Of a stretch of DNA of 64,000 bases, positions 1-64,000 are shown one piece after another. The translations under genes and the position numbers were made by a program. The notes beneath the pieces were generated by a model, which saw only the letters and a list, made by a program, of their open reading frames with translations, did not search any database and was not told the origin of the DNA. Numbering within the stretch: position 1 is the stretch's first letter; every line of letters begins with the position of its first letter. The DNA comes from Eledone cirrhosa (Eukaryota). The stretch spans positions 280,612,001-280,676,000 of the forward strand of contig OZ024740.1 of assembly GCA_964016885.1 (NCBI GenBank), given 5' to 3'.

Positions 1-43
1 TGAACTTGCGAACTTATTAAGTACTGAAAAATAAATTTACAGT

Positions 44-182
44 TGTAGAATGCTCAAGCGCAGAAAACAACTGCAATTACAGTCAGTTACTATAAAATAC
101 CTATTTTAATGCAACTGACTGTAATTGTAGCTATTTTCTGCGCTTGTAAATGCAGTTGTTTTCTACGCTTGAGCATCCTACA
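44..182. repeat. Nested imperfect inverted repeat (MITE-like hairpin)
   Basis: 44-81 (tgtagaatgctcaagcgcagaaaacaactgcaattaca) is near-complementary to 145-182; 55-88 also pairs with 113-146. Confidence 0.6.
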
Positions 183-498
183 CCTTCTTCAATTTATATT
201 TCTAGGGACCCTACCTCTAACAAATCAATTGTAAGTTACAGAACACAATTTGTTTTTTCTGTACGATATAACGATACATAATATTAAATCAAATTCATTC
301 ACTTGTTATTTAGTAGTTTTTCGCAAAGAGTTTATTGTAAAATATTTAGAAATCATCATTTGAATTTACATAAAAATATAAATTGATGACTAACTATATA
401 GTGAAAAAGATAGATAAACATAAACAATTCTACAAATTTAAATGTTTGGGTTACATAAATACTAATTTTATTATTATAACGAATTGCTTCTATATTAG

Positions 499-681
499 AT
501 ATAACACCGAACCCACCAATTAAGCGACCAACTACCACTACTGCCGCCACCACTACTGCCACCACCACTACTGAAACAACCACTGAACCTACTACGGGAC
601 CAAAAACTCAAATGCCGACCAGCACAATGGAACCTAAACCTGATAATATGTTCGGAGATCAACCTCCTAAACAGGAAACTC
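499..681 (+). CDS. Internal coding exon: Thr/Pro-rich mucin-like linker of a VWA-domain protein
   Basis: Acceptor ttag at 495-498, donor gtaagt at 682-687, open frame ITPNPPIKRPTTTTAATTTATTTTETTTEPTTGPKTQMPTSTMEPKPDNMFGDQPPKQET; phase 1 at both ends and in frame with the 1875 exon. Confidence 0.8.
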
Positions 682-718
682 GTAAGTTGCATCTACTTTT
701 CAGTGTTACAAATACAAT

Positions 719-891
719 AAATAATTGTTTCTACTTTTGGCACAAGGCCAGCAATTATTCTATTATATTACTGGTACTTTATTTTATCCACCCCGTAAGG
801 ATGAAAGGCAAAGTGAACCTCGGCGGGATTTAAACTCAGACCATAAAGGGGCATAACTCTATGCTGCAAATCATGGCGTCCGACCTTCTAC
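719..891 (-). mobile_element. tRNA-derived SINE family 1, 5'-truncated, intronic
   Basis: Reverse complement matches the family 1 body (B-box-like gagtttaaatccc, core ctttgcctttcatccttacgggg, 3' end gtagaaacaattatt). Confidence 0.85.
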
Positions 892-959
892 AATAAATAA
901 TAAAAATAATTATTATTGGCTATTAAAGAAATCATTATTATACGGGAGTATGCGTGACA

Positions 960-1490
960 TTCAGCTCGACTATATTCTCATCCACTCAAACCGATCTAAA
1001 GCGAGTGCTCTGAGTTTATCAACTTTCTTTTCGTAATGCTCTCTATACGTTTGATGAACCCTTTTCTTTGGCGGCCTCACCTGTTCTTGCTATTTTCTGG
1101 ATGATAGAGAACAAATCATGATACTGGACAGTTGTTTTCTCTTAGCCAATGCCATAAAGTTCTTAGCTCTTATGTGTAATAATTCTTGATCAGTGGCTAT
1201 CTGTTGACTATTTGTAAAATATCTTCATTTTGTTTACGTGGTCAGTCTGTTTAATATCGAGAATGTGCCTGTAGCAGGTGGTACCAAAAGAGGTTGGTGA
1301 CTGTCCATGACTTCCTAAAACAATATAGACAGGATGAGGGAGCCAAAGAAATGTAGTTTTAGATTTAGCGTAATGCTGGGTGTCTTCCATGTTTTGAAGT
1401 TGCCAGAATTTGTCAAGGTACTATCTTATATTCAAGTGATTCACAGGAACATTAACCATGTCAATCTCACCAATCTTGGAAAGCCTTCCA
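960..1490 (-). mobile_element. Highly decayed RTE-like LINE fragment
   Basis: Minus-strand translation WKTPSITLNLKLHFFGSLILSILF resembles the RTE post-RT motif W....I....KL..F..L..S.L.YG; boundaries approximate. Confidence 0.35.
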
Positions 1491-1874
1491 GATCAAACTA
1501 ATAAAAATATGTGACATTAGACTTAAAAAATAACGTAACAAGGAGCTATTATATTCGAATTACCATTTAGATTTTTTACACAAGGGTATTTCTAAAAATG
1601 AGATGAAATATCTACAGTCAAGAATCGAAACTAGGTCACCGCCGTTTGCTGCTACTTCAAAAAGAACAACATTCAATAGATTTAAATTAATGAAGTTCAC
1701 AAATAATATATTACATTTTGTAAAGTTTCTTTAACATGGTATAAATACTATTTCTCTAAATATGATCTTTTTGAACATGATGTGTAAAGGACTTATATTC
1801 AACTAGTTATTGAGGCCAATAACTAATTAAATTAATATTCCACATATATATATTTTTATCTCCTTTCGTTGCAG

Positions 1875-2443
1875 ATACTATTTCATTCGGATTTGATCTC
1901 ATTTCTCTCGGAATTCGTCAAGCTTACATGATATTGCAGTATATTTCCTACATACTTCCTTTAAATTACTATGGTAATTATTCTATTATATCCCAATATA
2001 GCTGTGGAGAAACTAAAACTGGCTTGGAAGGCTTCAATATCATATTGATGCCAATAACCAACACAACTGCTATCACCTCTGTAAAGGAGCATCTGCCGGG
2101 TATGGCATCTATTGTAAAACGCCTTTCTTTTAATCTCTACATGCGCAATCTCAATAATGCACAGAGAGGTGTGATGGGGCATGAAGTTACTGTACTCTTT
2201 GTGGATTCATCACTTACAAAATTAACACCTGAACTGATAAAGCACATCAAAGATCTAAAACTCGCAGGTTCTAAAGTGTATATAATCGATGTTGGGAAAG
2301 GTAATTGGAGGGACCTGAGACTGCTTGAATCATTGAGCAGTCAACCTCCAAAGCGTTATATATTTAAAGTGCCAACTTATATAGACTTACTCGATAAGAA
2401 ACGTCGTTCATCAGACAAATTTCTTGCCGACTGTGCCTGCTAA
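1875..2443 (+). CDS. Terminal coding exon: divergent von Willebrand factor A (VWA)-like domain
   Basis: Polypyrimidine tract plus ttgcag acceptor ending 1874; spliced frame reads HTISFGFDLISLG...EVTVLFVDS...LKLAGSKVYIIDVG...LESLSSQP...IFKVPTYIDL, matching the VWA strand/helix pattern; stop TAA at 2441-2443; AATAAA at about 2632. Confidence 0.75.
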
Positions 2444-3384
2444 CCAATAATCATAAATTACTATTTATTTTTAATAAGCACTAAATAATTTTCATAATTC
2501 CATCTTGCCTCTGCGTTTACAAATAATACGGCAAAGATTATATAAATGAATATTAAAAAAGGATATGCTTACTATCTCTAAAATTCATTTAAATCGAATT
2601 AATTAGTTTAAGCTGATTAAAAATGTTTTATAATAAACCTCAGTCAATATATTAAAAACACCAAATTCTATTAGGATTAAACAATGAAAATGTCATAAAT
2701 AAATCTTGAACAAAATTCTAAAATAACTCTGAGGGAGGAATGATTTGTTTATTTCACGAATAGGGAATCGAAATTCGACAACGATTTTATTTACTGGAGG
2801 GAAATTGCAATAATTACTTATTTGTTATGTAATGAATGCTGTAAAATATTATATTGTAAATAAAATGAAATACCACATTAAATGAGTCCACTTTCTATGT
2901 CTTGTTTATAAATGATACCTAGTCAAAACCTTAATATCTCATTCCATATTATGTCGTACAAAATGAATGAGTAACAAATATCTGAGTATTATAAGGTGAA
3001 TAACTTGATAAAATATATTTTTCTTTTCCAACAAACACTATTTAGTTCAGTAAATATTTCCGTTGAACGAAAACTCATACACATAATACTTGTTATTACA
3101 TTCCTAAAATCGGATCGAGACATGTTTACTGCTTTCATCAAGTTGGCATGAAGACAAATTCAGTTACCTCTGCACTGTCTAAAACAATTCCAATTATTCT
3201 GATCAGCTGAGAGACATTTATCCCCTGCTTGCTTCCTACAATGTGAACACACCCAAAGGGAGTTTAAGTCTTGAAATTGCAAACATATTCTCAGTTGATT
3301 GAAGATTTTTCCACTCATCATTTCAGAATGCCAGAGTGTGTGTGTGTGTGTATGGGGGGGGGGGGGGGGTAGTTAGGTGGGTAA

Positions 3385-3568
3385 CAAACGCGGAAATAGC
3401 TCTAAAAGAGACAGATGCAATTATAAATAGCAAGGAGTCGGGTTACAATATAACCTCTTATAAACAGAAGGGTGGTCAGAATGGTCCATTTATATAAGGT
3501 TAAATTTGAACCCGACCCTTTGCTAATTATAATAGCATCTGGCTGTTTTACAGCTATTTCCGTGTTTG
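3385..3568. repeat. Fold-back (MITE-like) element with ~80-bp imperfect arms
   Basis: caaacgcggaaatagctctaaaagagacagatgc... is about 80% complementary to ...gcatctggctgttttacagctatttccgtgtttg around a ~25-nt loop. Confidence 0.7.
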
Positions 3569-3587
3569 AGATTCCTACAATTTTATG

Positions 3588-3590
<3 letters not shown>

Positions 3591-3644
<54 letters not shown>

Positions 3645-3657
3645 AATATATATATAT

Positions 3658-3708
<51 letters not shown>

Positions 3709-3709
3709 A

Positions 3710-3808
<99 letters not shown>

Positions 3809-3812
3809 ATAT
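3591..3812. repeat. (TA)n microsatellite
   Basis: Direct reading; representative of more than 20 long (TA)n tracts in the window. Confidence 0.95.
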
Positions 3813-4443
3813 ATAAGATCAAAAGATGGTTAAAGGAGTTCCATGTATTTTATTATGCGCATTTCAAAAACAAACATCATCATGCACATATATGTATATA
3901 TAGATATGTAGGTATATATACTCACATATTTCGCCACTTTCTACTCTAACCCCTCTTTCTTCCCCTCTCTTTCTCCCTATCTACTCTTACCCCACTTTCT
4001 TCCTCTCTCTTTCTCCCTCTCACTTTCACCCCCTCGTCTGACCGTTTAGCAGTTCTCTTCTCACTTACAACTGCGGCGATCGGACGTGTGTCTTCTTTCT
4101 CTCGATTACTCGGTCTCGAACTTAAGTTCTATTATCGAGTGGTCTTGGATTTCCTACCTATAGTTGCTCGCACGTTGCTCGGTTTGTGTTTTTTTCCCCG
4201 CTGTTTTGTTACTGTTTCTCTTTTCTTCCCCTTTGCTTTCCTTCCCTCCTTCCTTCGTTTTCCCAATAACTTATACAGTTATTGACGCCCTGGGGTGAAG
4301 TGGTACCTTGTCGTTAAAGTGTAGAAATATCCTAGACCCCAGTAGACAACTGATGAGGAAAACTCCCCAATCCCCTGTTCTTGTTTTATTCGTATTCCCA
4401 CTGCATTTTAAGTTACCTTAAATAGCAACTACACAGCCATTTC

Positions 4444-4789
<346 letters not shown>

Positions 4790-4824
4790 TGATATGTAAA
4801 GCTTCAAAATTCATTTCATATATA

Positions 4825-8477
<3,653 letters not shown>

Positions 8478-9221
8478 TTATATATATAGATATATATGAA
8501 ATGAATTTTGAAGTTTTACATATCACATTCTCTAAAAGAGGTACCTCTCTTTCTGTATCATCTACTGGCCCATTAGTTCCACCTGAAAGACATAGTAGCG
8601 ATCAATTCTCGCGTCTCTCAAAGATTCTTTTATTTCTTCTTCACTAAATCTTCTGTAAATAAAAGTTCTTTTCACTGTTAACCTTTACAACACATACTCC
8701 TTTGGAAATGATTACCCCCATCACCACATTGTGCGGTCTTTGTATACAAGGGTCACGCATGAATAAAATTTGCCTCAAGCACATGGTCGTTTCTTTGAAA
8801 ACAAACATTTAGAATATCCCCTAAGGGGACGTGACAGTCAAATCTCACTTAACAGCATTTAGATGCAATCATTATAAATATATAGGAACAGTACCCTATA
8901 TAACATGTGTACTCCTGAAACATACAAAACTAAACCTTCATAAACTTTACAATCTTTGATAATACTTTTAATGACTTTTCACCTTGACTATATATCGCAT
9001 AGCTGAAACTGCATTATAAAGGCTAGCCTCCGTCTTTAGGGCCACAACGGTTGGTGACTCTCTACAGAGCTGAATGGTGTATATATTTGGCCTATAGAAA
9101 CACCTATGCATAAACGTTTTAGAGTACCTCTAAAAAGAAAATACATTCATTTCCAAGCCTTCAGTCACTGAATCATTATAGCTGCTATCACTATCCTTTG
9201 TCTGTTATACCGTTATACCAA

Positions 9222-9882
9222 CTAGCAGAAAAACTACCCTTCGGTGTGTATATTGATATTATACACAAGTATATATACATGTAGATATGATACATCAAAT
9301 AAAATCTTAATTGACAATATATAATACATAGAAATTGAACGAAGACTGCGTTACACTGTCTTATTTAATCAGTAACGTAATCCCATGATATATTAAAAAA
9401 AAGACGATATTATATATAAACTGCATTAGGAGAAAATTAGTGACAGAAAATTAGTATGTTTATTATAGCGATGGCCAACCGGAAGTGTTGACATTTCAGA
9501 AATTTTAAAGAAGTGAATCTTTAAATAAACAAAATATATTTAATCAATAGCCACGAAATTTAGTAGATAAATTATGTAATATTCATTCATTATTTATTCA
9601 AAGTGGGATTGGCAGTATCAGTAGAAGGTCGGACGCCATGCTTTACAGCATAGAGTTACGCCCCTTTATGGTCTGAGTTCAAATCCCGCCGAGGTTAACT
9701 TTGCTTTTCATCCTTACGGGGTCGATAAAATAAAGTACCAGTAATACACCGAGATAATTGCTGGCCTTGTGCCAAAAGTAGAAACAATTATTTATTCAAA
9801 GTAATCCAACTTATTTTACTACTGGGATAAAACATTATAAACCGCACGCAGTCCCGTGCTCCTCCCTTTATTATAGTTTAGA
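9222..9882 (-). mobile_element. Non-autonomous Helitron copy 1 (contains a SINE)
   Basis: Minus strand reads A|TCtaaactataataaa...ttctgCTAG|T; homologous to 13509-14311 and 39472-40160. Confidence 0.75.
9605..9794 (+). mobile_element. SINE family 1 inserted in the Helitron
   Basis: A box tggcagtatcag and B box gagttcaaatccc; duplication attatttattcaaagt on both sides; empty site visible at about 14216-14231. Confidence 0.9.
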
Positions 9883-10019
9883 TGGTTCTTGCGCTTCTGA
9901 TTTAGCAAACATTACTCTCCTCTTTCTGACATTGCCCCTTCATTTAATCCTTCCACAAAATACTATCCACTCCAACGTCCTTACAACCAACACTTTTCCC
10001 ATAGGCATTATTAATCTAT

Positions 10020-10590
10020 TAAGAGCGGTGGTTTGGCAGAATCGGTAGAGCGTTAGACACCATGCTTTTCAGCATAGAGTTATGACTCTTTCCATTCTGA
10101 GTTCAAATCCCGCCGAGGTTAACTTTGCCTTTTATCCTTACGGGGTCGATAAAATAAAGTACCAGTAATGCACTGAGGTAATCGCTGGCTTGTGCCAAAA
10201 GTAGAAATTCTAGCCGGTGGATTGGCAGAATCGGTAGAGCGTTGGACACAATGTTTTGCAGCATAGAGTATGGCTCTTTGCGTTCTGAGTTCAAATCCGC
10301 CGAGGTTAACTTTGCCTTTTATCCTTACGGGGTCGATAAAATAAAGTACCAGTAATGCACTGAGGTAATCGCTGGCTTGTGCCAAAAGTAGAAATTCTAG
10401 CCGGTGGATTGGCAGAATCGGTAGAGCGTTGGACACAATGTTTTGCAGCATAGAGTATGGCTCTTTGCGTTCTGAGTTCAAATCCGTCGAGGTTAACTTT
10501 GCCTTTTATCCTTACGGGGTAGATAAAATAAAGTACCAATAATGCACTGGGGTAATTGCTGGCCTCGTGCCAAAAGTAGAAACAATTATT
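10020..10590 (+). mobile_element. Tandem trimer of SINE family 1
   Basis: Three units with a ~187-bp period (units 2 and 3 start at 10212 and 10399); one TSD attattaatctat at 10007-10019 and 10585-10597. The core gcctttcatccttacggggtcgataaa resembles the Meta/Sauria-type SINE central domain (recalled). Confidence 0.9.
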
Positions 10591-10914
10591 AATCTATCAA
10601 TGAATGTAAATATGGACTGTGTTTTTTCCCTTGCACTATTTAATCTAATAATATATAATGCTCTTGTGTTTTTGTACGTCACGCGAAGGGAGGTAACTCA
10701 TCTATGTTTCAGTGGTAGTTTGACGGCTAATTCCGTCAGTTGCAAACTGCACATCAACATGAGATATTTTTCTCCACAAAGTTCGATCACCAACAGCAGA
10801 GTTTAAAGAGCAAAGATCAAGTCCAATCCATAGGTTGATTACATTCACACAATGTATATGTTTATGTATATGTATGTATTTATAATTTATATAACTGTGT
10901 TAACTTAACAGGAC

Positions 10915-11300
10915 GACAAAGTCACTTCAGAAGCTCTTTACATTCCAGAACCACATCATGAGACTTATGAATGGCAAGCGGCTTAGCGACCGTATCTGTA
11001 TCAGTGAGCTACTCAACATTACCGGACCTAGACCAATTACATCAATTGTCAAGTCAAGAGTACTCAGAATATACGATTATATAAAAAGATCAACTCGTGG
11101 TGTAAGTAGGTTATGCCTGGAAGGAAGGCTGGCTGGTAAGAGAAGTAGAAGCCGGCAACCGAAACGATGGCTTGATAATGTCAACTTATGGACTTGATCT
11201 TTGCTCTTTAAACTCTACTGCTGGTGATCGAACTTTGTGGAGAAAAATATCGCATGTTAATGCGCATTCTGCAACTGGCAGAGTTTAGCGTCAAAGTAGT
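10915..11300 (+). mobile_element. RTE-type LINE 3' fragment
   Basis: ITSIVKSRVLRIYDYIKR...LEGRLAGKRSRSRQPKRWLDNV is a typical RTE C-terminal motif. Confidence 0.75.
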
Positions 11301-11354
11301 AGTGTGTATGTAATACTTATTTTTAACTAGCGTCCTTACAATGGCTACACTTTT

Positions 11355-11785
11355 GTGAGTGTATGTGTGTGTGACTGTTTTTGTGTGTGAGTGTATGTGT
11401 GTGTTTCAGTGTTTTATGTGTGTGTGTGTGTGAGTGTATTTGTGTGTGTGAGTGTATGTGTGTCTAGGTGTTATTGTGTGTGAGTGCATGTGTGTGTGTG
11501 TGAGTGAATGTGTGTGTGAGTGTTTGTCTGTGTGAGAGTATGTGTATGTGAGTGTTTGTGTGTGTGAGTGTATGTGTGTCTGAGTGATTGTGTGTGAGAG
11601 TATATGTGTGTCTGAGTCTTTGTGTGTGTGAGTTTATGTGTGTGTATGTGTGTGTGAGTGTTTGTGTGTGTGAGTTTATGTGTGTGTGAGTGTTTTTGTG
11701 TGTGAATGTATGTGTGTGAGTCTTTGTGTATGTGAGTTTATGTGTGTGTGAATGTATGTGTGTGTGAGTGTTTGTGTGTATGAGT
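11355..11785. repeat. Degenerate (TG)-rich tandem repeat
   Basis: Recurring tgagtgtatgtgtgtg-type units. Confidence 0.85.
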
Positions 11786-12960
11786 TGTCAAAGGAGCCAA
11801 GTCCCTAGCAAAATCGAAATAAATTAAAATTATCTAGAATATAAAACGACCGCAGTTGAAAGGTATATACAAATACACATCTACCCTTTAGTCGTCATTT
11901 TTGATTGCACGGGGCCAACCAGTCTATTCATAAATTTCTGCGATTCTGTCACATCGCGTAAAGAGAGAGGGGTAGTTTGACTACCTCATACTACTTCCCT
12001 CTCTTTACGGCTGCTGCTAGGTGAATGTATGTGCGTGTAAAAGGGAGGAAGGGGATGGTGAAAAAACTACGCTGTGTGCGTGTGTATGTGTGTGTTTGTG
12101 TAAATGTATGTGTGTGTGTTTGTGTGAATGAATGTGTGTGAGTGTGTATTTTTGTAAGTGTGTCTGTGTTTGCGCGTTTATATTTATATACTCATACATA
12201 TAAATGTATGCAAATGTACATACAGAGACGCGCACACATATACACATACGCGTCAGCGTGTTGAAAAAAGTTCTAGTAAAGAAAATAATTAAAATCGAAA
12301 ATTAGAAGGATATATAATAGATTCATAGATGATGTTGAAAAATACCATAGCTTATTATCGTTACAAATGTATTACTAATATGAAAGAATAAATTAAGAGG
12401 GAATGTATTAGTCATCGTAAGGCAAAACTAACATTCCTAGTGTCTAATATAACAGCAATAGCTAGCTTGAATGAAGTATTAAGAGAGCGGATGTTATCAG
12501 CAAACAAGTAATGTTATCACATTGTAAATTGTTTTATCTATTTATTTAGCTTGATGATCATATCGATAGATAACTTTTCATTCTTTTGAAAGGATTTCCT
12601 TAACACGGAAAAAAAAAAAAAAAAAAAAATCATTGCAACGGCAGAAGGTTAAAAATAACTGGGTGAGTCTAGTGTGAGTAATCCTATGTAGAATATTTAT
12701 GTAACCTATTCATAACAAGAAATAAATGATATTTAGCAATTACTAGCAAAGTACCATAATCTTTCTTTCACTAAGACCATGTTGATCAAAATATTTTCGT
12801 CCATGAAGATAAATAATGTTATTCAAAATTCGATTTCTATACCGGAAAAGCAAGGGGAATTCTTTAGATTACAATTACAATAGGGAGTTAAGAAGCCAAC
12901 ACACGCACCACACACACACGCACACACACACATATATATATATATGTGTGTGTGACACAC

Positions 12961-12991
<31 letters not shown>

Positions 12992-13160
12992 ACTTATACA
13001 GTTTGACATATATTTGTACTACCAAACGACGGTAAATACAACTAGTTATTTCAGATGTGATATCCTGCCCCCCCCCCCCCCCCCCTAACCCCCCCCAAAA
13101 AAAAACAAAAAAAACAAAAAAAAAACAAACAGACAAAAAGAACAAAACAAAAAAAAGCAA

Positions 13161-13192
<32 letters not shown>

Positions 13193-13244
13193 CAAACAAC
13201 AACAACAAAACTAATACAAATGCAAGTCAATATGTATGTTGTTG

Positions 13245-13395
13245 GCCATTCGTCGGTTTCGATCAACGGAGCAGACAACTTGTGAAGTTAATGGTCAAGT
13301 GGCATTTTTACCAGGTGAATTAACTGAAGCAAGGTAAAAATAAAGTCTCTTGAGCAAGAACACAATGCGCCGCTGGGAATCGAACTTACGACCCA
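13245..13395 (-). mobile_element. tRNA-derived SINE family 2 fragment
   Basis: Minus strand agttcgattccc (B box) followed by cattgtgttcttgctcaagagactttattt; related pieces at about 18790-18870, 25040-25145 and 57920-58016. Confidence 0.6.
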
Positions 13396-13508
13396 CTAAG
13401 TCACGTGTTTTCACACACGTCAATATATATCAATACAAATAGTCTCAAATCCCACATGGTTTGTTGATTCTTGGTCTTTCTCTTTTGTATCCACCATCTT
13501 TATCTATA

Positions 13509-14311
13509 CTAGCAGAAAAACCACCCTTGGTGGTTTTCTGCTAGCATGATATTAGTCTTGCCATCAATCGAGGTAACGCTGCGAGTGTGCTGGCTTGCCT
13601 CAAAAATCATTAGAGAGGGTGCCCAGTACTCCTCACTGCTGCCTTTTGCTCTGGTGGTGGCTCGGTTATTCACCCCTTCCTTTACATTTTCTTTAATATT
13701 GCAATATTAAAGGAATATATCCTTCTGACAGAATCGCGAGCAATTTATAATGTTATCTAAGCATTTGTAATGTTATTTATGTATATATTTAAAACATATT
13801 TGTTATGTTATTCTACTGTAAATTTATTTATATACTTTGTATATATCATATGTGTTCATATTTTCACTCCCATTTGTAACGTTATTTAATAAAATAAAAA
13901 TATATATGCATGTAGATATACATCAAATAAAATCGTAATTGACAATATACACAGAAATTGAACGAAGAGTGCGTTACACTGTCTTATGTAATCAGTAACG
14001 TAATCCATGATACCATAAAAAAAGACGATATTATATATAAATTGCATTAGGAGATAATTAGTGACGGAAATATATGAATGTTTATTTAAGCAATCGCTAA
14101 CCGGAAGTGTTGACATTTGAAAATTATAAAGAAGTGAATCCTTAAAGAAACAATAAAAATATCTATTTAATCAACAGCTACGAAATTTAGAAGATAAATT
14201 ATGTAATATTCATTCATTATTTATTCAAAGTAATCCAACTTATTTTACTCAGGCGATAAAAAGAAATAAACCGTACGCAGTCCCGCACTCCTTACTTTAT
14301 TATAGTTTAGA
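13509..14311 (-). mobile_element. Non-autonomous Helitron copy 2 (no SINE; carries a CRE-like insert)
   Basis: A|TC...CTAG|T on the minus strand; terminal palindrome ctagcagaaaaaccacc...ggtggttttctgctag. Confidence 0.75.
13550..13900 (+). mobile_element. 3' end of a CRE-like (REL-endonuclease) non-LTR retrotransposon
   Basis: Encodes ISLAINRGNAASVLACLKNH*, matching the CRE-type C-terminal S.AIQRGNA motif, then an AT-rich 3' UTR ending in aataaaataaaaa. Confidence 0.6.
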
Positions 14312-14321
14312 TATAATATAA

Positions 14322-15229
14322 AAGATTGGAATTCTCATGATTCCTTTGAGAAACCTGGACCCGCCACGGAAATGAGATGCTTAACAGTCAGGTGGATGAT
14401 GCACCATATTCTACAGGTCACTATTCTTGGAGGCAATCTTGAAGGAGAAAATGTATTGATTCCCACGATTCCCCTCACCCCTTTCTCTACCGAGTGGTCA
14501 TTCAAATTCTCAAGACTTCAGTTCCTTGTTAAATCTAGTTAGCTATGACCATAAATAAAGCTCGAGTTCAGTGTCTCAAAGTTGTAGGATTGAATTTGAG
14601 AGAATTAGTTTTTCAAGAGTGGGAACACCAAGATATCTTCATATATTGTGCACGAACGGTAAAACGAAAAATCTGGTGTATCTGGAAGATCTTTTACACA
14701 CTCACCACGGTCTCATATCATACTGTATATTAGACAAACATACAATACAGTCGTTTTCTCTTCTACCTGTCTTCTCTTCATATCGAATATTTTTAATTAA
14801 AAACAATTCACATATATATAGAAATAGAGAGAAAGTGACGTCCGAACGAATATCCTCCACCTCCTATTAACTTACCCTCCGCTTCTGGGTCCTAGCCGAC
14901 AGGATAGAGAATACATTGCCCCGGAGGATGGCGAGGGTGATACGCTGGAAAAGCCACTCCGCCTCGCAGGACACGCACATGTAGACGGCCAACTCAGCCA
15001 ACTCCACTCCTATAGCAGTGAGTAGGGATGTAGTCCCCGGAGACCAAAAATGCCTCCACTGCTACAGGCTCTACCAAAAACCTATCAGCGAACGGCCAAT
15101 ACTTGGATAGTCGGCCTTCTTCAGCTTGATGGGAAGCAAAGCCTGGACTGTTAGCTGAACGCTCCAGGTTACCACGACAGTAGGTGTCACACATCTGTTT
15201 ATCCGGGCGAAGCTGGGTGTCTCAGCCAG
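14322..15229 (+). mobile_element. Helitron 3' remnant with decayed Pif1-like helicase C-terminus
   Basis: LRNLDPP...GENVLIPTIPLTP...FKFSRLQFLV...AMTINKA...LKVVGLNL...SRVG...GKTKNLVY; ends with ccgggcgaagctggg hairpin then CCAG|T (decayed CTAG). Confidence 0.85.
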
Positions 15230-15235
15230 TATATA

Positions 15236-15371
<136 letters not shown>

Positions 15372-16080
15372 CGGAAAAAATGAAACGAAATTTCATTTCT
15401 CACTCTTAGTACGGCTGTAACTTAAATGTAAGTATGTACACGTACATACATATATGTATACAGACGTACAGTAGTACACTACGGCTTAATTCAGGATGTT
15501 TGTTTACAAACACACCGAGCATTATAATAAATGTTCGGTGAATCCATACGTACATATATATATATATGTGTGCATGTATGTATATATACATACTACTGTA
15601 CGTCTGTATACATATATGTATGTACGTATACATACTTATATTTAAGTAACAGCCGTACTAAGAGTGAGAAATGAAATTTCGTTTCATTTTTTCCGTTTAT
15701 CGTTTTCGGTACCCCGGCCGATTAACTCACTCGATATGCAAATTAGTCTGCACAGCCGTTAATATGCATAAGGAAAGTATATACTTTCAGACGTTCAATC
15801 ATCTGGCAGGAAGGTATACGTTGCTGCCGATAGCTAATAAGCTTGAAACTAGTACAGCGTTCCTTTGCCAGTGTTGAACAAATGAGCAACAATGGTTGCT
15901 AGACACTGTACGGCTTAATTCGGGATGTTTGTTTACAAACACACCTAGCATTATAATAAATGTTCGGTGAATCCATACGTACATATATATATGTGTGCAT
16001 GTATGTATATATATATACATACTACTGTACGTCTGTATACATATATGTATGTACGTATACATACTTATATATATATATAA
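15372..16080 (+). mobile_element. Non-coding HHR-bearing element, family A (retrozyme or solo-pLTR-like)
   Basis: ~429-bp period (15481 vs 15910) with a ~165-bp direct repeat; 15372-15476 is an inverted copy of 15591-15695; sits next to (TA)n; second copy at 47715-48129. Confidence 0.75.
15818..15860 (+). ncRNA. Type I hammerhead ribozyme, family A (A6C core mutation)
   Basis: acgttg-CTGCCGA-tagctaataagctt-GAAAC-TA-GTA-cagcgt. Confidence 0.7.
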
Positions 16081-16322
16081 TATAAAACGAAAAATCATTG
16101 ATGCATCTGATCTCAATTTATTGTGTGTTACAATTGTTTCGCCGGCGGACAGCTCGAGACACGATCATTGGTTGGATCTGTCTGATTCTGGATCAGCAGG
16201 TTCGAAGGACACGTCTAATGATTTCGGAGCAAATTCTTTCATATCATACTCTGCTCTGTAAGAGCATAGAGTGCTCAACCGGCATACCGCCTAAGGAAGC
16301 ATCTTAGTCACCATCAGACACA

Positions 16323-16988
16323 CATTTCCTCTCCCAATTAGCATAATTAACCATATAAAAAATCAATTAGACCAGGCTATAAGAATAAAGGCTCCTATGA
16401 AGAAATATTTGATAAATAACCGAAAGCGGCCTCTTCGCGGTTGACCACAATAGAGTATTTACCCAACATTTCAACAGCATGTAGAAACTGACTAAATATA
16501 CCGTCAACCATACACAATTAGGTATAAATTTAAAGTTAGAAGAAACGTGTACATACCTTAATTACATCTCTACCATGGTTTCGTTCGTATTTTGAAATAT
16601 CCTATCATTAAGGATAACTCGAGTATCGAACTCATCAGGAGACAAACTCAATAGGACAGTTAATTTTCCAAAGCGATCGCGCCAGAAATAGATTAAAAAA
16701 ATGGCTAAGAATCGTGACGTGGCAGTGGTCAAGTTAGAAAGAAATGTAATTACGGTATGTACACGTTTCTTCTAACTTTAAATTTATACCTAATTGTGTA
16801 TGGTTGACGGTATATTTAGTCAGTTTCTACATGCTGTTGACATTTTGGGTAAATACTCTATTGTGGTCAACCGCGAAGAGGCCACTTTCCGTTATTTATC
16901 AAATATTTCTTCATAGGAGCCTTTATTCTTATAGCCTGGTCTAATTGATTTTTTATATGGTTAATTATGCTAATTGGGAGAGGAAATG
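16323..16988. mobile_element. Fold-back element with ~245-bp arms and an HHR in the spacer
   Basis: 16323-16567 is the near-identical reverse complement of 16744-16988. Confidence 0.85.
16566..16643 (-). ncRNA. Type I hammerhead ribozyme with palindromic stem III
   Basis: Minus strand: gtctc-CTGATGA-gttcg...cgaac-GAAAC-CATG-GTA-gagat. Confidence 0.88.
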
Positions 16989-17083
16989 GTATATATTTTA
17001 TCTAATAATTCTAAGGACATGATTTATGATATATATTTATATATATAGATATATATATATGACAGTTGGCAGGTAAGCAGTAT

Positions 17084-17131
17084 ACTGCACTGATGAAGGG
17101 TATTTCTGAAAGAAACATTAGTGTCTGCAGT
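17084..17131 (+). ncRNA. Type I hammerhead ribozyme
   Basis: actgca-CTGATGA-agggtatttctgaaa-GAAAC-attagt-GTC-tgcagt; 6-bp stem I, weak stem II. Confidence 0.7.
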
Positions 17132-17247
17132 TCTGTTTACATGCCAACACAAGAGTAAGAATGCGGGGTCATTCTACTTACATGGATTTAAAGAGGCTGT
17201 TCGAATAATTGCAAACGAATCGAATATTATTATTAATATTCGAAAAA

Positions 17248-17365
17248 TTCGTTCAAATCCCGCCGAGGTTAACTTTGCCTTTCATCCTTATGGGGTCGAT
17301 AAAATAAAGTACCAGTAATGCACTGAGTAATTGCTGGCCTTGTGCCTAAAGTAGAAACAATTATT
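17248..17365 (+). mobile_element. SINE family 1, 5'-truncated
   Basis: TSD attattaatattcgaaaaa at 17229-17247 and 17360-17378. Confidence 0.88.
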
Positions 17366-17433
17366 AATATTCGAAAAACTCAGATTACATTTACTATATC
17401 CAGCTATGTAGAGTCATAAACTATTTAACTATT

Positions 17434-17460
<27 letters not shown>

Positions 17461-17469
<9 letters not shown>

Positions 17470-18081
17470 AAGTGTAATGAATTCTTTTACAATGGAATTA
17501 GCTCGAAGGAGGAAATACCCCTGAGCCGTGTATAAACTAATATATATGATGAAACACAGATACCAACACATCTGTATTTATATTGCAAAAGAAAATTTAG
17601 CCAGAATGAAGTATACTAATTATTATACTACAGTTTGTCCATATCGATTTAAAATAATAAATCAACAAAGACGAACTGCATTGCCAAATGGCTATGATGT
17701 TTAGACACATTTAAATTTCAAAATCAAAGCTGTTACGTTGATAAGTTTAAACTTTAAAATCCAAATATGTTTCGAGATGAATAAGTGTAGGAATATCATG
17801 TCCTGCTCTCCTCAGTAAACATCCAGGGACAAATTGATATACTTCACTTTTAAATAATTTAAAAGACTGTGTAACGCACATGGTTTACAGTTTCTAGCTA
17901 GTCTCATAACCGTACTGCTAGAAATAACAGTCGTATATATGAGGCAACGTTCAGCTCAGCCTAGGAGCAGTTATATTATTAAGTGTAATGAATTCTTTTA
18001 CAATGGAATTAGCTCGAATGAGGAAATACCCCTGAGCCGTGTATAAACTAATATATATGATGAAACACAGATACCAGCACA
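17461..18081 (-). mobile_element. Non-coding ~511-bp module with a ~110-bp terminal direct repeat and a decayed HHR
   Basis: 17461-17571 recurs at 17972-18081; HHR-like motif on the minus strand at 17759-17820. Confidence 0.6.
17759..17820 (-). ncRNA. Degenerate hammerhead ribozyme
   Basis: Minus strand: gttta-CTGAGGA-gag...ctc-GAAACATATT-tggat; stem I is mostly G-U pairs and the stem III palindrome is broken. Confidence 0.5.
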
Positions 18082-18117
18082 TTTATTTGGACAGTCAGAT
18101 TCGTGATGATTTCTCAA

Positions 18118-18155
<38 letters not shown>

Positions 18156-18159
<4 letters not shown>

Positions 18160-18688
18160 CATGTGTCCCTTAGCGCCTTGTGCGTGTAGGAACATATACT
18201 CTATTATTATTCTCCTCTTGGTTGAGAAAAAAATTTGGTCGTTCTGACTGCTGCTAGTTATAGCGGTAGCCGACTGACCTCCCTGCCTCCGCCTCTATCT
18301 TTACACTCGGCCCTTGAAAAAATTGATTCCACTTCATTTTCTCTCATCTCGGGAACAATTTTGAATAGCGCCAGTTCGTAATTTGAATTCGGGAATTTTA
18401 TATTCTTCGAATGAAAAGATCCTTCTGACGAGAGTTTTTCTTTGCAACGGTTGCCGTATGGACTCCGTTTATTTTTGAGACTCGAAACCGATTCGGTAAA
18501 GGTAACTATAGTAAGTAAAGTTAATTTTTTTAAATTTATTTTGAAACTTTTTCTTATTTGCTAAACCTTGATTATATATGTTCTGGCTCGTTAATTTATT
18601 AACCTGCCATTGAACCACATTGGCATATGGTTGGACAATACATGTGTCCCTTAGCGCCTTGTGCGTGTAGGAACATATACTCTATTAT
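18156..18688 (+). mobile_element. Non-coding 481-bp monomer plus a 52-bp terminal repeat, carrying an HHR
   Basis: 18156-18207 is identical to 18637-18688; (TA)n on both sides. Confidence 0.8.
18421..18502 (+). ncRNA. Type I hammerhead ribozyme
   Basis: cctt-CTGACGA-gagtttt...gagactc-GAAAC-CGattCG-GTA-aagg. Confidence 0.88.
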
Positions 18689-18920
18689 ATATATATATCT
18701 TCTCTAGCGATCGACTTTCGTCAAATCGGACCGAGGAAACAATGTTTCCGTTGGTCTTTCCAGTTGCTAGTACTATCTATCGGCCGCAACTCCAGGTAGA
18801 AGGAGCAAAGTGAAATAAAGTGCCTTGCTCAAGGACATAACGCATCGCCTGGTCCAGGAATCGAACTCAAAATACTAGATGAGTACCTTATAAATACCAC
18901 GACATTTATTTGGACAATCA

Positions 18921-18969
18921 GATTCCTGATGATTTCTCAAGAATGAAACAGTTCTAGTCCTGTAGAATC
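18921..18969 (+). ncRNA. Type I hammerhead ribozyme, family B
   Basis: gattc-CTGATGA-tttctcaagaat-GAAAC-AGttctagtcCT-GTA-gaatc; 5' half duplicated at about 18098-18121. Confidence 0.88.
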
Positions 18970-20328
18970 TCATCTATATTAAAACCTTTTATACTCTGCT
19001 ATGTATTGAGTACCTTACTTATTTGTGTTTGCCGCCATATGATAACAACTGTATTAATTAATATTGTCAAAACAATATTGAGTTTTATGATAGATCACGC
19101 ACTTAAAGCAACATCTTTGTTCGTAATAGAATTTACACTCCTTTTATTCAATATTTTAGAGAGAAACCTTTTGAATGACCTGATGCATTTTTGATGCTCA
19201 TTTATTGATTTACCTGCATTTATAATAATCTTATTTTCTTGATTTTAGATTAAATTTTATTGTTGTAAATGCACTGTTGGTGTAATCGATCATAAGATTT
19301 TATTGTATTATTGATATATTAGTTAAAAGTATAACGTAAATGACAGTATCAAATGTTGAATCCACCTGCCAACAAAATACATCATATCGATATATTTACT
19401 CTCACGTGTACGTTTTGTAAAGTTTCTAACTTATTGATTTATATACTTACGTACTATTATGTTTTTCTGTATTCGAAAACTATCTATAATCTATTTTGAC
19501 TTTCACTCGCCACGGGATATATTAACACTAACTATAATATGTTTTCTATTTCCCTGTCTATTTCTATTCTTTCCTTATTCACCACGCTACACCATGCTGT
19601 CGACTTCATTTTCTTCCCATTCTTTTGAGGATTAGCGTTTTGAAAGTGCATGTTCCTAAAATAACCAACTGAGACACGTGTTAAATCATATCTACTGAAC
19701 CACACCTATCCCTACCAACCACCATTTAACTTAGTGAATTTTGCGTCGTTTGCAACCTTACTGATTCGTTCTATATTTAATCTCTCTTATATTACAAACT
19801 ATACCTCCCCCGTATTTCTCTCCACAACATTCTCTTTCCTTGTACCCCACACTGGAGATTTACATCCTCTGTTTACATTCACGCCTGTTCAAATAATCTT
19901 CTCTCTAATATTTTCCAGTTTTCTAGCCTCTTTTTTACTTTCCGTATTTTCTTTTCTATATCTCTTCCCTCATTCACCCTCTCTATCTGCCTTACCGTCT
20001 CTCGTGTGTTGCATGCAGCTTTGCAAATCTGCAAATAACTATGGTAGAGCCGATTTAGAAGAAAAATCTAGTCTTCATACAGTCAGTCTAGAAGCTGTGT
20101 CATTCCGAAATGCAAACAATGAGCAAATGGCAGAGATTCTGATTTCTCTAAGGCAACTTATATTGTGCTGGTGCAACGATAAAACACCCTAGCGTTTGTC
20201 TGCGAGCCTCATCTGTAGTGAGGACTGACAGCTTAACGCATAATTGGGTGTTGACGGTAGGCAATTTTATCCGATCTAACTCGCAAAGACAAATGCCAAT
20301 ATATAATTGAGCAATCATCATCACGATC

Positions 20329-20387
20329 AAGAAGAAGAAGAAGAAGAAGAAGAAGAAGAAGAAGAAGAAGAAGAAGAAGAAGAAGAA
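20329..20387. repeat. (AAG)n microsatellite
   Basis: Direct reading; similar tracts at about 21911, 23075, 28138 and 37612. Confidence 0.95.
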
Positions 20388-22174
20388 ATATATTTTTCAT
20401 TTTAACAAGATCAACTATCAGAAATAATTTCTAATGAAATTACAACAACAGCAACAACAACAATAACAACCTCACCAGCATACCGCCACCAACAAAAATA
20501 ACAGCAGTAGTAGCAACAACAACAACCGTTTCTTCACAAGTGTCTTAATTAACAGTTTGAGTTCTAAATCCAAAATTATCGACTAGAAACACTTTGTTTC
20601 ACACGATGGGAATTCTTCGAGACAAGAGATACTCTACGTGGCGATAGAGCAGCTAGAAGTAGCAGACAAACTTCCCTCAAATCACGCCCAATCACGTAAA
20701 ACCTGATTATTGGATAATGCTGTGACGATTCACAGTATGAGGATAAGAGCATAAGAAACGGGTATTTAAGATTGGCTGGAGATAGTATACATATTGCTAG
20801 TTCCGAGTAGCAGTATCTATAGCAGTGACAGAAGAGGCAAAAAGATAACGGGGATGCTGGAGGTTGTTCCTAGTCAGGTGGCTGGATGACATTCTCTTGG
20901 AAGTGATCTAGCATGTGTGTGTGTGCGTTTGTGCGTGTGCGTGTGTGTGTGTGCGCGCGTGTGTATGTGCGCGTGTGTGTATGTGTAGCCGTGTGTGTGT
21001 GTGTCTGTGTGTGTGTGTACGTGTGTATGCAGCATGAAAGAGCAATCTATTGCTATGTTATGGACATTAGATCATTAAAAGTGATAATCGGAAATTGGGA
21101 GTCCTAACGTTTACAACAGCATGAGGTGTTTATTTGTGTTATCTAATGTTAACTGCTAGTTATCCATAACAAATTGCTCAATAATATGTGACAAAGTACT
21201 CAATAATATGCACTACGCATTATGAAATGTTGTACATAGACCACCAAAATCGTCTTCTTCATTTTCGCCCACTTATTCCCGTGAGGGTCGTTGGGGCAGA
21301 GTCCTCCAACACCTCTTTCCGGAATAAGTGTAGTATCAATATTCAGGAAAGTGCAAAAGAGCATCATTTGTCTCGTGTTGATTAGGTCTAGTGTATTCTC
21401 TCTGCTGAAGCTTCTATTAGATTCTACGGAAATAGACACAACTTTAGAGAGATTACAGTATGTCCAGACTGCTAGATAACATGCCAGAGTGTATAGTAAA
21501 TGTGTCAGCTACATAGAAGAATAGTAAAAGTGGAAAATAAAATGTGTGTAATTATCGCTTAGTATTCAGCCAGACTACTCGTATTTCGTTGACATATCTG
21601 ACTTGCGTCTTATAATAACGTTATTCATTAAGATTATAGAAATGACAACGAAGAACAAATTGTATTGCTAAGGTTTGCAGTGCTCTCTGTCTGGATACCA
21701 CGTGTAATAACATTAACAAAGCACAAATGAAATAAACATAAGGCAAATTTGGCACCAAATAAATGTATGACAAAATACTACAAATGAAAACCATATTGCG
21801 AGGCTCAAGGTTAAGAAGGCTTTTGTACTTTGAATTTGATTTGGTGCTTAAAAAGTTCGAAAAAGGAAACGTGCAAAATTCCAAATTCCAAATAACTAGG
21901 TGCAAGTAAATCTTCTTCTTCTTCTTCTTCTTCTTCTTCTTCTTCTTCTTCTTCTTCTTCTTCTTCTTCTTCTTCCCCCCCCCCTCCTCCTTCTATCTAT
22001 GAGCCTGCCAAGCTCAGACATTTTATGATGGACGCACAAAGTTTGCTTTTTCTCCCAGTTGTATTAATTTTGCTTTTAGTTTACATATTTATTCGGGTCT
22101 AAAACAATTTTAAATTAGAGAGTTTAGTAATGGTGCTGGTGTACACGTTGTTGTTGTCGTCTTTTAGTCTGGGT

Positions 22175-22244
22175 CAGTGGTTCTCAACCTTTTTTGTGCT
22201 TACCGTCCAACCGGTGGGCGTTATCGCCCATGTTGGGAAACCCT
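22175..22244. mobile_element. Tiny hAT/Charlie-like MITE remnant
   Basis: Ends cagtggttctcaac ... gttgggaaaccct resemble Charlie-type TIRs; no clear 8-bp TSD. Confidence 0.4.
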
Positions 22245-23649
22245 ATAAAAAATGTAGTTCTTATCGCTACAGGAATTATTCTCACCATCAGCACTAATTG
22301 TTATCTTGAAAAACATTTTTAAATTCACGACAGAAAGAAATAACAAATAACATATAACAATAATTTTCATCTCAGTGGTTATATGAGGCCGTGTCTCACT
22401 TTTTTTGTTCCTCAATATAACAGTAAAAATAAAGTCAACAAATCTTAAAAGTTACGTTCCAAAAATAACGATAATTAACAAATTCAACAACAGTGACTTC
22501 AAAATATATATTTACGTGATAGCAACATCAAAAATTATAATAATTATCCTAGCTGAATGTATTGGAATAGGAGAGATTCGTCTAATACCGGTAACCTAAA
22601 TAGGAACCACAAAAAAAATACATACCAATAGAAAAAATGCTTTAGACTGTAAAATGCATTATCCATCATAACTACCGTCAAGAGCCCCACTGCTTTGATA
22701 AAGACAGATTTTTAGCAAAATCTACAATTTTATACACAAAGTAGGACCCACATATAGGACATATATACACATATAGGACTCACGGCCAGCAATTTTGAAC
22801 TTGATACAATTAATATCTGACAATTTTGTAACTGAGCGTAAAGAAAAAAAACCTTTATCCAGTCATATATGGAAACTCAGTGGAAGAGTTTAGCGAACAC
22901 TGTGCCATATACGGGGAATAGGAGATAATACAACTTATTCACAAAGAAGGCAATACAAACACTCTTCCTGAAAACAGCGTCCCTATTTAGAAATTCTGAG
23001 GCAGCAACGGCACAGACACAAATCGTTTATAGGACCTATTTAAACAATAAATATATTAGACCCTGGTGGATAGCAGAAGAAGAAGAAGAAGAAGAAGAAG
23101 AAGAAGAAGAAGAAGAAGAAGGAAAGGTATATTTATGGTGTGATGGGTCTCCCAACAATATTGTTTGGCTAGTGTGTTAATAGTGGTTATACTGTAAATG
23201 AGATTGCGAGATCAGTTACACTGGACCATATTAGTAGTTTTCCCAAGTTAAGAGTTAAGTGCATTATGGACAGTACAAATGGGATACACTTCTCTAGATT
23301 GCATGCAGAAGCTAACATTATGATTATAAATCAAAGTAGGAAGTATTCCATTATCAATGAACAGGTTGTACTAGGTTACATATTACCGGTAGCACCCAGG
23401 AGTGACCTGACACTTCATTATATAATAGCTATAATATACTTTAGATATTTTGCAACTGTCCAGTTGCATATCAGGAGTACAATTCTATAGGTGTAGTTTT
23501 ATAATTGTGCGTTAAGTAGAGAAAGAGTCTCGCCATGTGTCTGGCTGGGATTGTAGGTTGTAGTTTGGCCACTTGAGTAAAATGCATGTTACTTCTTCAG
23601 ACTGGATTGCAGTCTACCGTTGTTATCTTTGTATAGTTCTATCCTCCAG

Positions 23650-24830
23650 GGTCTAATATAATCTCTCTCGTTTCCCTTTTTGAAAATTTTGATTATCACT
23701 CTCGATTGCCATTGCTTAGGTACCTTTCCAGATATCCAGGTCACACACACGAGTCAGCAAGAGAATACCTTCTCTATTTAAGGCTTTTAACATCTTGGAC
23801 CGAATTTCATTCTCCCCAGCGACTTTTCCACATTTGAGCTCTTTAATTGCTCATGTGATTTCAGCTTTTGAGGGATTAGTAATCTGCTACATGCATTTCG
23901 TGTACATCAGAAGATGTTGTTTTGATCGGGTTTAGGGGATAACGAAGTATTCTCTCCACCTCGCGAGGATGCACTTCTCTGAAGAGAGGAGAACCTCAGA
24001 CGCATTCCCGATAGCTACTATGGAGGAGGACATCGTATTATCCGGTTCACACGAAGTCGTTTTCTCTCGCAGTATTTAAGCAGAAACTGCCGAGCTGAAC
24101 AGTTTCCATTCCGTTTTAAAGTCCTCAGTTTGCTCTGAATTTGGATGCAATAGTATCTATATACCTGGTCCTGACTTCCTTATCCACCGATGCTTCCCAC
24201 TTTACCCTGTAGGTCGACCTGCACCTGCCCGTTTTGTGGGCTTCTTTGGCTTTAGCTAGTCTTAAGTTGCAGATAACTATACATTTATCAGTTGACAGCT
24301 CAGCCCTTCTCTTGACACCAAACACAGAATCGAAGAGATCAGAGACAATAACAAAATAAATTATTGATCTCTATCCCTTGTTATCCTTATACCATATATA
24401 TTTATGGATGTCTCTGATGGAAGAAGGTGTCCACAATAGAGAGTCCATTGCTAGAAGAGAAATTTAATAAGACCTCTCCATTCGTATTTAGATCGGGATC
24501 GCTTTCCTTCCAATCATTTCTTTCCATCTCAGGTGGTCAGAACCAACATGTGCAGTGAAATATCCCATTATGATATATGACTCTGTCTTAACTACATCTA
24601 ACGTTACCGAAGGATCTGTATTCAGACACCTTGTTTGGTGCATAAATTGGCACCACCCGCAGAGACATATCTTTCAGTCTAAACTTTATGAGGCAAATTC
24701 TCCCTCCTAATGGGATTCAGTCCATAACACGTTCTGACAGTTGGAGGCTTGTGAGTAGCCCCACTCCCACCTGTGCAGTCATTTCTGGCGTCACACCTGA
24801 ATTGTGGAGTGTCCTCTCTCCATTCCAATC
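23650..24830 (-). mobile_element. Decayed RTE (Rex3/Expander-like) LINE: endonuclease to start of RT
   Basis: RSIIYFVIVSDLFDSVFGVKRRAELSTD and GENEIRSKMLKALNREG motifs on the minus strand, with many stops. Confidence 0.7.
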
Positions 24831-26444
24831 TACAGTATCAGAGTCACGGAACTCTGTTGAGGAGACTGTCTATGCCTCTCCGTCTCCTCCTTATCCCCTT
24901 CTCTCCCTCCTCCTCCTCCCACCACCTCCCCCCTCTCCCCCCTCTTCCTCCTCCACCTTCTCCTCTTTTCATCCTTTCCCACCCCTTCTCCCCATCTTCA
25001 TCTCCTCCTCTCCCTCCTCAGCTGAGTTGACTGTAACAACACGAAATACAGTGTTTTGCTCAAGAACAAAATGTGCCACCTGGTCCAGGAATGAATCCCA
25101 CGACATTATGATTGTAAGCCCAGCACGTGGTCCAGGAATCAAACCCATTGGTGTGGCTGGTGAGAGATTGGTCAGTTTGGTGTGGCTGGTGTTGGAGTGG
25201 TCAGTTTAATGTGGCTGGTGGAGTTTCCTCCTCCCTCCATTTAAATCTACAGTACCAGAGTGACGGAACTCTGTTGAGGAAACTCTGTCTATACCTAGCC
25301 GGTAGCCTCCTTCACTAGTTTCTGCACCTTACCTACAAGTGTTGTGATGTTCCTGGTCCCAATTATTACAGTTTGTTCCTTTTCCGAACCGTCCTTGGAG
25401 TCTCGGGATACGCAATCTTTGGACAGATTGTATGCCCAGGACAGATTGTATGCTCATCACCAATTTTTACACTATTAAATGGAGACTGCAATATATTTTT
25501 TGAACAGGCCCTTCTACCTAAGGCCTGAACGCCTTCCTTGTTAATCCGCGCGAAGGACGATGCGCTATGATTCTTTCTGTTACATCTCAGCATATTGGAG
25601 TTGTGGTGGTCTTATTCGTGCCATTCACCAATGTCGTACTTTACTCAGTCCCGCGAATTCTATTCATTTGTCTAATTCTATTCATTTGTCTAAATTCACT
25701 TATGTTACATTTATTTACTTTGAGATGGAGATTGGTGTAAATCGATTCTGATATCAATCCCACTTAATTTAATTTAGGACTATCTATTATTCATTTATTT
25801 ATCTATTTGACTTTTCGATTTAATTTAGCTCGCACCAATATAATTATCATCATTTTACGTTCGTTTTCCATACTTAAGTTAGACAGGTTTTCACAGCTCG
25901 AGAGTGAGCACTCGTCTTACTTATTTATGTCAGTTTTTGTATGATGTGTGTTGAGTAAATTTAAAATAAATGTGATTAGATTTAATTTGACTAAGAATAT
26001 TTGGACCTAATATTACTTAATGCTTTATAGTTTAATGGATTTGAAAGGCATGTAACTAATAATAATTTAATTAATAGTGGGGTTTTAAATATAATTCAAC
26101 CAAACAAGGTGACTGTTGGTGCTAACTGGAGCAAGAGAATACCCCCAAACGAATTTCCGTCCTTGAAATAAATATATTTTCATTACCACAACCTTAAAAT
26201 CTAACAAGGTCATATCTTCATAAATGCAACATAATGATAACACTCGGAGGTTATCGTTTGTGTTTTGGGAATGTAGATATAATAATTATTTAAGTATTTA
26301 GATCTTCAAGTGTTTAAATTGTTTCGTTAGGTATTGTTAGTTTGTTTCGCCTATCGAGGAGTATCAAATCATTTCATTGAATAAGAGAGAAACTGAAATA
26401 TCATCACAGGGACTTACATTGTAATATATATACATACTGTACAG

Positions 26445-26742
26445 GTTAATTAATATGTATAGAGTACTTATTTAAACTTGTTAATATGTATAGAGTAGAT
26501 ATTTAAACTTGTCAATTAATGTGTATAGAGTAGTTATTTAAACTTGTTAATGTGTAGAAAGTAGTTATTTAAACTTGTTAATTAATATGTATAGAGTAGA
26601 TATTTAAACTTGTTAATTGATAATATGTATAGATATTTAAACTTGTTAATATGTGTAGAGTACTTATTTAAACTTGTTAATAAGTATAGAGTACTTATTT
26701 AAACTTGTTCATTAATATTTATAGAGTAGTTATTTAAACTTT
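26445..26742. repeat. AT-rich minisatellite, ~31-35-bp unit
   Basis: About nine copies of ttaatatgtatagagtacttatttaaacttg. Confidence 0.9.
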
Positions 26743-26959
26743 TTTTTTAAAGACCAAGCATATGTAAGTGTGCACGTATGTGTTGTATTATAAATATGAC
26801 TATGTTATTATATTTTAAAATTCAAGGATTTCATATGAGTCCCTTGCAGTTAATTTGGACAAACAAAGCCTCTAAATCTATCACTGACTTTTCTAGACTT
26901 TCACAGACTCATTTTAGCATCAGAATTTGAATTCTTGAATTCTGATAGTTATATGTTTA

Positions 26960-27446
26960 TTGGCAGACAACATGCTTTAGGACATAGAGTTCACGTTCTG
27001 GATTTAAATCGTCGATAAAATAAAGCATCAGTAATGCACTTAGATCGATTTAATCGACTTTCTCTCACCCAAATTTGTTGGCCTAGTGCCTAAATCAGAA
27101 AACATTATTTATATATTTCAAGGGCGGTGGATTGGCAGTATCGGTAGAGGGTCGGACGCCATGCTTTGACGCATAGAGTTACGGCCCTTGCTATTCTGAG
27201 TTCAAATCCCGCCGAGGTTAACTTTGCCTTTCATCCTTACGGGGTCGATAAAATAAAGTGCCAGTAATACACTGGGTAATTGCTGGCCTTGTGCCTAACG
27301 TAGAAACAATTATTTACATATTTCAAATCCCGTCGAGGTTAACTTTGCCTTTCATCCTAACGGGGGTCGATAAAATAAAATACCAGTAATACACTGGGAT
27401 AATTGCTGGCCTTGTGCCTATTGTAGAAACAATTATTTACATATTT
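26960..27446 (+). mobile_element. SINE cluster: older copy, full family 1 copy (27122-27320) and tandem 3' half
   Basis: attatttatatatttca at 27104-27120 recurs after the full copy; a partial unit restarts at ttcaaatccc. Confidence 0.85.
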
Positions 27447-28136
27447 ATTTTGTTTATGATGTTCGTATGCTTTCTGTATTTATTTTAGTAACATGGTGTT
27501 TATGAAAAATGCTTTAATCGTTTGTCGACTATTTTTGTGGGAAATTCTTTATAATATGGTATATTGTCCACTAATGTTTTCCTATATTGACTATTTTGCA
27601 TATGGTGCCGTAGTGTTTTGAAATAGCTGTATGTTGTAAGTGTATGACAAAGTTACAAGAGAGTGTGGTAATATTTGGAGAAATGAAGTTTGATGTTAAC
27701 GATGTGGTTTTTGATTTTAGTGTTGTATAATATATCATTTGTGTTAGTTTCTGGCTTGTTTGTCTGTTCGAAAGTTAGTGCACATTTGATTCATACATCT
27801 TATCTATGATTTGTGTATTTGTAGAGTTAAGATTTAGTGTATTATGTCTGGTTTTCCTTGATTGCATGGCTAGTCTAAGACTGAGAGTACAAGACACCCC
27901 AATGGACGGAACGGAAGACCGTCACATTCAAAGAAAACAATAAATACTTGCATGAAGACAGCGAATGCCCACATAAATATAAAATGGCTGCCGTTAAATG
28001 CTTACACCGAAGAGCGTTTCGATTGCATTCTACAAGCAATGCACTGAATGAGAATGTAATTAAGAGCAAATATTCTTACACATATAAACAAAATAAACAA
28101 GTCACTGATGAAATATATATCTAAAGATAAAATTTC

Positions 28137-28167
<31 letters not shown>

Positions 28168-28219
28168 CTTCTTCTTCTTCTTCTTCTTCTTCTTCTTCTT
28201 CTTCTTCTTCTTCTTCTTC

Positions 28220-28860
28220 TTGCCGGATCCCCAAGCGGGACCAGCCAAGCTCATGGATGTTATACAACCATCTTGCTCGAGGTTTACCCCTGTCTCTCCT
28301 GCCAGTTGGTTTGCCTGTAAAATCTGTCCAGCGATTCTTTATATGAGGCATTCTAATCCCGTACCCATAGTATCAGAGCTGTGATCTCTCAATTCGGAGG
28401 AGTAGTGGCTCTACCTGGAGTGACTCTCTAGTCTCCGAACTATGCACTCTATCGAGTAACGTTATTCCAAAGACCCTTCGTAGAAAACCCAATTTTGGCC
28501 GCTTGTATTGGAGATCGTATTATTTCAGTCATTACCCAAAATTCATGAACATGGGTAAGGCTTAGTACGAATATTGAATTGAAGATCGCGGATTTGGCTT
28601 TTATACCCACCCCTTTCTTCTGATTACTGAATGTTGAAGCTGGCGCATTACTGCACCAGTCCATGCAATTGTTGCACTTAATTAGCCTTCTGCCTTCCGT
28701 CACGCATGAACATGACTCCGAGATACTCGAACTTCTCCACATGCTTCAGTGTAACTCCATTCACATGTATAGTGCACTGCGCAGGATTCCTTGTGAGGAC
28801 GAGTGTCAGTTTTCGCAGCACTGATTTTCATTCTAGCCATGCAGCACTCGGCATCAAACT
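28220..28860 (-). mobile_element. RTE (Rex3/Expander-like) RT 3' fragment
   Basis: KSAIFNSIFVLSLTHVHEFWVMTEIIRSPIQAAKIGF...PTGRRDRGKPRARW...WSRLGI; ends at a (GAA)n tract. Confidence 0.75.
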
Positions 28861-29221
28861 TTGTCTGGCAAAGATATGCAAGGAGATTGTCGAGTCCAAA
28901 CTAGGTGGAAAAATTTCACGTTTACAAATATTCTGAGAATATAGTCTACACATGTCATATTGAATTACTAGAAACGAGACTTACCCACTCAAGCAACACT
29001 TCACATGCTGCAGACAAAACTGTATAAGCCAAGAAACTTTGTGGGTAGATTTCAAATTTCATTGCTCTAAACGAACTGCAAGTGAATCATAAACAAATAT
29101 GAAAATATCTGTTTATAACTAATATATCATTTTCCTTTTATATAGAAATGTATATGTTTATGCGTTAGTATATATATATATATATATATGTGTATGTATA
29201 TAAATATATATTTATATACAT

Positions 29222-29260
<39 letters not shown>

Positions 29261-29304
29261 CATACACACACACATATATATATATATATATATGTGTGTG
29301 TATG

Positions 29305-29370
<66 letters not shown>

Positions 29371-29447
29371 CATACACACACACAAATATATATATATATA
29401 CATATTCAGGCAACTATAATTGTATGTATATCGGATATATCTTATCA

Positions 29448-30775
29448 ACCTCTACCAGCAAGCTCTCAAGGGAGTTGCACATATACCAGAGTGGTTGACA
29501 CTAGCACAAACAATATTTGTCCCCAAGAACAAAGACACCCACTTGGCAAAAAACTACCGACCCATTACATGTCAGAACCTAATGTATAGAATGTATATAG
29601 CCTGCCTCAACTTACTTCTCCAAGATCAATGCGACAGTAATAATATCATCACAAGTGAGTAAGAAGCTGGGAAGAAACGTGTTTGGGGATGCGCTGAACA
29701 TCTTCTAATCAACAAAACTGCGATGTTAGGGGTGCGACTGCAGGAAAGCATTTGATTGTGTTCCCCACTTTTTAATGATAGAGGCCCTCCGACTTGGTAA
29801 AGTCCCAAGCACTATTATCAGAGCCATAGAGAAGCTGTCTACTTCTTGGGCTACTATCCTGAAGTTAAAAACAGAGAAGGAGGATTCTCCTTTTACTGAT
29901 AAAATAGAATTTCACCAGGGTATATTTCAAGGAGACAGTCTCTCTGTGTTACTATTCATTCTGTCATTAAATCCCTTGTTCTTTCTGCTCAAGAAATATG
30001 AAAGATACATAATTGGCTCGCAGGAGGACAGAAATACGAACCTAACCCATAATTTCTTCGTGGATGAGCTGAAACTCAACTCTATGCCTAGAAGATACAT
30101 GGGATTAAGAAAAATAATCTTGACCTGGTTACGAAGTTGTCAAAGGATATAGGAATAGAGTTTGGATAAATGTATATATATGATTGTAAAGCGGAAAAAA
30201 CTACAAGCTAATCTAGCAACATTTTTATCAATGGCCCAACTGTTTCATCGATATCTGACGATAACTACTAAAGATACTTAGGGATAGATAAGAATATATC
30301 CTATGATGGTATTTGTAAGAGCGTATAACCAGGGAATATTACACCCGATTAAGAAACATATGGTCATCTGAAATCTCTGCGTACTATAAAACAGTGCCTC
30401 ACAATGTGTTAGCTGTGCGTGTCCTAACGCCAACGTTTGGAATAGTCGATTGGACGATAGATGAAATCCGAGCTACTGGTGTTAAAACCCGAAAAGCCCT
30501 CATCAACACTAGTAACTTCTACATCAACAGTGACATATACCGTCTCATTTTGAAACATAAGCGGAAAGGTAGAGGTCTAACATTAGTCCAGACAGCATTT
30601 GGGTGTCGCATATATCCTCCGATAACATCTACGAACCACTAAGCGTAAGGAGCCCATCTATTGAGCAAGTATGTCTACTTGAGACAGATAATATCTTGAG
30701 AGTTGGGAAGGAACTCATTGCAAAATACACGCTGCAAGATAATCAAAAACTCACATCCAGGGAAATTAAGATATC
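29448..30775 (+). mobile_element. Decayed R4/Dong-family RT fragment
   Basis: [14 protein letters not shown]...[14 protein letters not shown] and GIFQGDSLSVLLFILSLNPL...FFVDELKL are homologous to the 33378-36887 ORF. Confidence 0.88.
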
Positions 30776-31048
30776 TAGGAGAAGGCCACTCTGATATAAA
30801 ACCCGCGACTTCAATTGCATTCAATGATGTAGACCAGTTCTACTTATTGGCTAAATACATTCGGTGTTCAGAGAGTGGGATTGGTCCCGTGTAAAACCTT
30901 TCCTCACTTAAAAAAGCTTCAAACACAGGCATCGATTTATATGTGACATTTTTTGCTAGACATGAGGCCCTTGCAGGACTAAAAAGCCACGTCCGTGCTT
31001 AAGTATCAAACGATGGCTTTACTCGAAATCGAGTTGCAGCCATCATGA

Positions 31049-31081
<33 letters not shown>

Positions 31082-31157
31082 TGTATGTATGTATGTATGT
31101 ATGTATGTATGTATGTATGTATGTATGTATGATGTATGTATGTATGTATGCATGTAT

Positions 31158-31770
31158 GTCAGTTGGTGCTACTGGTAACATGTATCCCAGTACAACCTGT
31201 CTCATGGTCGAGTCGTTGGCGACTAAACTGGCAACCCCACCAAGGTTTCTTGGTGAGGAGGGTGACTTTGGACATCCTGCAGGACTAAAAACAAAACCTG
31301 TCAAAGGATCTCTTAAGAGTCAATGGCCATCCAAAATCACCGGGAGAGATGACCCCTTAGCCTTTGTCAAGGCAGAATTCTAGGAGAAGGAAAACTCTGA
31401 TATAACACCTGCAACCCTGATGGTATCCAATGATGTTGACTTGTTCTTCTTTTTGGTAAATATCATCTTGGTTAAGAGAGTGGGACTGGCTTTGTGCTGT
31501 GCCTTTGCTCACTATAAAAGCTTCACGGCACAGGCATTGCTTTATATCTGGATATCTCTCTGCACTTGTCGTCACATGGTACCATGGGCCCAGCACTATG
31601 TGTCAATAATTGTCACAAGTGTAGTGTTTGTACCAGAGTTTTCAAGTCGCTGGCTGGACTAAAAAGTCACACTCGTTCAGCGCAGCGGTAGGAGTTCTCC
31701 TACATGGATATAAAGTAGTGGCCGTACTCGAAAACGAGTTGGCAGCCACCATGAATATATGTATGTAGTA
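31158..31770 (+). mobile_element. Non-autonomous RTE-leader-derived short element
   Basis: Contains ctaggagaaggaaaactctga (recalled RTE 5' UTR motif) and ends gcagccaccatga..tatgtatg; copies at 32764-33297, 30775-31050 and 23381-23412 (minus). Confidence 0.6.
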
Positions 31771-31779
31771 TATCTAGTT

Positions 31780-32760
31780 GGTCTACGTGTTAGTAAGGTA
31801 AGTGAGTCATTTGGAAAGCTCAGCGACCGTTTTTGGTGCAGGTGAGGAATGACAATGTAGACCAAGGTGAGAGTTATGCTGCATGTGTACTGTCAGCATA
31901 GCTCTATGGATTGCCTATAAACGGCATATCCAAGGGCTGGAACGATTTCACAAAGATGCGCAGTATCAGGTGGCAGATGCATGTGAGTGGTGTTGAGGTC
32001 CTTGAGAGAAGTGAGTGTCGGAGCATTGAGAGTATCATCCACAAACGGCGTTTGTGATGGACCAGACCCTTCTGCAGAATGGAGAATGATCGAGTCCAAA
32101 AACAACTTTTGTATGGCGAACTTTGTGAGGGTAAGAGACCACCTCACAAGCCAAGGCTCCGATTCAAGGATTGTGTAAAGGACTCATTGAAAAAAACTGG
32201 TTTGATGGTGGCTGACTGGGAGATAGAGGTTCTTGAGAGAGAAACTTGGCGTGGAATTGGGAATGATGGGGTCCATAATTTTGAGGACAGACGCATAGAG
32301 CACGAGAAGGTCAAACGGGATGTCCGCAAGCAATGCTCTGGTGTATCTCTCGAAACGATCGGTGTCTCTATTGGATTGAAGTGTTCTGAGTGTGGAAACA
32401 TTTGCTTGAGCAAATCTGGTCTCACGAGCCACAGTCGCAGCCATGTTCAAAGAGAACCAGTGAACTATGATCTCCATGGTATTATGAAGGTTCACAGGCA
32501 ACCTGATGTAAGACCTGAGGCCAGAGACATCCATAGTTGTCGTCAATGTGAGAAGGAGAGCAAGTCTCTAGCAGACTTTAAAAGCCATATCCGAGCGTCA
32601 TACATCGGAACCTTACAAACGATTGCAATACTCTTAGCAGAGTTTGCAGCCAACATGTATGTATGTATGTATGTATGTATGTATGTATGTATGTATGTAT
32701 GTATGTATGTATGTATGTATGTATGTATGTAGCAGAGTTTGCAGCCAACATGTATGTATG
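31780..32760 (+). mobile_element. RTE LINE 3' fragment with C2H2 zinc fingers and an (ATGT)n tail
   Basis: KQLLYGELCEGKRPPHKPRLRFKDCVKDSLKK and CSECGNICLSKSGLTSHSRSH. Confidence 0.85.
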
Positions 32761-32763
32761 TAT

Positions 32764-33297
32764 GTCGGGTCACTCTTGAGTGCTACTGGTAACATGTAAC
32801 CCAGTACAACCTGTCGACTAAACTGGCAACCCACCAAGTTTACTTGGTGAGGAGGGTGATTTTGGACACCCTACAGGAGAAAAAAACAATACCTGACAAA
32901 GGGCGGAAGAACTCATAAGAGTCAACGGCCATCCGAAATTGTGTAAATATGTATATAGACATGTACCGCCCGGTTAAACCACAGGGGGCGAAGGACCCCT
33001 AGCCTTTGTCAGGGCATTCTTCTAGGAGAAGGCAACTCAGGAAACTGGGATAACTCCGATATAAAACCTGCGGCTCAGTAGTTACCGATGATGTTGATCT
33101 TTTCTTCTTTTCAGGTTATAGCTACTGTCGCTCAGAGAGTGGGATTGGCTCAGTGCACAGTCTTTCCTTACTTAAAAAAAATCTTCACGCACAGGCATTG
33201 CCCGATAGAATTAATTAGTAATTATTAATAATGGTATATCGTGCAATGGCCATACTCGATAACGAGGGGGCAGCCATCATGTATGTATGTATGTATG
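32764..33297 (+). mobile_element. Non-autonomous RTE-leader-derived short element (second copy)
   Basis: Colinear with 31158-31770; (ATGT)n tail at 33279-33297. Confidence 0.6.
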
Positions 33298-36200
33298 TTT
33301 TCTCTTTCTCTTAATTTTGAGTATATTTTTTGACCGGCCACCTTCCTGGTGGCAAGGTTGTAAAAGAAAAGAAATTGTCATCCCTTGAATCGCAAGAATG
33401 TTTTGCAAATTTTGAAGGTGCCAGCTATCGCAGCCATTTGTAGACTATGAATTAGGTAGCTGCGCTTTTTGTCCGCAAATCCAAGTTCAGTCATACTTTG
33501 GTCCAAGCGGGTTGGTATATAACCCGTAGCACCAATAATGATGGGTATGAAGCTAAAGGTGTATCTTGGATACTGGATTTGTAAACTCCTCATCAATGGT
33601 CCGTAGATGTCCTCCTTCTCCTGTATTTTTCTGACAACGTTTACATCAAGTGGGCAGCTGATCTCCACAACAGAACACGTTTTCAATGTGTGGTCCCAAA
33701 CTACAATATCAGGCCGGTTGTGCTTTAATTTGGTGGCAGTTTTTATTTTCAGGTTCCACCAGTATTCCTTAGTGCCATCTGTCTCAATATATTCTTCCTC
33801 GTTTGTTGTTGATTTTGTTTTCCGAAGTGCGTTCCAGATGGTTCTAGCTATCCCATCGTGTCTCATGGGGAGGTAGTAGCGAGATGACATTCTTTCGCAG
33901 CTGGCAACAATGTGGCTTACATCCTCGATCTTTGTTTTACATAGCCTACATTTATTGTCAGCTGCTGGCCCTCCTCTTTTGTGCAGCAGATATTTGGTAG
34001 GGAGTTCTTGTTCCTGTATTGTATAGAGATATCCCTCAAGGTGTGATGTCATAAACTTGTCGGAACTCCATGCCAGGCTTTTTGAGTGGTTTATCCCCTC
34101 TATGGTCTGTGTTTTACGCCTCAAGTATCCATGCACAACTTTTTCTGTAAATTGGTCAATTTTTTTTTCTTATTTGAACATTGAATAGGATCTTCCGATT
34201 TCTCTGGGTGAGAGATTTATATCGGGCTTTATTCCATATCTCTCCTCCAGATCAGTCGCTATTCTAATGATATTTCTTTTTTCATGGTCATAAACCTGGG
34301 CAAGATGGTTGCCAACCTTTTTCCTCTGTTGAAGGTGTTGCTTCAGTGTCACTATCCGGGTCTCATATGTTGTTAATATTGATTTTAGACCCCGGCCACC
34401 TTCATTGCGTGAGAAGTATAGCCTATCCACATCACCATTGATGTTAAAGTTCCCAGTAACACTGAGAAGTTTTCGAGTTCTAACATCCATCTCACTTAGT
34501 TCTTGCAATGACCAGTTCAGTAGGCCAAATGTTGGCGTTAGAATTGGCACAGCATAAGTATTGTGGGCAATGTATTTGTTGTATGCTGACAGTTCTGATG
34601 ACCATATTTTCTTTACTCTTCTGAGGTATTCAGTTCTGGTTCTCTCCTTATTTATGGGTCCATCATATCTGACATTCTCATCCTGTCCAAGATATCTGTA
34701 GTTGTCACCTGACTGCAGAGGTTGTATTGTCAGGCCGTTCATCTCTAGATTTCTAGAGGAGGGCACAGCTCTTCCACGTTTTACTGCCAAATATGCACAC
34801 TTGGACTCACCAAATTTCATTTTGATGTCGGTTGAAAATTGTGTAATGAGGTCCAATTGTTTCTTGATGTCATTGATATTTGGCCCATACAACTTCAGGT
34901 CATCAACAAAGAAAAGATGGGAGATACTTCTGGTCCCACTTCTTTGTCGACCTTGTTTCCTGAGTAGGTAAGATAGTGGATTCAGTGAGAGAACGAAGAG
35001 TAGCACTGACAAGCTATCACCCTGAAAGATGCCCTTCTGGTAATGTATCTTATCAGTCTTAACCTGCTCCTTCTCACCTCTAAGGATCAAACTGGTGTAC
35101 CAGTTCTTGGTCAGGCGTTCAACAGCAGCTACCAATGGTTGTGGGACTTTAGCTAACTGTAAAGCCTTAACAATCCACCCATGAGGTACACTATCAAATG
35201 CTTTTTGATAGTCCAGCCACACGACAGTCATGTTTCTGCGATTCTTTGTTGTTTTTTCCTGAATCATTTTGTTAGTTAGTAGGTGATCTATGCAACCCCA
35301 CACCTCCCTCTTTCCACCAGCTTGCTCAGGTGTTATGATGTTGTTGGTAGCACAGTGATCCTGTAAGAACAGGTTAAGGCACCCAGTATATAATTTATAC
35401 ATGATGTTTTGGCAGGCAATTGGGCGGTAATTTTTAGCAAGGGTGGTTTGGCTATTTTGGGGAATGAGGAGAGTAGAGGCAGTTGATAACCATCTGGGCA
35501 GTTCTTGTGTGCCCTTAATGGTTTCTGTAAACAGCCGTATGAGATCTTGCCGATAGAAAGTGAAATTCTTCAACCAGTATCCTGTAATGAGGTCTGGGCC
35601 TGGCGATTTCCTATTCGACATTTTCTGTAGAGCTGTTTCCAGTGTTGACCCATCTATGTCATATTGTTTTGTCTGGACATGTTGGCAGTAGTCCTGTTCC
35701 AGTTCTTTTAGCCAATTAGCTTGTCTGTTGAATCCGTCATCCGTTTCCCATACAGATCTCCAGTAGCTCTCAACCTGTTCTTTTGAAGGGGTGTCATTTA
35801 CAGAGATTGAGCTTTTGCCACCGAAGCTGCGATAAACTGATTTAGGATCTCTGGCAAACAATCTATTTAGCACTTGTCGTTTATGTGCTGTTGACTTATA
35901 TTTTAGTCTTTCTGTTGTAGCTGTGAGTTGTTGTTTCAACTGGTGTAATTTGGAGTTCAAAGTTTTAAATTTTGTATCTCCAAATCTTCTCTCTAACATT
36001 TTCTTTAGGTCTTCCTGGTGTTGTGTGAAGTTGCTCTCTATGTTGCATTTCATAACGACTGCGATGTGTGAGATACTTCGTCTCAGGGACAAAATTTTGG
36101 TTTTTAAATTTCGCATCCACGCTGGTTCAGGCTTTCTGTTTGTATCTTGATTGCGTGGTTTTAGATGTGTGTTATATGCTAGCAATGTGACAGCTGAAAC

Positions 36201-37325
36201 ATATAACAAAACATTAAGCGTTTCAAATGTCGTTTCTACACCTTTAGATCGTATAGCCTTCAGATAATTGCCAGCTATTTCGTTCACCGCTTCCAATTCC
36301 AATTTAGTCGGTTCTTTACTGACTCTAGTGTTGTATGGTCTGTCACTCACATTAAGGCTGTGTATCTCTTGAAACATATCATTCCATATCACTTGTAGGG
36401 AGCCCACAAGTTTTTGGTGCTCTGTTTGTTCAGTAGAGTCATGAATTTCAGCCTCGTTGTTGATGTGGTGACAATTACTACTAGAGTCAGCTGACCTTTC
36501 TCGCTGTTCTTCAGTGGAAGTGGGATGAATTTCAGCAAAATTGTTGGTGAGCTGTTCACTGTTAGATTTAGCTGGCCATTCTCTTTGTCTGTCAGTGGAG
36601 GTGGGGTGGTTGTCTACAAGGGCTGTATTTGTAGTATCACTCGATTCCGTTAGATGTATCAACTTACATCTAATGATACGTTTTGCCTGTTCATTTAAAT
36701 GCTTTGGAGAAAAGTCTAATTCTGGGTGTTTGGAGTTCCATAAAGTTTTTAGCCGTTGCATAAAACCGAACTTTTGGGGTTCAGATTGTTTGTATGCTTC
36801 ATATAATACTTTGTTAAGCTCGTAGGTCCACTGTGTACAACGGTTGTAATTGCGATTTGGTCGAAGGAGACTTGTACTTTTTGCCATGATGAGTTCGTCT
36901 ATTCACTAATATTTCGTATTTATTTTTCAAAATAGTCGATGATCTTCTTTAAAAGTTACGACAAAGTTCTGTCAGAATCAAATTTAAAGTTATTCACAGC
37001 TTGAGTAATATTTCTTTTCAGTTAGTTTTTAATTCTACAGCTGTGTTTTATATAAATGTAATATTTCTTTATAAATGTAATATAACAACGTTGCATTTAT
37101 ATGTTAAAGTGTATGTATCGTTCATATATCATAAGTGTATGTATCGTTCATATAAATAGGTGTTTTACAACACACTTACAGTTCAAACACTTATGTAGAA
37201 TTATTGTATGTAATCTTACCGCGTAATGTAGCTCAACTTTTTCCAATATATGGTATGTTGCCTTCATGTAAGCCGTAATTACACACGTCCGATTATCGGA
37301 CACTGACCACAACGGTCGCCATTTT
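33298..37325 (-). mobile_element. Near-full-length R4/Dong-clade non-LTR retrotransposon
   Basis: Single long RT + zinc knuckle + REL endonuclease ORF; (ATGT)n on both flanks; aaaatggcg at the putative 5' end. Confidence 0.88.
33378..36887 (-). pseudogene. R4/Dong ORF with one in-frame TAA at 34172-34170
   Basis: KSPGPD, NYRPIAC, WLDYQKAFDSVPH, GIFQGDSLS, HLFFVDDLKLY; after the stop the same frame continues EKKIDQFTEKVVHGY...CRLC...HIVASC...RHD...RPDIVV...VEISCP. Confidence 0.92.
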
Positions 37326-37364
37326 ATATATGTATGTATGTATGTATATATGTATGTATATATG

Positions 37365-37398
<34 letters not shown>

Positions 37399-38120
37399 TG
37401 TATGTATGTGTGTTTGTTTGTGTAGATAATAGTTTTCTGAAGAGGAACGAAAACGACACATAATTAAATAGGATACTTAATACATTAAATAGAGAAGGTA
37501 CATGATTTATGTCAGACAGAATTGCCTTCTATAAAACTAGAGATGTTGCATTCGTATGATATCATCATAAAAGTTAGATCATTTTGGTCGAACTCTGTAT
37601 TTATGCATCGAAAGAAGAAGAAGAAGAAGAAGAAGAAGAAGAATGAGAAGAATATGTAGGAGAATAAATATAAGAAAAAGAAGAGGAAGATAGGTGATAC
37701 TATGGTGGTTAGTATGTCTGGTGAGAGTAGAATATTTTATGACTCGGATGGGGTGTGTGGAAGGGAAGTATTTTCGAAGCTTTTTGTTGTTGGCATTTGT
37801 GATGAGTTATCAAAGGTGGGGCAAAATTTGCTGGCAGAAGGCCCAGTTCGTGAAATATACGTTGTGGTGGAGACATGGATGGCTGAAGGTAACGTCTGCT
37901 GTTGAATAAAAGTGAAATGAGGTTGTGGAATGGTGAAGCTAGGGGTAGGAAATTAAAAGCTCATTCAATATTCATAGGATGGAAGTTCAGATGGATAGAT
38001 AGACAGACAGATAGATACCACTCAGACTGGGGTGGGGTTAGAATCTGTCACTCGCTAACCAGCTTTTTCTATCATTTTATTTCTTTTCAATTGTTTCTAT
38101 TCATTTTCTTTTTATAAATT

Positions 38121-38535
38121 GCTTTGAATAAATATTGATATATTTGGGGAGGGTCATATTGTTGTAATAATATTGCCAAAAATAATAACAGAACACACCC
38201 ACTGTTTGGATGGTTATCGCTTCTGTATCTTTGATATCTCCACAGTTAATTCATTTGGTCCTCAATGTTTATCATTGACTGACCAACGGTCAAAAATACA
38301 GATATAAATACATATATATAGTCTAACAAAGTTCTTTCGTTGCACATCTGTATTGTGGAGATATAAAAGATACAGAAGCGAAAACCAACCAAACAGTGAG
38401 TGCGTTCTGTTATTATTTCTGGCAATATTATTACAACAATATGACCCTCCCCAAATATAACAATATTTGTTTCGACACACGATTTCATATAAAAAACCTC
38501 GCAAAACAAATTCATCGCCGCTTTGAATAAATATT
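38121..38535. repeat. Insertion with an internal ~114-bp inverted repeat and 16-bp flanking direct repeats
   Basis: gctttgaataaatatt at 38121-38136 and 38520-38535; arms about 38131-38244 and 38354-38469. Confidence 0.7.
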
Positions 38536-38575
38536 TCTGTAAATAGACACTTTGAGATAAATTGCGTAGATGGAT

Positions 38576-38767
38576 ATAATTATTTCTACTTTTGGCACAA
38601 GGCCAGCAATTACCCCAGTGCATACTGGCGTTTTATTTTATCTACCCCGTAAGGATGAAAGGCAAAGTTAAGCACGATGGGATTTGAACTTAGAACGTAA
38701 AGGACCATAACTCTATGCTACAAAGCATGGTGTCTGATGTTCTACCGATACTGCCAATCTACTGCCC
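38576..38767 (-). mobile_element. SINE family 1
   Basis: Full-length reverse complement with A and B boxes. Confidence 0.85.
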
Positions 38768-39009
38768 GTGGATCGATATAATGATACATATACAGGCAGA
38801 CGTACAGATAGAGTAGTGGCTACATACATCCATGCGAACACGTACGCTCACACGCACGCTCACACGCACACACGCACACACGGACAAGAGTCGGGCTCCG
38901 TCACCTTGATTGTACCATGAGCTGATCGATATCGAAACAATTGTAATATACAAATAAAGTTTGTACATATGCTGCAACACTGACTTCGACTCTTTAAAAT
39001 CTATATACG

Positions 39010-39048
<39 letters not shown>

Positions 39049-39149
39049 CTTTGATAACTTTGATAGGTTTCGGCCAGTATTGGCCCAGGAGATGTCGAAC
39101 TTAATAGCACCACCTGGCGAAATCTCTCGAATCATGATTTGGACATCAT

Positions 39150-40990
39150 GGCCGACTCATGTAGAGAGTTATTGTTTTCGGAGACATTCGGAGACATATC
39201 CGGGTGTAAACGGTTTATCTGGGATTTCTTGCAGGAATTTTTCCAAAGACCTTTTGAATTTTATGGGATCTGTTTCTATTTGGTATGTGTTTTGGAGTAA
39301 TGTAAAAGAGAGCGGAACCAGTTGAGGTGAAATAATTGTGCCGTGATGTTGTTATGAGTTGCGAGTTTGATTTTTGTTGTGAGCGTATAGCAAGGAGCCG
39401 AAGCCTTAGGTGTATCTTTAAGATTATGCCAACAGAATTTGGGAAATGCTGATGGAATATTTTCCCCATCATCTCAACTATAATAACGTAAGGAGCGCGG
39501 GACTGCGTACGGTTTATAATTTTTTTATCCCATTAGTAAAATAAGTTGGATTACTTTAAATAAATAATTGTTTCTACTTTAGGCACAAGGCCAGCAATTG
39601 CCCAGTGCATTACTGGTACTTTATTTTATCGACCCCGTAATTTATCTACTAAATTTCGTGGCTGTTGATTAAATATATTTAAGTTAACCTCGGCGGGATT
39701 TGAACTCACACCATAAAGGGGCGTAACTCTATGCTGTAAAGCATGGCGTCCGACCTTCTACTGATACTGCCAATCCCACTTTGAATAAATAATGAATGAA
39801 TATTACATAATTTATCTACTAAATTTCGTGGCTATTGATTAAATATATTTTGTTTATTTAAAGATTCACTTCTTTAACATTTCTGAAATGTCAACACTTC
39901 CGGTTGACCATCGCTTAAATAAACATACTAATTTTCTGTCACTAATTTTCTTCTAATGCAATTTATACGTATCATGGATTACGTTACTGATTACATAAGA
40001 GAGTGTAACGCAATCTTCGTTCAATTTCTGTGTATTAGATATTGTCAATTACGATTTTATTTGATGTATCATATCTACATGTATATATACCTGCGTATGA
40101 TATCAATATACACACTACACATGCTAGCAGAAAACCACTCGAGGGTGGTTTTTCTGCTAGTGCAATCAATGGAGCGCTCACGGTGGTGTTAGAGAGAATA
40201 TAATTTGAGCTTTACTAGTCGATTCCCATAGTCAAGGCCTGTCATGCCATCTATCTTGTTTTTGTGATTGACCTTAGAGGTGCTTCAATTTTCATATCTT
40301 GTTTTATATGGGGAGATCGCAGTGGACAACAGTATTCAAGGTGGGGTCGGGCAAAAGTAAAGAAAAGAAGGATAATGGTAAGGATTTCTCTCGACTGGAA
40401 AGTTCTGAGAATCCAGGAACACATCCTGCGGGTCATGTCAACTTTGTTGTTTATATGAGTAGCCAAGCTTACGTTGTTATCAACAACTACACCCAGGTTT
40501 CTGTTGTTGTTGGATGCTACGAGGGTTTCATCTGAGGGAAGAAAACATGATAGTTTCAGTGCATTTTCTTTTCCAAAGTGGATTAGTTTGAATTTCTTCT
40601 CGTTCAGCAGCATATTGCTTTTTCCGCTCACTGGATAACAGCAAGTAGATCTCACTGAAGTCATGTTCGGTATCCCACTCCATTGATGACGTTCTGGAGT
40701 TTGGAATCATTTGCAAAGAGTCTTATGTTGCTGTGCTTGATGACGTCAATAATGTTATTGATATAAAAAATGAAGAGAAGTGGGCCCATCACAGTGCCTT
40801 GGGGGGACACTTCTACTGATTTTGGCTGGGCTTTATTGTACTCCTTCGACTATAACATGTTAGGCACTGTTTGACAGGAAACACTTGGTCCATTGCAGTA
40901 ACTTTCCAGAGACAACAATGTTTGATAGTCTTTCGGTAGGATGTTCTGATCAATCCTGTTAAAGGCCTTGCTGAAATCAGGGTATATGGC
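39150..40990 (-). mobile_element. CR1/L2-like LINE RT 3' portion split by a Helitron
   Basis: PQGTVMGPLLFIFYINNI, FARPHLEYCCPL and LVKLKLYSL on one side of the Helitron; FKRSLEKFLQEIPDKP on the other. Confidence 0.78.
39472..40160 (+). mobile_element. Non-autonomous Helitron copy 3 (SINE at about 39560-39778, minus)
   Basis: A|TCtcaactataataa...ctagcagaaaaccac/gtggtttttctgCTAG|T. Confidence 0.78.
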
Positions 40991-41155
40991 ATCAGTGGCG
41001 GAGCCCTCTCCAAAAACGCTTTAAATATCATCAAAGTGATGCAGGAGCTGCGTTCGGCAGCCCCTTCAATTACGGAAACCATTTTAGTTTGACTTCAGCA
41101 GATTGCTGGTTTCAAGATTGAACCCGGGAAAGACCCCCCCCCCCACACACACATT

Positions 41156-41199
<44 letters not shown>

Positions 41200-41202
<3 letters not shown>

Positions 41203-42791
41203 TGCCTCTCAAAAGTTTACAACACATTAGGAAAAATGCAGTTTTAGGTATTTTTAATAAAGTTAGGGTAATGAAAATTTAACTACTGATAGAACATATA
41301 ATGAGGCATTTAATGATACAATCATATTTAAAAAAAAATAACAAGGAAATAACACATGAAGAAAAATCAATATTTTTATAACGCAAAAGTTTACAACACA
41401 TTTTATATTTATCGCTTTTTTTCAAGAAAATTCTTAAATTTTCAGATTTAAAATTCAGTAGAATGTTCTAGATTAGGTTTAAGGTAACTTCTAAGGACTA
41501 TTAAAAACATTACATCATTATTTGTCTGACAACCATCCTGTAAACATTGACAACCGTCCTGTAAACATGGACAATATGGGGAAAAATAAACTGATTGATC
41601 AAGACCTCCGTAAAGGCATTGTAGACCTTCATACAAATGGTGTTGGTTATAGAAAGATATCTTGTCAGTTAAATGTGCCATTGAGTTCAGTTGGTACAAT
41701 AATTCGTCACTGGAAATCTCATCATTCCATCTGTCCTCTAATTAGTTCTGGTTGTCCTAGAAAGATAACGGAACGTGCAGCTCGGTTATTGACGAGAAAG
41801 GTTGGCAACGAACCCCGGTGTACTCTTAAAAATCTTCAGGATGACCTAGAAGAAAGTGGAGTAAAAGTGAGCACAGATACAATTAGTCGTTCACTTCGTC
41901 GATATAATATCTTCTCGAGGTCTCCAAGGAAAACACCACTTCTTACGAGGAAACACGTTCTTCGTCGATTAAACTTTGTAAATGAGCATCTAATCAAACC
42001 TGCGTCATTTTCGGAAGATGTACTTTAGTCGGACGAAACAAAAATTGAACATTTTGGTCGAAATGCTGTGGCAAAAGTCTGGAGAAAGAAAGGTACTGAA
42101 TATTCGCTGAAGAATACTATTCCAACTGTAAAATTTGGAGGTGGTCTGGGGTTGCTTTAGTGCCACAGGAGTAAGGCATTTTGAAATAATAGAAGGAAGA
42201 ATGGGTGGCACTTATTATAGAGGTATTTTCTAAAGGAATTTACATCAAAGTGCACATTCTCTCAGCTTAAAGCCAGGTTGGTTTTTTCAACAAGATAACA
42301 ATCCAAAGCATACTGCAAAGCTAACACAATCTTGGTTAAGTACGAATGGAATAAATGTTCTAAAATGACCATGTCAGCCTCCAGATCTTAACCCGATCGA
42401 AAATTTGTGGAGAGAATTCAAAAAAGGAAACCCCAAAATATCCCTGAACTAAAGAAAATTTGTTGTGAAGAATGGATAAATATTAGCCAAGAAACATGCA
42501 AGAAGTTTGTAGGAGGCTACTCCAAACGCCCTACAGGCTGTACTTAGCAACAAAGGTTACGCTACAAAATATTAAGAGATGATTTAATAAATGTGTTGTA
42601 AACTTTTGCGTTATAAAAATATTGATTTTTCTTCATGAGTTATTTCCTTGTTATTTTTTAAAACTATGATTGTATCATTAAATGCCTCATTATATGTTCT
42701 ATCGGTAGTTAAATTTTCATTACCCTAACTTTATTAAAAATACCTAAAACCGCGTTTTTCCTAATGTGTTGTAAACTTTTGCGGGGCACTG
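41200..42791 (+). mobile_element. Tc1-family DNA transposon, IR/DR type, full length but defective
   Basis: TA|CAGTG...CACTG|TA; ~203-bp TIRs each containing two copies of aaaagtttacaacacatt. Confidence 0.95.
41576..42575 (+). pseudogene. Tc1 DD34E transposase pseudogene
   Basis: MGKNKLIDQDLRKGIVDLH...GCPRK...VL*SDETK...FQQDNNPKH...PDLNPIENLW...GYATKY*, with several stops and frameshifts. Confidence 0.92.
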
Positions 42792-42842
<51 letters not shown>

Positions 42843-42982
42843 GTATATATGTATGTATATATGTATGTATATATGTATGTATTTATGTATGTATAATGTA
42901 TGTATTTATGTATGTATTTATGTATGTTTATATGTATGTGTGTGCGTCTGTGTGTCTGTGTGTATGAGAGAGAGAGAGAGAG

Positions 42983-43019
<37 letters not shown>

Positions 43020-43999
43020 TTAAAATGATATTTAAGCGTAACTCGAGTAATAAGCATTTTCAGGCATCATATATTTTAAACCACCTACAGAAAACAATTA
43101 AAAAACATTTCTGTTATTCGACACCAAAAAGGAGTCCATAATATTTCAGACGGAAATCCTTGCTTCAAATCATGTTGAAAGTATCATGCATTATTTTATT
43201 TCCGCATTAATAGTTATAAAAATATCTCACATTTTAACCTTAGATTCAAATAGTATACCACTTACACAGTGCCAACGCAAAGACAGCACATATTTTCCCA
43301 GTATTTTCTCACAGCACCACTCCTAATATCAACAACCCCCGCATTTCATACCACTCCTATATGTTATCTAATTTTGACTCTATTTAATAAAAAAAATGAC
43401 TGTTTCTAACACATTTCGAACAATTCTAACATATTTAAAAAAATAAACAAATATAAGAGACTGTTCATATGATTTTACAAACAAAATTTGATATAATAAC
43501 TAGTAAATGACCCATTGTTTCGCCATATTCACTGCAGAATAAGCTCAAAGATTCCAATGAATAGTTTCGTACATTTTATATCAACTAGAAATAGATTGAC
43601 ACATATATATATCATGTCTCTCAGACATGACAACCTTAATATAATTCTGGATATATATACGGCCCCTTGATTGTAGAGCGAATTCAGTTGAATGGACTGG
43701 GCTGCTATTTCTAGCTGTCGATAATCCTATTCACGCCACTGGGATGACGCGGTGCGATATCTGTATTTTTTATAAAATGCAACACGTGGTTCGAGTCATT
43801 CACAGATTTGCATTTGCTGTGTAAACACAGATGCTTGGATCTTTTCCTTTGGTGACCATCCAGGATTTGACCACTGTGATTTACAGATTAATTGGTGAAA
43901 TATATATTTTATTTAAAGAAATATATACAAAGGAGATTAATCATTTTAAAAGGTATCTATATTTGAAGTTCTAGTTAAACTTTAATTAGTTAACTACCT

Positions 44000-44175
44000 A
44001 GCTATGTGTGCTTACACACTTTACAAATTATTCCCTGAGATTGTTTCATGTGTTTATGTGTCAATCTATTTCTAGTTGATATAAAATGCTCGGAACTATT
44101 CATTGGAATCTTTGACCTTATTCTGCAGTAAATATGGCGCATGTCTCTCAGACATGACAACCTTAATTTAATTCT

Positions 44176-44178
<3 letters not shown>
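44000..44178. repeat. Unclassified ~180-bp interspersed repeat
   Basis: Recurs at about 58141-58334; rearranged, partly inverted copy at about 43518-43651. Confidence 0.7.
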
Positions 44179-44252
<74 letters not shown>

Positions 44253-44387
44253 GACAAATAGGACAAATAAAAAATACAAAAGATTTGGAAAGGACAGACA
44301 CAATATAGTTTGTTATCCTTAACTTTAAATATTAAATTAAGAAAAATTAAGAAAAATAACAGACCTATATTGGGCAAAACGCCTGGT

Positions 44388-44469
44388 AACAACTAGACAG
44401 TATAGGAGACTGTTTCGCAACATCTTAATAAGTGAAGTTCACACTCTTCTCTGCTCCTCAGTAGTTGTT
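44388..44469 (-). ncRNA. Canonical type I hammerhead ribozyme
   Basis: Minus strand: aacaacta-CTGAGGA-gca...tgc-GAAAC-AGTctcctatACT-GTC-tagttgtt; 8-bp stem I and 5-bp stem III. Confidence 0.92.
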
Positions 44470-44620
44470 GAGAAATTAGTGATCCTTTCACTTCTAAAAA
44501 TATTAGAGAATGAATTGTGTGCGATATGAATTATCGCATGTGTCATTCGGAACCCAGCTTGTCTCGAAATTCCCTGCCGCTAAAAATAGCAGCCTGGCTG
44601 ACAGGACATCAAAATTAGCT

Positions 44621-44682
<62 letters not shown>

Positions 44683-44759
44683 TATCTAGGGCGGGTAAAA
44701 TTCCTGAGATCTTTTCAGTGGCTGATAATACCTTACCGGCGCCACTCGGATAAGGTAAT

Positions 44760-44921
44760 TATTTAACCAATAAATGGGGCCCTAACAGGTACTAATACTC
44801 CGGGTAAGAGCAGATCTGGGAGTGATAACAACTAATGGGTAATTCCACATTCCCCACAGCTCCTGAACTTCCGAACTGGAGCCTTGCCACTGCATGTAGT
44901 TTAATGTCATACCCAGGACAA
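44760..44921. repeat. Interspersed repeat resembling a common octopus repeat
   Basis: ggtactaatactccgggtaagagcagatctgggagt...gtcatacccaggaca; recognised from memory only, single copy in this window. Confidence 0.4.
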
Positions 44922-44924
44922 ATA

Positions 44925-46841
44925 TGTATATATACAACAGCACACGGAATCTAACACAACCAGATTCCCGATATACCAACTGGATCGCCCACTCTGCCCA
45001 CCGCCTGCCAACCGCGAGCTGGAAGAAAAACTCTCGAGGCTAAAACATACCGTATTTAACATCTTACGGAAACAGAAGAAGATAGCCCCAAACCTCTCTA
45101 GGACGCAACAACTCGCCCTGAAGAACCTGCAGAATAGGGAACTCATATACTTACCATCCGACAAAGGTAAAGCGTTTTGTATCATCTCTCCAGCCACATA
45201 CAACAACCTAGCCTTTGAACACTTAAGCGACAACGAACTATATACAGAGATCCCGGACATAACTGCAGCCCAGATCGAAAAACAGGCCAACTCCATTTGG
45301 TTCGACTTTTGTAGTAGAAGACAACTCCCAAATAAATTTAAGTCCAATTACACCACTAGAAATAGCAGACTGCCCACTTTCTATCACCTCATCAAACCCA
45401 TAAGAATAGTACTAAAACACAAATAAGACTCATCGTCTCTAGCATAGAAGGGCCCCTATACAAAATCTCCTGGCTCCTCTCCCAGGTCCTCAAGCCTCTA
45501 CACTCCACCTTTCCCGGGAATGTCAGTAGCTCCGACGAGGTCATACGTAGACTACACCAAATCCAGCCAGAACAACTTAAACTCAATAGATACGCCTTTA
45601 GCCTTGACGTTGTCTCCCTCTACACTACAGTCCCCGCTCATCCAGCTGTCGATTTATTGACGGACTGCGTGGTCGCCGAAGACGTCCACTGCTACGGCCT
45701 CCACCCGACGGACATACACCAACTTTTGTCCTTCACAGTGGACAACACGTACTTCACCTTCCACCACCACACATACATACATACAACAGGATTACCCATG
45801 GGATCCAGCCTATCGGGCCTGCTGGCCATCACCTACATGAACCAGCTGTAATTCCGAGCCCTCAACACCTGTCATTCCTATACCTTCTTCATCCGGTATG
45901 TAGATGACATACTCATCCTTACATCATCCCGTGAAGAAGCGGATAAAATATACATGACATTCTCCAGCATGGACGCCAATATAAAGTTCAGCATGGAACA
46001 CCCCGATGACTGCGGTTCCCTATCCCTATTGGACTTCCAACTCAGGGTAACAGAGGAAGGCGACATCCACACCTGCTTCTACAAAAAATCCGCCAGCGGG
46101 AACCTGTTTGTACATTCCAGATCAGCCCTCCCAGTCAGCGCTAAGTTCGGATACATAAGGAACGAACTAACACGTATCCGGAACAAATGCACCGACGCAA
46201 GAGACCGAGACACACTCACCACACATTTCCTGGAAGTACTTAAACTGAACGGATACCCGACGTCCACCGCGAACCGTGCCAGAAACAACAGAGGACACCA
46301 CACCCGAGGCACTAACACCTGCTTCCTGAAGCTCCCACACTTCAGTGACGAAACAACAACAGCCATCCGCAGATCTATCAGACGAGAGGGACTAGATATC
46401 CAGCTAGTCCACTCAGGACCTTCTCTACGCGGACAGCTAACCAAGAGACACTCCACCAGACATGACAGCCGCTGTACTCTGGCCAACTGCCCCATCGACG
46501 ACACAGACATATGCCACCAGGCTTACGTCGTATACAGATTAGAGTGCGACAAATGCAGCAATTTCTACGTAGATAGCACCACCAAACAACTTCACATTAG
46601 AATAAAAGAACACCTCAACACTAATGCTTCCTCATTTAAGAAACACCCAGTAAAAGGCAAAAACACCGACAAAAACATAATAGTTAGGATAGAAGCTAAG
46701 GAAAGAAACCTCGGCAATCTTAGAATTAAAGAAGCACTAATTATAGACACAACGCAACCACCAATCAATAACAGACTTGAACTCAACACACAATTTTTAA
46801 CAGGATAGAACACCTAGCCCCACACTTACACCTCCACGTAT

Positions 46842-46923
<82 letters not shown>

Positions 46924-47032
46924 GCTTACACCGTATTCTCTCTCTCTCACACACACACACACTTAGACCAGTTTTAACATGATAGAGCATCTAGCCCCCA
47001 CATTTACATATAAACATATCCTCTCACACTCA

Positions 47033-47099
<67 letters not shown>

Positions 47100-47104
47100 C
47101 CACC

Positions 47105-47144
<40 letters not shown>

Positions 47145-47498
47145 TGCTTACAACTTCAGGTATTCTCCCACACACACTTAGACATACATGTCCAAACTCC
47201 TTTAAAGAGGGATAACCCTTTATCCACCTAACCTTCACTCTTTGACATTAGAAATAGAATGGAATTTCTATACTATTTCCTGTCAGCATGACTTAGCAAG
47301 CTAATTAGAACACTGAAGAAGAGATATTATCTCGAAACTTAAGGATATTCAAATAGATTTAAGGGAAAAGACTAATTGTCAGCGATATCTTTTGCATTTG
47401 TATTTATATTCTATATCCATACCTGCATTGTTATGGCCTTCTAACTCCAAACGTGTATACCTCACTACGCAATGCTTCAAGTAAACTACAATTTCCTT

Positions 47499-47500
<2 letters not shown>
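44925..47500 (+). mobile_element. Penelope-like element 2 (disrupted RT + GIY-YIG) with a 3' pLTR
   Basis: PSDKG, SLDVVSLYTTVP, GLPMGSSLS, RYVDD, VVYRLECDKC..FYVDST..LHIRIKEH; stops and frameshifts; decayed HHR near the 3' end. Confidence 0.9.
47308..47350 (+). ncRNA. Decayed hammerhead ribozyme in the PLE2 3' end
   Basis: gaaca-CTGAAGA-a-gagat-att-atctc-GAAAC-TTAA-GGA-tattc; the cleavage triplet lacks U16.1. Confidence 0.6.
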
Positions 47501-47548
<48 letters not shown>

Positions 47549-47714
47549 AGTGTGTGTGTGTGTGTGTGTATATATAAACAAAGTTTGTTTTGGCTCTAAT
47601 ATGGTGGATATATAAATGTATTCGTGAATAATAAAAATATTATTATAATATTATAATATTTGCTTGCAAGCAAACAGCCTCATTAACACCATGTGTGTTT
47701 TCTAGTTGACTGAC

Positions 47715-48129
47715 GAAATTTCGTTTCATTCTATTCCATTTATCTTTTTCGGTGTGCCCGGCCGACTGAACTCACTCGATATGCAAATTAGGCTGCTCAG
47801 CCGTTAATATGCATAAGGAAAGTATATACTTTCAGACGTTCAACCATCTGGCAGGAAGGTATACGATGCTGACGATAGCTAATAAGCTTGAAACTAGTAC
47901 ATCGTTCCTGTGTCAGTGTTGAACAAAAAGGTGACGTGGTTGCCTAAACACTGCACGGCGTAATTCGGGCTGTTTGTTTGTTTACAAACAAACAAACAAA
48001 CCGAGCATTATAATAAATGTTCGGTAAACCGATACGTGCATATATATATAAGTGTGTGCATGTATGTATATATATATATATACATACTACTGTACGTATG
48101 TATACATATATGTATGTACGTATACATAC
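47715..48129 (+). mobile_element. Family A HHR element, second copy
   Basis: Colinear with about 15673-16066. Confidence 0.8.
47863..47905 (+). ncRNA. Type I hammerhead ribozyme, family A (intact core)
   Basis: acgatg-CTGACGA-tagctaataagctt-GAAAC-TA-GTA-catcgt; palindromic ACTAGT stem III. Confidence 0.9.
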
Positions 48130-48137
48130 ATATACAC

Positions 48138-48171
<34 letters not shown>

Positions 48172-49994
48172 ATGTATGTATGTGTGTGTCTATGTGTATG
48201 TGTGTATGTGTATATATATATATATATTTATACGTGTTTATAAATGTGCCTGTGTGTGTATGCAATATATTTAATGATGAGCATTTCCACAGATTTTCTC
48301 CATATATATTTCACCTTTTTATAAGTATACTCTTTACATTGTGTAATTACTCTATTTCATATAGTAATATTTAAATATTGTTTCACTTACATAACTATTT
48401 AATTATTGTCTATATGGGATATCATATAAATTTAATCAGTCTAATTCCGCGCCACAAATCTACGACATAATCTTCCTTCGCAATTTCCTCACTAAAACTT
48501 CAATTACAAAAAGTAACAAACCGAATTATATTCTAGTGTAAACAAAATAAAAATAAGTATATTGAGTATTTTTTCTTTCGTTTTTTTTTTATCGATTTTG
48601 TCATACATCTTTGCACCATGTAAGTACCTACTAGCTACATAATAAAATGTTTCTTTTCTTATGTAATATAATAGGAAATTTTCACACTGAAATAAGTTTA
48701 TTTTAGTGTTAGAGAGAAGAGATATATGGTTTATGTCCCAATGTACACACGAGTGCATGAATTATCTTTATATTATTACTTTAATCACCATTACCCCTTC
48801 GTCTGAAGTAACAATTTATATGCCTGTGTTCTAGTAATCAATACTTCCTTCCTTTCTATCTAAACTCAGCTATTGAACACTAAAAGAGGCGATAGGGAAC
48901 TGTATATTAGTTTGGCGTCTCTTGTTCATTACTGGGAGTGTCAGAACTTTGCTAGACTTCCAAAGCAAGAGACTACTGCTGGCTGGACATCTGTTGAGAT
49001 ATCATATTCCATTTTCAAAACAACTGGGGAAATGAAGGGAAAAAAGAACGCCCAAAGCAAGAAATCAAACTTTAATAAATACCCTTCTAACAAACTATAG
49101 AAGAAATTAATAGAGAGTTCTGCGGAACACATTCATTACTAGGGACGTGGTGATGCCGTCAGCGAGATTCTATATATGTCATTTATCTGTTAGTCGCAAA
49201 ATTATGGATTGACACCTGCTACATTTTTGTTTGTAGCGTTACGTTTGTTGTGACTCTAGATGCCTATATGAGAGTGACTATCTCAGCTGCAGTGCTAGCA
49301 TTTATAGGCATTATCTACCAGTCATTTTCTGGTGCTGCTTTGCAGTCAGGTACACTTTTCTCAGTAGCAAGGCTCAGCGTATTCTTTGCTCTGTTTAAGA
49401 CCTTACATTGTTCCCGTCTCCACTGAGAACGATTGCACGTAATGTTTTCTCACCTTTCAACTTTTATGTTCATGCATTTCATGTAGACGTCAGTAAAATG
49501 ATGGACATTGGGGTTTCTCGTCTGACATGAAGAGTATATGGAGACGTCATTGCTAGAGTAGAATATGGTGGTCATATATCGGAGTGCCAGACAGAACCTC
49601 AATGATGACTTGACAGGACGACTCATAACCAGATAACGACGCACACTTGTGTTCTCAGCACATTGGTTTGCGCAACGAAACATGTAGCCTCAACTTCAGA
49701 GAAGAGCAGCGTCTCAAAGAATTCCGCCTTTGCTGTTTGAGGAACGCCTTGAACTTTAGTCGAGAAGTGACATACTCCTTAAAATAAAGAAAACATTTTT
49801 ACTTTATACAAACTAGATTTTGACCTTCCGTCGCTAGAAGTGTTATTAAAGTAAGTCCGGGAGTGTAACAAATAGATCCTGTGGCAAGCATGTCTTTCAT
49901 AAATGGATACCTGAAGTAAAGGAAGACCAACCACAGTTGAACACTGGTTAACAAAAATTTGAAAATTGAATCTTTAAAGATTTTGTTCTAGAGA

Positions 49995-50168
49995 AATAAT
50001 TGTTTCTACTTTAGGCACAAGGCCAGCAATTACCCAGTGCATTACTGGTACTTTATTTTATCGACCCCGTAAGGATGAAAGGCAAAGTCAACCTCGGCGG
50101 GATTTGAACTCAGATCGTAAAGGGACGTAACTATGCTGGAAAGCATGGCGTCCGACCCTCTACCGATA
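49995..50168 (-). mobile_element. SINE family 1
   Basis: Reverse complement of the family 1 body. Confidence 0.88.
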
Positions 50169-50230
50169 TGATAAACTATGTGAAAAAATATGATTATTGC
50201 CGCACAATACATAGGAGAGTATAAATATTT

Positions 50231-50458
<228 letters not shown>

Positions 50459-51793
50459 GAAAAAGTATGCCGTCGCGGTCATACTTTTTCCTATTACCCG
50501 CTCTACTACCCTAAGTATTGAGTACTCTGGTGCGTTATGGTCCATCTGCTTCCTTACCACAATTCCTTCGTTTTATATATATATATAAGTGTTTGTATGT
50601 GTGAGTGTGTGTGTATGTTTGAATAACGTCTACTGGAGAGGCATCGTGAGGGCCAATAATACCAACAGTTTCCTGAATTATATTATACTATATCATATAA
50701 CAAACATTATATTTTTGACAATATCTACTTTTTGTCTAATATAGTATTGCCAAACAGTATACATCCCTACAGCTACAAGTACAGAAAATAGTACACCATC
50801 TTTATCTATGTATTACTGCTGTACGTGGTGAATTATATAGCAGAAAGATATATTGTTCCATCTAATGTATAATTTACTGTATCTAATTTGGTGCTTGAGT
50901 GATCTAAATCCAAATTGTGGGCATTTCAGTTCGTTCTTATGAGGTAGATAAATCGCATATGTTATTAGGTTGGTTTAAGTGATTGAAAAAACATAATCTG
51001 CTTAGAGAAATGAATATAACAAGTTCTTATTTTAAATACTTTGTTTTACGACCAGCTAAATCCGCAGCACGATTTCGAATTCTCGGCAAAAGTAATTTAT
51101 TTTCACTTACGTCTTTAATTGCATTAAAGAAGCGACAGTTTCAAGAAATTCCACTTTTCTTTTCTTATATACGGAAACACACACACACACGTATATATAT
51201 ATGTGTGTGTGTGTGTATATATATATATAAATATAAATTCAGCGAGAATCGTATTTCGGTGGGTAGAAGTAAGCAAAACTCAATTTCCGATTTGTGTGGC
51301 AAGCGCTCCATGGACCAAAAGCGACCAGAGCAATAGAAATATGTTATAAAGGCCATACAAACTGAGACCGTTGTTAAGAAGCTATCAACCACCTAAGACA
51401 AAAAAAAAACGAAGCAAGATAAACGGGTCAAACAAAATATGAAAGAAAAATTTACCCGGACTCAATGGAAATGATGGTATAAACCAGTACAGGGTTTCTG
51501 CGACACCTAAATCAATAATACTGTCTGCTTAAAAAAAAAATAAATAAGCCTTTGGTATAATGATCGAACAAGGATATCACTTTCTCAACAGGTATTTTGT
51601 TCTGCGCCGGGGTTTTGAATCTCACAGTGTTTTGAAAGCACATGTGTAACTCTACAGGGGAGGGAGAAAACCCAAAATGTTGGCAAATGAATTCAGTATG
51701 AGTAATCAATGCAAAAATTGCAAAAACAACACAAATTTTATTCAGCTCTCGACCGGGTAGTTTTTAAAATATACTTAAGCAATTAATCAGTCA

Positions 51794-51862
<69 letters not shown>

Positions 51863-51866
51863 AAGC

Positions 51867-51940
<74 letters not shown>

Positions 51941-52322
51941 GCGTGTGCGTATGTGTGTGTGTGTGTGTGTGTGTAACGGCGAATGAGTCATTAGAACGTC
52001 GATCAGAATGCTTTTCTATATCTGTGGAAGATATCGGCTACAGTTAGATCTAGAGAAGGTAGCCATTATCTTTTCATCCACACAAAGTCAGTAAAACCTT
52101 TCCAACCCACTTCTGTTTTCTGTTTTCTTCGACTACACGAACCTGTTCCAGTCAGTCTCCAATCTGTATATAGCTTTGTCTATCTGTGATCATTTATTTG
52201 TGCCACATTCCCCGTCTGTTTAAGTTCATTTCATTAATATGTCTTACAATTGTTTCAAAACATTTTATACTTTTGTTTGGTCTTAGACATTGACAAGTTC
52301 CCTGTCCTTTTTGCTGATTTCT

Positions 52323-52439
<117 letters not shown>

Positions 52440-52860
52440 TATACGTTATGTAGATAGTCATACAACATGCAATGTGATAAAATATAGATATATAGTATTA
52501 TAATAACAATCCACAAGTATATTTGTCTTGGACAACAGATTTACTGGAAGACAGCTATTGAGAAAATGAAAAAAAAAAAAAAGAAATCAAGGTAGATTGT
52601 GTGCCTTTAATATATTATAAGACATCACCAAATGAAAGATACCGCTCTGCCCTAACGCCGGAGTGTTTGACCAGTGTAACATACCATCCATGACTTAAAC
52701 ACATATGACTAAAGCATGAAACAAGCTTAGAATAAAACTAAAACCTCAGTTTATAGTTTATATATATATGTAAGCAAAGGGATATTTAATTTGACAGGTT
52801 TTCTGGAGTATAATATCAATGATATTAATAAATGGAAATTATATTCATAAAACCACATTT

Positions 52861-52919
52861 ATTCTATTATATATATTTCAAGGATACCAAAACTTTGGTA
52901 CACTCTCATCAGATAAAAT
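52861..52919 (-). ncRNA. Type I hammerhead ribozyme (left arm)
   Basis: Minus strand: attttat-CTGATGA-gagtgtaccaaagttttggtatcctt-GAAA-TATATA-TA-atagaat. Confidence 0.75.
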
Positions 52920-53031
52920 ACAAAGTTTGTTTTATAAATATTGACATATCCAGGAACGAGATCTTAATGGTTCAAGTTTTACCAGCTAAAACTTGAACTG
53001 GATATGTCAATATTTATAAAACAAACTTTGT

Positions 53032-53090
53032 ATTTTATCTGATGAGAGCGTACCAAAGTTTTGGTATCCCTGAAATATATATAATAGAAT
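53032..53090 (+). ncRNA. Type I hammerhead ribozyme (right arm)
   Basis: attttat-CTGATGA-gagcgtaccaaagttttggtatccct-GAAA-TATATA-TA-atagaat, overlapped by AATAAA at 53088-53093. Confidence 0.72.
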
Positions 53091-53115
53091 AAATATGGTT
53101 TTATAAATATAGTTT

Positions 53116-53166
<51 letters not shown>

Positions 53167-53924
53167 TGGTATGTTACACTGGTCAACACTCTGCCCTTAG
53201 AGCAGAGCGGTATCTTACATTTGGTGATGTCTAATAATTAAAGGCACACAATATAGCTTGATTTCTTGTTTTTTCATTTTCTCTATAGCTGTATTCCAGT
53301 AAATCTGTTGTCCAAGACAAATATACTTGTGGATTGTTATTGTAATACTATATATCTATCTTTTATCACATTGCATGTTGTATGACTGTCTACATAACTT
53401 GTGTTTCCTTCATATGTATTCTAAGTGCCAACTTGTTGCCTTTAATTCCCGTAAATGAGCATTTATTAAGATGTCTGTAGCCAGTAAAGCGCAAATGACT
53501 CAAATATTCACTATTTATGTTTATTTGTTTTTCATCCTAGTTAAGCTTCTTACTGATGCCAACCAACGTTAAAGAATTTGGGTGATCTTATACTGTCTTT
53601 CTTTACAGCTGTTTCAATATTAATCTTTTCACTTTCAGATGGGAGTCCTATACTGTTGCTTGTCTAAGATCTTTTAAAATAATTTATATATAAATTCAAT
53701 GTATTTCACGATCAAGCACAACTACCGAAGGCTTCTTTCATTAACAGTAAAATATAAATACAATCGTTATCTATATTTCCAACGTTTCTGAATTACTTGG
53801 TGCTGGATTTGCTCTAGAGTTCTTATATATTTTATATATATTTATCCTTATCGAGCCTCGTGAAATAAATACGTTTGTTTGTATTTTGTTATTGTGTATG
53901 CAAAAATATCTGTACACGAATATA

Positions 53925-54021
<97 letters not shown>

Positions 54022-54023
<2 letters not shown>

Positions 54024-55996
54024 GTAGAAAAGTAAGAAATCGGAGAATAGACCGTTAAAACATGTTTATTTAAAACAGCACCTACGTACGTTTCGCCCAG
54101 TTGGGATTCTCAAGGGCATAAATAACCAAAAGTGTTCCTTACATTACAAGTGCTCGGAAAGAGTTTTTGGGGTTAAATTCACGTCAAGGTTCATTGCTCG
54201 CAAAAATAGCTTGTTTTGATTTTGCAGCAGGTCAAGGGAGGTAACTCTGGCCAGTGTTAGGGCAGTCTTTCCCGGACAAATTTTTATCCGTTACAAGATG
54301 AGATTACAACCTTACCATTGTCGATGCTCACAGGGTCATGTAACCAACGCTTATTTTGAGACGTTTGTTTTCCGCACCTGTTTGTCTGGGTCGTTTGAGG
54401 CTGGGTCTGGTATGCATGGTTAGTTTCCTGGGTGTTATTTTGCAGCGCCTGCCCGCCGGGATGTTAAAACTTGTTGCAGGGAGATCCGGTGCACGGTTTC
54501 ACTCCTCATCCTTAACCCATCTGAACTAGGATATTTTCAAGCGATGTGCACAACTTATCGCTGTTTCAGCTCTGCTGTTGATGAGCTCGTGGGGTGCAGT
54601 TATGATGTGGTAGAGCTTCATGAGGCAAAGATCGTACTTCCTCTTGAAGTTGTACGGTGCAGCCCTGTCGACAATATCCCAGTGCGTGGAGAAGCTGATG
54701 TTTAAGTCCTTTAGTGATGTGATGTAGTCCGCGAGCGAAGTGGAGTGTCTTAGTTTTTTATTTGTGAAAGAGTGGAGATGTGTTCGAAACCTAACTTTGA
54801 ACGGGCCGGAGGTAGCCCCTATATAATGTTTAACGTTATTGTGGCTAGTTACAGTGCATCTATATATAACCCTATCAGTCAAGCAGTATCCTCTAAGGGG
54901 GCAGCATCCTCTGTAGCGGCAGTTGCAATTTCCGTCGCGGTTCCATCTATTTCCCACGGCAAGGCTATCATTGTTGCTGCCTACGTTGTTATCTCCCGCA
55001 GCTGTCGTTAGCACAATTACAACCCACATCACGCGGGGTGGTGCGATTGTTATTCCGCACGTCATGTCCGGCATGTTCCCCAGTCAATGGATGCTGCTAG
55101 GGAGTTGTTAAGGCCGATATAGTTATTGTCAGGTGTAGGTGCGTCTGTGTCGAGGTGCTGTGTCTTGGTGATCTTACTGTGGTTCGTTGTTCCTATGATG
55201 TCTGCTAGGTTAGGAGTAGTAGAGAAGGATATTTTTATATTATTGCTATTAAGAATTTTTCTATACCTATGGTTGGGCGGGAAGTTCTTCTCTAAGGCTT
55301 CGAAGAATATCCGGTGTATGTTGGAGGCCACACTCCGAGAGTAGGGGGGTGGAACCATAGGACGTTACGGTGGCGATTACGTGTCCTACGGGTGGTTCCA
55401 TCTAGGTGACCGCTCTTATGTCTGTTAATGCGCGTTAGTTACTCCTTTCACTTTATGCTCGGGTGCACTCTTCTTCCCTCTTCTTCCCTCTTCCATGTTT
55501 ATGTACAGGAAGATGTTGGTTGGAAGGCGTTGGTAGTAGGCCGTCGCCTTTGTTGGTTTTGTAGTAAGGGAATAGTTCGAGTAATCTACAGTGGTCACCG
55601 TCGCCGGGGTCGTGATATTTAGTGCAATTATCTATTCTATTATATACGACTTCAACGAGGTCGCCGCGTGAACGGTTATAGGTATGGCTTACTATAACGT
55701 TCGTTTTATGAGTGGGGTGGTTTCTAGAGCTAGCGTTAGGGATGTAGGAAATTCCCCGGTTAAAGCCGGCGCTTATCAAGGCCCTATTGTAGTAATCTGC
55801 CGCTTGGTTGAAGATATCCTCATTGGCGGATAGCCTCGATATTCTATGTGAGATACTATAGACTATGGAGTTGAGAGTCTGCTTAGTTCCACCCCCCCTA
55901 CTCTCGGAGTGTGGCCTCCAACATACCCCGAATATTCTTCGAAGCCTTAGAGAAGAACTTCCCGCCCAACTATAGGTATAGAAAAATTCTTAATAG
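54022..55996 (-). mobile_element. Penelope-like element 3, 5'-truncated, related to PLE1
   Basis: FPPNHRYRKILNSNNIKISFSTTPNL, CNC...CPLRGYC, VIYRCTV...YIGATSGPFKVRF, CAHR; 3' end abuts (TA)n. Confidence 0.88.
54078..54117 (-). ncRNA. Variant minimal hammerhead (U3/A8 core) in the PLE3 3' end
   Basis: Minus strand: gccc-TTGAGAA-tcccaactgggc-GAAAC-GTAC-GTA-ggtgc, followed by AATAAA. Confidence 0.68.
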
Positions 55997-56481
55997 GAAC
56001 ACATATTTCCAATTTACATCGTCAAATTGAGATTTGACCGACATAGCTTCTGTTGCTTTGCGAACTAACTTTTCGGTGAGTGCTGTGTTGGTACATTCTT
56101 ATATGTGTTTTTTCTCGGACATCGCTTCGGTGTGTGTGAAAGTGTGTGTGTACCCACCCACGCTAATTCTACGGGTTTAATACTGTGTTGATGTGTGTAT
56201 ATATATGTATATATTTTTCTTTGACCTCGAGCCGATGTATGTAGGTGTGGAATGTGTGTGTACCTACTCACTTTTAACTGTGACTGACTGTATCCCTACA
56301 GATTTGATTGATGTCCAGCGTCTTTTGCAGCGATAGAAATCTGAAAACTTTTATGACCTCAACTAAAGCTAATAGCAGTCGCCTTGTCTCTGACTGACTG
56401 GTGTGTCTCCATATGAGGGAATGAATTCTGTGAGAGAACATAGTTATTTTTTCTCCCTCATATCAAGAATTTGAAGACAAT

Positions 56482-56569
56482 TCATTTTCACCTGATGAGA
56501 TCAGTGATAATCGATCATGGCTTCACAATCGATCTATCTCTTATTGAAACACGTGTCGTGATTAAATGA
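56482..56569 (+). ncRNA. Type I hammerhead ribozyme with palindromic stem III
   Basis: tcattttcac-CTGATGA-[long imperfect stem II including atcgat/atcgat]-GAAAC-ACGT-GTC-gtgattaaatga. Confidence 0.82.
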
Positions 56570-56759
56570 TTGGAATTTTACCTTGCCTTCGGATTTTCAT
56601 TTTAATACTTATACTCCGTTTTACATCATCTAGCTGTTCCCTTGAATGGAATTGGAGATATACGAAAGCGTGGAGAACTTAATATTGCTAACATAAAGTT
56701 ATTGGACCATTTTACACAACCAATAATGCACCTTACTATATATATATATATATATATAC

Positions 56760-56998
<239 letters not shown>

Positions 56999-57201
56999 TA
57001 TATATCAGATAGGAAGCAAAATGTTATTTAGAAAATTTGCGTGGGAGAAATGCAGAAAAATGTAAACCGCTGATCATGTCGACTGAGACATATTTGCGGA
57101 GTGGCTGTTTAGAAATTCGTACAGTCTTAAACTATAAGACAAACATTCTACGCATATAATTCTATCTTTCCTTGTCTTTTTCTCTCTCTTTGCACACACA
57201 C

Positions 57202-57265
<64 letters not shown>

Positions 57266-57290
57266 AGACACACAAACATACTTACACACA

Positions 57291-57795
57291 CACCATCACA
57301 ATTACATATAAGCACATTCAAACACCCCCCCCCCCACACACACACAGAGACAGACACAGACACACAAACATACATACACACACACCATCACAATAACATA
57401 TAAGCACATTCAAACACACACGCACACACACACACGCACATATATATATATACGCACACACACACCATCACAATAACATATAAGCACATTCAAACACACA
57501 CGCACACACACACACACACGCACATATATATATATACGCACACACACACCATCACAATAACATATAAGCACATTCAAACACACACGCACACACACACACA
57601 CACACGCACATATATATATATACGCACACACACACCATCACAATAACATATAAGCACATTCAAACACACACGCACACACACACACACACGCACATATATA
57701 TATATACGCACACACACACCATCACAATAACATATAAGCACATTCAAACACACACGCACACACACACACACACGCACATATATATATACGCACAC
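57291..57795. repeat. Microsatellite-containing minisatellite, ~84-bp unit x6
   Basis: caccatcacaataacatataagcacattcaaac followed by (CA)n and (TA)n, repeated. Confidence 0.9.
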
Positions 57796-57799
57796 ACAC

Positions 57800-57846
<47 letters not shown>

Positions 57847-57883
57847 ACTTACTGTGGTTACCTCCGATTCAACCCGGAATAAC

Positions 57884-57919
<36 letters not shown>

Positions 57920-57921
<2 letters not shown>

Positions 57922-58016
57922 AAAGCGCATGGCTTAATGGTTAGAGCGTCGTGAGGTTGAGTGTTCGATTCTCGGAACGGGCTTTGCGTTGTAATCTTGA
58001 GGAAAACACTTTATTT
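57920..58016 (+). mobile_element. SINE family 2 5' portion
   Basis: A box tggcttaatgg and B box gtgttcgattctc. Confidence 0.6.
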
Positions 58017-58333
58017 ATAGATACAAACTATGTAGTGTGGAAATGCCTAAACTGGAAATGCCTTAACAGGATATTCTGATGATCCGGTTAAGGGTGAAAT
58101 CAGCGATTCTTTGCTTAAAATTTAATCTGTTCTTATAATAGCTATGTGTGCTTACACACTTTTACAAATTATTCCCTGTGATTGTTTCATATGTTTATTT
58201 TATATATATATATGTCAATCAATTTCTAGTTGATATAAAATGCTCGGATCTGTTCATTGGAATCTTGGATATGGACATCTACAGTGGATATGGCGCATGT
58301 CTATCTGACATGACACCCTTAATTTAATTTTGG

Positions 58334-58369
<36 letters not shown>

Positions 58370-58984
58370 TCGTATGTGGTTGACGGTTGGGAGAAATGAG
58401 TACCCAATACCGAAGTAGAGTTTTAATATTCATTCTATTCAGGCTAGATGGTGAGTCTTGTTACTCTGGAATTTCGCCTGTTTATCACAGGGTCATCAGT
58501 CAAGAACAAAAGTATATTTATTATTTGCACTTTGCTGGCTCTTGGTGTGCCACTTCCATCTGACATTTTACATGCATTGTGTTGCTATTTAACATTGGGT
58601 ACAAGTAGTATAGTTTGCCACTGTATAGAATATATCACCCTTCAGTTGAGAACGCATTGGAAGTCTTTTCCATATGCTGGAATTTTCATTTCTAACAACT
58701 GCTGCCATGGGTAATCTCAGGATTTAGAGGAGCCCACCTGTCGCTACTGGTGTCAAGCTGCGCTATGCGACGTGTTTAAAGTAGCGATTTCATGGTCTAC
58801 TCTTTCCCACTATTCCACGAAATTAAACTACAGGAACATTGTACAAAACACATCTGTCAAACAATTCTTCCACCTCTATACTAACATCCATGCACTTCAG
58901 TTCACCGTTTCCTACTAACACTCAAACTACACAACCCCAGTGCTCTCTCTCCCTCTCTCTCTTACTCTACACTCTCTTTCCCCG

Positions 58985-59060
<76 letters not shown>

Positions 59061-60860
59061 ACCCAGCTCTGCTGTCTGGCAATGCTAACGAAGCTGATGT
59101 TTTTGAATACGTAGAATCCGTTCTCTCCACTACTCAACGTCATCAATATATTCTCATTCAAAATATCGCTTCCCTAATTCTCTGAATTCATTTAGTGTCT
59201 CTACCGCTCCTCAAACTCACCATTAGATATTTGTTTATTCCCCTTCCTGCATCAAAACTATCTATTTCTAACCCCCCTCCAATTCAAAACCCTTACACAT
59301 CGCTGCTGAATTGAGGACCAAACTGTCTACCATTCCGAACTTACTGTACCAGTAAATTTCCATTCTTACCCGTAATATAAACAGACACACCGACAATCTA
59401 GGTACCCATTATCTGTTGCTCCAAACCAAACCTTTACTCATTCTCTCTTATTTCTGCACTCCTTTTAGGGTCCGGTCATATGCAAACCAAGACAACACAT
59501 CTCACAGCGTCCTAAGACTTTCAGTATCTCTGCTATTTCAATGCAGCTAACTGATCAAAACTGGCAATTTTATGTCGATGAGTCATATGAGAAAATCTAT
59601 TTGAGGGAGATAATTACCGAAATCTGCCTCCTAGGAATGACCTTTAACATGACAAAAATCTTAAACCCAAAGTCACAAATGGTATATCAACAGTTGTGCT
59701 GCGCCAGTAATTGACGCTTACTACTCATGGAAGGGAGGTATTTTGTGGCCACTCATCATACTGCAAAACTATTATTAGAAATAGCAAAGGATTGCTGCAT
59801 GTGTCATACATGTAAGATGTTTCATTTACCAAATGGCAGAGAAGTCTTCAAGATTTTTTTGCCAAAAGAATCCCCACAAAATTTAGAGAATTATGCTTCT
59901 CAACATTTCTCAACCAGAAGCATTAATATAAAAAATAGCTTTCATGTTTACTCCAATTTGTTTCCCAAATCTACACAGTATGATATAAGAAATACTATAA
60001 ACTACCTTCAAATTCCTTTCTCAACAGCACGGTCTCACTACAAAACCCACCTATCCACCACGTGTAAACTTTCAATGAATCACTGAAAGTTTACACTGAA
60101 AGTTTACACGTTGATAAGTGGGTTTCAATGAATCACTGAAACTAGCCCCAGTGGCGCTATATTTATCACGCTGAAACTGTTATTCAAGGCAGCTACTAAC
60201 CTTTGCAGCTGCTAACCTCTTCAATATCTCTTTCTTTAGAAATATGACCAGATCATTAAATACACTGATGTCAGCCCTATGTCTGAGGAAAGTAACCTTT
60301 CTGATCCCATCAGATACCACCCCAATGATCTCACTTCATAAAATCTCAAATGTAATGAAAACAGCTATTCATGTCTTTTATTACCTTGAATTAGACCTCA
60401 CCTTCAGCATCTAGCGGCATCGCATCTAAATTTTGAGAGTGAATGAAATATTAGTAATGCTACATTTACTTGCTGAAAAACGCACAATTTTCATCTCATT
60501 TCGTTTTCTATCACTCCTCTATCTATTTCTGTCCTTTCGAAATAGCTAACTATACATAACCTCCTACCAAAAATACATGTCTAGCATGCTTTTGTTATCC
60601 CCAAAACTGTTATACGTTTCAGGTCCCTCACTAAATATTTCGCCCAGTCTTCCTTCATTCGTAATAAGACCCTCAGTATTTCCCGCTAAGTTCACAATTT
60701 TCTTGCAAATAATGAATATTAATCGCAACGATCTAACCGGTCTGGGAAAACCCGCAAAGTTCACGCGCCTTGTCTCTAGTCTCTTTATTAATTTATTTTT
60801 AAAATGTTTCATTATGTTCAATGAGATATCTGTTCTCAACACACACACACACACACACAC

Positions 60861-60958
<98 letters not shown>

Positions 60959-62166
60959 TATAATTCAGAATTATATTGCCTTTTAATCTAACTTACTAAG
61001 TTGACCCTAACTTTTGCTTGTTCTCTAGTATATCATACTTTGATTAGCACCAGGAGGCCCCTAGATGAGTTAGGGATGTTGAAGCTGGATCCAAATCTGC
61101 CAGGATACGTTAAAAAATCTAATTTCATTTTGTTGCTTCATTTACAAAATACTTCAAAACAAGAATAATTATTGTAGGAGGATTCAACGTACACTAGCGA
61201 TCTTGCTGGCACATGTTAAATTTTCCTACATTAATCACAACAAACTCACTCATCTTCGCAAATATTCGACTGCGTTGTGTGATCTGTAAGTCTAGCAATG
61301 TGTATATACCTTTTAGGAGTGATGGACTCCATGTTTTCGGCAGAATATCTACAAACTCACTGATCTTTGTAGATACTCTACGACGTCAAGTAGTCAGTAA
61401 ATTTAATAATGAGAATACACTCTTTACGACTGGAAGACTCCATACTTTGATCAGAATATCTACTTCAATAGAAGAATGATCAAGTATAAAACCTTGGGAT
61501 TGTTTCGTTTCTGTTAGTCTTAACCAGTGTTAGAACAGCATAAGAACAGCTCCTCTATCGGAAAAAGTGAATGCAGTTCAATACAAATTTAATTCATTAT
61601 AATCAGTTTTACACAAATGAATTTCTTAGACCCACACATAGACAGCAGAATTATGAAAACAGCCTATGAAATATCTCCATTTCTGTAGTTCCCTTGCTTG
61701 ACACGGCACACAACAGGTGCAGCTGCAAGGCCTTTGTCACCAGTGTGGGTGTCTGAGTCCTATTGTATTGAAGAAGTGGTTGTATTCGGTAAGAGAACAA
61801 AACAGGGAGACAAAGGACAAATTGTGCCTGTTGACGATTTGCAAAAACAAAGACTCCCACCCCAAATAAAAACCTACAAACCAATGCGCATCAACTGAAA
61901 TGGAAGTGATTAAAACACCTCGCGCAATATCTTAGCCAAGAACAGAAAAATAGAAATAAGTATTTTGGACTATAGTCCAACGAAGAGAGGGCACAGAACG
62001 AATGGCGACTTGTTCATCCACTGGGAGAAATGAGGCCGTCTGTTTTCTCTGTTGTTCTTTTTTTTTCTTCGTCCTATTTGTCTTCTACGCTCCGCCTTTT
62101 TGATTCCTATTCGATATTGTCTTAGCTACGCGAGTCTATGTAATATATATATATATATATAGTCTA

Positions 62167-62233
<67 letters not shown>

Positions 62234-62234
62234 A

Positions 62235-62305
<71 letters not shown>

Positions 62306-62461
62306 AATAATGATAGATTTAGTTTGAAACTGGGTAGACCATTACGCACCAGAGCACTTAATACTTAGTGTAGTAGAGTATGGTTACATTATAAAGAGTC
62401 GGGACCCCAATGGCTGAGCTCTTGCCGTTTCAACAACTAGTTTCAGACTAGTTCAGGCTCT

Positions 62462-62540
<79 letters not shown>

Positions 62541-62869
62541 ATCTATATATATATATATATTTATATATCAAAAGTAAGTGTACAAACCAATCAAGAAGGA
62601 GAGATAAGATATTAGTTGTGAGAATTATAAGCCAGTAGTGAAGAGGACAGTGTGCTCAACGCGTATTAAGTGCAAGACAAGCGGACAATGAAAGTAAGCA
62701 AGAGAATAATACTTCATGAAAAAAGTGTATATTGATACCATCCGTACTTATCGAATCTCTAATTGATAGATTTTATTTTTACGGACTGAATTGTTGTCTG
62801 GTTTCTGAAACAATTGTAAACCAATAAATATTAATAAATATTTTTTCAGGAATTTGGTTGTGCATTCTC

Positions 62870-62926
62870 TAATAATTGTTTCTACTTTTGGCACAAGGCC
62901 AGCAATTACCCAGTGCATTACTGGTA
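62870..62926 (-). mobile_element. SINE family 1 3' fragment
   Basis: TSD attctctaataat on both sides. Confidence 0.8.
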
Positions 62927-62965
62927 TTCTCTAATAATAATAATTATATATATATATATATATAT

Positions 62966-63094
62966 AATATAGAAATGGCTTCTACAGGACTAGAACTGTT
63001 TCATTCTGGAGAAACCCTCAGAAAGCATCAGGTGCTTCCTGATGATTTCTCCCGAATGGAACAGTTCTAGTTCTGTAGAAGCCATTTCTATATT
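62966..63094. ncRNA. Head-to-head pair of family B hammerheads
   Basis: Plus 63034-63082: gcttc-CTGATGA-tttctcccgaat-GGAAC-agttctagttct-GTA-gaagc; the minus-strand copy has CTGAGGG and GAAAC; 5-nt spacer. Confidence 0.75.
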
Positions 63095-63780
63095 AAATAT
63101 TAATACTCTGCTATGTATTGAGTACCTTACTTACTGCGGTTACCCCCATGATTCACTAGCACTTTTCCTCCACTATCTTCTTCTTAGTTCCACCTTCTCC
63201 ATCTCACCAGTACTCTCTCCTGTTCCCCCTCTTACTCTACCTTCCACCCATGTTTTCGCCTCTTCTTTCCACCACACCACGTCCTTCTCTCCACCGCACC
63301 GCTAGTCTCCTGCTATTACTTCTACACTTTCTCTCCATTCTCAGCCCTCCATCATATCCAATTTCAAATCCTTCCTCTGCCAGCTCCATTCTACTTTCAA
63401 ACGCTTCTTCCGACCTCTTCCCCTATTTATATCCAATGCTCCTTGCATCTCCAAACTCATCTTCACAAAAAACACGCTACGATAGTCTACATCACCTTTT
63501 ATAAGTCGATGTCTCCACCACCACCTTATTCCCCAAGATTTCCGTGTCAAATTCCACCCCACCTCATACTCTGCTCCCACCACTAAGCCCTGGGCCATCC
63601 TTACGCGCTCCTCTCACCATCTCATGCGGGCGACTATCCGTTCCACTCTCTCTCAAATCCGTTCTCTCTTCAAGATGGCCGACTGAATACGCACAAGTGG
63701 TTTTTTTTCTCCCCATTTTATTTTCTCATTTTCCCCCGTTCTTTCCTCTCATCACTCTTTACTTTCTATTTATATCTCTA

Positions 63781-63816
63781 TCTTCTGACGAAGGTCTAGT
63801 GTCCGAAACGTTAAGA
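63781..63816 (+). ncRNA. Minimal type I hammerhead in a pyrimidine-rich PLE-like 3' end
   Basis: tctt-CTGACGA-a-gg-tctagtgt-cc-GAAACGTT-aaga; about 100 bp upstream of (TA)n. Confidence 0.8.
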
Positions 63817-63915
63817 CTCTCTTGGTGCTACTTCAAGCGTTAAACTAATATATTTCTTCCATGTACTGTACCATTTGTTTTGTTATTTTTGTTATTTCTG
63901 TTTATCTTTTACCTG

Positions 63916-63982
<67 letters not shown>

Positions 63983-64000
63983 CAAGAGAGTGAAAGGGGT

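Follow-up and report, generated by a model that had tools for sequence, protein, structure and literature searches.

Animal non-LTR retrozymes (PMC7229834; bioRxiv 10.64898/2026.07.22.740005) are non-coding units with one type I hammerhead and a GC content of 32–38%, found as head-to-tail copies, monomers and short multimers that coexist with Penelope-like elements (PLEs), and they have been proposed there to be non-autonomous PLE derivatives. The modules described below share these structural features. Their unit length of 430–660 nt lies above the 170–400 nt given in PMC7229834 and within the 51–972 nt given in the preprint. Unlike the retrozymes portrayed there, the present copies are mostly dispersed 1–1.5-mers with inverted arms in (TA)n, and their cleavage and circles are putative. 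In addition, no pseudo-LTR relative was found for the modules, whereas 24 of 57 Xenopus families match known elements (bioRxiv 10.64898/2026.07.22.740005). Cephalopods are not mentioned in the accessible text of either retrozyme paper (PMC7229834; bioRxiv 10.64898/2026.07.22.740005).

Hammerheads have also been described in the pseudo-LTRs of PLEs (PMC4209133), which resemble the present motifs in type I topology, in the many families per genome, in occurring mostly as single motifs and, for families A, B, C and E, in a short palindromic stem-loop III. Unlike these, family D has a long, stable stem III, and families A–E are whole short units, not the ends of ORF-bearing elements; the density found here is far above the 2,000–9,000 motifs per genome reported there, although the descriptors differ. 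Hydra-clade PLEs insert in (TA)n, and one of them, Hydra-1_Obim, is listed from Octopus (PMC8557442). With this clade the modules share the (TA)n target, the partial tandem with an inverted 5'-truncated copy and the one-sided tail, and the ribozyme stem III of Hydra-1_Obim resembles that of family B. By contrast, the modules encode no protein, have tails of 44–109 nt rather than 30–40 nt, and hold no sequence in common with the sampled Hydra 3' ends. Furthermore, the protein of Poseidon PAc of Anolis, studied in vitro, cleaves and extends both DNA strands, as is proposed here for the modules, and begins synthesis at two internal sites by which the tail is delimited, again at an AT-rich target (PMC11167929). 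PAc starts inside its own ORF, at an AC-rich stem-loop not homologous to the target, whereas both ends found here lie at TAT-like words that match the TA target, in non-coding RNA.

Against this background, the interval analysed here is probably a row of independent insertions, drawn from seven short non-coding hammerhead families unrelated to one another and likely copied into (TA)n by a PLE reverse transcriptase-endonuclease, most likely of the Hydra clade.

Hammerhead modules of the interval

In the 64,000-nt stretch of Eledone cirrhosa DNA that was analysed (the window), a sequence-only reading had placed six different hammerhead ribozymes at 15372..19025. All six motifs are real and lie at, or a few bases from, the sites proposed; those of families B, D, E and F are intact, while those of A and C are damaged in the window copy. 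Each module in 15367–19037 contains one ribozyme, and families A–G together cover 3,266 of the 3,671 bases. The features are as follows.

5350..7708 (+): Hydra-clade Penelope-like ORF by its motifs, frameshifted, of a young family, outside the interval; candidate mobiliser
15230..15369 (no strand): (TA)70 tract that flanks the target on the left
15367..15476 (−): family A inverted arm, reaching the long 3' end
15480..16073 (+): family A direct arm, a 165-nt partial copy plus one 429-nt unit, short 3' end
15818..15860 (+): A hammerhead, type I, private A6C core change, palindromic loop III, predicted cut after 15854
16074..16330 (−): family G, a seventh, older module, absent from the earlier reading
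16125–16212 (−): G hammerhead-like motif, variant core
16323..16752 (−): family B direct arm, positions 83–512 of a ~659-nt unit, 3' end lost
16565..16644 (−): B hammerhead, type I, intact, palindromic stem-loop III, predicted cut after 16571
16740..17035 (+): inverted arm of family B, with 98% complementarity to the direct arm over 249 nt; its short 3' end lies in AT-rich sequence
17060..17435 (+): family C, unit of ~437 nt, here truncated at the 5' side
17251–17368: fragment of an abundant repeat, apparently SINE-like, interrupting C, with a ~20-nt duplication
17436..17465 (no strand): (AT)15 tract in which both C and D have their 3' end
17461..18082 (−): family D, long 3' end; a single unit of 511 nt and a further partial copy of 111 nt
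17696..17823 (−): D hammerhead, type I, intact, 8-bp stem I, long stem III, predicted cut after 17704
18071..18121 (+): family F 51-nt fragment, the 5' half of a mutated hammerhead; 12-nt overlap with the 5' end of D
18120..18156 (no strand): (AT)18 tract
18156..18688 (+): family E, with its long 3' end in (TA)n; a single unit of 481 nt preceded by an identical partial copy of 52 nt
18421..18502 (+): E hammerhead, type I, intact, predicted cut after 18498
18889..19037 (+): family F, 3' piece only; the unit measures at least 572 nt
18920–18970 (+): F hammerhead, intact, predicted cut after 18964

The strict type I descriptor, which seeks CUGANGA, GAAA and NUH around stems I–III with stem I open, finds the window copies of B (16565–16644, −), D (17696–17823, −), E (18421–18502, +) and F (18920–18970, +). 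The window copies of A and C fail it, and 20 of 26 family copies of A and 14 of 16 of C conform. The A core reads CUGCCGA through the A6C change, where 23 of 26 distinct family copies have A; at position 15827, ~100% of the aligned depth reads A, the depth from three contig runs being used solely to read family alleles and not copy number. With this core, the window A ribozyme is likely impaired. In C (~17084–17131, +) stem II is damaged, and the core is intact in 14 of 16 distinct family copies. Motif D proved longer than first implied, because its stem III closes 64 nt downstream. In family G the core reads CCUUCGA in the window, CCGUCGA in 10 of 14 close relatives and CUGAGGA in a distant subfamily, and the canonical CUGANGA occurs in none of the 15 best copies; the family may add a natural, putatively active core variant, CCGUCGA.

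Comparison with shuffled sequence bears out these motifs. The window yields 9 strict type I hits, whereas 40 shuffles average 0.025 and never exceed 1, and random genomic DNA yields 63 in 989.8 kb against 1 and 1 in two shuffles; overall, shuffled controls give 0–2. The count of about 14 motifs in 64 kb was a fair one, with 8 strict motifs and ~18 places homologous to hammerhead families. The Rfam scan returned no hammerhead family among 119 matches, only low-complexity microRNA matches, and a generic block search for permuted hammerheads (non-type I block order, type SGC; PMC10085705) found none in the window. In the hammerhead family alignments core conservation is 0.98–0.99, and in five of six families the catalytic core is better conserved than any other part of the motif. 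Compensatory double changes are few (A stem I, B stem II, E stem II, F stem I; none in D), the copies being closely related. Among isolated motifs only D has a notable folding z-score (−2.3), and predicted folds clearly favour the hammerhead for D only, stem I having a probability of 0.07 in E and 0.01 in F; in these models D would be the best candidate for cleavage as a monomer. As had been noted, most modules are separated by (TA)n tracts and the interval lacks a reverse transcriptase ORF: it holds no ORF of at least 150 aa, and tblastn with the PLE proteins of the window finds nothing there.

Families across the genome and their relation to Penelope-like elements

Each module belongs to its own dispersed family, with 1,277–3,529 first-look candidates per family (A 1,277, B 3,529, C 2,292, D 1,575, E 2,763, F 2,257; best non-self match 98% for A, D and E); G has 2,361 candidates and a best non-self match of 93%. 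Since the family loci studied were the best-scoring matches, the sample is biased towards young, long copies. Tandem copies define unit periods of ~429 (A), 659 (B), 437 (C), 511 (D) and 481 nt (E), and the longest ATG ORF per unit, 33–87 aa, marks A–E as non-coding. Pairs of complete ribozymes spaced by one unit are present in 3 of 20 loci of A, 1 of 20 of B and 6 of 20 of D, and also in E; dimers of C and F were found in none of 20 loci each. Most copies are 1.0–1.5 units long, and arms of up to 2.8 units occur. A search for sequence common to A–F gave a single weak 54-nt B/E match. The units fold better as circles than their shuffles do (z −3.3 to −10.8).

Given periods of 430–660 nt and no coding frame, A–E are non-autonomous elements made of short units and do not represent the solo ends of full-length ones. 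The idea of several distinct non-autonomous families therefore holds for A–E, with F and G as candidates. Each of A–E is a short non-coding unit with a single type I hammerhead, as retrozymes are, and we class them as new families within the published class of animal non-LTR retrozymes. None of the modules holds two complete consecutive units, so that the locus contains no active retrozyme as defined by Li et al. (2026). With a single ribozyme per module it cannot itself release unit circles, which could come only from other loci, and for the same reason the copies at the locus are likely dead ends.

It is improbable that the modules are instead 5'-truncated ends (solo pseudo-LTRs) of autonomous PLEs, a reading most plausible for F and G. 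No tandem period appears for F in 20 loci, and both F and G have their 5' boundary in a (TA)n(TG)n tract, in which a longer upstream part could be concealed; moreover, metazoan PLE ribozymes are mostly single motifs of truncated elements (PMC4209133), and deep PLE sampling covered only two families, among 60,769 and 17,126 candidates. Against this, in A–E the repeat period is the short unit, and homology between loci stops at the unit or its copies. Furthermore, no collinear upstream RT/GIY-YIG ORF was seen in 120 family loci, 15 G loci and 30 further E loci (the extra ribozyme-only check covers E, linkage of D and B resting on the 120-locus set), and none of 36 sampled PLE ORF 3' ends matches A–F, the family linkage that the sequence-only reading had suggested looking for. 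In the limited set of loci sampled, none of A–E was seen as the solo pseudo-LTR of an autonomous PLE, and F and G may have such an origin.

The preferred reading, independent short units moved by a PLE enzyme, has a candidate helper in the window. Translations of the ORF at 5350–7708 contain RWK, DKT, a CxCX5C linker plus GIY-YIG at the C terminus (Pfam GIY-YIG E 5e-4), motifs that agree with the description of the Hydra clade (PMC8557442), to which the ORF would belong; this young element is a plausible mobiliser. Mobilisation by the PLEs of the window, as first proposed, gains from a Penelope-type footprint but not from any sequence link to these PLEs: none of A–F forms the 3' region of an element in 60 loci of the two window PLE families. 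Because no sampled PLE end carries A–F, sequence does not identify the mobiliser.

Insertion footprint and the RNA template

Targeting of (TA)n is supported. Direct 3' ends adjoin TA repeats in 19 of 20 loci of E, 20 of 20 of D and 18 of 20 of F, and a (TA)6 stands no more than 500 nt from 97% of ribozymes at random loci, compared with 49% of random points. Among 43 loci with two arms, a long end is combined with a short one in 32, the same end occurs twice in one, and an arm ends elsewhere in ten; among E loci from a ribozyme-only query, nine of ten two-armed loci pair one long with one short end. These fixed 3' ends lie 44–109 nt apart and 15–393 nt downstream of the predicted cut; they map to 372/481 in E, 441/511 in D and 559/655 in B. 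Altogether, the loci display the signs of Penelope-type insertion, namely a partial tandem, an inverted 5'-truncated arm and a one-sided tail. Hairpins occur near most of the fixed ends, but there is no joint motif beyond a terminal TAT-like word.

In the proposed mechanism, a multimeric copy elsewhere in the genome would be transcribed, and its ribozymes would cut the transcript to unit length, the unit then being ligated to a circle; this circular step is slightly favoured, with an uncut multimer as the rival template. The enzyme would nick both strands of a TA tract and start reverse transcription at two fixed internal RNA sites 44–109 nt apart, one per DNA end, which would yield head-to-head arms with one long and one short end. 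The TA tracts ending each insertion would be targets for the next, so that families pile up.

With the same elements and enzyme, the template could also be a linear transcript that stays uncut and comes from a multimeric or partial-tandem donor, with no circle needed and with the ribozyme weak, protein-assisted or acting at another stage, an option that is less probable yet deserves serious consideration. The start of the B inverted arm at the cut position had hinted that 5' ends pile up at the cleavage site, but of 131 inner ends only 2 lie 4 nt or less from it, against 2.35 expected. Arms run through the cut site, which rules out a cut linear monomer as the sole template. The lack of preferential stops at the cut agrees with an uncut template, as do the existence of multimeric donors and the copy length of mostly 1.0–1.5 units. 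Less easily accommodated are arms reaching 2.8 units, the best conservation of the catalytic core in five of six families, the predicted folding of units as compact circles and the circles demonstrated for coral, mussel and axolotl retrozymes (PMC7229834). Tandem pieces also share locus-private variants, 53 over four families. In B, D and E, divergence is lower among the pieces of one locus than across loci (in D, 1.6–2.1% versus 2.9%), with family A as an exception (3.9–4.6% within, 4.3% between). Such sharing weighs against an uncut linear template, although it would also fit a multimeric donor or local conversion.

Two observations on ribozyme activity were counted against the preferred explanation: only one of nine Xenopus retrozyme dimers cleaved (bioRxiv 10.64898/2026.07.22.740005), and ribozyme mutants did not impair PLE insertion in vitro (PMC11167929).

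Density and significance of the hammerhead repertoire

A very large ribozyme repertoire had been anticipated and is borne out. Intact motifs number 63 in 0.99 Mb of random DNA (99 stretches of 10 kb), an estimate of ~190,000 genome-wide that supersedes the ~250,000 from a smaller sample (34 in 400 kb), and the sampled DNA holds 35 sequence families. The interval had further been proposed as a hotspot. It is very unlikely to be a special hotspot or functional trap, such as a piRNA-type cluster or open chromatin, in which ribozyme elements accumulate or processed RNAs are made. Within 2.4 kb there are indeed four families whose motifs are intact; none of 99 random 10-kb stretches exceeds three families in 3.2 kb and the Poisson probability of four or more is 2.5e-5 per 3.2 kb; the dense cover of the interval by A–G (3,266/3,671 bases) points the same way. 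However, the interval was picked after the fact, and families cluster genome-wide, with 0.115 other families per kb near an anchor against 0.066. Four families occur in 2 of 114 anchored loci, which corresponds to roughly 660 such clusters (80–2,300), while the window (8 per 64 kb) and the adjoining 200 kb (16 motifs) are near background. Mixed orientations, three degenerate modules and differing ages likewise speak against a trap. The locus is dense yet likely not unique, being the crowded tail of a genome-wide pattern.

Since the element class and its Penelope link are already published, the locus itself is ordinary, and the notable part is scale and testability. About one intact hammerhead occurs per 16 kb here, compared with 126,247 motifs in the ~10-fold larger axolotl genome and 5,000–6,000 in mussel and coral, figures from PMC7229834 obtained with different descriptors. 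The main text of a 2026 octopus repeat annotation does not mention ribozymes (PMC13282606), and a search of the literature turned up no survey of hammerheads or retrozymes in octopus. From the long and short ends mapped here follow exact predicted start sites for testing retrozyme mobilisation and the circle template; the mobilisation route and the form of the template are questions left open in the cited papers.

A broader reading is tentative and, on balance, doubtful: that the ~190,000 intact hammerheads of this genome belong to dozens of non-coding RNA-circle families, which have no sequence in common among themselves or with the helper and yet are all copied, starting at two fixed sites, into the two ends of a TA repeat that has been cut. 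If this were true, the Penelope enzyme would recognise a structure or a TA-matching word and not a cognate 3' end, and it would be a promiscuous copier of ribozyme circles.

Ribozyme modules of the interval and their genomic setting

A type I hammerhead descriptor applied to both strands found nine strict motifs in the window, whereas 40 dinucleotide-shuffled versions averaged 0.025; a tighter descriptor found 7-8 against none in 15 shuffles. The motif density is thus not matched by shuffled sequence, and the six hammerheads claimed by the sequence-only reading are real motifs, now joined by a seventh module; B, D, E and F are intact, and A and C are altered. No long ORF lies within the interval (15367-19037), in agreement with the sequence-only reading, which saw no RT ORF there.

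Hammerhead modules of the interval, one for each of the dispersed repeat families A-G (window positions)
15818-15860, A hammerhead, with a private A6C change
16074-16330, minus strand, G, the seventh module, recognized by comparison with ribozymes from other loci
16565-16644, minus strand, B hammerhead, intact, found by descriptor
about 17084-17131, C hammerhead, stem II broken here and intact in the family
17696-17823, minus strand, D hammerhead, intact, found by descriptor
18421-18502, E hammerhead, intact, found by descriptor
18920-18970, F hammerhead, intact, found by descriptor

Close relatives of G have a non-canonical core. For the G motif (16125-16212, minus strand), the core CCGUCGA is conserved in 10 of 14 relatives (sampled loci L301-L314), with GAAA, GUA and stem I intact, and a distant subfamily carries CUGAGGA; the variant core is either tolerated or belongs to a dead ribozyme in a spreading family. 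Other hammerhead elements of the window (47715-48150, 50205-50345, 62945-63133, 52822-53132, 56488-56561, 44388-44469 and 63781-63816) include a second A copy with an intact core, F-like copies and four more families; the motif at 44388 is similar to that of D. The window also contains a non-LTR retrotransposon (33378-36902, minus strand) with a long RT and zinc-finger ORF (Pfam RVT_1, zf-RVT) interrupted by one stop, a Tc1/mariner transposase fragment (41495-42028, plus strand; Pfam HTH_SB, HTH_Tnp_Tc3_2) and a 206-aa open frame (1823-2443, plus strand) that by eye resembles a von Willebrand A-type exon and has no Pfam match. A gene may contain or adjoin the ribozyme cluster.

Sampling of the 3.0-Gb genome at 99 regularly spaced 10-kb stretches, 989.8 kb in total, yielded 63 motifs belonging to 21 families; each of two shuffles yielded one. 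This extrapolates to ~190,000 motifs (bootstrap 127,000-263,000), and all the DNA sampled gave 35 families, in line with the very large repertoire suspected earlier. The interval is crowded, since no random stretch held four families within 3.2 kb and one held three. Nevertheless, the proposed special hotspot gives way to a pattern seen throughout the genome, of which this locus is a crowded example: 97% of motifs lay within 500 nt of (TA)6, compared with 49% of random points, near an anchor copy (a family copy used as reference point) other families were 1.8 times denser, and four families occurred at 2 of 114 anchored loci, implying roughly 660 comparable clusters genome-wide (80-2,300). The 200 kb adjoining the window held 16 motifs.

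Short units and their insertion footprint

Families A-G are dispersed, with 1,277-3,529 first-look candidates each; the best 40 per family were scored and 15-20 loci sampled. Among those 40, the best non-self identity was 98% for four families (A, B, D, E) and 92-95% for the other three (C, F, G), which indicates insertions of unequal age. Within-family homology across loci ends at the unit or its tandem or inverted copies, and self-comparison gave tandem periods of ~429 (A), 659 (B), 437 (C, few loci), 511 (D) and 481 nt (E). The F unit, of at least 572 nt, starts in a microsatellite and showed no period; G is similar. An internal 180-nt duplication occurs in F (locus L109, 1107-1453), and its TATA-like words are extra inverted-arm end points (loci L104, L113).

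ATG-started frames are small (longest 33-87 aa per unit). Among the sampled DNA were 36 3' ends of Penelope-like element (PLE) ORFs, none with A-F as its own 3' region, and no sampled family locus had a collinear upstream ORF. On these grounds A-E are short non-autonomous units. The suggestion of distinct non-autonomous families therefore stands for A-E, whose short periods and lack of coding frames set them apart from solo pLTRs of autonomous PLEs; F and G may be either such units or truncated ends of longer elements.

Direct arms, the direct pieces of an insertion, had fixed ends followed by TA repeats at 19/20 E, 20/20 D and 18/20 F loci. Each family has two fixed 3' ends, long and short, spaced 44-109 nt. 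Among 43 two-armed loci, 32 paired one long with one short end, one used the same end twice, and 10 had an arm ending elsewhere. Because the E and D queries contained the long end, the test was repeated with a ribozyme-only E query, which gave long-short pairing in 9/10. The same combination of tandem pieces, inverted pieces and a tail has been described for PLEs (PMC8557442; PMC3846280). An anole PLE protein cuts and extends both strands, with two internal start sites defining the tail (PMC11167929). At 18071-18082, the D 5' end and a family F fragment overlap head-to-head by 12 nt, possibly through a template switch or a two-family insertion.

Candidate mobiliser

The ORF at 5350-7708 carries Hydra-clade motifs, and its family is young, as its best 150 endonuclease-region matches are 97-100% identical; several of these have open frames of ~780 aa. 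According to PMC8557442, (TA)n is the target of Hydra PLEs, whose listed members include one from Octopus. A second PLE family (44905-46808; 83-92% identity) is older. Neither window family has sequence in common with A-F, so the assignment of a Hydra-clade PLE as candidate mobiliser rests on target and footprint. Of the earlier proposal that PLEs such as those in the window mobilise these elements, the footprint and TA target fit; no sequence link was found.

The 3' motif of the young Hydra-clade family (about 8265-8300) is hammerhead-like (GAAAC...GUA) with a non-canonical 5' core in the 30 sampled copies (L191-L220); the family spreads without a canonical ribozyme. None of the 36 PLE ORF 3' ends had a canonical hammerhead before the first TA tract, and several had altered cores; the canonical motifs of this genome seem to reside mainly on non-coding elements. 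Two features (at 4825-5329 and 8225-8347) mark the Hydra element as a very recent two-armed insertion: a 508-nt palindrome on its 5' side, and an inverted copy of its 3' end, 123 nt long and 100% identical.

RNA template and relation to known retrozymes

Reading downstream from the predicted cut, the fixed ends come after 15-393 nt, and the arms continue through the cut. Furthermore, 5' ends did not gather there (2/131 against 2.35 expected). Such arms could not come from a cut linear monomer alone, but they could come from an uncut multimer or from a religated circle. In B, D and E, though not in A, pieces of one locus resembled each other more than they did pieces of other loci, and 53 locus-private variants were common to the pieces of one locus versus 430 confined to a single piece. 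In addition, the units are predicted to fold as circles better than shuffles, and these results fit a circle, as demonstrated for other animal retrozymes (PMC7229834). A multimeric donor may serve as well: it is compatible with the within-locus likeness, the private variants and the circle folding, and in vitro the anole PLE inserted without needing its ribozyme (PMC11167929). The religated circle is considered slightly more likely than not. Every module of the interval has a single ribozyme, dimers of A, B, D and E are present at other loci, and the locus itself is likely inert.

The units behave like animal non-LTR retrozymes, and A, B, D and E display the testable features of these elements, which a 2026 preprint derives from PLEs (bioRxiv 10.64898/2026.07.22.740005); PLE ends are also known to carry hammerheads (PMC4209133). 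No published survey of cephalopod hammerheads or retrozymes was found in the literature, and 'ribozyme' is absent from the main text, as far as available, of an octopus repeat annotation (PMC13282606). Altogether, the earlier view of these modules as non-autonomous ribozyme elements moved by Penelope enzymes is correct for the most part. The kind of element is already known and these members are new; the value of the finding lies in the scale of the repertoire and in exact start sites usable for testing.

Follow-up and report, generated by a model that had tools for sequence, protein, structure and literature searches.

Copies of a non-coding hammerhead repeat in Eledone cirrhosa begin in excess at the predicted ribozyme cut, likely through a minor self-cleaved-template route of Penelope-type insertion

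Copies of a ~662-nt non-coding hammerhead repeat in the genome of Eledone cirrhosa begin, in excess and precisely to the base, at the nucleotide that follows the predicted self-cleavage site of the ribozyme. The window analysed here, a stretch of 64,000 nucleotides (assembly GCA_964016885.1, contig OZ024740.1, positions 280,612,001 to 280,676,000), carries a head-to-head insertion of this repeat, for whose mobilisation a Penelope-type enzyme working in trans was likely responsible. The excess of starts at the cut is likely the product of a minor route that uses self-cleaved RNA as its template; we put the probability of this reading at roughly three in four. The spike is well controlled, holds at the level of the family and, judged from the genomic copies, is likely cleavage-derived; the focal locus itself is a weak and ambiguous example of a cut-derived start. 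Throughout, unit positions are numbered such that +1 is the base after the predicted cut.

At the focal locus, inverted-repeat analysis of the window identified two arms at 16323-16571 and 16740-16988, each 249 nt long, which are 98% complementary and separated by a spacer of 168 nt. They differ at 6 of 248 positions, with one difference private to the left arm and five, including the one at +3, private to the right arm. The left arm lies on the minus strand and consists of unit ~489-662 (16571-16743) followed by unit +1..+248 (16323-16570), and thus reads through the predicted cut site. The right arm, on the plus strand, begins within a head-to-head junction of imperfect microhomology (16740-16752), at either 16741 (+1) or 16744 (+4), and extends to ~17037, where it stops at unit 297, the first fixed 3' end of the family, and runs into an AT microsatellite (17030-17062) that is likely the insertion target. 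The fold-back that the preliminary description had placed at 16323-16988 is therefore a real inverted repeat, but 16988 is not the end of the element. The left arm stops at unit 248, short of the usual 3' ends of the family, and is joined via TG to a separate repeat family of ~240 nt (16085-16324, minus strand). This second repeat, with 2,584 first-look candidates genome-wide, has (AT)n(GT)n on one side of its copies and mostly (AT)n on the other; since its other copies adjoin such runs, the arrangement suggests that the end of the left arm was lost through a later deletion. The idea that the left-flank repeat is a second hammerhead was rejected, as the motif was absent from the 10 loci scanned.

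A hammerhead motif scan of the window with a loose filter returned seven rows, one of which is a type I hammerhead at the focal locus (16565-16644, minus strand). This agrees with the minus-strand ribozyme proposed earlier, for which cleavage is predicted between 16571 and 16570, after A17 at 16571. The predicted ribozyme has the CUGANGA...GAAA...NUH core and three stems of the type, with an open stem I of 5-6 bp, the core CUGAUGA from 16638, a long stem II, GAAA and a stem III of 2 bp with a palindromic loop; an Rfam scan at gathering score gave no match to it. The core is intact in 63 of 86 sampled copies. Stem II contains an insert of 49 nt and shows compensatory variation among 45 parsed variants (pair 3, C-G in 25 and U-A in 18; pair 5, G-C in 20 and U-A in 14), with pair 1 unpaired (A,A) in 15 of them; these counts come from related copies and are uncorrected for phylogeny, the changes falling between subfamilies. 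In folding calculations, the free fold of the monomer misses the active shape, and the constrained fold costs ~3 kcal/mol more. The computed minimum-energy fold of the dimer corresponds to the active-type arrangement, in which the palindromic stem III forms a duplex of 8 bp (-13.2 kcal/mol) with its 3' edge at -2. Dimer folding has been described for metazoan hammerheads with a short palindromic stem III (PMC4209133).

The unit, whose length is defined by tandem copies, belongs to a family of thousands of copies. A first look at the 3.0-Gb genome yielded 3,529 candidates, 40 of which were scored; a 14-nt anchor (+7..+20) has 1,428 exact matches, compared to 18 for the reversed control, leaving ~1,410 copies. 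The copies sampled for closer analysis are 86 of the first 100 anchor matches listed, the other 14, which sit in one long tandem array, being left out. Family copies occur as dimers, trimers and the long array, with one type I hammerhead per unit. No frame of at least 120 aa overlaps the element, and it lacks the ORF with reverse transcriptase and GIY-YIG domains that characterises autonomous Penelope-like elements. Its 5' ends are scattered, and its 3' ends fall at two fixed positions, near unit 297 and unit 398, both running into (AT)n. Head-to-head pairs make up 31 of 54 unbiased loci; 18 of the 19 classifiable pairs combine one 297 end with one 398 end (p 8e-5) and one is 398 + 398, the remaining 12 of the 31 having an end that could not be classed. 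The Penelope-type mode of insertion suggested for the focal locus thus extends to the family, with its inverted, 5'-truncated adjacent copies, two fixed 3' ends and AT-rich targets, and the element fits an ordinary animal non-LTR retrozyme, forming a new family with Penelope-type insertions.

Some further features of the family may be recorded here. A tandem array of the 662-nt unit, ~30 kb long (G000:C1:92985991-93015760; loci L078 and L079), has its first copy inverted, and its spacings of 657-667 nt suggest higher-order repeats. In three unrelated head-to-head pairs (L031, L033 and L034), the arm breakpoints, taken from BLAST ends, lie exactly 33 unit positions apart, which may be chance. 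Unit 480-491 is near-complementary to -1..+12, and the 5' end of a cleaved monomer could pair with its own interior.

The window also holds two decayed GIY-YIG-bearing elements, namely a frameshifted Penelope-like element at 5350-7708 (+) with RT-like frames and a weak GIY-YIG match (E 5e-4, below the Pfam cut-off), fragments related to which are present in several fetched loci, and a second decayed Penelope-like element at 44905-46808 (+) with a GIY-YIG match above the cut-off. In a comparison across the window, neither has a DNA match to the 662-nt unit; no link to the window's own Penelope-like ORFs was seen at the DNA level, nor does the window show an autonomous Penelope partner that has sequence in common with the unit. 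A fairly intact non-LTR retrotransposon, with a reverse transcriptase frame of 909 aa and, behind it, a zf-RVT frame, lies at 33378-36902 (-). Another fold-back at 15367-15700 and 15909-16073 (110-nt arms, 96%, with a 165-nt direct duplicate), located between AT microsatellites, is probably a similar insertion of another family.

The preliminary description had proposed that, across genomic copies, truncation or inversion breakpoints should pile up at the cleavage nucleotide, and this is what we find. Copies beginning near the cut were detected with patterns that demand mismatches at conserved upstream bases. With the main pattern (mismatch at -12, -8 and -7; G at +1 and +3), 42 matches were obtained and listed in full; its reversed form had none. 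Exact starts at +1 with a mismatched (non-A) base at -1 account for 23 rows at 22 independent loci, among them L174, a weaker case that follows a short local duplication. Eight more matches are +1 starts blurred by microhomology, five sharing only A and three sharing TA with the flank, for an inclusive total of 30 loci. Starts upstream of the cut number five over -6..-3 (one at -3, one at -5, three at -6), and the rest are four internal indels and two unclassifiable matches, the indels and one of the unclassifiable rows having been classed by eye. The 30 loci are found on many contigs and in several subfamilies, and comparison of their flanks showed no sharing in register; where a long arm could be aligned, its identity to the majority unit is 76-97%. 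A second pattern (111 matches, control 12) revealed three starts at +2 among the 100 matches listed. By eye, ~34 among 100 listed matches start at +4..+7 against (AT)n, indicating that microhomology also shapes ends in this family; such starts may stem from joining at microhomology, from trimming of +1 ends or from both.

No comparable pile-up occurs at four control sites. The look-alike GAGAT at unit 417 yielded 9 upstream breaks among 757 copies; in no case does the break fall precisely at the G beside a mismatched base, and one case is compatible with such a start. The difference between 22/1,410 at +1 and 0/757 at the look-alike is significant (Fisher, p 1.3e-4), as is the inclusive comparison, computed with 29 versus 1 where the final inclusive count is 30 (p 5.7e-5). 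The 3' edge of stem II, probed with a pattern that lets through roughly a third of flanks, has four ends over four positions and one point variant. Unit 433-442 gave 70/2,538 with no single-base spike and, by eye, ~10 at 438/439, and unit 480-486 gave 21 matches genome-wide, a count with no denominator and mostly of AT microhomology. For this last reason, a second natural 5' end or start at unit 483-485, seen at ~9 of the first 30 biased loci, was not accepted. The Poisson tail for at least 22 events at a mean of 3-5 is 2e-12 to 2e-8. Over the controls, the +1 excess is ~5- to 10-fold, a value that is only approximate because the patterns differ in the flanks they pass.

The +1 excess supports the proposed footprint of hammerhead cleavage, but as that of a minor route: 84 of the 86 sampled copies read through the cut, indicating that cleaved RNA supplies no more than a few percent of the templates and that uncut or re-ligated RNA dominates. 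The share of copies that start at +1 is ~2%, or up to ~5% if trimmed ends are counted.

The partner arms of the +1 fold-backs point in the same direction. An adjacent inverted partner is present at 15 of the 30 +1 loci; none of these 15 crosses the cut, and 10 stop at +5..+32, although at L151 a second piece further out does cross it. For comparison, an arm start at +1..+35 occurs in none of the 31 unbiased pairs, and breakpoints no more than 35 nt apart in six of them, the two tests giving p 7e-7 and 0.003; since near-symmetric breakpoints are fairly common (6/31), the argument from the partner arms is weakened to the latter value. Because partners of +1 arms never cross the cut and mostly stop shortly downstream of it, both cDNAs seem to have been limited by the same RNA end. 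Several +1 fold-back junctions carry one to ten added bases. The fold-backs L106, L148 and L149 each combine a +1 arm with a longer partner that nevertheless lacks +1. Neither arm could therefore have been copied from the other, and this favours two separate priming events over snap-back.

Taken as a mechanism, we consider it nearly as probable as our overall reading that cleaved linear RNA of ribozyme sense is retrotransposed by Penelope machinery, with double priming at two fixed internal sites, and that the resulting insertions form a countable germline fossil record. After nicking of both strands of an AT-rich target by the enzyme, ribozyme-sense RNA would be copied into two cDNAs, one primed at each internal start site, whose ends would then be sealed to each other over 0-2 nt of microhomology or with a small number of extra bases in between. 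Most templates would be uncut multimers or circles, in which case the cDNA would read through the ribozyme; in ~2% of copies, the template would have the cut as its 5' end, and the cDNA would run off at +1. From these ends we infer that cleavage takes place in vivo. In L1 twin priming, two primed cDNAs are likewise joined at an inversion junction; here, in contrast, both primers would sit at fixed internal sites ~100 nt apart, and the arms overlap widely.

It is conceivable, but unlikely, that the spike is real and has nothing to do with cleavage, being caused either by reverse transcriptase stalling at the ribozyme structure, such as the stem III duplex of the dimer, or by a transcription start. 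This duplex is stable (-13.2 kcal/mol), and its 3' edge at -2 lies near +1. Stalling, however, would be expected to leave ends at -1 or blurred ones, whereas at 22 loci the -1 base is mismatched, and an A at that position in the 8 others is in keeping with chance; moreover, the longer stem II hairpin shows no pile-up. A capped RNA start would be expected to add a cap-templated G at -1, of which there is no sign, as only 4 of the 22 loci have G there, near the genomic G frequency, and only by coincidence would a start fall on the very base that follows the scissile bond. Less probable still is that the fold-backs are DNA-level events unrelated to RNA ends, arising through snap-back self-priming, replication template switching or misassembly. 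Many +1 copies are without any inversion, the arms within a pair stop at different fixed positions, those of L106, L148 and L149 are not copies of each other, and the focal arms differ at 6/248 positions. For head-to-head Penelope structures, self-priming on an antisense template has indeed been put forward (PMC3846280); contigs from three runs of one sample, none of which bridges the focal junction, are uninformative on this point. Run-off at a cleaved 5' end therefore remains our preferred explanation for the family-level spike.

For the focal locus, the case is less clear. Here the inverted copy had been described as starting at 16741 with two mismatches, and as copied from a self-cleaved RNA. 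The plus-strand copy does match from 16741, with two differences in its first 15 nt (+3 and +13). At +13, however, it is the left arm alone that deviates, the right arm having the family base, and the difference at +3 (G>A) may be no mutation: read in antisense, an intact element agrees with the window as far as 16743, beyond which intact copies part from it. Because 16741-16743 equals the normal continuation of the opposite arm, the right arm may start at +4 without any change, whereas a start at +1 needs one change (G>A) or a mispaired overlap. The junction overlap is 13 nt, and the near-complementarity between unit 480-491 and -1..+12 blurs the position of the junction.

We therefore lean, with some reserve, towards an ordinary truncation of the right arm, joined at +4 or within a +4..+7 microhomology, with the match to the cut site being coincidental. 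Such a join needs no mutation and accords with the complementarity just mentioned; fold-backs starting near +4 are known (L118 and L184), and the focal partner crosses the cut, as none of the 15 adjacent partners of +1 fold-backs does. On the other hand, among fetched loci there are 15 +1 fold-backs and only 2 starting near +4, a ratio to which the fetching, which favoured +1 candidates, contributed, and a 2-nt GA overlap with a mispaired end yields the observed sequence as well. Nor is the microhomology a hotspot: a junction pattern had 10 matches, of which one is the focal locus, six are point variants of intact copies and three are unrelated, and recurrence of the focal junction was accordingly rejected. 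On one side stands the surplus of fold-backs at +1 relative to +4, on the other the additional change required and the partner that reads through; balancing these, we rate derivation of the focal right arm from a cleaved end, by judgement and not by computation, at somewhat below even odds. Run-off at +1 would fit a 5'-cleaved dimer with an uncut second ribozyme; otherwise, the arm would be a chance join at +4, which can be reconciled with the family-level result. The earlier proposal of a self-cleaved template is thus better supported by the +1 spike of the family than by the locus on which it was based.

The element closely resembles the animal non-LTR retrozymes, which, as far as they are characterised in the relevant sections of PMC7229834 and bioRxiv 10.64898/2026.07.22.740005, likewise have a non-coding, low-GC tandem unit with one type I hammerhead and a short palindromic stem III suiting dimer folding, occur as monomers, dimers and long arrays, and have Penelope-like elements as proposed mobilisers. 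Its 662-nt unit compares with RNAs of 170-400 nt (PMC7229834) and families of 51-972 bp (bioRxiv 10.64898/2026.07.22.740005); it differs in its long stem II. Retrozyme RNAs of monomer size occur in vivo (PMC7229834), and the same sections of the two reports contain no mapping of insertion breakpoints against the cut. Endonuclease-bearing Penelope-like elements feature a pLTR, an inverted 5'-truncated copy, an optional tail and (TA)n targets (PMC8557442, PMC3846280). With Penelope-like elements (PMC8557442, PMC3846280, PMC11167929), the family shares head-to-head truncated arms, AT-rich targets, mostly uncleaved templates and a pair of fixed 3' ends, the extended one of which is confined to one arm, but it has no ORF, and its tail is ~100 nt long rather than 30-40. 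Two internal reverse-transcription starts and two-strand cutting, with which the paired arms of the family are consistent, have been demonstrated in vitro, with unprocessed RNA as the main substrate (PMC11167929); the read-through of 84/86 copies is in line with the latter. For the anole element, the ribozyme is described as dispensable in vitro, and the RNA data presented there include no reads beginning or ending at the cut (PMC11167929), whereas copies starting at the cut form a measurable class here. R2 insertions have their 5' junction defined by the cut of an HDV-like ribozyme, and the microhomology at these junctions varies (PMC3774820). There, as is likely for the +1 copies here, the cut sets the insertion 5' junction; the R2 ribozyme, however, is of another class, its target is site-specific, and cleavage sets the full-length 5' end instead of serving a minor route.

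While ribozyme-cut 5' junctions in R2 (PMC3774820) and monomer-size retrozyme RNAs in vivo (PMC7229834) are already known, we found no study in the open-access literature in which the ends of Penelope or retrozyme insertions were placed relative to the hammerhead cut. The breakpoint test is cheap and portable, and it needs hundreds of copies, because samples of 20-30 would miss a 2% class. The base-precise +1 excess suggests that the ribozyme fires in the germline, and that ribozyme-sense RNA is a template, a choice between sense and antisense that was left open in the discussion of PMC3846280; it further suggests that cleaved RNA is a minor substrate. If this is true, ribozyme activity in vivo could be read from genomes alone, as the share of copies starting at the cut, in every Penelope or retrozyme family that bears a hammerhead.

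Follow-up and report, generated by a model that had tools for sequence, protein, structure and literature searches.

A 481-nt unit with an internal hammerhead motif

The element lies in a stretch of 64,000 nucleotides (64 kb), the whole of which was analysed and is called the window here; this animal sequence is rich in microsatellites and has a cephalopod-like look. At the locus, one full non-coding unit stands between two (TA)n tracts and is preceded by a second copy of its own last 52 nt (Table 1). The two copies of these 52 nt are identical at a spacing of 481 nt, and an exact repeat of this length is expected by chance ~1e-26 times per window. The first-pass annotation had described a perfect terminal direct repeat at this spacing with (TA)n on both sides, and we confirm both points, the left tract being (TA)18 and the right one just (TA)6. 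Because the tracts overlap the first base and the last three bases of the repeat, its informative length is 48–52 nt.

Table 1 Features of the element and Penelope-like ORFs in the window
Feature	Position	Strand	Basis or remark
(TA)18 tract, left flank and presumed target	18120–18155	none
Upstream 5′-truncated copy, covering the last 52 nt of the unit (partial tandem, pseudo-LTR)	18156–18207	+	100% identity to 18637–18688; longer overlaps in other copies
Unit junction within a short (TAT)n tract	18202–18211	+	3–6 extra letters here in other copies
One full non-coding unit, 481 nt	18208–18688	+	Family members in public reads
Type I hammerhead ribozyme motif, predicted cut 18498/18499	18421–18502	+	Descriptor search and fold
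Internal TA tract	18572–18579	+	Second 3′ end: one organism B contig (run X5) exits the unit here into (TA)n
3′-terminal hairpin, putative reverse-transcriptase recognition or start structure	18642–18678	+	z = −3.1
(TA)6 tract, right flank, overlapping the element's last three bases	18686–18697	none
Interrupted Penelope-like ORFs	5350–7708; 44905–46808; 54526–55989	+; +; −

The unit has a GC content of 37.6%, its longest ATG ORF is 33 aa when the unit is closed on itself, and no match to a Pol III A or B box was found within its 481 nt. The element has no significant match elsewhere in the 64-kb window and is single-copy there. The repeated 52 nt contain a hairpin whose stability was equalled in 1 of 200 shuffles. 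A TAT tract lies directly 3′ of this hairpin, and the same tract makes up the internal unit junction. All three of the variants listed inside the 52-nt repeat fall on unpaired hairpin positions, a weak sign. On both sides, the element is flanked by a 49-nt piece of another hammerhead family (18071–18119 and 18894–18942, 92% identical), the left piece breaking off in mid-ribozyme at the (TA)18 tract; these pieces probably reflect nested insertions.

The hammerhead core lies on the + strand, with CUGACGA at 18425, GAAA at 18484 and GUA ending at 18498. The conserved core (CUGANGA, GAAA, NUH), three helices and an open-ended helix I place the motif in type I. In dinucleotide shuffles of the element, any descriptor match arose in 3 of 3,000 and a strong match in 0 of 3,000. 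Helix I is 4 bp long and helix II 7 bp; in place of a small loop 2, helix II is extended by 38 nt. Helix III, nearly palindromic, closes a loop of 3 nt. The earlier description of one canonical hammerhead in the middle of the element thus holds for the complete core and the internal position, but not for the word canonical: helix I is short, helix II is extended, canonical helix sizes and a loop 1–loop 2 contact are lacking, and no match to the Rfam hammerhead was obtained at the gathering score across the whole window or at E ≤ 10 in two local stretches. The predicted ribozyme fold has −18.6 kcal/mol against −19.5 kcal/mol for the free local fold, placing the active fold 0.9 kcal/mol higher. 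Cleavage is predicted after 18498, the last base of the GUA.

Variation in public reads bears on the same structure. The 40 variant rows listed, of 212, include 36 within the unit and none in the catalytic core. Among the run X9 reads, the allele at 18420 (468/652) adds a fifth pair to helix I, that at 18436 (328/557) turns a U–G into a C–G pair, and a one-base loss at 18492 (182/562) makes helix III a perfect palindrome. An allele at 18438 (174/553) breaks the outer pair of helix II, and position 18503 is altered in one organism B contig. From these alleles, the family looks constrained for the hammerhead fold, with the copy at 18208–18688 appearing slightly weaker than the majority.

Hammerheads and Penelope-like remnants across the window

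With a relaxed descriptor we detected seven type I hammerheads in the 64 kb, against none in each of 30 shuffled windows. They lie at 16638 (− strand), 18425, 18926, 44461 (−), 47869, 52912 (−) and 56492, and four have a palindromic helix III. A TA or CA tract follows 98–187 nt past the cut in five of the seven, and at 491 and 10,204 nt in the other two. There are further hammerhead copies at 53039 and degenerate ones near 15826, 50250 and 63040. Inverted pairs of hammerhead-bearing copies occur at 52445–53398, 62965–63133 and 50150–50330; their 3′ ends differ and sit at AT-rich spots before (TA)n, resembling the tails of Penelope-like elements (PLEs). At 16323–16988, a 249-nt inverted repeat (98%) surrounds the minus-strand hammerhead (C3 16638, cut after 16571). 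Its inverted arm at 16740 begins no more than a few bases from the predicted cut, resembling what a ribozyme-cut RNA copied to its 5′ end would leave; this is one case, noticed post hoc.

Three small ORF-less elements in the window also carry direct partial repeats, namely 15370–16079, 43521–44178 and 17466–18119 (spacings 429, 527 and 511 nt, respectively). The first consists of an inverted 105 nt, a direct partial copy of 165 nt, a unit of 429 nt and a microsatellite. The second has the same order (inverted 85 nt, direct 39 nt, unit 527 nt, microsatellite), and no hammerhead was detected in it. Inverted 5′ pieces are thus present in two of the three. Shorter second copies that share the 3′ end and run into (TA)n lie at 47715–48144 (of 15370–16079) and 58139–58334 (of 43521–44178). 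Two other families in the window have 3′ ends that differ between copies, each at an AT-rich spot. These small elements are analogues of the 481-nt family, not members of it.

A Pfam scan of 11 window ORFs identified a C-terminal GIY-YIG domain in two, at 6368–7708 and 45852–46808 (E = 5e-4 and 6e-5), matches that lie just under or just over the Pfam cut-off; one of these ORFs has a reverse transcriptase fragment ahead of the domain. A third, similar Penelope-like ORF (54526–55083) had no Pfam match and was assigned by eye. The ORF at 5350–7708 is flanked by inverted and direct terminal pieces beside (TA)n and (TC)n/(AG)n. No similarity between the 481-nt element and the PLE ends was found in the 64 kb compared. 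The window also contains an ORF for a reverse transcriptase of 910 aa, with a zf-RVT ORF behind it (33378–36902, −), and a Tc1-like transposase fragment within 204-nt inverted repeats (41495–42028, +).

Copies of the unit in public reads

Eleven public runs were listed, of which eight hold part of the stretch and none is recorded as RNA. We compared four of the 11 (X1, X5, X6 and X9) with 18208–18800, one unit plus flank, at 85% likeness; X2, X3, X10 and X11 and the small-share runs X4, X7 and X8 stood outside this comparison. All 24 unit bins were covered in both organism A runs and parts of them in organisms B and C, with matched records 85–100% identical to the unit. Judged from these reads, the 481-nt unit forms an abundant, diverged, multi-copy family in organism A, and pieces of it occur in organisms B and C as well. 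Exact 25–26-nt patterns of the element matched nothing in metagenome contigs, viral contigs or prokaryote genomes. The right flank at 18708–18800 is a very high-copy repeat, with a depth ~10 times that of the element in both organism A runs and a presence in B and C too; we take it to be SINE-like. This repeat dominates the lists of loose ends and pieces, which leave out 413 and 8,102 rows, respectively.

The end of the unit is joined to its start (18688 to 18208) in three X1 contigs and in 29 X9 raw reads from 10 starts among the joints listed, and many of these joints carry 3–6 variable letters in between. One X1 joint contig extends at least 95 nt on each side, and another X1 record aligns over 18520–18688 (169 nt) and continues for 71 further letters. 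Six X9 raw reads reach 18208 from upstream of 18637 (joints from 18639 and 18651, with 29 and 28 nt on the shorter side). The upstream overlap is thus 52 nt at this locus and at least 95 and 169 nt in the X1 contigs. A collapsed repeat could mimic a long overlap in a contig, but six raw reads begin before 18637, so the overlap length varies and the 52 nt belong to the unit. Opposite-strand joints were found in two X1 contigs, one in each. No copy with two ribozymes occurs among the listed contigs, which are short, although head-to-tail joints are present.

At the unit start, where the mean depth is 54, ~50 joint reads are listed; of the 331 reads over 18680, by contrast, the listing has only 40 that go on into the unit start. 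This asymmetry is suggestive of a preferred 3′ end near 18688, which it fits; RAD starts, listing thresholds and divergence at the junction could mimic it. The second 3′ end seen in organism B, in the internal TA tract, runs against a single one. Two sets of candidate ends were set aside. Peaks of X9 molecule ends at 18324, 18394, 18526, 18593 and 18596 fit RAD restriction sites and read length and are probably not element ends, and 5′ loose ends at 18516–18546 in X5 and X6 fall in an AT-rich, divergent zone and were not accepted as stops at the ribozyme cut.

The variable overlap also decides how the 52-nt repeats are to be read. Two features could be counted in favour of LTRs of a TRIM-like non-autonomous element: the terminal repeats are identical, and on the minus strand a run of 10 purines precedes the repeat at a distance of two bases. 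However, the 52-nt repeats lack TG...CA termini, neither of them adjoins a TGG primer site, the read depth over the 52-nt block is not double that of the body, and other copies have longer overlaps. The ribozyme is moreover of type I and internal, whereas LTR retrozymes carry a type III ribozyme in each LTR (10.64898/2026.07.22.740005). We consider an LTR origin very improbable, and a fixed LTR of 52 bp is largely refuted by the raw reads that run from upstream of 18637 into 18208. An even less credible proposal is that the 52 bp are host sequence, forming a long target-site duplication around a 429-bp insert. Retrozyme target-site duplications, when present, are said to be larger than 4 bp (PMC7229834), and the 52 bp are unique in the window; yet more than 330 X9 reads cover the block with shared variants, which excludes a single locus as their source, and the block is contiguous with 18520–18636 and joined to 18208 in diverged copies. 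A duplication of host DNA is thereby refuted. Fixed LTR-like ends and a long target-site duplication were the two outcomes that the first-pass annotation had named as contradicting it, and neither was found.

The joints bear equally on whether the element was ever mobilised as a unit. It might instead be a left-over pseudo-LTR or internal-deletion product of an autonomous PLE, with the 52-bp overlap arising by DNA-level recombination or slippage. Retrozymes have been proposed to stem from PLE terminal sequences (10.64898/2026.07.22.740005), and the window is rich in PLE remnants. Against such debris, the sequence ahead of the unit start is the unit end, and not an ORF, in nearly all of the listed reads that reach this start; the joint is seen again in diverged copies, where the spacers differ; and the unit has no ORF above 33 aa. 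We regard this origin as improbable.

The age of the copy can be bounded loosely. Zero differences in 52 nt limit divergence to <5.6% (95%). An octopus calibration of JC 0.09 at 25 My (PMC13282606), doubled for a pair, puts the copy under ~8 My, provided that the organism is comparable. The copy at 18208–18688 differs from more than 85% of reads at four positions (253/269 at 18290, 32/34 at 18340, 35/40 at 18388 and 432/452 at 18451) and, judged by these alleles, is either not brand new or from a minor subfamily. The inference of a recent event drawn earlier from the identical repeats is consistent with their identity, but it is a weak one, given the divergence still allowed and the four positions.

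Probable insertion by a Penelope-type enzyme and its possible templates

The element is probably a non-autonomous, PLE-mobilised element of the non-LTR retrozyme kind, written from a linear tandem or re-primed template. In its form, the insertion is best read as a full unit preceded by a 5′-truncated copy, that is, a pseudo-LTR. A full copy behind a 5′-truncated one is a described form of PLE insertion (PMC8969392), often accompanied by an inverted piece and with a (TA)n bias in several clades, including clades without hammerheads (10.1101/2021.04.23.441226). Non-autonomous PLEs with pseudo-LTRs are known in Chlamydomonas (10.1101/2021.04.23.441226; 10.1101/2022.05.23.493040). The 481-nt family has a full unit after a variably 5′-truncated copy, inverted pieces in some copies (the two X1 joints) and a microsatellite target, the (TA)n flanks.

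The protein of an anole PLE was found to nick at ATT, to begin reverse transcription at stem-loops within the RNA and to accept uncleaved RNA in vitro (PMC11167929). In our preferred reading, a PLE protein supplied in trans would nick the (TA)n tract, and reverse transcription would begin within the RNA, at a UA-rich tract that immediately follows the terminal hairpin, 190 nt past the ribozyme site; we infer both this start site and the role of the hairpin. The enzyme would copy one uncleaved unit, cross the junction and stop 52 nt into the next unit. The template would most likely be linear RNA read through from a parent locus arranged as a tandem or partial tandem; otherwise the enzyme may have moved to a second RNA and primed anew there. 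Had the template been a linear monomer with both ends made by ribozyme cleavage, it would run from 18499 to 18498, and its copy would show neither an overlap nor an intact internal ribozyme. The template must therefore have contained a junction as well as a ribozyme left uncut, as would be the case for a circle, a tandem transcript or a pair of RNAs linked through re-priming. The copy itself has one ribozyme and therefore cannot release a monomer circle.

The first-pass annotation had attributed the overlap to reverse transcription slightly more than once around a circular RNA, or through a tandem transcript. The crossing of the junction stands: more than one unit was copied, the ribozyme is intact in mid-copy, and the same joint occurs elsewhere with longer overlaps. 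That these features point to a circle is not supported, a 5′-truncated copy plus a full unit in (TA)n being the usual form of a PLE insertion. Nor can circularly permuted copy ends serve as the proposed check. In vitro, initiation by a PLE reverse transcriptase falls at fixed positions within uncleaved RNA, so that 3′ ends would cluster for a circular template too; the DNA left behind would be alike for a circle and a linear tandem, and end mapping cannot separate the templates. Reads across the GUA site cannot do so either, since uncleaved linear RNA reads identically.

A covalently closed circle of 481 nt is possible but on balance unlikely as the template; two ribozymes would have freed it from a tandem parent, and the same enzyme would have gone round it 1.1 times. 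Metazoan retrozymes form abundant circles, and a circle-templated cycle has been proposed for them (PMC7229834). The closed monomer is predicted to fold better than 60 of 60 shuffles (z = −3.0) with helix I hidden (pairing probability 0.0), and the near-equality of joint reads and depth at the unit start, the second 3′ end at 18579 and the common alleles at 18420 and 18436, which strengthen the ribozyme fold, all agree with a circle. On the other hand, the same build occurs in PLEs without ribozymes (Naiad and most Chlamys), where none is needed (10.1101/2021.04.23.441226), and ribozyme mutants left PLE insertion in vitro unchanged (PMC11167929). The listed contigs include no two-ribozyme parent, the common allele at 18438 weakens helix II, and in vitro cleavage was obtained for just 1 of 9 predicted Xenopus retrozyme dimers (10.64898/2026.07.22.740005). 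We hold as doubtful the broader proposition of a dispersed retrozyme family whose copies were written from a ribozyme-made circle by a Penelope enzyme priming at UA-rich tracts that match the nicked (TA)n, in a genome where the use of ribozyme-cut linear RNA would be recorded as well, by the inverted copy near the cut in a neighbouring family.

In how it works, the element resembles described relatives. The non-LTR retrozymes of metazoans are low-GC repeats of short length that contain type I hammerheads; coral, mussel and axolotl express them in both linear and circular form, and PLEs are the mobilisers proposed (PMC7229834). A later survey relates retrozymes to PLE pseudo-LTRs and describes many monomers (Li et al. 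2026, 10.64898/2026.07.22.740005). Like these retrozymes (Cervera and de la Pena 2020, PMC7229834; Li et al. 2026), the element is a short, low-GC, multi-copy unit without an ORF, with one type I hammerhead and without an LTR, PBS or PPT beyond the one purine run, its overlap not being fixed. It shares their head-to-tail joints and the PLEs alongside, and dispersed monomers are common among them. Unlike them, it comprises 1.1 units with one ribozyme and so falls short of the two consecutive units, with two ribozymes, that Li et al. (2026) require of an active element. Its helix II has the 38-nt extension, and it is known here from DNA alone, whereas theirs are known as circles. The 481-nt unit exceeds the 150–450 bp of metazoan retrozymes (PMC7229834), though it lies within the 51–972 bp of the later survey (10.64898/2026.07.22.740005); this excess, the second 3′ end, the lack of an autonomous partner within the 64-kb window and that of a two-ribozyme copy among the short listed contigs count against the reading that we prefer.

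With pseudo-LTR PLEs (Penelope/Poseidon, Neptune, Hydra and Naiad; Craig et al. 2021) and with MRC1 and Chlamys-N4, the element shares a full unit after a 5′-truncated copy, inverted joints in other copies, a microsatellite target and a hammerhead upstream of the 3′ end. It differs from them in having no ORF and no partner with a shared 3′ end within the window. The non-autonomous Chlamys examples belong to a clade mostly without hammerheads and target (CA)n or (C)n, unlike the element. Plant LTR retrozymes and TRIMs are likewise non-coding with terminal direct repeats, and the retrozymes among them carry a hammerhead. However, their fixed LTRs with TG...CA ends, short target-site duplications and a type III ribozyme per LTR contrast with the type I ribozyme inside the body, the absence of TG...CA ends and the overlap that varies between copies. 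We found no paper on a cephalopod or octopus hammerhead or retrozyme family by title or abstract, and supplements (PMC7229834 and the 2026 preprint) may list cephalopod repeats. The words 'ribozyme' and 'retrozyme' do not occur in the main text of an octopus repeat annotation (PMC13282606).

The element adds a family with an extended helix II to the described class, in a genome that is dense in hammerhead elements (seven in 64 kb). What serves as template when retrozymes integrate, and what the hammerhead does in PLEs, are both described as open (PMC7229834; 10.1101/2021.04.23.441226), and an abundant family with many dispersed insertions of 1.x units is good material for testing the template. 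Its importance would be greater if circles and two-ribozyme parents were found. If the circle-templated reading were true, the family would offer a natural system in which the step from circle to genome, and the role of the hammerhead in PLE insertion, could be tested from insertion ends.
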